From: Candidatus Zixiibacteriota bacterium
Lineage (GTDB): Bacteria > Zixibacteria > MSB-5A5 > GN15 > JAAZOE01
Reading direction: 5' to 3'
Length of the DNA: 42,265 bases
Assembly (NCBI GenBank): GCA_043819555.1
Contig: JBDREQ010000011.1
Coordinates: forward strand, 1-42,265
In this document: piece by piece, positions 1 to 42,265 of the stretch
Position numbering within the stretch: the first letter of the stretch is position 1
Layout of the letters: every line of letters starts with the position of its first letter
Program-made: the position numbers and the translations under genes
The notes under the pieces: generated by a model
Database searches by the model: none
What the model saw: the letters and a program-made list of their open reading frames with translations, nothing else
What the model was told of the DNA's origin: nothing

Positions 1-129
1 ACACTTACTGATGATCGCTTCTTCAAACTCATTTGCGCTTATAATAACACTCCAAGGAAATGTCTGGACTTTCGAACCCCAGCTGAGTTATTTGGAGATA
101 AACTGTTGCACTTCAAATGTGAATCCACC
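1..129 (+). mobile_element. IS30-family insertion sequence, right end (truncated by window start); right inverted repeat about 104-129
   Basis: Frame +1 from base 1 reads TLTDDRFFKLICAYNNTPRKCLDFRTPAELFGDKLLHFKCEST. This matches the IS30 C-terminal N-x-x-PRK-x-L-x-(F/Y)-x-TP motif. TGTTGCACTTCAAATGTGAATCCACC resembles IS30-type right ends. Confidence 0.8.
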
Positions 130-150
130 TCGCGAAACTTGTTGGAATGA
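1..150 (+). CDS. IS30-family transposase, C-terminal fragment (5' part outside window); stop codon lies beyond the IR
   Basis: Open frame 1-150 ending in TGA at 148-150, with the PRKCLDFRTP motif. Absent from the ORF track because no start codon is in the window. Confidence 0.8.
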   Translation, partial: TLTDDRFFKLICAYNNTPRKCLDFRTPAELFGDKLLHFKCESTSRNLLE

Positions 151-259
151 CACCAAAAACCACTTACTAACCTGTGCTGTTAGGTCCTGATTTTGAGAAG
201 CAGGTTGTGGCCTGACAGAAACAGTAGGGGGGATCCCCATGGCTCCTGCCAATTCACCG

Positions 260-360
260 GTCATTGCAAATCCCCGTGAAACGGGGATGTGGCAATCTAT
301 GGCTTGTAGCGACTGACAGATCGCCGCGTCGTTCCGCTCCGCGAAACTCCTCGCGATGAC
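260..360. repeat. REP/RPE-like palindromic element (GTCATTGC...GTGGCAATC...GATCGCCGC...GCGATGAC)
   Basis: Terminal inverted GTCATTGC/GCGATGAC and an internal hairpin ATCCCCGT-GAA-ACGGGGAT, read directly. Confidence 0.75.
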
Positions 361-378
361 AGGGATATTATTAACCCT

Positions 379-407
379 GTGCCATGCAGGTGTCCACATC
401 TGCGCGG
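379..407. repeat. Degenerate copy of the GGGCAGATGT-GG-ACATCTGCCC hairpin (other copies 23079-23104 and 23462-23488)
   Basis: GTGCCATGCAGGTGTCCACATCTGCGCGG aligns with the reverse complement of 23079-23107 (GTGCCGGGCAGATGTCCACATCTGCCCGG). Confidence 0.65.
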
Positions 408-519
408 AAAACAATCATGGCAGATGGGGATGTCCAACTTGGGTAACATATCTCGTTGACATTTTTATAATAACATTACTGCTTTTTAATAAAGATGCGA
501 TAAATGTGGCGGTTACCTG

Positions 520-617
520 TGTCATTCCCGAGAGCGAAGCCCCGTCAGGGGCGAAGCGAGTCGGGAATCCAGATAAGGTTGATATTTTTCTGGATACCCG
601 CCTGCGCGGGTATGACA
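520..617. repeat. REP-like element, TGTCATTCCC...GGGAATCCAG family, complete two-arm copy
   Basis: TGTCATTCCCGAGAGCGAAGCCCC..GGGGCGAAGCGAGTCGGGAATCCAG followed by the inverted arm CTGGATACCCGCCTGCGCGGGTATGACA. Half copies occur at 41578-41627 and 42107-42158. Confidence 0.85.
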
Positions 618-642
618 ATTTGATTGGATTATTGACTTTAGC

Positions 643-757
643 AATCACCACCAAACCCGTAGCGAATGATCAAAAATGACAGAACAAAGCCAATTTGCTA
701 TAAGCAAATTGTACACATGACAATACAGGGAATTTTGTGAAAAATAATGTGGATAAT
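643..757 (-). repeat. Dispersed scaffolded intergenic element, copy C (DnaA box 756-748; invariant 19-mer 695-677)
   Basis: The reverse complement reads TTATCCACATTATTTTTCACAAAATTCCCTGTATT...GCTTATAGCAAATTGGCTTTGTTCTGTCATTTTT, colinear with 22965-23048 and 41630-41714. Confidence 0.85.
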
Positions 758-795
758 TTATTGAATAGATTAAAAAAAACGAGGCAAAACAACTA

Positions 796-1527
796 CTAAT
801 CTGTAAGCCGACCCACTATCTCCGGCAGAACCTCACCAGATGGGCCTTGCAGAAACATATCGGCGATTTCAGTCAAACCGGTCGGCTCAATATTAACCTC
901 AACCACTAATGCCCCCGACCGCCGGGCAATAAACGGTAACGATGCCGCTGGTTGAACCAGAGTCGATGTCCCAACCGAAAAGAAAACCTCGGCCGCCTCC
1001 GCCGCCTCAAAGGCCGATTGCAAAACATCCTGCGGCAGCATTTCGCCGAACCAGACGACATCGGGCCGAATAAACCCGCCGCATTGACATTTAGGCAACT
1101 CGACATCGAGATTAATTTCATCATGATACATTTTTTGGCAATCGAGGCATTTATTGCGGGTGATGTTGCCGTGCAGTTCAAATATCTTCGATGACCCGGC
1201 TCGGCGATGCAGATCATCGACGTTTTGAGTTATCAATGAAAAATCGTCGAAGATATTTTCAAATTCAGCTATGGCGTAATGCCCCCCATTGGGTTCGACT
1301 TCGCTCATCAGATTGCGGCGGTATTGATACCATTCCCAGACGAGATTTGGGTTGGCCATGAATCCATCAACCGATGCCAGCTCTTCCGCGTTCATTTTAT
1401 TCCAGATGCCGCCCTCGCCTCGGAATGTTGGAACGCCTGATTCGGCCGAGACTCCGGCCCCGGTCGACACGACGACCTTGCCCGATGTTTTCAATCGCTC
1501 AATTAGTTCTTGCGGTATCTCGATCAT
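796..1527 (-). CDS. cobB: NAD-dependent protein deacylase (class III sirtuin)
   Basis: GAGVSAESGVPTFRG, YxxR (WYQYRR), TQNVDDLH, HG, Zn-binding CxxC/CxC, RPDVVWFGE, VGTS motifs. Confidence 0.95.
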   Translation of the reverse strand: MIEIPQELIERLKTSGKVVVSTGAGVSAESGVPTFRGEGGIWNKMNAEELASVDGFMANPNLVWEWYQYRRNLMSEVEPNGGHYAIAEFENIFDDFSLITQNVDDLHRRAGSSKIFELHGNITRNKCLDCQKMYHDEINLDVELPKCQCGGFIRPDVVWFGEMLPQDVLQSAFEAAEAAEVFFSVGTSTLVQPAASLPFIARRSGALVVEVNIEPTGLTEIADMFLQGPSGEVLPEIVGRLTD

Positions 1528-1537
1528 GTGTCAATTC

Positions 1538-2146
1538 CTATTGAGATGCCTTCAGAGCCGCCATCGATGCTTTGATAGCCGGTTCGATACTGGAATACAT
1601 AGCCGCGCCGCTGATATACTCGATCAAAAATCGTCCACCGGTGGCAGTTTCACCCAGTAATTTATAATTAACTATCTGCGAGGAGTGTACCAGGTATTGA
1701 TAAATTTGCATTCCATTAATCAGGTACGTTTTGCGGTCAATCCCGGAACCTTTCAGCTTTGGGAAAAGAAAATCTTCATATTTTTCGGAAATTTCCTTGA
1801 GCGTCGCATCCGATTCCTCAATCATCGAGACATACATCATCAACCCCGTCGCCGAATCCTGATAAACCGCCAGCGGATAAACCGGATAAAACTCGGTTGA
1901 CATCTCGGTCCCGCCCAGCATGCGGCGAAACATATCAAGTTTGGCATTATCCATCGGTGTCCATCCGGCGGGCGGGGAGACATTGAGATTTATTTCGGAA
2001 TAAGTTACGGGAACATCAAGCAAATTATCATCGACGGTATATGGGGCGTTTTGAAAATCATCGGGTTGCGAAGAACAGGAAATAAGAATCAGGCTCATTA
2101 TCGCAAGCATACATAGAATTGGAAATTTAGTCAAAAATAAACGCAT
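1538..2146 (-). CDS. Hypothetical lipoprotein
   Basis: Hydrophobic signal peptide ending in lipobox LILISC. ATG at 2146 lies 9 nt after AAGGA. Co-oriented 10 nt upstream of cobB. Confidence 0.75.
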   Translation of the reverse strand: MRLFLTKFPILCMLAIMSLILISCSSQPDDFQNAPYTVDDNLLDVPVTYSEINLNVSPPAGWTPMDNAKLDMFRRMLGGTEMSTEFYPVYPLAVYQDSATGLMMYVSMIEESDATLKEISEKYEDFLFPKLKGSGIDRKTYLINGMQIYQYLVHSSQIVNYKLLGETATGGRFLIEYISGAAMYSSIEPAIKASMAALKASQ

Positions 2147-2177
2147 GAGCAACCGTCCTTTGAAAGAGTGTTAAGCC

Positions 2178-2206
2178 AATCTATGCGCTTATTTACAAAA
2201 AGTCAA
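2178..2206 (-). promoter_or_regulatory. sigma70-type promoter for lipoprotein-cobB
   Basis: TTGACT-17 nt-TAGATT on the minus strand. Confidence 0.6.
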
Positions 2207-2316
2207 AAACTTTTAGGATTATGCAATCGGCCTTATCATTCGAAAAATGGCGGACGATAATGCCGAATTTTAAAATCAGTTAATTCATGATTTGAAATAG
2301 TTTAATAGAAAACCAA

Positions 2317-2345
2317 TTGACCCGAAATATGTATAAGCCTATATT
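2317..2345 (+). promoter_or_regulatory. sigma70-type promoter for gmd operon
   Basis: TTGACC-17 nt-TATATT, 37 nt upstream of the gmd ATG. Confidence 0.65.
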
Positions 2346-2382
2346 TGAAACCTAACAGGTTATCCAAAGAAGGGATAAAAAT

Positions 2383-3348
2383 ATGCGGGCGATTATAACG
2401 GGAATTACCGGGCAGGACGGCTCCTATCTCGCCGAACTGTTGCTCTCAAAAGGCTATGACGTATATGGCATGGTCCGAAGGGCATCAACGGAATCTTTTG
2501 ATCGAATAAATCATATCAAAGATAAAATAGAGCTGCATCAGGCTGACCTATTGGACCAATTATCGATAATCAGCATCATCGAAGAGATTAAACCAGACGA
2601 GATATATAATCTTGCGGCCCAATCATTTGTCCCGATTTCGTGGAGCCAGCCGGTTTTAACCGGCGAATTTAATGCCCTGGGAGTGACAAAAGTCCTTGAG
2701 GCAATCAGGTTGGTAAATAAGAATATACGATTTTACCAGGCTTCTTCATCGGAAATGTTTGGCAAAGTCCTTGAAACGCCCCAAACGGAAACAACCCCGT
2801 TTTACCCTCGTTCGCCATATGGAGTGGCCAAAGTTTATGGTCACTGGATTACGGTCAATTACCGTGAAAGTTATGGAATTCACGCCACCAGCGGGATTCT
2901 GTTCAATCATGAATCACCGCGACGTGGGCTGGAATTTGTAACAAGAAAAATTACCGATGGCGTCGTCCGAATAAAACTGGGAATGGCTGAGAACCTTGCC
3001 TTGGGAAATCTGGATGCCAAACGAGATTGGGGTTTTGCCGGCGATTATGTTAAAGCAATGTGGCTGATGCTTCAGCAGGATAAACCAAAAGATTATGTGA
3101 TCGCGACCGGTTCGACTCATTCGGTTAAGGAATTTGTGGTGGAAGCGTTTTCATCGGTTGATCTTGACTGGGAGAAATATGTTGTCAAAGATCCCCGTTT
3201 TATGCGTCCGGCCGAAGTCGATTTTCTCGTCGGCGATGCTTCCAAAGCCAAAAAAGATCTGGGCTGGGAAGCGGAAGTAGATTTTAAAGGTCTGGTCCAG
3301 ATGATGATCGACGCTGATTTGGAACGCCTGAAAGGGAAGAGCAATTAA
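2383..3348 (+). CDS. gmd: GDP-mannose 4,6-dehydratase
   Basis: [66 protein letters not shown]. Confidence 0.97.
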
Positions 3349-4300
3349 GGCTTATATTACCGGTATTTGCGGGTTCGCGGGTTCCTGGCTCGCCGAAGAA
3401 CTATTGAATCATGGATATTATGTCCGAGGCGTGGCATTACCTGGAGAATCGGATATTAACTTGCGACATATCCCACTCAAAATTAAGATTGATAGATTCG
3501 ATATAACCGATCCCGAATCATGCAAAGATATTTTAAACCGTGTGAAACCCGATTATCTGTTTCATCTGGCGGCGATGTCTTCCGTCGGAAAGTCATTTAC
3601 ACAGGCAGAAAGGACTTTCAAAGTCAACGTTGATGGAACGATCAATATCTTCGATGCGGCTAAAAATAAATCATGGTTGAAAAAATTAATCTTCGTCAGT
3701 TCATCGGATGTTTACGGGTTAGTCAAACCGAGTGATTTACCGCTTAAATCTTCTCAGATTCCTAATCCAATGAATCCATACTCTCAAAGCAAAGTCGTCG
3801 GGGAATATTTGAGCAAAATTTATTTCGGTCAATTCGGAACGCCAATTGTTATTGTTCGAGCCTTTAACCATACCGGACCGAGGCAGAGGCTTGATTTTGC
3901 CATTCCCTCATTCAGCAGGAAAATCGCTAAGGCGGAAACTTCGCCGAAAAACGGAATAATTACGGTTGGGAATTTATTGGCCCGCCGTGATTTGAGCGAT
4001 GTACGTGATATCGTTCGGGGCTACCGGATGCTTGCCGAAAAGGGCAGGTCGGGAGAAATCTATCAATTATGCTCGGGTCGAGATTATCGAATTGGAGATT
4101 TGTTAAAAAAGCTGGTCGAGATGTCGGATAAGCCGATAAGGATTAAAAAGGACATGAAACTCTTCCGCAAGTCCGATTTACCGGTCCTGCGGGGGAGCTA
4201 CAATAAAGTAAAAAAAGAAATTGGCTGGAAACCCGAAATTCCGCTAAAAGCAACCATGGCAGATACTTTGGAATATTGGCGGAAAAAAATAGCCAGGTAA
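3344..4300 (+). CDS. NAD(P)-dependent sugar-nucleotide reductase/dehydratase (Rmd-like GDP-4-keto-6-deoxymannose reductase); probable ATT start
   Basis: In-frame upstream of the track ORF lies [20 protein letters not shown] (Rossmann motif), bounded by an in-frame TGA at 3329. Also HLAAMS, YxxxK (YSQSK), [16 protein letters not shown]. Confidence 0.85.
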
Positions 4301-4310
4301 GGGAGTTTTT

Positions 4311-5618
4311 GTGAAGAATAAAATTCTGGATAAAATCAAAGATAAAAGCGCCCGAATTGGCATTATCGGTCTTGGCTATGTCGGTTTGCCGTTGGCGGTT
4401 GAGTTTGCCGAAAGCGGTTATAATGTCACCGGTATAGATATTTCAAAGAATAAAGTGAAATTGATTAGCGGTGGTCATTCTGATATTGACGACATTCCCG
4501 ATAACCGTGTGGCCCCGTTGATTAGATCCAAATTCCTGAAGGCCACGACTGATCAAAGCCATTTATCAAAAATAGACTGTGTTTTTATTTGCGTCCCGAC
4601 ACCATTATCAAAGACTAAGGACCCTGACATCAGTTATATCCTGGCGGCCTGTGAAGCAGTTGTCAAGTATCTGCATAAAGATATGCTGGTTGTTCTGGAA
4701 TCAACGACATATCCGGGAACAACCGATGAGGTTATCAAGCCAAGGCTTGAGGAAAGCGGTCTTAAAGCGGGACTTGATTTTTATCTGGCTTTTTCGCCGG
4801 AAAGAGTTGACCCCGGAAACGCGCATTATACAACCAAGAATACTCCCCGTGTGGTTGGAGGGATTACCGATAAATGCACTCAAGTCGCCAAAACATGCTA
4901 TGAGCAGGTTATTCCAAATATCTATCCGGTGTCATCGACCCGCGCCGCCGAGATGGTCAAGCTTCTCGAAAATACTTTTCGCTCGGTAAATATCGGTCTG
5001 GTAAACGAAGTCGCCCTGATGTGCCATCGCCTTAACATGGATGTTTGGGAAATAATCAATGCCGCCGCAACCAAACCTTTTGGCTTTATGCCGTTCTATC
5101 CAGGGCCGGGACTCGGCGGACATTGCATACCGATTGACCCGCATTATCTGTCTTGGAAACTAAAAACGCTCAATTATTTTGCCCGTTTTATTGAATTGGC
5201 GGGCGATATTAATTCGCATATGCCTGAATGGGTCGTCGAAAGAATAACTTCTCTTTTAAATGAACATAGTAAATCGGTTAAGGGCTCACAGATTCTGGTG
5301 CTTGGCGTAGCCTACAAGAAAAACATACAGGATATCCGCGAATCACCCGCCCTTGATGTTATTGAGCTTCTTGTTCGGCTGGGAGCAAAGCTGAGTTATA
5401 ATGATCCTTATGTCCCCGAATTAAATCAAGACTTTCATAAAATGAAATCAGTCAAGCTCACATTATCAGGATTGAAAAAGGCGGATTTGGTAGTTATTCT
5501 TACCGATCATAAAGATTATGACTATGGCTGGATTTGCGAGAACGCTAATTTGGTTTTTGATACCCGTAATGCCACCATAAATGTTACGAAAGGTAAAAAC
5601 AAGATTCACAAATTATAG
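4311..5618 (+). CDS. UDP-N-acetyl-hexosamine 6-dehydrogenase (WbpA/WecC-type nucleotide sugar dehydrogenase)
   Basis: IIGLGYVGLPLA, ICVPTP, LESTTYPGTT, FSPERVDPG, KLLENTFRSVNI, GLGGHCIPIDP, LGVAYK..DIRESP. Confidence 0.93.
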   Translation: MKNKILDKIKDKSARIGIIGLGYVGLPLAVEFAESGYNVTGIDISKNKVKLISGGHSDIDDIPDNRVAPLIRSKFLKATTDQSHLSKIDCVFICVPTPLSKTKDPDISYILAACEAVVKYLHKDMLVVLESTTYPGTTDEVIKPRLEESGLKAGLDFYLAFSPERVDPGNAHYTTKNTPRVVGGITDKCTQVAKTCYEQVIPNIYPVSSTRAAEMVKLLENTFRSVNIGLVNEVALMCHRLNMDVWEIINAAATKPFGFMPFYPGPGLGGHCIPIDPHYLSWKLKTLNYFARFIELAGDINSHMPEWVVERITSLLNEHSKSVKGSQILVLGVAYKKNIQDIRESPALDVIELLVRLGAKLSYNDPYVPELNQDFHKMKSVKLTLSGLKKADLVVILTDHKDYDYGWICENANLVFDTRNATINVTKGKNKIHKL

Positions 5619-5986
5619 TTTTTTATCGAACTCAATATTCGACAGGATAGGATTCGCCTACTATAATTTTCGATGTTGTGCAATGGCTTATGCCCCAAAA
5701 TGGTTGGTTTGTGCTGAATTTCCCCGTATCTCAGCATGAAGCAACGAAAAATAAACCGATGTTTTCATAAATAGTTGTAGCTATTAGTCGATAAATAGCG
5801 TATAATGAATAGTTAATGTTAATTTTGAGTTCGATCTTTATCGTAGTTTTGTTCTATAATACATCACACCGCTAAAGCTTAATCTCGAATTGATGGCGCA
5901 ATGATGCGCAACATGTCATTTATCTTGAAGTATCTGACTTCATTGGAATGCAGTTCGCTTCGGGATAAGCAAATACGGAGTGTAGT

Positions 5987-6277
5987 ATGAATATCTACAT
6001 CGGAAACATGTCGTTTGATACGACAGAAGATCAATTACGCCAAGCCTTTGAGGAATTTGGTGCAGTCTCAACCGTCAACATTATTACCGACAAGTACAGC
6101 GGAGATCCCAGGGGTTTTGCGTTTGTGGAGATGTCGGCAAAGGACGAGGCTATTGCTGCTATTAGTGGTCTTAATGAGCAGGAGTTGGATGGACGCACAT
6201 TGAATGTCAATGAAGCAAAACCGCGCGTCCAGGATAATAACCGCGGCGGTGGCAACGGCTACCGCAAGTCTTACTAA
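5987..6277 (+). CDS. RRM (RNP-1) RNA-binding protein
   Basis: RNP2 IYIGNM, RNP1 RGFAFVEM, LDGRTLNVNEAKPR and a Gly-rich tail; SD GGAG. Confidence 0.95.
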   Translation: MNIYIGNMSFDTTEDQLRQAFEEFGAVSTVNIITDKYSGDPRGFAFVEMSAKDEAIAAISGLNEQELDGRTLNVNEAKPRVQDNNRGGGNGYRKSY

Positions 6278-6326
6278 TAGACAAATACTGAAGCCCGTGT
6301 AAATTTTTACACGGAACTCGATTATC

Positions 6327-6358
6327 AGGAGATTGGCTTCCAGCCAGTTTCCTTTTTT
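6327..6358 (+). terminator. Intrinsic terminator after RRM gene
   Basis: AGGAGATTGGCT-TCC-AGCCAGTTTCCT stem (with GU pairs) followed by a T tract. A second hairpin CCGTGTAAA..TTTACACGG lies at 6295-6314. Confidence 0.7.
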
Positions 6359-6418
6359 ATTTTACTTCCGGTAATGACTGGACTTGCTTGCAAAATTAAT
6401 CCGATTTATTATACAGCT

Positions 6419-7315
6419 GTGCAAAAAGGCCCGAATGAAATAATTGAAATTGGCCAATCGCTACTTGGCCATTTAAACAATTGCGAATTATGCCCCCAGG
6501 AATGCGGAGTTGACAGGACTATTTCCAGTGATGGACAGTGCGGCGTATCTGATAAGGTTCGTGTCGCCAGCTGTAATTTGCATTATGGAGAAGAACCTCC
6601 GATTAGCGGGAGTAAGGGTTCGGGGACGATATTCCTATCCGGATGCAGTCTTTGTTGTCTGTATTGCCAGAATTATCCTATCAGTCAGCAATTGGTTGGT
6701 TCGGAAATGGAAATTGAAGAATTGGCCGATAAAATTATATCCCTGCAGGATCGAGGAGCTCATAATATAAATTTCGTTACGCCGGATCATTTCTTTGGAC
6801 ATATTGTCATAGCTCTTGGTTTGGCCGCCCACAAAGGCCTTAGCATTCCAATTGTCTGCAATAGTTCGGGATATCAGAAATTGGAGACGATTGCGCAATT
6901 GGAGGGTATAATAGATATATATATGGTCGATATGCGGTACAACGAAAACGAAATCGCACGCGAATGTTCAAATGCGGTCAATTACAGGGAGATTAATCGT
7001 AACGCCATTAAGGAAATGTACCGGCAGGTTGGAAATCTCGAAGTTGACGATTCCGGACTCGCAAAACGCGGAATATTAATCAGGCATCTGGTATTGCCGG
7101 GCGGATTGTCCGGCTCAAACGAAATCTTTGACTTTCTGGCCAATGAGATTTCCACCGATATTTATGTAAGTCTGATGAGCCAGTATTTTCCCGCCTATCA
7201 GGCGACCGAACATGATATTCTCAAAAGGAGAATTACCGCGACCGAATTTGACAAGGTCGTTGAGATGTTCTATAATGCTGGACTGAAAAACGGTTTTATT
7301 CAGGAGTTGAGGTAA
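6419..7315 (+). CDS. PflX-like radical SAM protein
   Basis: N-terminal CELCPQECGVDR, HYGEEPPISG, CxxxCxxC (CSLCCLYC), GAHNINFVTP, IRHLVLPG, SLMSQYFP. GTG 6419 is chosen as start because TTGCTT-17-TATTAT (6384-6412) overlaps the longer ORF. Confidence 0.85.
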   Translation: MQKGPNEIIEIGQSLLGHLNNCELCPQECGVDRTISSDGQCGVSDKVRVASCNLHYGEEPPISGSKGSGTIFLSGCSLCCLYCQNYPISQQLVGSEMEIEELADKIISLQDRGAHNINFVTPDHFFGHIVIALGLAAHKGLSIPIVCNSSGYQKLETIAQLEGIIDIYMVDMRYNENEIARECSNAVNYREINRNAIKEMYRQVGNLEVDDSGLAKRGILIRHLVLPGGLSGSNEIFDFLANEISTDIYVSLMSQYFPAYQATEHDILKRRITATEFDKVVEMFYNAGLKNGFIQELR

Positions 7316-7318
7316 CAG

Positions 7319-10252
7319 GTGACCCACAGGACCATTTCAATTATCATTTTACTCTTTTCCGCATTTGTTCTAAGCTCCTGTACTAGTATATATTTTAATA
7401 CTTTTCACAACGTTCGCAAAAACTTCAATGACGCCGAAAAAACGCGAAAAAAAGATGGACGGGATAACGCGAAGGGCGGTGAAATTCAGAAATACAATAT
7501 AGCAATTACAAAAGCTTCAAAGGTTCTGGAAAAACACCCCACCTCAAGCTGGGTCGATGACGCGCTATATATTATTGGAACAGCCTATTACTATTTGGGC
7601 GAATATTCGAATTCTTCAAGGAAATTCAAGGAACTTTTGGCAAATTATCCTGAATCGGAGTTTATACCGCGCTCTCGAGTTCTATTGGCCAAGGCTAAAT
7701 TAAAGCTAAAAGAGGAGACCGAGGCAATTGTCATATTTGAAGAGATATTTGCAAAGAGTAAAGATAAGAAAATGAAGGCCGATGCCGCCCGGGCTTTGGG
7801 TGAATATTACTTTGAAGCGCAGGACTATGAAAACGCCAATCTGTATTTTCAGTCGCTAATCGATTCACTGGGAGAAGATAAGGACAAGTTGCGTGCCCTT
7901 ATATATGTGGGCAATGGATATTTCGAAAGGTACAATATCAAACCGGCCCGGGAAAATTATAACAAGGCATTAAATTATAGCCCGGATACTCTGGACTATT
8001 ATCGTTTACAATTCAAACTCGCCGAATGTGATTATTTCCTGTTTAACATACGGGGCGGACTGCAAACGCTGCAATTGTTGGCAGATAACGAACTTTATTA
8101 TGATTCTTTGGCTCCGATACGATTAAAAATGGCAGAGGGATATGAATGGGATGGAGACCTTGAATCGGCTATTAATACTTATGAACAGGTTTCGCTTGAA
8201 AATCCGGGCAAAGAGGCATCGGCGGTCGCGTATTATGAATTGGCGCTGATTTATCAATATGACTTTGAGGATTTGATCAAGGCCCGCTCCTATTTTAATA
8301 GCGCCCGTGAAGAAAGACGACAATCATCGGTTTATGAAGATGCCACTAAGCGCGCATCCCAGTTAGCTTTGCTCGAAGAGTATATGCAGATGGGCGGTGA
8401 GGAGAAAGACCAAAATATTTCTCTTGATGATAATTCATCAGAAATGGAATTATTAAGCGAAAACCAGTTTAACCTGGGCGAGTTGTATTATTATGATCTT
8501 GATAAACAGGATTCGGCTATAAGCGCCTTTCAAGCTTTGCTGCAGCGATTCCCAAATTCGCGCCATGCTCCGCGAGCGTTAATTGCTATGTCATACATCT
8601 ATGAAAATGATTTATTTGATACTACCGGAGCCGACAGCCTGTTGCGCCTTGTTTTAAGCGATTACGCTCATTTTGATGAAGCTGAAATAGTCATAGATAA
8701 ATTAGGCTTGGCGGGAACAGTTGCCGACACGGGATATGCCTTAGTAATTTATCGCAAAGCTGAGAATTTTCTTGAGGAATTTCAAAATCTTGACAAAGAA
8801 TGGTATTTCCCATTTGAAGGAAGGATTACTCCGCCAATCGACACAACCAGTTCAGTAGATACTTCAAAAATGGATGGTGAAGAAATAACACCATCAGATA
8901 CTTTAACCGAAGATGGAGATATTGTCGAAAGTGAAACGACCGATACGACTTCATCCGTTTTTGTGCCGGATACAAAATTGTTCGATTCGACAGTTCAAAC
9001 TGGTGAAGCGATCAGGCTAACGGATTTGATGCGACAATCCAAAGGCGAGACAACTGAAAGCAAAGATTCAAAAATCGATCCAAATGATAGTCTTTCCATA
9101 CCGGATTCATTACCGTTTCCTGAACCACAACCAGGCAGAGATATGCAGGATAGTCTTATTGTACAGGATTCATTGCCACTATCTAAGCTACCGGGACAAC
9201 TTAACAATCAGACTGGAAAATCATTGCCAAAAGACGATCGAGATGATTTTGACCGATTACGAGGTCGCAATTTGGCGCAAACTGGGAAAGACAGTTTATT
9301 GAAATCAACTGACAACCTATCCGCCGAAAAACCTGTTTTAGAAATAGACAAGACACCTGCAGATAGTCTTAAGATTCAGGGCACCGATGATTTAATTTCC
9401 GATAGTCTGGACGCGTCAAAGTTAAATATAATCGATGCCGATAGTACAGCCTTTATTAATTTCAATGAGATGTCTGAAAAAGTAGATTCGTTCGGAGTGT
9501 TTGGCACCAGCGATCAGCCTCTGGATACGGTACCGCGGGATAAAGCTTATTACCATGCCCTCGGCTTGATTGATTCGGCCAGATTTTACTACCAGTATGT
9601 CGTTGACAGTTTTCCTCAATCCGAGCATAGCATTCAAGCCCGGTATTTACTTCTATGGACGTATGATAATTACTTCGCTCCCGGTGACTCACTGCTGATT
9701 GATTTATATTCTGCCTTTGTCGATTCCTTCCCTCAATCGGAATTTACGAAGTTTATCGGTTCGGAATACAGGATCAATCCATCGCCGGAAATCGCGCGGC
9801 AAATTAAGAAAAGAGATAAACCGATCGAGAATCCGGTCAGTCCGGAAGATGCTCCATCTGGAGATGAACAACCATTCGCGTCCGAGGAACCCGCTGACAC
9901 GCTATCTCCGGAACTAAAGGCAATCTCAAAATTCATTACCGATGCGGACGGCAAACAATTGCCTCCGGCGAATGAATACTTTCTGGCGGAAAACTATGCC
10001 TTTGAGTATCCTCTTGAGGCGGTAGCGGCGCGGATAGAGGATAATCTGTATTTTCAAATCAGAATCGATTTTACCGGCAAGGTGGAAGAATTGGTCCTGA
10101 TGAATCCTACATCATCGCCTGAGCTTAATGAACGAATTTCGGAAACCGTAAAAAATACATTATTCAATAATGGCCTTATACCACCTGAATTGTATGACAC
10201 ATGGTTTTATTATAAGCGGGAGGTCCGCATACCTAACGAGTTCAAGCAATGA
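7319..10252 (+). CDS. Large TPR-repeat lipoprotein (PorW/SprE- or BamD-like N-terminus) with D/S/T-rich linker and C-terminal TonB-C-like domain
   Basis: Lipobox VLSSC; YFNTFHN..AITKASKVLEKHPTSSWVDDALYIIG TPR pattern; acidic low-complexity middle; C-terminal YPLEAVAARIEDNLYFQIRIDFTGKVEELVLMNPTSSPELNERISETVK. Confidence 0.8.
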   Translation: MTHRTISIIILLFSAFVLSSCTSIYFNTFHNVRKNFNDAEKTRKKDGRDNAKGGEIQKYNIAITKASKVLEKHPTSSWVDDALYIIGTAYYYLGEYSNSSRKFKELLANYPESEFIPRSRVLLAKAKLKLKEETEAIVIFEEIFAKSKDKKMKADAARALGEYYFEAQDYENANLYFQSLIDSLGEDKDKLRALIYVGNGYFERYNIKPARENYNKALNYSPDTLDYYRLQFKLAECDYFLFNIRGGLQTLQLLADNELYYDSLAPIRLKMAEGYEWDGDLESAINTYEQVSLENPGKEASAVAYYELALIYQYDFEDLIKARSYFNSAREERRQSSVYEDATKRASQLALLEEYMQMGGEEKDQNISLDDNSSEMELLSENQFNLGELYYYDLDKQDSAISAFQALLQRFPNSRHAPRALIAMSYIYENDLFDTTGADSLLRLVLSDYAHFDEAEIVIDKLGLAGTVADTGYALVIYRKAENFLEEFQNLDKEWYFPFEGRITPPIDTTSSVDTSKMDGEEITPSDTLTEDGDIVESETTDTTSSVFVPDTKLFDSTVQTGEAIRLTDLMRQSKGETTESKDSKIDPNDSLSIPDSLPFPEPQPGRDMQDSLIVQDSLPLSKLPGQLNNQTGKSLPKDDRDDFDRLRGRNLAQTGKDSLLKSTDNLSAEKPVLEIDKTPADSLKIQGTDDLISDSLDASKLNIIDADSTAFINFNEMSEKVDSFGVFGTSDQPLDTVPRDKAYYHALGLIDSARFYYQYVVDSFPQSEHSIQARYLLLWTYDNYFAPGDSLLIDLYSAFVDSFPQSEFTKFIGSEYRINPSPEIARQIKKRDKPIENPVSPEDAPSGDEQPFASEEPADTLSPELKAISKFITDADGKQLPPANEYFLAENYAFEYPLEAVAARIEDNLYFQIRIDFTGKVEELVLMNPTSSPELNERISETVKNTLFNNGLIPPELYDTWFYYKREVRIPNEFKQ

Positions 10253-11058
10253 AAAAAACCGTTCCACAAATATGCAAAGTTATTTCCAATCGCAAACTGA
10301 ATTCGTCGGGCGCTTACTTCAAGATTTCCGTCGAAGGATTTAAGGCATCAAGAGAGATTTTACCGGGTCAATTTGTGCATGTCAAAGTTAAACCGGGCAA
10401 TGACCCTTTTTTCCGCAGAGCTTTTTCGATCGCCGATTTCGATAAAGCGGCTGAACGGCTGGAGATTATTTACAAAGTCGTCGGCAGAGGAACATCGATT
10501 CTGGGGAAGATGGGCAAAGGTGATTCCCTTGATGTCATCGGTCCGCTGGGCAATCATTTTGAAAAACCGGGAAAGAGTAAAAGCGTGGTTATTGTTGCAG
10601 GGGGAGTCGGCCTGCCGCCATTGCTTTTCCTGGGCCAGTTTCTTTTAGATAAAGGGCACTCCTCAAAGAATATTATTTTCTTTTACGGTGGCCGTACTCA
10701 AAACGATCTTGTCGAACTGGCTTCTCTTCGTCGGTTGGGAGTTGACTTTATCCCCTGTACTGATGATGGGTCTTATGGGTTTCACGGGTTGATAACGGAA
10801 GCATTGGAAGAAAAGTTATCTGTTCTTGACGCAAATAAATCTATACTTTACGGTTGCGGACCCGAACCGATGCTTGAGGCTTTGCAGAATCTGGCAATAC
10901 GGCATGGTTACGTCGGGCAATTATCACTTGAGGCTCCTATGCCGTGCGGTGTTGGAGTTTGTCTGGGGTGTATCAAAGAAAGGCTCGACCAACCCAAAAA
11001 GTACATCCGGGTTTGTTATGACGGACCGGTCTTTAATATAGGCGAGATTAAGATTTGA
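10249..11058 (+). CDS. pyrK: Dihydroorotate dehydrogenase B electron transfer subunit
   Basis: PGQFV, RRAFSI, GPLGN, VAGGVGLPP, CGPEPM, MPCGVGVCLGC...RVCYDGPVF; adjacent to pyrD. Confidence 0.95.
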   Translation: MKKTVPQICKVISNRKLNSSGAYFKISVEGFKASREILPGQFVHVKVKPGNDPFFRRAFSIADFDKAAERLEIIYKVVGRGTSILGKMGKGDSLDVIGPLGNHFEKPGKSKSVVIVAGGVGLPPLLFLGQFLLDKGHSSKNIIFFYGGRTQNDLVELASLRRLGVDFIPCTDDGSYGFHGLITEALEEKLSVLDANKSILYGCGPEPMLEALQNLAIRHGYVGQLSLEAPMPCGVGVCLGCIKERLDQPKKYIRVCYDGPVFNIGEIKI

Positions 11059-11975
11059 AGCCGAATTTAAAAATAGAAATAGCCGGTGTAAAATTCAAAA
11101 ATCCTGTGATGGTGGCTTCAGGTACGTTTGGTTACGGCGAGGAATTTGAAAATTTAATTGACCTCAATGCGCTGGGCGCCGTCGTCACTAAAACAATAAC
11201 GATGGAGGAACGCCAGGGCCATCCTCCTCCGCGGACGTGCGAAACCGCGGCGGGCATGCTCAATGCTATCGGACTGGCCAACGTTGGCATCAATAGATTC
11301 ATTGATGAAAAAATCCCGTTTCTAAAAAAATTAGAAACCAAAATCATTGTAAATGTAGCCGGTTCGTCAATTGATGAATATGTCGAAATCTGCCGTCGAT
11401 TGGAAAAATCAGGCGGCTTCAATATGCTCGAGATAAACTTATCATGCCCCAATGTTGACGAAGGGGGCATGGAATTTGGAGTCGATGCCGAATTGACAGA
11501 GAAAGTAATCCGGGCTATCGTTCAGGTTTCCAGCCGACCAATTATCGCCAAACTTTCTCCCAATGTAACCTCGATCGTTAATATCGCCAGAGCGGCAAAG
11601 TCCGGTGGCGCCGCGGCCGTATCTCTTATTAATACTCTGGTCGGGATGGCTATCGATATTGAAACCGGATATCCGAGATTATCCTATACAACCGGGGGCT
11701 TATCCGGTCCGGCCATAAAGCCGGTTGGCATCGCGATGGTTTATAAAATCAAACAGGCGGTTGATATTCCAATTATCGGAATTGGGGGCATATCAGCATG
11801 GGAGGATGCTGTCGAATATCATTTGGCCGGCGCCACAGGAATTCAGGTCGGAACCGCCAATTTTGTAGAACCGGATGTGACAATGAAAATCATTAAAGGA
11901 TTATCGTCTTATCTTAAATCTAAAAGAATAGATTCCTTGAGCGAAATTATCGGCAAAGTCAGGACTCAAAGATGA
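11055..11975 (+). CDS. pyrD: Dihydroorotate dehydrogenase B catalytic subunit
   Basis: NPVMVASGTFG, MLNAIGLAN, EINLSCPNV, KLSPNVT, SLINTL, GGLSGPAIKP, IGIGGI. Confidence 0.96.
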   Translation: MKPNLKIEIAGVKFKNPVMVASGTFGYGEEFENLIDLNALGAVVTKTITMEERQGHPPPRTCETAAGMLNAIGLANVGINRFIDEKIPFLKKLETKIIVNVAGSSIDEYVEICRRLEKSGGFNMLEINLSCPNVDEGGMEFGVDAELTEKVIRAIVQVSSRPIIAKLSPNVTSIVNIARAAKSGGAAAVSLINTLVGMAIDIETGYPRLSYTTGGLSGPAIKPVGIAMVYKIKQAVDIPIIGIGGISAWEDAVEYHLAGATGIQVGTANFVEPDVTMKIIKGLSSYLKSKRIDSLSEIIGKVRTQR

Positions 11976-12793
11976 TCGCATTAAAAAAACTTCTGGCGAG
12001 CGTTGAGAAAAACAGTTCCATGTTATGCGTTGGGCTGGATATTGATCCGCGCAAACTCCCTGAGGGGTTTGATGAAAGTATCAAAAGTCTGGCACGTTTT
12101 ATGCTTGATATTATTGAAGCCACCTCCGACAAGGTCGCGGCATATAAACCCAATCTCGCATTCTACGAAGCGCTTGGCCCCGAAGGATTATCGCTTCTCA
12201 AACTGGTTTGCGACCGCATACCCGACGATACAGTAATTATTCTTGACGGAAAACGAGGCGATATCGGGAATACCGGAGAGTTTTATGCCAAAACATGTTT
12301 TGAAGTTTACGGCGCCGACTGGGCGACTATCAATCCATATATGGGGTACGACTCGGTTCGTCCATTTGTTCGATACAAAAATAATGGCGTTTTTATTCTG
12401 TGCCTGACTTCAAATTCGGGGGCAAGGGATTTTCAAAGGCTCGAGATCGGTAACCGGCCGCTGTACATGCATGTGGCAGAAAAAACCGTATCGTGGAATA
12501 AAAATAATAACTGCGGGCTGGTCGTCGGGGCAACTTATCCGGAACAGCTGGCTAAAGTACGCCGCGTGGCCGAAGACATGCCGCTTCTCATCCCCGGAGT
12601 CGGCGCCCAGGGTGGTGATTTGGAAAAATCAGTTTTGGGCGGTACTGATAACTTCAAAAAACCGGCTATTATAAATGTTTCCCGCTCGGTATTGTATGCC
12701 AGTGAAAAATCGGATTATGCCGAAGCGGCCCGTGCGGTTGTAGAAAAATTGAATGGTGATATAAGCCAGTTACGCCAAAAACCGGCGCAATAA
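11972..12793 (+). CDS. pyrF: Orotidine-5'-phosphate decarboxylase (type 2)
   Basis: LCVGLD, YKPNLAFY, LDGKRGDIGNT, LCLTSN, GLVVGAT, LIPGVGAQGG, INVSRS. Confidence 0.96.
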   Translation: MIALKKLLASVEKNSSMLCVGLDIDPRKLPEGFDESIKSLARFMLDIIEATSDKVAAYKPNLAFYEALGPEGLSLLKLVCDRIPDDTVIILDGKRGDIGNTGEFYAKTCFEVYGADWATINPYMGYDSVRPFVRYKNNGVFILCLTSNSGARDFQRLEIGNRPLYMHVAEKTVSWNKNNNCGLVVGATYPEQLAKVRRVAEDMPLLIPGVGAQGGDLEKSVLGGTDNFKKPAIINVSRSVLYASEKSDYAEAARAVVEKLNGDISQLRQKPAQ

Positions 12794-12823
12794 ATATCAA
12801 TTTGGCTCACAACGAATATATCC

Positions 12824-12857
12824 AAAGAAAAAGGCGAAACGCCAAAAGCATTTCGCC
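12824..12857 (-). terminator. Intrinsic terminator after recA (between convergent pyrF and recA)
   Basis: GGCGAAACGC-CAAAA-GCATTTCGCC stem preceded on + by an A tract (U tract on minus). Confidence 0.65.
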
Positions 12858-12884
12858 CTAATCATTTACAGATGTTTTTGAAAA

Positions 12885-13928
12885 TTACTCGGCCTTTTTC
12901 ACCTCTACTTTAGATTCTTCGTCCGCGGCGTGTAGCCCCAGCCTTACTTTAATATCATGCTCGATTTTTTGCTTTATATCGGCGTTTTCATCAAGGAACT
13001 GTTTAACCCGTTCACGGCCTTGGCCTAAACGGTCCGAACCATAAGAAAACCACGCCCCGGATTTTTGCACTATTTCTTCCCGGACGCCGATATCGAGAAT
13101 CTCGCCGACGTTTGAGATACCCTTTCCATAAGTGATATCGAATTCTGCTTCGCGGAATGGCGGCGCGACTTTGTTTTTCACCACCCGTACTCGGGTCCGA
13201 TTCCCAACCACTGAATCGCCCTCCTTGATAGTGGCTATTTTCCTGATGTCAAGCCTGACCGTGGCATAAAACTTCAATGCCCGGCCACCGGTAGTTGTTT
13301 CCGGATTGCCGAACATAACTCCGATTTTCATCCTGATTTGATTTATAAAAATAAGGCAACATTTCGATTTCGAAACAACGCCGGTCAGCTTTCTCAATGC
13401 CTGCGACATCAGCCGCGCCTGCAGGCCCATATGAGAATCGCCCATTTCGCCTTCGATTTCAGCCCGCGGAACCAGCGCCGCCACCGAATCAATTACGATA
13501 ATATCGATGGCCCCGGAACGAACGAGGGTCTCGACTATTTCGAGAGCCTGCTCGCCGGTATCAGGCTGAGATATTAGCAAATTGTCGAGATCAACGCCCA
13601 AAGCCCGGGAATAATTTGGATCAATGGCATGCTCGGCGTCAATAAAGGCGGCTGTACCACCAACTTTTTGCGCTTCGGCAATAGCATGCAGGGCTAAGGT
13701 CGTTTTGCCTGAGGACTCGGGGCCATAAATCTCGATGACTCGCCCGCGGGGATATCCTCCGACTCCCATAGCCGCATCCACGCCCAGTGAACCGCTTTGA
13801 ATAACATCAATACCGGTGGCGATATCATCTCCTCCGAGTTTCATAATCGAACCTTTGCCAAATTGTTTTTCAATCTGGCTCACGGCCGCATCCAATGCCT
13901 TCTTCTGGTCTTGTTGTATAACTGCCAT
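12885..13928 (-). CDS. recA: Recombinase A
   Basis: [59 protein letters not shown]. Start ATG 13928 after AAGGGAAGGG. Confidence 0.99.
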
Positions 13929-13938
13929 AACCCTTCCC

Positions 13939-14496
13939 TTATTGTTCAAGTTTAAATTTTTTCAAATCTTCATAGATCGGACCGCGAGGTGTCAACGTTG
14001 ATTTAATCAGGGCCGCTCGATCAAATATAACTGCTTCGCTATCAAATTTCAAGTTTCTCAAATAATCCGTTAACGGCGTTAAGTCACTTTTTTTCTTAAT
14101 GCGACCAAGAGTTAAATGAGGAGACAGGATTTTTGTATCTTTTTCAATGCCGATTTTGACCAATTCCTTATTAATAGAGTTTGCCATTTCAACTGCAAAT
14201 CCGGATTCATCCAGGCCCGCCCATATAACGCGCGGATTATAAATATTCGGAAATCCACCGCACCCGGTCAATTTAGCCTTAAATGCATTTCGCCCTGTCA
14301 GGGCATGAGTTATGGCGCCAGCTATTCCCTCAACGATATCTTTCTCCGTATCGCCCAGAAACTTCAGAGTCAAATGCATATTTTCCGGCTCGACCCACTT
14401 AATTCCTTCGGCAAGAGGACGCAAATCGGTAAGAACCTTTCCCAATTCTTCTTTGATTTGGCCCGGCAAATGCAGGGCAATAAACAGTCGTAGCAT
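13939..14496 (-). CDS. thpR: RNA 2',3'-cyclic phosphodiesterase (2H family)
   Basis: RLFIAL, two HxT motifs ([15 protein letters not shown]), [10 protein letters not shown]. Confidence 0.93.
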
Positions 14497-14573
14497 TTCC
14501 TTTTGCTCCTGGAATCCCTTATTTAGATTTTATAAAAAATACAGTAAAAAACGGCTGAAGTATATCACAAATT

Positions 14574-15815
14574 TCAATCAATCCCCAAAAGCTCTTTGCG
14601 AATCATATTTAACGCCGTTGCGACGGCGCGTTCCCGATTAATTTCCCGATCCAGGCTCAGGTTAAATTTCCGATAATGTACTCGCTCGGCCGCGGCCAGG
14701 CCAATAAAAACGGTACCAACCGGCTTTTCATCTGTGCCGCCTCCGGGACCGGCAACGCCGGTTACTGATACTCCCATATCGGCTCCAAAGGATTTGACCA
14801 GTCCGGAAGCCATTGCTTTGGCAGTTTCGGCCGATACCGCCCCAAATCTCTCCAATACATCGCGCGCCACGCCCAATTTGTCGATTTTAACATCATTAGC
14901 GTAGGCTATAATACCTCCCAGGAAATAATCGGAAGAACCGGGAACCGAAGTAATTCGGGCTCCTAATAGTCCGCCAGTGCACGATTCAGCAACCGCTAGA
15001 GTCATTCCCCTTTCAGTCAATATTTGTCCGATGACTTCTTCAAGTTCGCGATCATCTTCAGTATATATATATTTTCCTGCCTTTTCACGAATCCCGTCAG
15101 CGAGAAGTTTTATTCCGGATTCGACTTCTTCGGCGATTGTCCCGGAGCCTTTGATACACAAATCAACACCTTTATACGAAGGCAAATATGCCAGCGAAAC
15201 CCCTTCGGCGAAATTCAAAGCCGGTCTGATTTTTTCGGCCAAGGCCGATTCTATTATGCCGGTTGTTCGCATGCGATGACGCTTGATAATTTGATTTCCC
15301 ATTTGGCTTTGAAGCATAGGCAGCAATTCTTCGTCGGTCATCGTACGCATTTCAATCGGAACCCCGGGCATGGCGCAGAAAAATTTCCCGCGATCTTCGA
15401 TAACAATACCCAGGGCGGAGCCGGTTTTATTGGCCAGAAAACGAGAACCCTGAGGAAGCAGAGCTTGATTTTGATTTATGGCCGGCATTTTCAAGCCGCG
15501 ATCGGCAAATCTTTTTTGAAGGCTGGTTAATATATCTTCATGAAATATCAGATTGCGTTGAAAAACTTTGCAGATGGCTCTTTTGGTAATATCATCGTCG
15601 GTTGGACCTAATCCGCCGGTTGTAATGACTACATTAGCCCGCCGAAGACCAAGATTTATCGCTTCAACGAGTTGATCCATCTTATCGCCGGTTGTGCTTT
15701 TGTATTTAATGTCCAATCCGATACTGTCAAGCCGCTGTCCCAAAAAGGCTGAATTGGTATCAATTCTTGAACCATATAAAAGTTCATCGCCGATCGTTAT
15801 TATTTCTACAACCAT
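14574..15815 (-). CDS. cinA: CinA-family protein (MocF domain + PncC NMN deamidase)
   Basis: IGDELL..DTN, TGGLGPTDDDIT, PGVPIEM, AVAESCTGG, GAVSAE, TGVAGPGGG..KPVGTV. Confidence 0.95.
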   Translation of the reverse strand: MVVEIITIGDELLYGSRIDTNSAFLGQRLDSIGLDIKYKSTTGDKMDQLVEAINLGLRRANVVITTGGLGPTDDDITKRAICKVFQRNLIFHEDILTSLQKRFADRGLKMPAINQNQALLPQGSRFLANKTGSALGIVIEDRGKFFCAMPGVPIEMRTMTDEELLPMLQSQMGNQIIKRHRMRTTGIIESALAEKIRPALNFAEGVSLAYLPSYKGVDLCIKGSGTIAEEVESGIKLLADGIREKAGKYIYTEDDRELEEVIGQILTERGMTLAVAESCTGGLLGARITSVPGSSDYFLGGIIAYANDVKIDKLGVARDVLERFGAVSAETAKAMASGLVKSFGADMGVSVTGVAGPGGGTDEKPVGTVFIGLAAAERVHYRKFNLSLDREINRERAVATALNMIRKELLGID

Positions 15816-15836
15816 TTTGCTTCTCGAAAAATTAAA

Positions 15837-16304
15837 TTAAAATCCCAGCCAGTTTAGCTGGCTTAAAACAATAATGCACAGCCAGCAGGTTAAATTTGTG
15901 TAAATTGCGGCGAAAACATCATCCATCGTTATACCCCATCCTCCGGGGAATGATTCGCATTTTCCCGACGGATACGGTTTTATTACGTCATAAAACCTGA
16001 ACAGAACAAAAGCCACAATGTACACATCAATACGATATGGCAAATATATGAGTGAGACAAACATCCCGGCCCACTCATCGATTACTATTTTCTTGGCGTC
16101 ATGCCCAAAAAACTCTTCGGCTCGACCTGAAGACCAGACGGAAATAATTATTGTCACAATTGCGGCAATAAATAGAAGAATCTGATTTTGTCCCAGCCAG
16201 AGCCAGGCTATTATCCAGGCAGGAATTGTTCCAATGCTTCCGGGGACAACCGGGAAGTACCCTGAGTAAAAACCCGTCGCAATGACTTTTACCAGGCTTT
16301 TCAT
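15837..16304 (-). CDS. pgpA: Phosphatidylglycerophosphatase A
   Basis: GYFPVVPGSIGT, IVIDEWAG, FRFYDVIKP, GGWGITMDDVFA. Confidence 0.93.
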   Translation of the reverse strand: MKSLVKVIATGFYSGYFPVVPGSIGTIPAWIIAWLWLGQNQILLFIAAIVTIIISVWSSGRAEEFFGHDAKKIVIDEWAGMFVSLIYLPYRIDVYIVAFVLFRFYDVIKPYPSGKCESFPGGWGITMDDVFAAIYTNLTCWLCIIVLSQLNWLGF

Positions 16305-16892
16305 TTATTTTAAAACCGCCTTTATGATTGATCCGTTCTTAATCAGGTAGTCAATTCCTGTCAAGACCGTTACAACCGTTGTACTCAGCATCATCCAGTC
16401 AAAAACTTGTATTACAAGAGGTGAATCAAAAAACCCCCCGGAATATCCGGTCGATTCCATGACTGTTTTTAAATTTATATATAGCAGGATCGCTGAGATA
16501 GTTGTCATTTGCAGAACCGTTTTGAACTTGGCTGACATGGTTGGCGAAATAACCATGCCGCGATAAGCCGCCAGCGAGCGCAGACCGGTGATTGCGAATT
16601 CTCTGATTATTATCAACATAATCATCCAGGCTTTGACATACCCCAATGCCAGGAATGAAACAAATGCAGTAGAGGTCAAAATCTTATCGGCCAGGGGATC
16701 CATGAACTTGCCAAATCCGGTTATTATATTGTATTTGCGGGCCAAATAACCGTCCCAGACGTCTGTCAGCGCGGCGAATATAAATATGATCATTGACAAT
16801 ACTCGGCAGTAGACGTTTTCCATCAGGAAAAAAACCATAAAAACCGGTGATAACACTATGCGTGCCAATGTCAATTTATTTGGGGTATTCAT
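16305..16892 (-). CDS. pgsA: CDP-diacylglycerol--glycerol-3-phosphate 3-phosphatidyltransferase
   Basis: PNKLTLARI, CDP-alcohol phosphotransferase motif DVWDGYLAR...GKFMDPLADK, IIREF. Confidence 0.95.
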   Translation of the reverse strand: MNTPNKLTLARIVLSPVFMVFFLMENVYCRVLSMIIFIFAALTDVWDGYLARKYNIITGFGKFMDPLADKILTSTAFVSFLALGYVKAWMIMLIIIREFAITGLRSLAAYRGMVISPTMSAKFKTVLQMTTISAILLYINLKTVMESTGYSGGFFDSPLVIQVFDWMMLSTTVVTVLTGIDYLIKNGSIIKAVLK

Positions 16893-16914
16893 TATCCTCT
16901 ACCATCAGGGCAAA

Positions 16915-16943
16915 AATGTACGGCAATATAATCGGGCTGTCAA
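16915..16943 (-). promoter_or_regulatory. sigma70-type promoter for pgsA-pgpA-cinA-thpR-recA
   Basis: TTGACA-17 nt-TACATT on the minus strand, 22 nt upstream of the pgsA ATG. Confidence 0.7.
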
Positions 16944-16986
16944 GTTATGAATCTTGATATGGCCCGGACAATGTGGAAATGTGAGC

Positions 16987-17067
16987 AAAAAAATATCCCA
17001 GACCGGAGCGCACCAGTCTGGGATGACGATGTTAGGAAGAATCCACTACTGCAACACTTTCCGTTGC
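16987..17067 (-). ncRNA. Candidate stand-alone small RNA (~80 nt)
   Basis: TTGACA (17102-17097) upstream; 5' hairpin GCAAC-GGAAAGU-GUUGC; unpaired AGUAGUGGAUUCUUCCUAACAUCGUC; 12-bp terminator stem AUCCCAGACUGG/CCGGUCUGGGAU plus U tract; no ORF. Confidence 0.55.
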
Positions 17068-17221
17068 AATAATAAAAAAACAAAAGTTTATAAAAATGTC
17101 AAGGAAAAAATAAGGTTTTTTTAAATTATTTTTATATAAACTTTTACCTTGCAATAAATTTTGAAATGCCAATTACTGCCGGCAAATCCATGCATCAGGA
17201 TTTAATCCTCTGGATTTTTTC

Positions 17222-17250
17222 TTGACAAGCATAATTGGTATCGGTTTATT
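17222..17250 (+). promoter_or_regulatory. sigma70-type promoter for spt operon
   Basis: TTGACA-17 nt-TTTATT, 27 nt upstream of the TTG start. Confidence 0.55.
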
Positions 17251-17277
17251 GGATGGTCTTAGGTAAAGCGAGGAATA

Positions 17278-18504
17278 TTGCAGCAAGAATCAAAAAAAAT
17301 ACTGCGAAAAGCGGATGATTTATTTCAAAAATGCCGCGAATGGACCGCAGCCAAAGAGATTATGGCCGCCGGTTTTTATCCGTATTTCCGCCCAATTTCA
17401 TCGGCCTTGGGCGATGAGGTTATCGTAGCCGGTAAAGAAATGATTATGATCGGCTCCAATAATTATCTCGGATTGGTTGGCGATTCGCGCGTCAAGGAAG
17501 CCGCGGCAAATGCGACTCTCAAATACGGGTCCGGATGCACCGGCTCAAGATTTTTGAATGGTACCCTTGACCTGCACGTCGAATTGGAAGAGAGCCTGGC
17601 CAAGTTTATGAACCGCGAGGCCGCACTGGTCTTTTCGACAGGTTTCCAGACAAATTTGGGCACCATTTCATGCCTGGTCGGCAAGGATGATATTATCCTG
17701 ATTGATCGCAGCAACCACGCTTCAATCGTGGATGGCTGCCGTTTGTCGTATGGCAAGGTTATAAAATATACCCATAATGATATGGATGATTTGGAACGAG
17801 TTCTGGATATCGCGCAAAACAACGGACTGCGCGGCGGTATTTTAATTGTTACCGACGGCGTCTTTTCGATGGAAGGCGATATTGCCAATTTACCGCGCAT
17901 GTGTGATATTGCCGAAAACCACGGCGCTCGCGTTATGGTCGATGATGCACATTCTATTGGCGTCCTCGGACCCGGAGGCCGGGGAACGGCCGAACATTTT
18001 GATCTTATCGACCGGGTTGATTTGACAATGGGCACGTTTTCCAAATCATTTGCCTCGCTGGGTGGTTTTATATGCGGTGATGAAGATACGCTGCATTATG
18101 TAAAACATTTCGCGCGCGAACTTATATTTTCAGCCTCAATTCCTCCCGGTGCGGCGGCCGCAGTCCTGGCCGCTCTGGATATAATTGAAACCGAACCGGA
18201 ACGACGCGAAAACCTGTGGAAAAATACTCGGAAAATGCATAATGGATTGCGCGATTTAGGGTACAATATTGGCAATACACAAACGCCGGTTGTGCCTATC
18301 ATGATCGGTGATGATATGACTTGCTTTAAATTATGGAAGGATTTGAGCGATGAGGGTATCTTCGCCAACGCCGTTGTCCCTCCCGCGGTCGCTCCCAAAA
18401 TGTCGTTGATCCGCACGAGTTACACTGCGACTCACACCGTTCAACAGCTTGATCGAGTCCTAGATGCTTTTGCCCGCCTGGGTAAGAAATATAACGTTGT
18501 TTAA
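17278..18504 (+). CDS. spt: Serine palmitoyltransferase (alpha-oxoamine synthase family)
   Basis: GFYPYFRPIS, GSNNYLGL, YGSGCTGSRFLNGTLDLH, STGFQTNLG, NHASIVDG, DDAHSIG, PLP lysine in GTFSKS. The YPYFR and GSRFLNGT motifs are Bacteroidota-type Spt features rather than BioF/Kbl; the neighbour is a bCerS-type gene. Confidence 0.85.
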   Translation: MQQESKKILRKADDLFQKCREWTAAKEIMAAGFYPYFRPISSALGDEVIVAGKEMIMIGSNNYLGLVGDSRVKEAAANATLKYGSGCTGSRFLNGTLDLHVELEESLAKFMNREAALVFSTGFQTNLGTISCLVGKDDIILIDRSNHASIVDGCRLSYGKVIKYTHNDMDDLERVLDIAQNNGLRGGILIVTDGVFSMEGDIANLPRMCDIAENHGARVMVDDAHSIGVLGPGGRGTAEHFDLIDRVDLTMGTFSKSFASLGGFICGDEDTLHYVKHFARELIFSASIPPGAAAAVLAALDIIETEPERRENLWKNTRKMHNGLRDLGYNIGNTQTPVVPIMIGDDMTCFKLWKDLSDEGIFANAVVPPAVAPKMSLIRTSYTATHTVQQLDRVLDAFARLGKKYNVV

Positions 18505-18507
18505 AAC

Positions 18508-19653
18508 GTGGATACGGTAACCAATAAAGGTAATATCGATATATTAGAGGTTGAGAATTCTTCCGATCTCAATACATTTATCAAAGTCCCATTTGATATT
18601 TATCGCGATGATCCCAATTGGGTGCCGCCTTTGATTTCTGAACGCAAAGATTTCTTCAATAAAACCAAGAATCCTTTTTTCCGGTCGGCTAAGACCAAGC
18701 TGTTTCTGGCCCGGAAAAACTCCAAATACGTTGGGCGCATTGCCATCTGTGTAAACTACAGCTATAATGAGTATCACGATGCCAATGATGGTTTTTTCGG
18801 GTTTTTTGACTGCTTCGAAGATTACGAAGTCGCCGAATTGCTTTTCAAGGTCGCGCTGATAAAGCTTAAGGCTGAGGGCGTGGATACCATGCTCGGTCCC
18901 TGCAATTTTTCCACCAATCATGAAGTTGGAATGCTTATCGAAGGATATGATATGCCTCCGGTTGTAATGATGACGTATAATAAATCTTACTATAATGATT
19001 TTGCGGAAAAATTCGGTCTGCGCAAAGCCAAGGATCTTTTCGCTTACAGAATTTACGCCGATCGGGAGTTTAACCCTCGCATTGTAAAAATGGCCGAACG
19101 AATGAAAGATAGAGAGGGTGTCCAACTGCGGACGATCAATATGCGGCGGTTCGATGAGGAAGTTGAACTGATCAATGGACTCTATAATAAAGCATGGGCC
19201 AAAAACTGGGGATTCGTGCCGTTATCCAAAGATGAATTCCGGCATATTGCCAGGGATATGAAGCAGATTATTGATCCCGATATTGTTTTTGTTGCCGAAG
19301 TCAAAGGCGAAGCGGTCGGGTTCAGTCTGACTCTGCCGGACATTAATCAGGCCTTAAAATACGCCAACGGCCGCTTGTTTCCGATGGGACTTGCGAAACT
19401 TCTCTGGCACACTAAAGTAAAAAATAAGGTGGATTCGGTTCGTATCATAACGCTGGGTATTATCCCCGAATATCAAAAACGGGGAATCGATACCATGATG
19501 TATTTGAAAACCTACGACGTGGCCAATGAAAAAGGTTACAAGTACGGCGAGATGAGCTGGGTACTGGAAGATAACTTTGCCATGGTTCGGGCCGGAGAAC
19601 TGATGGGCGGAGTGCTTTATAAAAAATATCGCATTTACGGCATGCAGGTGTAA
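18508..19653 (+). CDS. Bacterial ceramide synthase-like tandem GNAT N-acyltransferase (bCerS/YghO family)
   Basis: FIKVPFDIYRDDPNWVPPL, NPFF, FLARKNSKYVGRI, FFGFFDC, GPCNFSTNHEVG, YNKAWAKNWGFVP, PDINQ, LGIIPEYQKRG, EMSWVLEDN; 3 nt downstream of spt. Confidence 0.8.
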   Translation: MDTVTNKGNIDILEVENSSDLNTFIKVPFDIYRDDPNWVPPLISERKDFFNKTKNPFFRSAKTKLFLARKNSKYVGRIAICVNYSYNEYHDANDGFFGFFDCFEDYEVAELLFKVALIKLKAEGVDTMLGPCNFSTNHEVGMLIEGYDMPPVVMMTYNKSYYNDFAEKFGLRKAKDLFAYRIYADREFNPRIVKMAERMKDREGVQLRTINMRRFDEEVELINGLYNKAWAKNWGFVPLSKDEFRHIARDMKQIIDPDIVFVAEVKGEAVGFSLTLPDINQALKYANGRLFPMGLAKLLWHTKVKNKVDSVRIITLGIIPEYQKRGIDTMMYLKTYDVANEKGYKYGEMSWVLEDNFAMVRAGELMGGVLYKKYRIYGMQV

Positions 19654-19655
19654 TC

Positions 19656-20195
19656 ATGATAAAGAAAAATCATTGCTTGTGGATTGTACTATTCCTTTTA
19701 TCTCTTTTCGCATTGATGTCATGCAAGAGAACATATTTATATGTTGCCGAAGAAGTATATGAAAATACTTCAGTACGGTTCACGACTAAATCATCTTTTT
19801 ATACCATGGGTAAGTCGATTGCGTTGACTCATGGAGGATTTGAACTCGTCCCCAGCGATAGCACCGTTTTATTCATCGAGGGTCAATCTACCAATACCGG
19901 TAAGGGCGGTATCAGCGTCGCCGAACTTAGACTGGCCGAAACAGCACGATTTTATGTGACTTTGCCCAATACTATCAGGGTCGGGGAATTCAATATCGAA
20001 CATAAGTCAATTTGCGAGATAACCGGAAATCTGAATTATCGCATTGGCGAAACGCTATTTACCTGCCAGCGAGGCAGCATCATCGTCGATTCGCTGGTTG
20101 GTTCTAAAATCTATGGTACTATCGACGGCGATTATCTCAACACCCGCAACCAAACTCTCAAAGTCGAAGGCAACATCAAAGCGGGACAGAAATAG
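19656..20195 (+). CDS. Hypothetical lipoprotein, beta-rich
   Basis: MIKKN + hydrophobic stretch + lipobox ALMSC; starts 2 nt after the cerS-like stop. Confidence 0.75.
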   Translation: MIKKNHCLWIVLFLLSLFALMSCKRTYLYVAEEVYENTSVRFTTKSSFYTMGKSIALTHGGFELVPSDSTVLFIEGQSTNTGKGGISVAELRLAETARFYVTLPNTIRVGEFNIEHKSICEITGNLNYRIGETLFTCQRGSIIVDSLVGSKIYGTIDGDYLNTRNQTLKVEGNIKAGQK

Positions 20196-20212
20196 GGATT
20201 GTTGGGGCAAAT

Positions 20213-21412
20213 ATGTCGGATTTGCAGCCGACGGCGTACATGATTTCCACAGGTTGTCTGTCAAATCTTCTTGATGGAACCTCATATGAAAAACTCCTAA
20301 TATCTTCCGGATATCGCTTGATCAATGATATTAGCCAGGCCGATATTATTCTAATTAATTCCTGTGCCTTCAATCAGGAAAAAGAAGATGAAGTCTTTAG
20401 TTATATAGATAATATCAACAGAACTCGAAAATCTGATTCTCGATTATTTATATGCGGCTGTTTGCCCGAAATAAATCGCAAGCGATTATCGGAAGTACAC
20501 ACTGGCATTACCTTTGGCCCAAGAAATCCTGACCAATTAAAAACATTGTTAAATGATTTTGATTCAGAAATTTTATGGCAGGGAGGTCCAATATCTTATG
20601 CCCAGTATTCATTTCTTAAAAAGACAATTTTCAATATCAAAAAGATATTCGATACCATACCGGTTATTTCTAAATTTCGATTGATTCAAAGATTGCTCTC
20701 TCCGCTATTCGTGTATGCGAAAGATGTATATTGTCTTAAAATTGCCTTGGGGTGTAATGGCACCTGCGCTTATTGCGCCATTAGATTCGCCAAAGGACGC
20801 TGCATAAGCCGCAGTTATGACGAAATCATAATTGAATTAAATAATGCCATCTCGCAGGGATTTGAGAAATTCCTTTTAGTCGGCGATGAAATCACGGCAT
20901 ATAGAAATTCCATTGGCGGCGGTCAAGACATCATTGATTTGATTCAATCTATACTCAAAAATCCCAAGGTAAGAACATTATATCCGGAATCGTTTGAACC
21001 CGGTTATATGATTTCCAACTTCAAGCGGGTTCACGAAATCCTCGCATCAGGCAAAATTCCGGTATTTTGTTCTTCAGTCCAAAGCGGGAGTGATCGCATA
21101 CTAAAATTGATGAAAAGAAACTATCGGGCTGAGGATTTCGCACGATGCATAAGGCAAATTAAAAACGAATTTCATCATATTTTTGTGCGCAGCGAATTTA
21201 TCGTCGGATTTCCGGATGAATCGCATGATGATTTTATCCTATCATATAATTTGGTAAAAAATCTCAACGCCGATTTCATTGATGTTTATAAATATGAAGA
21301 CAGGCCCAATACTATCGCTTCGGAAATGGCAAATAAGATTCCTGATGATATTAAAGTTTATCGAAGAAAAAAATTAATGAGACAACATTGGAAAAATCTG
21401 CTTTCCAGATAA
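20213..21412 (+). CDS. MiaB/RimO-superfamily methylthiotransferase-like radical SAM protein lacking the TRAM domain
   Basis: UPF0004 cysteines (TGCLSN, INSCAF, CGCLP), CxxxCxxC (GCNGTCAYC), VQSGSDRILKLMKR, FIVGFPDES, YEDRPNT; ends about 35 aa later. Confidence 0.85.
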   Translation: MSDLQPTAYMISTGCLSNLLDGTSYEKLLISSGYRLINDISQADIILINSCAFNQEKEDEVFSYIDNINRTRKSDSRLFICGCLPEINRKRLSEVHTGITFGPRNPDQLKTLLNDFDSEILWQGGPISYAQYSFLKKTIFNIKKIFDTIPVISKFRLIQRLLSPLFVYAKDVYCLKIALGCNGTCAYCAIRFAKGRCISRSYDEIIIELNNAISQGFEKFLLVGDEITAYRNSIGGGQDIIDLIQSILKNPKVRTLYPESFEPGYMISNFKRVHEILASGKIPVFCSSVQSGSDRILKLMKRNYRAEDFARCIRQIKNEFHHIFVRSEFIVGFPDESHDDFILSYNLVKNLNADFIDVYKYEDRPNTIASEMANKIPDDIKVYRRKKLMRQHWKNLLSR

Positions 21413-21462
21413 ACTATATTTTCAAATGTAAAACTCACTATTTTTATTTCCACGAAAATATT

Positions 21463-22857
21463 CTACATATCCAACTCAACCGTCTCGCCCTCAACGGCGA
21501 TGGCCGTATCCCACCTGAATGTCTGACGAATAACCTGGGCCATGTGCCGTTGGCTATCCGGCTCGCCATGTACGAGAAATACTTTTTCAGGCGGCCGGTT
21601 GAATCCCAACAACCAGGCCAGTATCTCCTCATAATCGGCATGACCCGAAAACGCCGTAATCGTTTCCACTTTAGCCTTCAGAGGAATTTTCTCGCCGTGA
21701 ATTTTGATTGTTTTGTGGCCATCCTGAATGCTTCTGCCTCGTGTTCCTTCAGCCTGATAGCCGATGAGTAAAATCGTGTTTTTCGGGTTGGGCATGCGAT
21801 GAACAAGATGGTGCAGGATTCTTCCGCCGACCGCCATTCCGCTGGCGGAGATAATTATGGCGTTGCTCTTGATATCGTTTATTTGTTTTGACTTTACCCG
21901 GGTGCGCGCACGGTGAAGCTGTTTGGGGCGAATAAAGTGTTTTCCCTGAATTGTCAAAAGACGGCTTTCGAGGTCAAGATCGGCAATTCGTTTTTCAAAG
22001 ACAGTTGTCGATTCTATCGCCATCGGCGAATCGATATAGATCGGCATTTCCGGAATATCGCCGCGCTCTTCGAGTTCTCGCAGTACGTACAGTAGTGTCT
22101 GTGTCCGCCCCACCGAAAAGGCTGGCACCAACAGAACGCCTCCTCGTTCACGGCTGGCGTTAATGATTCTGGCCAGATCTTCAAGGGGCTGCGCTTTTTC
22201 ATGCAGACGGCCGCCATAAGTCGATTCCAAAATGAGATAATCAACGTTGTAAGCCTGGGACGGATCGCGCAGGAGCGGGCGGGAGGCGCGGCCCAAATCT
22301 CCTGAAAACAGGATTTTTCGCCTTCTTCCGTTTTTCTTGACGCGAATATCAACTAATGATGATCCCAGCAAATGTCCGGCATCGCGAAATTTTATTCGGC
22401 CGTCCTCGCCAAGCAATATTACATCGCCGTAATGCACCGGCTTAAACAATTTCATCGCTCGATTGACATCGTCGAGGTCAAACAAAGGCAGGGCCGGTTT
22501 GTGTTTGGAAAATCCTTTTTTATTGGCCCAGCGAGCATCTTCTTCCTGAAGATGAGCGCTGTCTTTGAGGAGTATCCGGACCAACTCGCGGGTAGCATGA
22601 GTGCAATGCACCTGCCCGGCAAAGCCTTCTTTGACAAATCGGGGCAAATAACCGGTGTGGTCGATGTGAGCATGGGTCAGCAGTACTTTATCAATCGAGG
22701 TCGGGTCAACCGGGAAAGGTTCCCAGTTTTTCATCCGATATTCCTTTTTGCCCTGAAACATACCGCAGTCAATAAGCATCTTCGTACCGTCAATTTCGAG
22801 AAGATGTCTTGATCCGGTTACGGTTCCCGCCGCGCCCAGAAATGTCAGTTTTGCCAT
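21463..22857 (-). CDS. Metallo-beta-lactamase/beta-CASP ribonuclease (YSH1/TTHA0252-like)
   Basis: FLGAAGTVTGS, IDCGMFQG, LTHAHIDH, AGHLLGS, FSGDLG, ESTYG, PAFSVGRTQ, SASGM, FSGHAD, LVHGE. Start ATG 22857. Confidence 0.93.
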   Translation of the reverse strand: MAKLTFLGAAGTVTGSRHLLEIDGTKMLIDCGMFQGKKEYRMKNWEPFPVDPTSIDKVLLTHAHIDHTGYLPRFVKEGFAGQVHCTHATRELVRILLKDSAHLQEEDARWANKKGFSKHKPALPLFDLDDVNRAMKLFKPVHYGDVILLGEDGRIKFRDAGHLLGSSLVDIRVKKNGRRRKILFSGDLGRASRPLLRDPSQAYNVDYLILESTYGGRLHEKAQPLEDLARIINASRERGGVLLVPAFSVGRTQTLLYVLRELEERGDIPEMPIYIDSPMAIESTTVFEKRIADLDLESRLLTIQGKHFIRPKQLHRARTRVKSKQINDIKSNAIIISASGMAVGGRILHHLVHRMPNPKNTILLIGYQAEGTRGRSIQDGHKTIKIHGEKIPLKAKVETITAFSGHADYEEILAWLLGFNRPPEKVFLVHGEPDSQRHMAQVIRQTFRWDTAIAVEGETVELDM

Positions 22858-23078
22858 TGATATCCATCCGTTTTGAATTTTTTTGCTTACTGTATGAATG
22901 TGCGAATAATACGCATGAGAGGGCAATTAAAAAAATTATCACAGATGTATAGTTTACTTTGAAGTTATCCACATTTAAATTTACAAAATCCCCTGTAATG
23001 CGATGTCTCTTTATTGCTTACAACGAATTGGCTTTGTTCTGTCAATTTTAATTTTGTGACATCGAATCGGTGGTGATT

Positions 23079-23104
23079 CCGGGCAGATGTGGACATCTGC
23101 CCGG
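23079..23104. repeat. REP-like hairpin CCGGGCAGATGT-GG-ACATCTGCCCGG
   Basis: Perfect 12-bp inverted repeat; variants at 379-407 and 23462-23488. Confidence 0.8.
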
Positions 23105-23224
23105 CACGACCACTCGAGAGTCGTTTTTCACAAGCCAACACATGAAAATTGGGTTTGTTTTGTCAGAATAACGTTTTTGGTCATATCAAATCGATGGTGA
23201 TTACGGGCAGGCAATGGCCCCGCC

Positions 23225-23251
23225 TGTTATTCCAGCGAAAGCTGGAATCCA
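23225..23251. repeat. REP-like half element TGTTATTCCAGC-GAAA-GCTGGAATCCA
   Basis: Short version of the TGTCATTCCC..GGGAATCCA family with a GAAA tetraloop. Confidence 0.7.
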
Positions 23252-23665
23252 TCCCGGTCATTATATCTTTATACAACATCATACATATGGGGAAAATTTC
23301 GGAAAATACACCTGATTGGTTGGGAAAATGTGGATGCGCAATGCGTAAAGCCATCTGTTTTGTATAGCAAATTCAGCAGGTCATATCCAAAAATCCCCAG
23401 CCAGCGGGTGGGCTCCAGCCCGACTGTTGCCGCGCACATAAAAATTTTGAGAATGATTTATGGGCAGACGAGGACGTCTGCCGGGCACATAAATAATATG
23501 ATTGTTCAAATTGTAAAGAAAAATCATTAACCTTTCATGAACTTTTCATTCACAAAATGGTTATATCAATAATCATCGGAGAGGCTTGCCTTTTTGGAGA
23601 AAGTTGCGTATTTAGGCTGAGAAAAATGAACTTAAATTTGATTTATGCACGGCAGGAAAGTGATT

Positions 23666-24808
23666 ATGGCAGAAAATAAAAAACAGCATCGTTCATACCG
23701 GGAAATCCCTCGCGGACTGGCCCGGGTTGATCATATCATCGCTATTGGGAGTGGAAAAGGCGGCGTTGGCAAGTCAACAGTCTCAACTAATTTCGCCGTG
23801 GCTCTGCAGAAAGCCGGGTACAAAGTTGGCCTGATGGATGCCGATATATACGGCCCTAGCCAGCCGGAAATGCTTGGCGTAAGCAAACAGCAACCCCAGG
23901 TTAAAGGCGAGTATCTTATACCGCTCGAGAAACACGGTTTGGTTTTTATGTCTTTGGGACTACTGCTTGATGACACACAACCTGTTATTTGGCGCGGACC
24001 GATGGCCTCAAAGATGATTCAGCAATTTATGGGTAATGTCCTCTGGGGAGATCTTGATTATCTGATTATCGATTTGCCTCCCGGCTCAGGCGACGTTCAG
24101 ATTACTCTGACCCAGCAGGCACCATTATCAGGTGCGATTATTGTTACCACTCCGCAGCATGTCGCGCTCGGAGTGGCTCAAAAAGGCCTTCACATGTTTC
24201 AGCATGTGAATGTTCCGATTTTGGGAATCATTGAAAACATGAGCGGTTTTACCTGCCCCAAATGCGGTGAAAAAACCGACATTTTCAAACAGGGCGGAGG
24301 CAAGCAACTTGCCGAAGAACTGGGTATAAATTTCCTGGGCGGAATTCCGCTCGATCCCGAACTAATGGCCTCAGGCGATGATGGAATCCCGCTTCTTCTC
24401 AAGACAACCGAAAGTCCGGCCGCCAAAGAATTTATCAAGATTGCATTGAGATTCAAAGAAATCATGGCCAAAGGCATTGAAGCCAATGAACCGGAGAAGA
24501 TCGAAGTTACCGATGAAGGAAATCTTAGTTTTACCTGGCCCGATGGTCATACTGCCGCTTTTACTCCCTATGATTTGCGGGCAAGTTGCGGGTGCGCTCT
24601 TTGCGTCAGTGAAGATACCGGCCAAAAATCTATTGATATAAAGTCAATTCCTCTCGATATAAAAATCGGCGCTTTTGAACGGGTTGGCCGCTATGCCGTT
24701 TCGATTGCTTTCTCTGACGGTCACAATACCGGCATCTATCGATTCGATAAAATGCGCGATATGGAAATAAAACAAAAAGATGCCTCGGATAAGGCGTTTA
24801 ATGTGTAA
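23666..24808 (+). CDS. mrp: Mrp/ApbC/NBP35 Fe-S carrier ATPase fused to C-terminal DUF971 (GBBH-like N-terminal) domain
   Basis: GSGKGGVGKST, DADIYGPS, VIWRGPM, DLPPGSGD, VTTPQ, ENMSGFTCPKC. The C-terminal WPDGH..LRASCGCALC..VGRYAVSIAFSDGHNTGIY is the DUF971 signature. Confidence 0.9.
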   Translation: MAENKKQHRSYREIPRGLARVDHIIAIGSGKGGVGKSTVSTNFAVALQKAGYKVGLMDADIYGPSQPEMLGVSKQQPQVKGEYLIPLEKHGLVFMSLGLLLDDTQPVIWRGPMASKMIQQFMGNVLWGDLDYLIIDLPPGSGDVQITLTQQAPLSGAIIVTTPQHVALGVAQKGLHMFQHVNVPILGIIENMSGFTCPKCGEKTDIFKQGGGKQLAEELGINFLGGIPLDPELMASGDDGIPLLLKTTESPAAKEFIKIALRFKEIMAKGIEANEPEKIEVTDEGNLSFTWPDGHTAAFTPYDLRASCGCALCVSEDTGQKSIDIKSIPLDIKIGAFERVGRYAVSIAFSDGHNTGIYRFDKMRDMEIKQKDASDKAFNV

Positions 24809-24839
24809 GAAATAGTAACTCAGTATAAGGAGGTGGCTC

Positions 24840-25433
24840 GTGGGAGACACCAATAAAATAAAAATCATGGCCGAACCGCAGATAAACCCGGATGTCTGCA
24901 AATTTCTTGTCAACCAGCAGGTTTATGACGGCATGGCCAATTGCAAAAACAAGGATATGGCCAAAGGCTCGCCGCTTCTGGAAAGTCTGTTTGCCATTGA
25001 TGGAGTAAAGGAAGTTATGGTCGCCGGTTTTTCAATCACCATCGCCAAATCTCCCGAAGGCAGCTGGGCCGATGTCGGCAAAGAAATCGGAATTGTTATC
25101 AGAGAAAAACTGACCGAAGGCGGCCAGTTGATCTCCGAAGAACAACTGAACAAAGAACAGCCGGCCAATCCGGAATTGAAAGAGAAAGTCCAGAAGATTT
25201 TTGATGATATGGTCAATCCGGGTCTGGCATCGCATGGCGGCAGTGTTGAATTGGTCGAAGTCAAAGGCAATACCGTTTTCCTGGCCATGAGCGGCGGATG
25301 CCAGGGATGCGCTTCGTCAACTTATACTTTGCGCTATGGTATCGAACAAATCCTCAGGGAGCATGCTCCCGAAGTAGACGATGTCGTTGATGTTACCGAC
25401 CATTCCGCCGGCGTCTCGCCGTACTTTTCATAA
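24840..25433 (+). CDS. Nfu-type Fe-S cluster carrier (Nfu_N scaffold + NifU_C)
   Basis: NPDVCKF, SPLLESLFAIDGV, VNPGLASHGG, GGCQGCASS..TLRYGIE, DVTDH; SD AGGAGG. Confidence 0.92.
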   Translation: MGDTNKIKIMAEPQINPDVCKFLVNQQVYDGMANCKNKDMAKGSPLLESLFAIDGVKEVMVAGFSITIAKSPEGSWADVGKEIGIVIREKLTEGGQLISEEQLNKEQPANPELKEKVQKIFDDMVNPGLASHGGSVELVEVKGNTVFLAMSGGCQGCASSTYTLRYGIEQILREHAPEVDDVVDVTDHSAGVSPYFS

Positions 25434-25460
25434 GTAGAATTAATTCAAACTCTCTTTATA

Positions 25461-25487
25461 AAAAATCCCCCTTACCGGGGGATTTTT
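25461..25487. terminator. Intrinsic terminator after nfu
   Basis: AAAAATCCCCC-TTACC-GGGGGATTTTT perfect inverted repeat. Confidence 0.85.
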
Positions 25488-25561
25488 CGTTTGTGCAATC
25501 GAATAATAAATGATATACTGTTTATATTAATAAAGCGATGTCCAATTTTAGAAAGGGGAAT

Positions 25562-25807
25562 ATGAACACGATACTATTTTACAGTTCCGGCGGATTAGTT
25601 CTGGGAGCCATATTTCTTTTGTTATCCGCTACACTCCACAGCGAAAAACATCCGGGATGGAAAGACGGTTTTTCGATTATCCCGTTTTCCGGCAAAAAAG
25701 AGTGGTTCCGCTCCGGAGGATATTTTCTTCATAACCTCGGCACGCTTCTTTTTTCCATCGGAATCATATCTTCTATGCTCCGAAGCGTGATTGATTGGAT
25801 TAAGTAA
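25562..25807 (+). CDS. Small hypothetical membrane protein (2 TM)
   Basis: Two hydrophobic segments flanking a charged loop; ATG 25562 after AAAGGGG. Confidence 0.55.
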   Translation: MNTILFYSSGGLVLGAIFLLLSATLHSEKHPGWKDGFSIIPFSGKKEWFRSGGYFLHNLGTLLFSIGIISSMLRSVIDWIK

Positions 25808-25947
25808 GTCGAAACCCTTGCGGTTTCGACAAGGAATATAATTGTTATTCACGGTACCACACCGTTGTAACAATCTTGTAGGTCGAAACCCTTGTGGTTT
25901 CGACAAAGAATTTAGTTGTTATTCAGGGTGCCCCACATTTGTAACAG
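25804..25947 (+). repeat. Tandem pair of 74-nt units, each starting with a GTAG-type REP hairpin
   Basis: Units start at 25804 and 25878: GTA(A/G)GTCGAAACC-CTTG(C/T)-GGTTTCGAC followed by homologous tails ...TTGTTATTCA.GGT.CC.CAC..TTGTAACA. Confidence 0.85.
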
Positions 25948-25964
25948 TGGGAAAAGAAAATTCC

Positions 25965-26756
25965 CTACTTCCCCTTCAACCACTCCAATAATTCTTTATC
26001 AGCATCGGGGACGTAGTGCAAAATATTGGTTCCGTGATTCTGACCGGGATATTTTTTAAATACCTTCAATCCATTATAATTATCAAACAACCATTGGCTC
26101 GATTCGGTTGAATATTTATCATCAGCAGAAGCGGCGATATAAATCGGTTTAATCATTTTTTCCTGATGCAAAACATCACCGGGAATAAGCCCACGATAAT
26201 CTTTACCGGGTGACAATAATACCGAACGAGTGACCCAGTTTTCATTCAATAATATTCCGGCGGTATTGGCTCCAATCGACGCGCCGATGACGATGACTTC
26301 ATCATAATTATAACTATCCGGATGTTTGGATTTGAAATCTGCAAAGAATTCTTTGATATCAGATGGCATCTTTACAAATTCGGAATTATCCATGCTTGAG
26401 AAAGAAATCTTTTTATTGCCGATTTGGGTTGACTGTCCGTGACCGCGCAAATCAAAGGCCAGAGTCGCGTAACCCATTTCATTTAATTTCGCCGTGAACG
26501 GATCATACGATTGATATGTCTTCGACATCATCGGGAGCAAAAGCGCCAGTCCCGGTTTGAAATTCTTCTTAGTGGTATCAATGCTTGCCTCAGTAAGCCA
26601 GGCGTGCAGCATCAATCCGTCCGATAGTTTTAAGGTCAGGTGATGACCTTCAGCGGCAGTCGCGGTGCTTTCGGAAACACCAATCGATTTCAAAAAGAAA
26701 CCGGCGAAAAAAAGTACCACGCCGATAACGATGAGTTTGCCCAAATCTTTAATCAT
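25965..26756 (-). CDS. Exported/membrane-anchored alpha/beta hydrolase
   Basis: N-terminal hydrophobic segment, FDLRGHGQS, nucleophile elbow GASIG, C-terminal HGT. Confidence 0.85.
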   Translation of the reverse strand: MIKDLGKLIVIGVVLFFAGFFLKSIGVSESTATAAEGHHLTLKLSDGLMLHAWLTEASIDTTKKNFKPGLALLLPMMSKTYQSYDPFTAKLNEMGYATLAFDLRGHGQSTQIGNKKISFSSMDNSEFVKMPSDIKEFFADFKSKHPDSYNYDEVIVIGASIGANTAGILLNENWVTRSVLLSPGKDYRGLIPGDVLHQEKMIKPIYIAASADDKYSTESSQWLFDNYNGLKVFKKYPGQNHGTNILHYVPDADKELLEWLKGK

Positions 26757-26844
26757 AATTCGTCAAAAAAACGATAAGTGACTGAACGTCAACAAAAAAT
26801 TGCAGGTACTAAAAGGAAAAAATGAAAAGCCTACTTTGCCCCGT

Positions 26845-27993
26845 TCAGATAACGTTGATTTCCTCCTCAACATGCCCGTTAGCAAATCGATCCGGAGCCA
26901 GACGACTGATATCAATAGAAGGCTCTTTGCGGCAAATGACTTCCGCGGCGAGTAGCCCCGCCCCCGGAGCGTGCATAAATCCATGTCCGGAAAAACCGCC
27001 AATAGTGAAAAATCCTTCGATCTTATTATGGAATCCGATAATGGCATGATGGTCGGGAGTCGTTTCGTACAATCCCGCCCAGCTATTGGCCACTTCGGCC
27101 GTTTCCATCTGAGGGATTCTATTGAGAGCTTTCATCAGGATATTGTCGTTATAATCGGGATCCTGCGACTCATCGAATCCCGGCTCGACATCTTTATCAG
27201 CCCAACCCATCAAAAGCCCTTTGGATTCTTTATGACAATACAAACCGGATGAAACATCAACCACCATCGGCATTGTCGCCGGGATGAAATCCAATGCGCC
27301 GGAAGTGACAATCTGTCGCCGGATAGGTTCTATCGGAATTTTAATTCCGGCCATTTCGCCGATAAGTTTGGAATACGGACCGGCGGCATTGATAACGACG
27401 GGAGTTCTAAAACTGCCGCTGGATGTTTCCACACCGACGATTTTACTATTTTCGATTTTTATACCATTAGCGGGAGTTTCGGTCAAAATCTCAACGCCAA
27501 GCCGTTTGGATGCTCGAAAATACCCCTGCAAGAATTCATGTGGATCGCCGAGGCCATCCTTGCCATGGAAAGTAGCTTTGATAATATCATCCGTCAGAAC
27601 CGGAGGAGCGATTTTTTTTACGTCACTGGCATCAAAAATATCAATTTTCAGTCCCAAAGATTGCTGCAAATCGGCGGCGCGCATATAAGGTTCGACTGTC
27701 GATTCTTCGGTCAGTATAAACATGTATCCGACCTGATCGTATAATGCAGGTTCACCGGTAATTTGTTCGAAGTTCTCAAAAATCTCAATCGATTTCATTG
27801 AGACTTCGATATTCACTTTCGATGAAAACTGGGCCCGGATACCGCCGGCGCATTTGGCTGTCGCTCCGGCGCCGATAAACATCTCTTTTTCGAGCACCAG
27901 GATACTGCCGAATTTTGCTTGAGCAAGATTAAAGGCGGTTGCCAATCCGGCTATTCCGGCTCCAATTATAATCGCGTCATAATTCTTTGTCAT
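26845..27993 (-). CDS. FAD-dependent oxidoreductase, sarcosine oxidase beta/DAAO family
   Basis: IIGAGIAG, GATAKCAGGIRAQF, VINAAGPYS, WAGLYETTPDHHAIIG, GFSGHGFMHAP. Confidence 0.92.
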   Translation of the reverse strand: MTKNYDAIIIGAGIAGLATAFNLAQAKFGSILVLEKEMFIGAGATAKCAGGIRAQFSSKVNIEVSMKSIEIFENFEQITGEPALYDQVGYMFILTEESTVEPYMRAADLQQSLGLKIDIFDASDVKKIAPPVLTDDIIKATFHGKDGLGDPHEFLQGYFRASKRLGVEILTETPANGIKIENSKIVGVETSSGSFRTPVVINAAGPYSKLIGEMAGIKIPIEPIRRQIVTSGALDFIPATMPMVVDVSSGLYCHKESKGLLMGWADKDVEPGFDESQDPDYNDNILMKALNRIPQMETAEVANSWAGLYETTPDHHAIIGFHNKIEGFFTIGGFSGHGFMHAPGAGLLAAEVICRKEPSIDISRLAPDRFANGHVEEEINVI

Positions 27994-28177
27994 TGCTGCC
28001 TTCAGGACATATTCATGGATATTTTAACGACCGCAATTTAATTTGATACCGCCCAAAGTCAAGCGAAATCAAATCGATGCCGTCAGTCGGAGGGCACCAC
28101 TCGACTTAAAATGAAAGTTTTAGCTTGTGTCGGTACAGTTTTTTCATAGATTGCTTGCGCCCGGATGGAACCAAATC

Positions 28178-29935
28178 ATGAATAGAGTATTTTCAGGAAT
28201 AATGAGACGGCGTTTGAAGCTGTCCGAAACCAATGTACTAATAATTCTGGCGCTCTTAGTCGGCGCTGGAACCGGTTATGGGGCGCTTCTCTTTATTTTT
28301 CTAATAGAAAAAGCCCGAGAATTATTTTTTGGATACTCGGCTGATGTTCTTTCCGGATTTCTTTCGGCAGGCGAAGGCGGGTATAAATGGTGGTTAATTG
28401 CCATCCCTGCCGCAGGCGGATTACTGGCCGGGCCAATAATCTACTACTTCGCGAAAGAAGCCAAAGGACATGGTGTCCCCGAAGTCATGGATGCTGTTGC
28501 TCGAAAGGGCGGTATAATTCGGCCTCAGGTGGCGGCAATAAAAGCTCTGGCATCGGCAATTTGTATTGGTTCAGGTGGCTCGGCCGGACGTGAAGGTCCA
28601 ATCATACAGATTGGTTCGGCTATCGGCTCGACCATAGGTCAAATATTCAAAATGTCGGGCAACCGCGTGAAAATTCTGGTGGGGTGCGGAGCGGCGGCCG
28701 GAATTTCATCAGTTTTTAACGCTCCAATCGCCGGGATAATATTCTCACTCGAAATCATCCTCGGTGATTTTGCCATCAAAACCTTCGCGCCCGTTTTGCT
28801 CTCGTCCGTTTTGGCGTCGGTAATAACCCGTTCGGCCCTGGGAAATCATCCCGCCTTCGAAGTCCCGGCTTATGAACTGGTATCGGCTTGGGAAATGCCG
28901 TTGTATGTTTTTCTCGGAGGTTTGGCCGGTATCGTGGCGGTTATTTTTACTCGGGTATTGGGATGGTCGGAGACATTTTTTGATAACTTAAAAATTCCGG
29001 ATATCAGCAAGCCGGCCATAGGCGGCCTTCTCCTGGGAATGGTAGGAATTTTTTATCCCCAGATATTTGCCGACGGCTATAGCACAATTAACCTTGCGCT
29101 TTATAGCCAGATGGCATTCTGGTTGATGTTTATCCTGATTTTCCTGAAGATACTGGGGACATCACTGACTCTTGGATCCGGCAACTCCGGAGGAATCTTC
29201 GCGCCATCGTTATTCATGGGAGCAATGTTGGGAGGAGCGTTCGGAAGTTTGGTTCATTCATATTTCCCTGATGTAACCGGCTCATCGGGAGCATATGCAT
29301 TAGTGGGGATGGCGGCCGTGGTGGGGGGGACAACCCATGCCCCAATTACGGCGATTCTAATTATTTTTGAAATGACCAGTGATTACCGGATAATTTTGCC
29401 TCTGATGGTGGCGGTAACTTTTTCAACTCTTGTCAGCCGTCATCTTTATCAATATTCAATCTATACGATAAAGCTCGCGGCGCGGGGAATATTCCTCAAA
29501 GGCGGAAAAGATGTGGCAATTTTGAGGTCATTGCAGGTTTATGAAGTTATGGATCGGAATTTTGAAACGGTGCTTCCTTCCACGCCCCTGAATAAAATAA
29601 TTCACAAAATAGAATCGACCCGTGAAACTTATTATATGGTAGTTGACAACGAAAACCATCTTCACGGTATTATATCGCTGCAGGATTTGCGGGGCGTCTT
29701 GACCAAGGGCGGTCTGGATGATTTGATTATCGCCGAAGATATCGCCCATACCGATATTATCACCGTTACGCCGGATGATACTCTGGAACGGGTCCGCGAA
29801 GTAATTGGACTGCAGGATTTGCAGGTTGTACCGGTAGTCGACTCGCCCGACAGCCGTCATATAATAGCCGTTCTCAGGCGCGATGATATGATGACTGTTT
29901 ATAATAAACGCCTAATTGAATCATTCAATGAATAA
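28178..29935 (+). CDS. ClC-family chloride channel/antiporter with two CBS domains
   Basis: GHGVPE, GSAGREGP, FNAPIAG..FSLE, SGGIFAPSL, HAPITA..FEMT..Y; C-terminal CBS pair. The start at 28178 is approximate. Confidence 0.93.
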   Translation: MNRVFSGIMRRRLKLSETNVLIILALLVGAGTGYGALLFIFLIEKARELFFGYSADVLSGFLSAGEGGYKWWLIAIPAAGGLLAGPIIYYFAKEAKGHGVPEVMDAVARKGGIIRPQVAAIKALASAICIGSGGSAGREGPIIQIGSAIGSTIGQIFKMSGNRVKILVGCGAAAGISSVFNAPIAGIIFSLEIILGDFAIKTFAPVLLSSVLASVITRSALGNHPAFEVPAYELVSAWEMPLYVFLGGLAGIVAVIFTRVLGWSETFFDNLKIPDISKPAIGGLLLGMVGIFYPQIFADGYSTINLALYSQMAFWLMFILIFLKILGTSLTLGSGNSGGIFAPSLFMGAMLGGAFGSLVHSYFPDVTGSSGAYALVGMAAVVGGTTHAPITAILIIFEMTSDYRIILPLMVAVTFSTLVSRHLYQYSIYTIKLAARGIFLKGGKDVAILRSLQVYEVMDRNFETVLPSTPLNKIIHKIESTRETYYMVVDNENHLHGIISLQDLRGVLTKGGLDDLIIAEDIAHTDIITVTPDDTLERVREVIGLQDLQVVPVVDSPDSRHIIAVLRRDDMMTVYNKRLIESFNE

Positions 29936-32578
29936 TTAGAAGCGCAATCCAAGATTAAGATACATTCGATAGGGATGATGTTCGGCTTTACCATAGCCAA
30001 ATTCAAACGGTCCCATGATGGTATCCAGCGAGAGCGCCATGCCCCACCCTTTTAGAAAATCACGCATCTTGATATGCTCATATTCATCGTAAACATTGCC
30101 ATAATCGAAATTAATAAATAAGTATAAGCGATAAGGTAAATGCAGGCGCCATCTGAGATTGGCGGCAAAATATTTATCGCCGACTAATTGATGCGTTCGA
30201 TAGCCGGAAAAATTATACATTCCGCCCAGATGAAATTTTTCGATATCGGGGAGATCGGCTGTTGAAATTCCCAGCGATAGTTTTGGATTAAAACAAAGGT
30301 CTTTGGCCCAGGGCCAGTAAGCCTCGAGGGAGCTATGCATTTTTGTATATTCGTCATATGTGCCGCCCAACCATTTGCCTGAAAATTCAAGATTAAACTC
30401 CTGGCGATGACCATAGTCGGGATAAGGAAATTTATTAAATGTTTCCACGGTAGAACGAATTGCAAAGACAGATAACACTTGATTTTTCTCTTCACCTGTC
30501 AAGGTTTGTTCGGTTTGAGTTTCTTCGAGTTTATATTCAAAAGTAAACGTTCCCAGTCGCGATATTTGCTGACCGGCCGAAATTGAACCGCCCAAACGAT
30601 CTTCAATGCGGAATCCCTGGGGCGCACCGTCAGGCTGGAACAATCTTCTCCTCAAACGGGAAAAATAGCCTTTGAATTGAGCTGTTAAAAGGGTTTTGGA
30701 TAATCGGTCAGCTTTAAGGGACAGGTGGTATTCATGGCGGCGGGATGAAAACGTAACATGTGTCAGGGCCTGAATCCCGGCGCCAAAGACATTATCATCA
30801 AGCAATTCCGAAAGCATTTCTGATTGATATTCATCATCCCAATGAGCGCCCAGACGCAATTGAGTGAATGGTTTTTCTTTGACATTAATTGTTAAACGGA
30901 CTCCCTTATCAGAAGGCCGTATATCGAGACTGACCCGCTCGAAAAATCCGGTAGCATAAATATTCTCCAGCCCCCGTTCTGATTTGCGGGTATCAAACGG
31001 TTCGCCCGGACGCAACATATAATTGGCTTTGATTATCCAGCTCCGAGTTCTTTCGTTACCGCGAATATCAACGTATTGAAGCCGGCCTTCGTCGATTTCC
31101 ACCAGTATTTTTTTGGCGTCGTGATCATAGATAAGTTGTTTGATATAAGCCAGGTCATATCCCGATTTTCGATAAAAATCAATAATCAATGATGCCGCCG
31201 ATTTGACTTTTTGCAGAGACAGAACTCTTTGATCGTGAAGGAAAAAGCTTTCCAGAAGCGTATCGGAAAATATAGAATTCCCGGAAAATTCATAAATTAT
31301 CTCAGACGCGTTATGATTTGATATTCCGTCGAATCTAACTATTATCGAATCCGATAGTGTTTCCTGCCAAACAAATATTTTGTGGAAATGCATTTCCGGA
31401 TCGTAATTCTCGCAAAACTCCGCAGTATTTGAATTTATATTATTGCTTTGTTTGAGCGTCTGGGAAATTAGGCTTAGAAGGCTATCGCTGCGAGCGGGTT
31501 CTATGTTTTCCGCTTGAATTATCGATTTAGCCCGCCGAATAAGGTTAAATTTATTTTGGATTTCATTCAGAGCCTCCCTGGTGGCATTGTATCCGATTAA
31601 TATCAGACTATCATGGCGGCTCATATCAAAATTCTCAATATCTGCCAGGTCGGGAGTGATAATTATATCGGCGCGGCTCAACTGCTCCGCCAGTGATTCC
31701 TGCTGCATTATGGTTGTAACCTGATTGGCGACATCTACGGGGTTGTTGACCTCATCGGCCGGTAATAGTTGCGAGGCGGTATTAACGGCGATAACAAAAT
31801 CGGCTCCCATTCGACGGCAAACGTCAACCGGAATCGGTGTCACGATCCCCCCATCCATTAATTTCTTATCTTCAAAATCTACAGCGGTAAATGCCAGCGG
31901 GAAGGCTATCGACGCTCGCATAGCATCAGCCATGCTGCCGCCTCCGATAACAACTTCCTTTCCTGTTCCGAGATCGGTCGCTATTACACGTAAAGGAATG
32001 CGCAGGTTGTCAAAATTCCCACCGCACATATAGTTGGCCTGAATCGTCAGTTCGGTCAATAATGAAGTAAGTCTCTGTCCGGACGCGAATCCTTGGGGGA
32101 AATAGGGTTTTAATCCGTTAAATCTGATTGAGAATAGGTAACGTTTTTTTTCCTCTCTTTGAGTGAAGAACATAGATTTACGTTCTCGAGAATCAGAAAA
32201 TAACATGGAAAAATCAAATGACCGGGTAAATTCTTCGATTTCATTCGGGGAATAACCCAATGCATACAAGCCGCCAATAATGCTGCCTATAGAAGTTCCG
32301 GCGACATACGAAATCCTGATTCCCGCCTCCTCAAATGCTTTGAGAACGCCGATTTGGGCTATTCCTCGGGTTCCACCACCCGATAAGGCCAGTCCAATTT
32401 TAGGCGAATGGTTCTTTATCGATTTGTCCTGATTATAAGATATAATGGTATCCCGTATTATGATAAGGGTATCGATATTTTTTCCCGAATCCGGATCGAT
32501 TATTGCATCAGACGCGATTGCGCTTGACGATAATATCATCAATACGAAAAATAATATTGATCCAACCGCAGATTTCAC
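29936..32578 (-). CDS. Patatin-POTRA-Omp85 beta-barrel protein (PlpD/type Vd-like phospholipase)
   Basis: Signal peptide from GTG 32578 (SD GGGGAG); patatin [46 protein letters not shown]; barrel FHLGG..FSGY, DTIMGP, terminal LGLRF. Confidence 0.9.
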
Positions 32579-32653
32579 TTGCTCCCCAATAATCAAACTG
32601 ATTCTTTTCTTTAAGTTGGCATTATTACCGGCAAAACTCAAGGATTATTTGCA

Positions 32654-33442
32654 TTGAGATTATCTCAAATGGAAATAAAAAAGCTGACGGCCTTGAAAAG
32701 GAAAAAATATCGCCAGGCCGAAGGCTTATTTTTGTGTGAGGGGATCAGGCTTCTGGAAGAAGCTGTCAAATCCAATTATCTCCCCGAAAAAGTATATTAC
32801 TCGGCCGCACTTCTCAGTGAACGTGGCCAAAATGTGGTAAAATCATTTAGGCAAAATAAACTCGCAGTCCACGATATAAGTGTTAAAGAACTTGAGAGAA
32901 TTGAAAATACTCAATCATCACAGGGGATAATAGGAGTATTTAAAATCCGCGAGTACAATCTGGAGCAACAATTGAACATGGGGATGCGTAAATTACTTGT
33001 GTGTGATAATATAAATGATCCGGGTAATCTGGGGACTTTGATGAGATCGGCGGCGGCATTTGGATTTACTCCGGTAATCACAAGTACAAAAACTGTCGAA
33101 ATTAGTAATCCCAAGACTTTGCGAGCCGGTATGGGCGCGTGTTTCAATCTTCCGTTCATAGAAAAACTGGCGCCTGAATTAATCGTGGAAAAACTAAGAG
33201 AATTTGGATACAAGCTGATCCTGGCTGATGTAAAAGGTGAAGATCTGGACGGCCTGAAACCACTGCCCGATAAATTGGCATTGATTATCGGATCGGAAGC
33301 TGTCGGGGGGAGTAATATTTTTGGAAAAAACGCGGATTATGCCGTGAAGATTCCTATGTCAAAAAATGTGGAATCGCTCAATGCCGCCATGGCCGGAACA
33401 GCCTTAATGTTCTGGCTAAATAATTTGGAAAGGATATCATAA
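32654..33442 (+). CDS. TrmH/SpoU-family RNA 2'-O-methyltransferase
   Basis: FLCEGIRLLEE, INDPGNLGTLMRSA, LIIGSEAVG, IPMSKNVESLNAAMAG. Confidence 0.93.
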   Translation: MRLSQMEIKKLTALKRKKYRQAEGLFLCEGIRLLEEAVKSNYLPEKVYYSAALLSERGQNVVKSFRQNKLAVHDISVKELERIENTQSSQGIIGVFKIREYNLEQQLNMGMRKLLVCDNINDPGNLGTLMRSAAAFGFTPVITSTKTVEISNPKTLRAGMGACFNLPFIEKLAPELIVEKLREFGYKLILADVKGEDLDGLKPLPDKLALIIGSEAVGGSNIFGKNADYAVKIPMSKNVESLNAAMAGTALMFWLNNLERIS

Positions 33443-34509
33443 TGATTCGCGCCACGATAGCAATTTGTGCTTTATGTATTACGCTGGCTTTATCGATCTC
33501 GGCGGAGAACATAAACGAACAAAAAGACGGCATATTTACCGGAGAATCTAATCTGATAACCGTCATTTTCGCCGGAGTGGAAAAGGTGATTATAAATTCA
33601 GCGAATTCCATAAGCGGTAATTTGTACCTCGGGGCCGGCGGCAAACATTGCCGCATAAGCTATCAGAAAAAAATGAAGACTGCCAGTAAAGCTGAAGCCG
33701 CCACATATGCCGATCTTATATCCGTAGATGTTGATAATCAACCAACCGCAGCAACTGTCTGGCTTCGGGCCCCGGCCGATGCGCCCTGGTCGGGAAGCAA
33801 TAATTCAGCCAGTCTTGATGTACGCATTGATGTCCCCATCGGGTGTCAGATTGAGATCAACACAGCCTATTTTGATATTGACGCCGCAGGGCCGTTTGAT
33901 GAATTTGTTGTTTCAGAATCGCTTAGTAAGGTAACCGTAAGCAAGGTCACCCGATTGACTGATATAAATATTTCTAACCGCCCATTGGTCCTTAAGAACA
34001 TCAGCGGTGATTTGAAGGCCAAAAATAAATATGAAAAAATAAAACTCGAAAATATAAAAACCGGCGACAGGACTGCGATTATCAGAAATGAAAACGGAGA
34101 GATATCGATTGATTCATTTGCCGGGAGTATGGACATTGGAACCAGCTACGGCTTGATTATTGGGAAAAAGATTTCATTGGTTGGGGATCGCAATCGAGTA
34201 AAAAACGTTTCAGCGCCAATAAATATTGAACTGGATTCACTTACTTCGGGGCGGATTCGACTGAACAATCAATATAGCCAAATAGTCCTGCATATCACCG
34301 GCCAGGTCGACGCTTCCTTCATATGTAAATTTGGCCCCGACAGTTTTGTCAAGGCGGAAGGTTTTCTGTTTGAACCAACTCTGGTTTATGATGAGCGGCT
34401 TGAATTTGACGTCGGTAATGCCGCCGCCGAAGCGCGGTTATCGATTAAGGGAGATGGCAATATTATAATTAACGGGCCGGATAGCGATCATCTCGCGGGA
34501 GGAAATTGA
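33442..34509 (+). CDS. Secreted beta-strand repeat protein (DUF4097/adhesin-like)
   Basis: Signal peptide; V-x-VP motif (VRIDVPIG) followed by repeats such as NISGDLKAKN, IRNENGEISI, TSYGLI. Confidence 0.65.
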   Translation: MIRATIAICALCITLALSISAENINEQKDGIFTGESNLITVIFAGVEKVIINSANSISGNLYLGAGGKHCRISYQKKMKTASKAEAATYADLISVDVDNQPTAATVWLRAPADAPWSGSNNSASLDVRIDVPIGCQIEINTAYFDIDAAGPFDEFVVSESLSKVTVSKVTRLTDINISNRPLVLKNISGDLKAKNKYEKIKLENIKTGDRTAIIRNENGEISIDSFAGSMDIGTSYGLIIGKKISLVGDRNRVKNVSAPINIELDSLTSGRIRLNNQYSQIVLHITGQVDASFICKFGPDSFVKAEGFLFEPTLVYDERLEFDVGNAAAEARLSIKGDGNIIINGPDSDHLAGGN

Positions 34510-36917
34510 TGGCTAAGGACTTAATTTGCAATGGATGGATATTTTTAATCTTTTTTTTCATATGTCTGTCAATCGCCTCGGTTTGCGGCGGTCAGGAAAT
34601 AATTTTGCCGAGTGAATTGTTTTTTTACTCACCGGTCGCATCGACTTCAGGTCAAAGCTCAATATGGTCAAATCCGGCCGCACTTGGTAACCGCCAAATG
34701 GGCACTCTGTTTATGTTTTCGCACAGGGATGATCGCATCATAAGAGACTGGGGTACGGCTTCCACTACACGGGCAATGGGAGCCGCTTATAGATTTATCC
34801 AAGGCGGTATTCTACCTGACCACAAGGAATATATTGTTGCTTTTGGCGGCGGACGAAGACTCTCATTCGGATTTTCATATCGCTATATATCGGAAGGCGC
34901 CCAGCATTTGAGAAAACGTCATCTCTGGAATATCGGTTTGCTCATGCGCCGATCCAAAAATATCAGTCTCGGCGCCCGTGTCGATAATATCAATCGAGGA
35001 AAAATAGAGAGTAAGAAAAGCGATATGCGATTGGTTTACGGCATCGCGGCCCGGACCTATCGTGATCTCGTTACCGTATCTTTTGATGTGGATATGACTT
35101 CTCGCGAAAGTATCAGGCAGGCCGATTTTCGAACCGGCATCGAGCTGCGCCCTAAAGCTGGATTATATATTTATGCGGATATGGATAATCATTCAAATTT
35201 TGGCGTTGGTTTCCGCATGAATCTGCGATCCAATTATGCCGGCCACTATAGCAGTTTTGACCGCGACGCAAAGAACATTAACGCGACTACATATTTGGGC
35301 GCCGTAAAAGGGCGCCAGCCTTCGTTTATCAAACTCCAAAAAAAAACTCTGGTAGTCAACCTGGACGGTACCCTGCCGGAAAATCCCCCAATACCTTTTT
35401 GGGGGCACCGGTCGCTGAAGTTTATAGATTACATTAACGCGATTTACAAAGCGGCCGATGATGACGAAATTGGCGATTTGTACTTGAACATTAAAAATCT
35501 CAGATGCGGCCCGGGGAAGACGGAGGAATTATCCGAAGCGGTCGATTACTTTCGCCAATCGGGAAAATCTGTTTATTCATATTTGCACAATTCGAATAAT
35601 ATCGGGTATTTGCTGGCCTGCGCGGCCGATACGGTGATTATTCCACCGGTTTCGCAACTGCAGCTATTGGGATTGAACGCCAATATTATGATGTATAAGG
35701 GCCTGATGGATAGACTTGGTATTGAAGCGGAATTCGAACGCATAGATGAATACAAGAGTTATCCCGAGGTGTTTATGTTCGAAAGGCCCAGTGAGGCATA
35801 TCGTGACCAGGTGAATCGACTTCTTGAAAATATATACCGAGAGATGGTAGCCGAAATCTCGACAAATCGCAGTCTGGATTCAGATTCGGTGAAAGCGCTG
35901 ATAGATGTCGGGCCACTGACATCCATCGAGGCGGTCGATTATGGCTTATGTGATGAACGCCTATATGCCGATGAAGCTATGGAGAAATATGCCGGGTCGA
36001 ATTGCAAATTTATCTCCAAAAGAATCTCGATTAATGATTATGTCAACCTCGACAGGATGGATGATTATTGGGGGCAACGTCCGCAAATAGGGGTTATTAT
36101 TGCCGAAGGAGATATTCTGCCTGGAAATGATGGCAAAATCGGGCAATATGAAATGCTCACGGCAATCCGTCTTGCCGCAGAAAATAGCAATATCAAAGGG
36201 GTGGCGTTGCGAATCAATTCTCCCGGAGGAGATGCCCTTGCTTCAGATTTGATATGGCACGAATTAGATAAAACAAGCAGGCGCAAACCGATTGTAGTAT
36301 CAATGAGCAATGTTGCCGCCTCTGGAGGTTATTATATAGCCTCGGTAAATTCCAAAATATTTATTAATCGCAATACTATCACCGGCTCCATTGGAGTCTT
36401 TGGCGGCAAAATTAATATTGCGGGATTATATGATAAACTTGATCTCTATTCTGAATCAATCACGCGAGGCAAAAACGCGGGAATGTTCTCATTGTCAAAA
36501 CCATTTACTCCGGAACAACGATTGGTGATGAAAGATCACCTAAGGGCTATGTACAATAATTTTCTTGATAAAGTATCAACCGCACGCGGAATGGCGTCTG
36601 ATTCGGTCAATTCATTGGGACGAGGGCAAACCTGGACAGGCCGGGAAGCGGTTGAAAACGGGTTGGCCGATAATCTGGGAGGCATCGACGCCGCAATTGC
36701 TGAAATATGCAAAAAGGCTCAGTTAAACCGAAATGATATCGAGTTGGTTTATCTGCCGCAAAAACGCTATTTCTTCAAGAATCCATTTTATTTTTCGGGT
36801 TTTGCTTCCCGAATATCAAAAATGCTTGGGGGCGACTCAGGCGTCAAGGAAATTTTCCAAAACCCTTACGATTCTCACGTATATTATCGTATGCCGTACG
36901 AATTAGAATTTGAATAG
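34509..36917 (+). CDS. sppA: Signal peptide peptidase SppA (S49, two-domain) with N-terminal outer-membrane beta-barrel-like domain
   Basis: EYKSY (Lys), LRINSPGG, VAASGGYY (Ser), ITGSIGV, GQTWTG..GLADNLGG. The N-terminal ~270 aa has SNPAALG and alternating aromatic/Gly beta-strands. Confidence 0.88.
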   Translation: MAKDLICNGWIFLIFFFICLSIASVCGGQEIILPSELFFYSPVASTSGQSSIWSNPAALGNRQMGTLFMFSHRDDRIIRDWGTASTTRAMGAAYRFIQGGILPDHKEYIVAFGGGRRLSFGFSYRYISEGAQHLRKRHLWNIGLLMRRSKNISLGARVDNINRGKIESKKSDMRLVYGIAARTYRDLVTVSFDVDMTSRESIRQADFRTGIELRPKAGLYIYADMDNHSNFGVGFRMNLRSNYAGHYSSFDRDAKNINATTYLGAVKGRQPSFIKLQKKTLVVNLDGTLPENPPIPFWGHRSLKFIDYINAIYKAADDDEIGDLYLNIKNLRCGPGKTEELSEAVDYFRQSGKSVYSYLHNSNNIGYLLACAADTVIIPPVSQLQLLGLNANIMMYKGLMDRLGIEAEFERIDEYKSYPEVFMFERPSEAYRDQVNRLLENIYREMVAEISTNRSLDSDSVKALIDVGPLTSIEAVDYGLCDERLYADEAMEKYAGSNCKFISKRISINDYVNLDRMDDYWGQRPQIGVIIAEGDILPGNDGKIGQYEMLTAIRLAAENSNIKGVALRINSPGGDALASDLIWHELDKTSRRKPIVVSMSNVAASGGYYIASVNSKIFINRNTITGSIGVFGGKINIAGLYDKLDLYSESITRGKNAGMFSLSKPFTPEQRLVMKDHLRAMYNNFLDKVSTARGMASDSVNSLGRGQTWTGREAVENGLADNLGGIDAAIAEICKKAQLNRNDIELVYLPQKRYFFKNPFYFSGFASRISKMLGGDSGVKEIFQNPYDSHVYYRMPYELEFE

Positions 36918-37007
36918 TCAAATAATCAGAAACACTCAATAAGTTCTTGTGTTACAGATTGAGACGTATAAATTAAGTTTTCAATAAAAAACGCAATGGA
37001 GGGATTT

Positions 37008-38513
37008 ATGAAAAAAGAATTATCGGCTTTCAGGCTATTAAGATTGGCAATTATTCTGGGAGCCATGTGCGGGAGTGTAACAGCCTTCGATTTTTCGACC
37101 ATTGAAAACAAGATCAGCGATTTTGAGTTGGACAATGGAATGAAATTTATAATTCTCGAAGACCACAGCGCCCCGGTCATATCTTTCGCGCTCCAGGTAA
37201 ATGTCGGATGCGCCTATGACCCCAAAGAGTATATGGGGCTTTCTCATTTTTGGGAGCATATGGCTTTTAAGGGTACTTCAGAGGTTGGCACCAAAGATAT
37301 CAAGAAAGAGAAAAAGGCAATAGAAAAGCTGGATGCCCTATATAAAGATCTTCGAGCCGAAGAACTAAAGGGTAACTTTGCCGACACAGTAAAACTTGCC
37401 GATTTGAAGGAAAAATTTAAGGCCGCGCAGGAAGAAGCTGAAAAGTATGTGGCCATGAATGAGTTTTCGCTAATCGTCGAGCAGGAAGGCGGTGTTGGTT
37501 TGAATGCCGGCACCGGTTATGATGTCACCACTTATTATTATTCTCTGCCTTCCAATAAAATGGAACTTTGGTTTTACTTGAGTTCCAGTCGTTTCAATGA
37601 TCCGGTCTTAAGGCAGTTTTATAAAGAAAAAGAAGTTATAAAAGAAGAACGGCGGATGGGAGTTGAATCGAGTCCTTTCGGCCGCCTTCAGGATGAGTTT
37701 CTACATGCTGTCTTTCGCGCCCACCCCTATGGACAATCATTAATTGGTGAAATGAGTGACATTCATAATTTTGATAAAGAAGCGTTACTGGCTCATTTTA
37801 GGAAACACTATATCCCATCAAATATGGTTGCCGTTCTTGTAGGCGATGTTGATATGGAAATGGCGAAATCCCTCGCCAATGAATACTGGGGGCGGTTGCC
37901 AAAAGTAGAAAAACCGCGTCGATTGGCTATTGAAGAACCAATCCAGAGGGCGGAAAGACGCGCCATTGTCATCGATAAATCTCAGCCGATGCTGTTAATG
38001 GGTTTTCATCGGCCGGAAGTTACCGATGATGATGATGTGCTTTACAGCGCGATGGCAGATTATCTCGGTCAGGGGAGAACATCGCTTCTATACAAAAATC
38101 TGGTCAAGGATAAGAAAATCGCGACGGCAGTACAAGCTTTTGATTCTTACCCGGCATCCAAATACCCAAATCTATTTGGTGTTTTTGCGATGCCTTCCCA
38201 GGGAGTTTCCGCGACGGAATGCGAAACCGAAATTTTGGCAGAAATCCAAAAACTAAAAGAAGATTTGATTCCCGATGAAGAACTGGAAAAGATCAAAGCT
38301 CGGGCCAAGTCGAGTTTTATCGGGGCGCTGGCATCGCGAAACGGAATGGCCCGTCAACTGGCTAATGCCCATACCTATTATGGCGATTGGCGTGAGTTGT
38401 TCAAGGTTTTGGATGAGTATGAAAGAATTACCGCCGAGGATATCCAGCGAGTAGCCAATGAACTTTTTACCAGAAACAATCGTACCGTTGCATATATTGA
38501 AACCGAGGAATAG
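37008..38513 (+). CDS. M16B zinc peptidase, catalytic subunit, exported
   Basis: LDNGMK, inverted zincin HFWEH(MAFKG), LNAGT..DVTTY, EKEVIKEERR, HPY; signal peptide; ATG 37008 after GGAGGG. Confidence 0.93.
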   Translation: MKKELSAFRLLRLAIILGAMCGSVTAFDFSTIENKISDFELDNGMKFIILEDHSAPVISFALQVNVGCAYDPKEYMGLSHFWEHMAFKGTSEVGTKDIKKEKKAIEKLDALYKDLRAEELKGNFADTVKLADLKEKFKAAQEEAEKYVAMNEFSLIVEQEGGVGLNAGTGYDVTTYYYSLPSNKMELWFYLSSSRFNDPVLRQFYKEKEVIKEERRMGVESSPFGRLQDEFLHAVFRAHPYGQSLIGEMSDIHNFDKEALLAHFRKHYIPSNMVAVLVGDVDMEMAKSLANEYWGRLPKVEKPRRLAIEEPIQRAERRAIVIDKSQPMLLMGFHRPEVTDDDDVLYSAMADYLGQGRTSLLYKNLVKDKKIATAVQAFDSYPASKYPNLFGVFAMPSQGVSATECETEILAEIQKLKEDLIPDEELEKIKARAKSSFIGALASRNGMARQLANAHTYYGDWRELFKVLDEYERITAEDIQRVANELFTRNNRTVAYIETEE

Positions 38514-38527
38514 GGGAGAAGCCTGAA

Positions 38528-40657
38528 ATGAAAAATATATTCAAATTAACGATGCTGTTTGCGATTATTTTGCTGATAGCGTCTTCGCTTTCGGCTTACG
38601 GGAAAATGAAAGACCTGAAATACCCGCCCCTTGGAACGGTCACGGTTCCCGAGCCGGAAAAGATAATCCTCGATAATGGAATTCAAGTTTACATTCTCGA
38701 GGATCATGAATTGCCCAGTTTTAGCATTTTTATCAAAATGAACAAATGCGGATCGTATCTCGAACCGCCGGCAAAAATCGGTTTGGCGTCTATGACCGGT
38801 GAAGTAATGCGCACCGGTGGAACCAAATCAATGACCGGCGATGAAATTGATGAAGAACTTGAGGCCATCGGAGCTTATGTCGAAACAGGCATAGGCAATG
38901 TTTCGGGTTCGGCGTCGGCGGGAGGACTTTCAGAATACGCGGAAAAAATAATTTCTATTTTTGCCGATGTGGTTCGCAATCCGGTTTTTGATGAGGATAA
39001 AATCGAATTGGCGATAACTTCCGCGAAATCAAATATATCACGCCGAAATGATGATGGCATGACGATTTTACTTCGGGAATACCGAAAAATTATTTTCGGC
39101 GAGGAATCGCCTTATTCGCGGAACACGGAATACGCCACAATTGATGCCATTGAAAAAGAAGACTTGATAAGATTTCACGGCCTGACGGTCCAGCCGAATA
39201 ATATGCAGATGGCCCTCTACGGTGATGTAAATCGAGATGAAGCTTTAGCACTGATAAATAAATATTTCGGTGATTGGCCAGCGGCTACAATGGAATTGCC
39301 CGTTCCGCCGGATGTCGAATATACGTTCAAACCGTCGGTGAATTTCGCGGAAAAAAGTGACATCACACAGTCCAATGTTATTCTGGGACACATCGGCGGG
39401 AAAATGAAAGACCCAGATTATCCTGCGACGATTGTTATGAATTCCATTTTGGGCGGGAGTTTCGGGAGTCGTATCACGGACAACGTTCGCACCAAGCATG
39501 GTTATGCCTATACCGCTCAGGCCAATTACTCATTCAATTATGATTATCCCGGATGGTTTTACGCTTATGCCGGAACAAAGGGCGGCAGCACTGTCGCGGC
39601 CATCAAAATTATGATGGAACAGATTCGATCGATGCAGACGATTCCGCCAACCGAGGAAGAGATGCGCAAAGCCAAGGACGGCTGGCTCAATTCATTCGTT
39701 TTTAATTTTGACACTAAGGGTGAAGTTCTCAATCGTATGATGACCTATGATTATTACGATATGCCGGTCGACTTTCTTCAGCAGCTCAAAGAGGCGGTTG
39801 AGCAGGTTACTCCTGAGGATATCATTGAGGTTGCGCAACGAAAACTGAACCCTAATAACCTTCAAATTCTGGTCGTTGGCAAAGCGGATGAATTCGATGA
39901 ACCATTATCGGTTCTGGGCGAAGTAAATGAAATCGACATTACCATCCCCGAACCGGAAGTTATAGAATTTGTAGCTACCGATGAAGAGCTGAATCTGGGG
40001 ATGGAAAAACTGGCCGCCGTTGTTGAAGCCTGCGGCGGCACTGCCAATTTTCAGAAAATTAAAAGCCTTGAGACATCATCGAAAGTGAACATAAATATGT
40101 CTCAAGGGGCGATGATGGTGAATGTCACCAACATTCAGATCCTTCCCGATAAATCGGCTCAGATCGTCAGTATGCCGATGGGGAGCCAAAAACAGATTTA
40201 TGTTGGCACTGAGGGATGGACTATCGCCGCAGGACAAACCACGCCTATGTCGGAAGCTGATCTTAATGAACAGAAGCAGGATCTTTCCCGCAATACGCAT
40301 CATATCTTCGCCAACTTCGATAATCCGGATTATCAGATAGCCTTCAGGGGCGCGGAAGAATTTGAGGGCCAGCCGGCGGTGAAATATGAAATCTTGACAT
40401 CGGCCGGGGCGCAATTTTCACTATACGTTGATCCTCAAACCAACCTGCCGATAGGGAATAGCCACTTTGGCAATACCTACGCCGGCCCCGGTGAAATTGT
40501 GAATGTAATCCATGAACATGGCAGTTTTGGAGGCGTAATGATGCCGGTCAAAATGACTCAAAAATCGGGACCGATGACAATGGATATAGAAATAACAAAC
40601 ACGGTCATCAACGGCAAAATAGATGAATCGATTTTTGTAAAGCCGGATGGTATATAG
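38528..40657 (+). CDS. M16B peptidase, non-catalytic subunit, with C-terminal LolA-like/lipoprotein-sorting-like domain
   Basis: Signal peptide; LDNGIQV..EDHELP; no HxxEH; ILGGSFGSRITDNVRTKHGYAY R/Y pair. Extra ~230 aa VVEACGG..KIKSL...INGKIDESIFVKP. Confidence 0.88.
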   Translation: MKNIFKLTMLFAIILLIASSLSAYGKMKDLKYPPLGTVTVPEPEKIILDNGIQVYILEDHELPSFSIFIKMNKCGSYLEPPAKIGLASMTGEVMRTGGTKSMTGDEIDEELEAIGAYVETGIGNVSGSASAGGLSEYAEKIISIFADVVRNPVFDEDKIELAITSAKSNISRRNDDGMTILLREYRKIIFGEESPYSRNTEYATIDAIEKEDLIRFHGLTVQPNNMQMALYGDVNRDEALALINKYFGDWPAATMELPVPPDVEYTFKPSVNFAEKSDITQSNVILGHIGGKMKDPDYPATIVMNSILGGSFGSRITDNVRTKHGYAYTAQANYSFNYDYPGWFYAYAGTKGGSTVAAIKIMMEQIRSMQTIPPTEEEMRKAKDGWLNSFVFNFDTKGEVLNRMMTYDYYDMPVDFLQQLKEAVEQVTPEDIIEVAQRKLNPNNLQILVVGKADEFDEPLSVLGEVNEIDITIPEPEVIEFVATDEELNLGMEKLAAVVEACGGTANFQKIKSLETSSKVNINMSQGAMMVNVTNIQILPDKSAQIVSMPMGSQKQIYVGTEGWTIAAGQTTPMSEADLNEQKQDLSRNTHHIFANFDNPDYQIAFRGAEEFEGQPAVKYEILTSAGAQFSLYVDPQTNLPIGNSHFGNTYAGPGEIVNVIHEHGSFGGVMMPVKMTQKSGPMTMDIEITNTVINGKIDESIFVKPDGI

Positions 40658-40677
40658 CATATTAAAATAGTGCTTTG

Positions 40678-40706
40678 AAAAAGGCGCTCGACTGGGCGCC
40701 TTTTTT
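40678..40706. terminator. Bidirectional intrinsic terminator
   Basis: AAAAAGGCGCTC-GACT-GGGCGCCTTTTTT between convergent genes. Confidence 0.85.
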
Positions 40707-40707
40707 A

Positions 40708-41529
40708 TTACAAATATTTTTCGAAGAAATTCGCGGACGCAGTTAGGACCTGATCGAGTTTTTCGTTGCTTCCCTGAAACGGATGAGCCGCTCCAAAAGT
40801 ATGTCCGGCGCCGGGAATCTTAATAATTTCACTTTGGTTCGCATCAGCCCAGTTATAAATAATATCCGCTTCTTTTTCAGGAACGGCTTCATCTTCCTCA
40901 CCGTGGACAATTAGAAGAGGTTTGCCCAGATTCTTGATCGCCTTTTCGATATTCAGGCTGTTTTCGCCGTTTGCCTCAATATCGTCGAGCAATACGGTAT
41001 TGAGTCGCATAACCTGCCGGGTGCGTTGATTGACAACCTCAAAAAAGCCTTTTTCCCGCCAACGGCTTTTTAGCGCTTCGGAATATCGATTAAATGATGA
41101 GACCGCCGACCAGGTCGCAACCGCTCCGATATCTTTGTTTTGAGAGCCGGCCAGAAGGCTCGTCCCTCCGCCGCGGCTGTGTCCCAGTATTCCGACTTTA
41201 TCGCATGGCCCAAATTCGCCGGATTTGCAGGCGGCAACGAGTTCATTCAGTTCCCGGATTTCGCGGCTGAAGGTGTTGTTGGCAAATTTATCCAGTTCGG
41301 TGAATTCAGTCATATTATCGCCAATACCGTTGTGCGAGAAATTAAATGTAACCGCCAAAAATCCCTTTTGGGATAAAAACTGGCCGATATACGGCACGAA
41401 TCCCCAATCTTTGAATCCTTTGAATCCGTGAATGTAGATAACACAGTTATTTTTGGAATCGGGTTCACCATAAGTTGTGACGGATAGATTTTCGCCGTCT
41501 GACATTTTGAGTTTATAATCTTTTTTCAT
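40708..41529 (-). CDS. Alpha/beta hydrolase (cytoplasmic)
   Basis: IHGFKGFKDWG, FNFSHNG, nucleophile GHSRGG, VHGEEDEAV, AGHTFG. Confidence 0.9.
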   Translation of the reverse strand: MKKDYKLKMSDGENLSVTTYGEPDSKNNCVIYIHGFKGFKDWGFVPYIGQFLSQKGFLAVTFNFSHNGIGDNMTEFTELDKFANNTFSREIRELNELVAACKSGEFGPCDKVGILGHSRGGGTSLLAGSQNKDIGAVATWSAVSSFNRYSEALKSRWREKGFFEVVNQRTRQVMRLNTVLLDDIEANGENSLNIEKAIKNLGKPLLIVHGEEDEAVPEKEADIIYNWADANQSEIIKIPGAGHTFGAAHPFQGSNEKLDQVLTASANFFEKYL

Positions 41530-41577
41530 AGTGGCTCAATATGGGAGATTGACGTTTGAAAAACAAGCCTTCGCTTG

Positions 41578-41627
41578 TGTCATTCCCGAGAGCGTTGCCC
41601 GAAGGGCGAAGCGAGCCGAGAATCCAG
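41578..41627. repeat. REP-like half element, TGTCATTCCCGAGAGCG family
   Basis: TGTCATTCCCGAGAGCGTTGCCCGAAGGGCGAAGCGAGCCGAGAATCCAG, homologous to 520-572. Confidence 0.85.
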
Positions 41628-41629
41628 AG

Positions 41630-42062
41630 TTATCCACATTATTTTTCATAAAAATCCGTTTAATGCGATGTTCTTCTATAGGTTACAGTAAATTGGCTTT
41701 GTTCTGTCATTTTTCAGGCGAAGGCCTGTTTTCGGCTGTCGCGCAGTAGACCTGCTATCGGTTCATCGCTTCTCCAAGGAAGCGACAGGACCTGTGCGAA
41801 ACTTCTAAAATGGGTTTGTTTGCTCAGATTAACGTTTTTGGTCATATCAAATCGGTGTTAAATGTGGCAAAAGCCACTTATTGGCTGTCGCGCAGATGAC
41901 TTGGATTTTTCCGGTAGGGGTCCTCGCGAGCGACCTGGTAATTGCTATTGCGGGCTCGTCGCGACGAGCCCCTACGGTTCCGTATATCTTTTTTTATATA
42001 ATACATACTACTAAACGTTGAATATTTTTGAAACAATGGGAGATTGGTTGGGTAATTGCGGA
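41630..42062 (+). repeat. Dispersed scaffolded intergenic element, copy B
   Basis: TTATCCACA 41630; box1 41691-41709; box2 AAATGGGTTTGTTTGCTCAGATTAACGTTTTTGGTCATATCAAATCG from 41808; end motif GATTGGTTGGG 42042-42052. Colinear with copy A. Confidence 0.88.
41914..41975. repeat. Inverted pair of GTAG-type REPs (REPIN-like)
   Basis: GTAGGGGTCCTCGCGAGCGACC ... GGGCTCGTCGCGACGAGCCCCTAC, with GTAG/CTAC feet. Confidence 0.75.
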
Positions 42063-42106
42063 CTCAATTTTTTCTGAAGCAAACCGTCGTCAGCCAATGT
42101 ATCCTG

Positions 42107-42158
42107 TGTCATTCCCGAGAGCGAAATCTCATTAGGAGTGAAGCGAGTCGGGAATCCA
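42107..42158. repeat. REP-like half element, TGTCATTCCCGAGAGCG family
   Basis: TGTCATTCCCGAGAGCGAAATCTC..GGAGTGAAGCGAGTCGGGAATCCA, homologous to 520-571. Confidence 0.85.
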
Positions 42159-42225
42159 TACAGCATCAATAAAAGCTGTTGCTGTTATCATATAATTGGA
42201 GTATTATTGAACGAATAGGCGGGAA

Positions 42226-42254
42226 CCCACCGTTCCGCTGCGCGGAACAATGGG
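42226..42254. repeat. REP-like hairpin at window end
   Basis: CCCACCGTTCCGC-TGC-GCGGAACAATGGG imperfect inverted repeat; single copy in window. Confidence 0.5.
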
Positions 42255-42265
42255 CCACCGGTCTA

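Follow-up and report, generated by a model that had tools for sequence, protein, structure and literature searches.

Which kind of element keeps a fixed order of conserved boxes while the sequence between them is exchanged, and carries no gene of its own? Three copies of such an element lie in the window, the 42,265-nt stretch of DNA analysed here, which is contig C11 of a 3.35-Mb assembly (hereafter G000; 79 contigs, 43.6% G+C). An earlier note on this DNA took the element for a mobile unit or a structured non-coding RNA. All three copies were recovered, with TTATCCACA starting at 22965 (copy A, + strand), 41630 (copy B, + strand) and 756 (copy C, - strand); the site given for copy C was right and its start, 757, one base off. 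As the note had observed, AATTGGCTTTGTTCTGTCA (box1) begins exactly 61 nt past the start of TTATCCACA in all three copies (23026, 41691 and 695), and a related box, box2, follows box1 at a distance of 121 nt in copy A (23147) and 117 nt in copy B (about 41808). The modules of the three copies are listed in Table 1.

Table 1. Modules of the three copies and of the adjoining repeat in the window; 3' end and leader refer to the parent gene cassette.
Feature	Positions	Strand	Content
Copy C, 3'-end module only	643–759	+	box1 677–695 and TTATCCACA 748–756, on the - strand
Copy A, 3'-end module of the parent cassette	22963–23081	-	AGTTATCCACA terminal motif, variable spacer, box1, GGTGGTGATTCC; TTATCCACA at 22965–22973, box1 at 23026–23044 (reverse complement TGACAGAACAAAGCCAATT)
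Copy A, cassette 1 core	23079–23104	.	palindrome CCGGGCAGATGTGGACATCTGCCCGG, member of a dispersed family
Copy A, box2 module	23147–23204	-	AATTGGGTTTGTTTTGTCAGAATAACGTTTTTGGTCATATCAAATCGATGGTGATTAC; second, variant copy of the 3'-end unit of the cassette
Copy A, cassette 2	23205–23261	.	short hairpins GGGCAGGC..GCCTG and TTCCAGC..GCTGGAA
Copy A, putative leader-derived module	23262–23339	-	TATATCTTT..ATACATA..ATTTCGGAAAAT..GATTGGTTGGGAAAATGTGGATGC; probably antisense to the sequence that precedes the start codon of the parent gene
Copy B, 3'-end module	41628–41714	-	TTATCCACA 41630–41638, box1 41691–41709
Copy B, cassette 1	41715–41806	.	terminator-like hairpin CAGGCGAAGGCCTGTTTT, then GGCTGTCGCG and a second hairpin; recurrent unit
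Copy B, box2 module	41808–41865	-	85% identity (65 nt) with the sequence 3' of the C7 gene
Copy B, cassette 2	41866–41982	.	includes palindrome GCGGGCTCGTCGCGACGAGCCC; 20 blastn matches, 16 pattern matches
Copy B, putative leader-derived module	41983–42062	-	matched by blastn to full-length cassettes
REP-like module	42221–42262	+	GGGAACCCACC-hairpin-GGGCCACCGGT; closes the unit at the window end; 38 genome copies

A dispersed, gene-less family and its exchangeable contents

The element is a dispersed unit with fixed boxes and exchangeable contents, as the earlier note proposed, and it is present in 24 copies in G000 and 44 in the sister species of the same genus (G001). Specifically, TTATCCACA followed after 50–54 nt by the box, with up to four substitutions allowed in the box, occurs 24 times in G000, and these units hold 24 of the 61 TTATCCACA sites genome-wide. 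The exact degenerate two-part pattern matches at 23 sites in G000, 44 in G001, four in G009 and two in G010; it is absent from the 37 other relatives searched, and its backwards-read control has no match. The pattern is therefore far beyond chance, and it is confined to four of the 41 genomes searched, which represent three genera of one bacterial family. The G000 copies are 115–630 nt long, without a conserved ORF, and come in two box variants: 17 copies have the GGCTTTGTTCTGTC type seen in the window, and seven 'compact' copies of about 250 nt have the GGGTTCGTTTTGTC variant that all 44 listed G001 copies carry. In the compact copies the box runs directly into a distal module (..ATGCGGATGATTTCnGAAA..GGATTTGATGG.AAATTG..ATGCTC), which is the TATATCTTT..GATTGGTTGGG..TGTGGA stretch of the earlier note, and the unit terminates in a palindromic module, GGGAACCCACC-variable hairpin-GGGCCACCGGT. 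In 62 copies from the four genomes, the box and the terminal motif show little or no variation, while the spacers are scrambled. Additionally, G001 contains subfamilies of near-identical copies.

The two ends of the units are unrelated to each other, and no conserved terminal inverted repeats are seen in alignments read by eye. The 10-bp inverted repeat ATCCACATTT/AAATGTGGAT of the earlier note does bound copy A, but in the same alignments it is absent from the other copies and is not a feature of the family. Likewise, inspection by eye of the compact copies C3:55387, C24:53882 and C76:23004 showed no target-site duplication, in the absence of a clean empty site to compare them with. No flanking protein is shared among the G000 copies. 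When their placement was classified by eye from the ORF table, 12 of the 24 start 2–362 nt past the stop codon of a gene on the strand of the earlier note, six lie upstream of a gene co-oriented with the cassette coding strand, five are ambiguous and one is in tandem with another copy. Copies A and B belong to the six, the genes in question encoding a beta-CASP metallo-hydrolase and an alpha/beta-hydrolase, respectively, and copy C starts 40 nt past the stop of a Sir2-family gene (796–1527, - strand). In this assembly, several copies are no more than about 650 nt away from a contig end, and the end of the window falls within the REP-like module flanking copy B.

The stretches between the boxes had been described as unrelated hairpin cassettes. 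They are indeed exchangeable, but for the most part not unrelated: most inter-box stretches of copies A and B hold recurring palindromes or units that belong to small dispersed families, with 14–34 pattern matches per family when both strands are counted. In copy A, the pattern GGCAGA-N4-12-TCTGCC of cassette 1 has 34 matches on both strands of 10 contigs and the core of the box2 module has 16, again on both strands, while the hairpin TTCCAGC..GCTGGAA of cassette 2 is found at a single locus, its two matches being the two strands of one site. A near-identical twin of copy B cassette 1 lies in a copy at C20:110264, and many G001 copies carry it as well. The palindromic module GGGAACCCACC..GGGCCACCGGT also follows a truncated Y1-transposase-like gene at C25:2–337; BLASTP aligns 61 aa of this fragment at 38% identity (E 1e-12) with a Y1_Tnp-matching ORF elsewhere in the genome, the fragment has no Pfam match of its own, and the separate Y1_Tnp genes of the genome carry their own repeats. 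Several palindromes, and the box itself, are followed by T-runs on the strand of the earlier note, and a simple terminator scan found no more sites than in shuffles. That the unit actively captures such cassettes, as the note suggested, is something we infer at most.

A single-gene cassette as the probable parent

The earlier note predicted an autonomous partner ORF, and full-length copies of such a gene exist in both G000 and G001. In G001, the gene at L046:1537–2136(-) encodes a 199-aa protein, P0001, and the reading frame runs at its end through box1 in reverse complement (..GQNEPNSPQ..). After the stop codon comes ATTACAGGGAATTTT-N11-TGTGGATAACT, which is the 5' module of the earlier note reversed, with TTATCCACA as the last nine bases. 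G000 has an intact homologue at C7:44628–45212, with the box2 module after its stop, and a frameshifted one at C53:38420–39005, ending ..QQNEPNSPQ..TGA AATGTGGATAACT. Upstream of the C53 gene, as far as the Shine-Dalgarno sequence and ATG, the DNA corresponds in reverse complement to the distal module together with the palindromic module; this whole stretch is present as four tandem repeats (C53:39000–39510). The leader module seen in copy A also precedes the Shine-Dalgarno sequence and ATG in C53, C7 and L046. The intact cassette consists of a leader, a gene of about 200 codons and, directly after the stop, one or more head-to-tail box units, each made up of the box AAAC(G/A)AA(C/G)CCAAT and a variable stretch behind it. 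Its terminus in this bacterial family is ..GGAATTTT-N11-TGTGGATAACT, the 'DnaA box' read backwards, and its leader is flanked, in this genus, by a palindromic REP-like module.

In blastn comparisons with the three full-length cassettes, the 3' ends of the window copies match at 69–85% over 65–90 nt. Specifically, copy A (sense strand 297–383) matches the L046 cassette (745–832) at 72% over 89 nt (E 5e-6), and its box2 module matches the sequence directly 3' of the C7 gene stop at 84% over 68 nt. The leaders of the window copies give weaker matches to the full-length cassettes (17–89 nt), which weighs against a derivation from them; the copy A leader module, for instance, matches the C7 leader over 19 nt at 95%. 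Because of the layout of the parent gene and these blastn matches, the scaffold is read as the two ends of a gene cassette: the side with the 'DnaA box' and box1 is the 3' end of the gene, and the distal TATATCTTT..GATTGGTTGGG part its probable leader. The comparisons show that the window copies are non-autonomous, gene-less, internally deleted derivatives of a multi-copy single-gene cassette on the opposite strand, that box1 and box2 correspond to two successive downstream box units, and that the 'cassettes' correspond to the variable stretches between boxes. The earlier statement that no ORF is shared holds within the window, although the scaffold itself derives from a gene, and the direction proposed for the unit, toward the 'DnaA box', agrees with the coding direction of this parent gene. 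TTATCCACA, a perfect match to the DnaA-box consensus, is here the conserved terminal motif of the unit.

Full-length genes number two to three in G000, one of them frameshifted, and the assembly contains no intact gene with GGCTTTGTTCTGTC, its dominant box variant. A small peptide gene in the distal module (apparent M-x-x-I-S-E-N.. frame in several copies) was considered and rejected: its start, frame and length vary, with indels that are not multiples of three.

Five G000 loci were compared with G001. At C3:55387 the unit is present in both species, and the G001 copy holds one more complete unit, whose insertion point is exactly the end of the T-run behind box1. At the copy C locus both species have the unit behind the Sir2-family gene (85% identical), with a GGCTTTGTTCTGTC box in G000 and a GGGTTCGTTTTGTC box in G001. 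Of the unit at the C21 locus, only the part with leader and palindrome is present in G001. At the sites of copies A and B it has other content, a different gene and a tRNA gene, respectively, which makes these two comparisons uninformative. The extra unit, the species-specific box variants, the invariant boxes with scrambled spacers and the groups of near-identical copies argue against passive decay, and we favour an ongoing copying or homogenisation that would depend on the boxes.

The protein family and its 13-nt box across phyla

P0001 has no match in Pfam, NCBIfam, PHROGs or PADLOC (a PADLOC row at E 0.023 was disregarded), and none in PDB sequence profiles, with no HUH/Y1 match. Its AlphaFold2 model, built from a 25-sequence alignment, consists entirely of long helices (mean pLDDT 82.8). 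With this model, Foldseek found nothing at E<=0.001, and VIA-align gave generic helical matches only (best Z 8.4, within the range common for helical models). The ESM Atlas returned unnamed clusters only. The protein is modelled as all-helical, without an enzyme-like fold. The family is very large. A profile search retrieved 38,311 representative clusters (50% identity) at E<=0.001 and 21,188 at E<=1e-10, and a scan of species genomes yielded more than 573 coding stretches, from which 80 loci were kept for analysis. These are labelled Zixibacteria, Ignavibacteria, Planctomycetota, Verrucomicrobiota, Acidobacteriota, Chloroflexi, Alphaproteobacteria, Poribacteria, Nitrospinota, Omnitrophica and others. 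The N-terminal motif N..NA.KSTGP....GK is nearly invariant, and no neighbour gene recurs in the 80 loci, all recurring ORF clusters overlapping the gene itself.

The variable C-terminal tails of these proteins hold KTNPI, KRTQF/EQTQF or NEPNS, which are the three reading frames of AAAACGAACCCAATT. Since homologues translate one and the same stretch in different frames, what is conserved in the box is its DNA and not a peptide; it is kept across phyla between homologous proteins that are 27–50% identical. With up to two mismatches, AAACGAACCCAAT occurs at 52 of the 80 loci within about 1.1 kb downstream of codon 150, on the coding strand, compared with one of 80 in the 1.1 kb upstream, and the reversed-box control is found at four loci downstream and five upstream. 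The median distance from the first in-frame stop to the start of the first box is 7 nt (+5 to +36 in 22 loci), and further boxes often follow at intervals of 50–115 nt. The TTATCCACA motif is missing from the corresponding module in the three other-lineage loci that were read (L097, L106 and L113).

In five of the genomes that carry these loci, the degenerate box AAACRAASCCAAW occurs 1,143, 385, 22, 48 and 28 times, against 1, 39, 1, 2 and 1 times for the control; the same genomes have, in this order, 18, 2, 2, 2 and 8 matches to the gene, the top box count being that of one Pirellulales genome. Head-to-tail arrays with constant junctions are what the boxes form in G041, a Pirellulales genome; the unit is AAACAAAGCCAATT, then 35–170 nt of variable sequence and ..CGTGCG, and the variable contents recur in different arrays. 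The fixed boxes and exchangeable cassettes of the earlier note are thus found here at far greater scale. Of the 21 G041 arrays with a callable neighbour, 16 are co-oriented with the downstream gene (GC3-based gene calls; binomial P about 0.013), and one of the five exceptions appears co-oriented on hand reading. The co-oriented arrays end 18–230 nt before the stop-to-stop frame of the downstream ORF, and the genes that follow are functionally unrelated (SAICAR synthetase, sulfatase, HtrA, sigma factor, reverse transcriptase and others). Among the 41 relatives of the window genome, 27 have the gene, and at least nine boxes are found in 15 of these 27 and in one of the 14 gene-less relatives; the threshold of nine was chosen after the data were seen, related genomes are not independent, and the pattern misses ..CCCATT variants. 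The gene-less relative G012 still has 12 boxes, which weighs against a link between gene and box. Taken together, these comparisons indicate that the box is a DNA-level element tied to the gene across phyla and amplified in arrays.

Competing readings and known repeat systems

The account that we hold slightly more probable than all others combined is that the window copies are gene-less derivatives of a cassette whose protein recognises the box, and that units are gained and lost at box junctions in a REP/RAYT-like manner. The mechanism of spread, as we infer it, would run as follows. The box would be the recognition site of the cassette's own protein, and box-bounded units would be copied or lost whole at box junctions, which would make this a selfish system comparable to REP/RAYT and built around a different protein. 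Gene-less copies would then persist where they are harmless: for G000 this is mostly behind gene ends, and for the Pirellulales genome mostly within leaders, co-oriented with the gene that follows. Several findings weigh against this account: no conserved terminal inverted repeats and, in three compact copies, no target-site duplications were seen by eye, the protein model has no enzyme-like fold, the leader matches are weak, the gene-less G012 has boxes, and G000 has no intact gene with the GGCTTTGTTCTGTC box.

The orientation bias in G041 would also fit a role in RNA and so weighs against this account too. It is unlikely, in our estimate, that the boxes act in RNA; on this reading the arrays would belong to leaders or 3' UTRs, and the helical protein would bind RNA at AAACGAACCCAAU to regulate stability, antitermination or translation. 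Ordinary duplication would then spread the copies and mobility would be secondary. Besides the 16 of 21 co-oriented G041 arrays (P about 0.013), the position of the box directly after its own gene's stop codon speaks for such a role, as does a hairpin in the box region, which is paired in 79% of cells, compared with 26–36% when the partners are slid, and contains one covarying pair (GC 37, AU 16, GU 7). However, this pair separates two subfamilies and so may reflect a single event, a second hairpin (TGTAA/TTACA) is paired in 53.8% of cells, equal to shuffles, and RNAalifold found no consensus structure in the 62-copy alignment, which was folded on the coding strand of the parent gene only. The downstream genes are, moreover, functionally unrelated, and in G000 12 of the 24 copies face a convergent gene and only six lie upstream of a co-oriented one, as classified by eye. 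The lack of a consensus fold on that strand also counts against the reading of the earlier note, which has transcription of a structured non-coding RNA or mobile unit start at the distal end and run toward a functional DnaA box, with repeat-spacer logic that actively captures REP cassettes. The box order and spacing on which it was built are real, and its direction agrees with the strand of the parent gene, yet we consider it highly improbable. Rfam gave no match in the window at the gathering score and none at E<=1 on 10 related loci (20 loci from other phyla gave one unrelated Acido-Lenti-1 match only), so that, together with RNAalifold on the coding strand of the parent, a structured RNA is not supported. 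The proposed -10 element, TATGAT/TATTAT, was missed by a sigma70 promoter scan, which found no more sites than in shuffles, and the supposed DnaA box is restricted to four genomes of one family among the 41 searched and missing at L097, L106 and L113. Readings of the boxes as sigma54, sigma28 or Bacteroidetes-type promoters were rejected by eye on spacing or key bases, and so was an origin from tmRNA-derived sites, the tmRNA 3' end being unlike the modules.

Passive debris is a quite unlikely explanation in our view: the copies would be decayed duplicates or remnants of a once multi-copy gene, with later REP insertions, and the boxes would have neither a role nor present activity. The few full-length genes in G000 fit such decay, two copies are old enough to be common to the sister species, and most cassettes belong to other repeat families. 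On the other hand, boxes and terminal motif have stayed near-invariant over 62 copies with scrambled spacers, the box is kept across phyla despite protein identities of 27–50%, orthologous copies carry species-specific box variants, and up to 1,143 boxes per genome and clusters of near-identical copies in G001 are found, all of which argue against passive debris.

How does this account relate to known repeat systems? REP/REPIN elements and their RAYT transposases are the subject of PMC2817692 and PMC3116915. A REP or REPIN repeat is a palindrome of 20–40 nt, and the gene associated with it codes for a Y1 (HUH) transposase. The present system resembles them in that one gene has a short repeat of its own on its flank, which is 10 to >1,000 times as numerous as the gene, and also in the intergenic location of the repeats, the genome-specific box variants and the co-occurrence of gene and repeat across genomes. 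However, the box described here is non-palindromic and its units run head-to-tail instead of forming inverted pairs, the protein is predicted to be all-helical with no HUH/Y1 match, and the same 13-mer is kept across phyla. The pneumococcal BOX element has the order boxA-boxBn-boxC, and the BIMEs of E. coli are mosaic intergenic repeats. With BIMEs, which are named in PMC2817692, and with BOX the units have in common a fixed box order, a variable number of internal modules, the lack of a gene and tens to hundreds of intergenic sites, but the outer modules are here demonstrably the two ends of a protein-coding cassette and the box is common to many phyla. Similar to MITEs, the subject of two reviews (PMC3184786 and PMC10969869), short non-coding multi-copy derivatives keep the ends of a gene-bearing parent and form near-identical subfamilies; unlike MITEs, they have no conserved terminal inverted repeats or target-site duplications that could be seen, and the parent is not a recognised insertion sequence. 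The IS200/IS605-derived PATEs also differ, since the units have no TnpA(Y1)/TnpB partner and no conserved end hairpins.

The attC site of integrons consists of imperfect inverted repeats (R''-L''..L'-R') and is served by an integrase. The units resemble integrons and CALINs in the succession of a gene and a conserved junction site and in co-oriented, site-bounded arrays, many of them far from the enzyme gene, but there is no integrase, no attC-like bulged hairpin or symmetry is seen by eye, and the units are short (35–170 nt) and mostly non-coding. CRISPR and TIGR arrays likewise alternate short constant repeats with variable stretches beside a protein gene, whereas the repeats here are degenerate, the 'spacers' recur as families, and no cas-like, Nop-like or other recurrent neighbour is present. 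Searches with the box strings, the peptide motifs and Planctomycetes-repeat words found no published description among sources other than ISfinder and subscription journals, which were beyond reach, and we provisionally regard the element as undescribed.

It is a tentative and rather doubtful extension of these results that solitary helical proteins, each tied to a near-invariant 13-nt box at the stop codon of its gene, build and reshuffle head-to-tail cassette arrays in leaders and at gene ends as one system across phyla. Such a system, which lacks the transposase, recombinase and Cas families of the four libraries scanned, would be a new machinery for site-specific cassettes or mobile DNA, or it might be a leader code of protein and RNA. 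The boxes produce spurious ORF tails (KTNPI, KRTQF and NEPNS). If the link between gene and box holds, a nameless protein family that rivals many familiar ones in size would gain a testable 13-nt partner site beside its own gene, and, if true, this would account for a large share of the intergenic 'junk' repeats in Planctomycetota, Verrucomicrobiota, Acidobacteriota, Zixibacteria and others.

Tandem leader units and neighbouring loci

In the genome under study, a frameshifted copy of the cassette gene on contig C53 is immediately preceded by a tandem array (G000:C53:39000-39510; locus L018) in which a unit of 118-130 nt occurs four times. Each unit joins the REP-like module to the cassette leader and the gene's Shine-Dalgarno/ATG.

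In the sister species G001, the Sir2-family gene is separated from its repeat unit by a 1.2-kb stretch (L181; G001:C28:103780-105100). This stretch carries a membrane-protein-like ORF, and a duplication of approximately 100 nt of the 3' end of the Sir2-family gene lies on both of its sides.

Among the 20 loci of homologous genes, the sole Rfam match is an Acido-Lenti-1 RNA (RF01687) on a Pirellulales contig (L135:87-135), which scores 40.5 bits versus a gathering score of 37 and precedes the homologous gene by roughly 620 nt. Additionally, in the box-rich Pirellulales genome G041, a reverse-transcriptase (RVT_1) gene lies immediately downstream of a two-box array (L184:127-1587; G041:C45).

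The window end and contig C2

In the last ~140 nt of the window (within 42105-42265), a REP is separated by a spacer from the GGGAACCCACC..GGGCCACCGGT module. By eye comparison over these ~140 nt, the same sequence is found again on the opposite strand at the end of contig C2 of the same genome (8.1 kb), around positions 7990-8121, where it runs on past the last base of the window. The assembly probably breaks inside this repeat, and the window's contig C11 may be joined to C2.

Palindromic repeats and Y1-transposase-like sequences

Two other palindrome families, GGGCAGACGAGGACGTCTGCCC and GTCATTCCCGAGAGCG..CGGGAATCC, surround the window copies, each with at least two dozen pattern matches in the genome (see table).

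Palindromic repeats and Y1-transposase-like features in G000
Feature	Contig	Position
Other palindromic repeat families near window copies	C11 (window)	23463-23490
Same	C11 (window)	41568-41625
Same	C11 (window)	42105-42160
Same	C11 (window)	520-600
~250-nt unit flanked by inverted GGGAACCCACC modules	C4	5845-6095
Same	C55	32536-32795
Same	C31	about 51450-51730
Intact Y1_Tnp (RAYT-like) gene	C73	85500-86140
Same	C3	61990-62640

The two intact Y1_Tnp genes are each flanked by their own, different palindromes, GTAGGGAAGGAGCC..GGCTCCTGCC on C73 and GTAGGTCGAAACC..GGTTTCGAC on C3. Inside the three ~250-nt units, the first codons of a Y1-transposase-like gene are fused to its last codons, and a TTGACA-N17-TATACT promoter-like site is present. 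These units look like transposase relics with an internal deletion.
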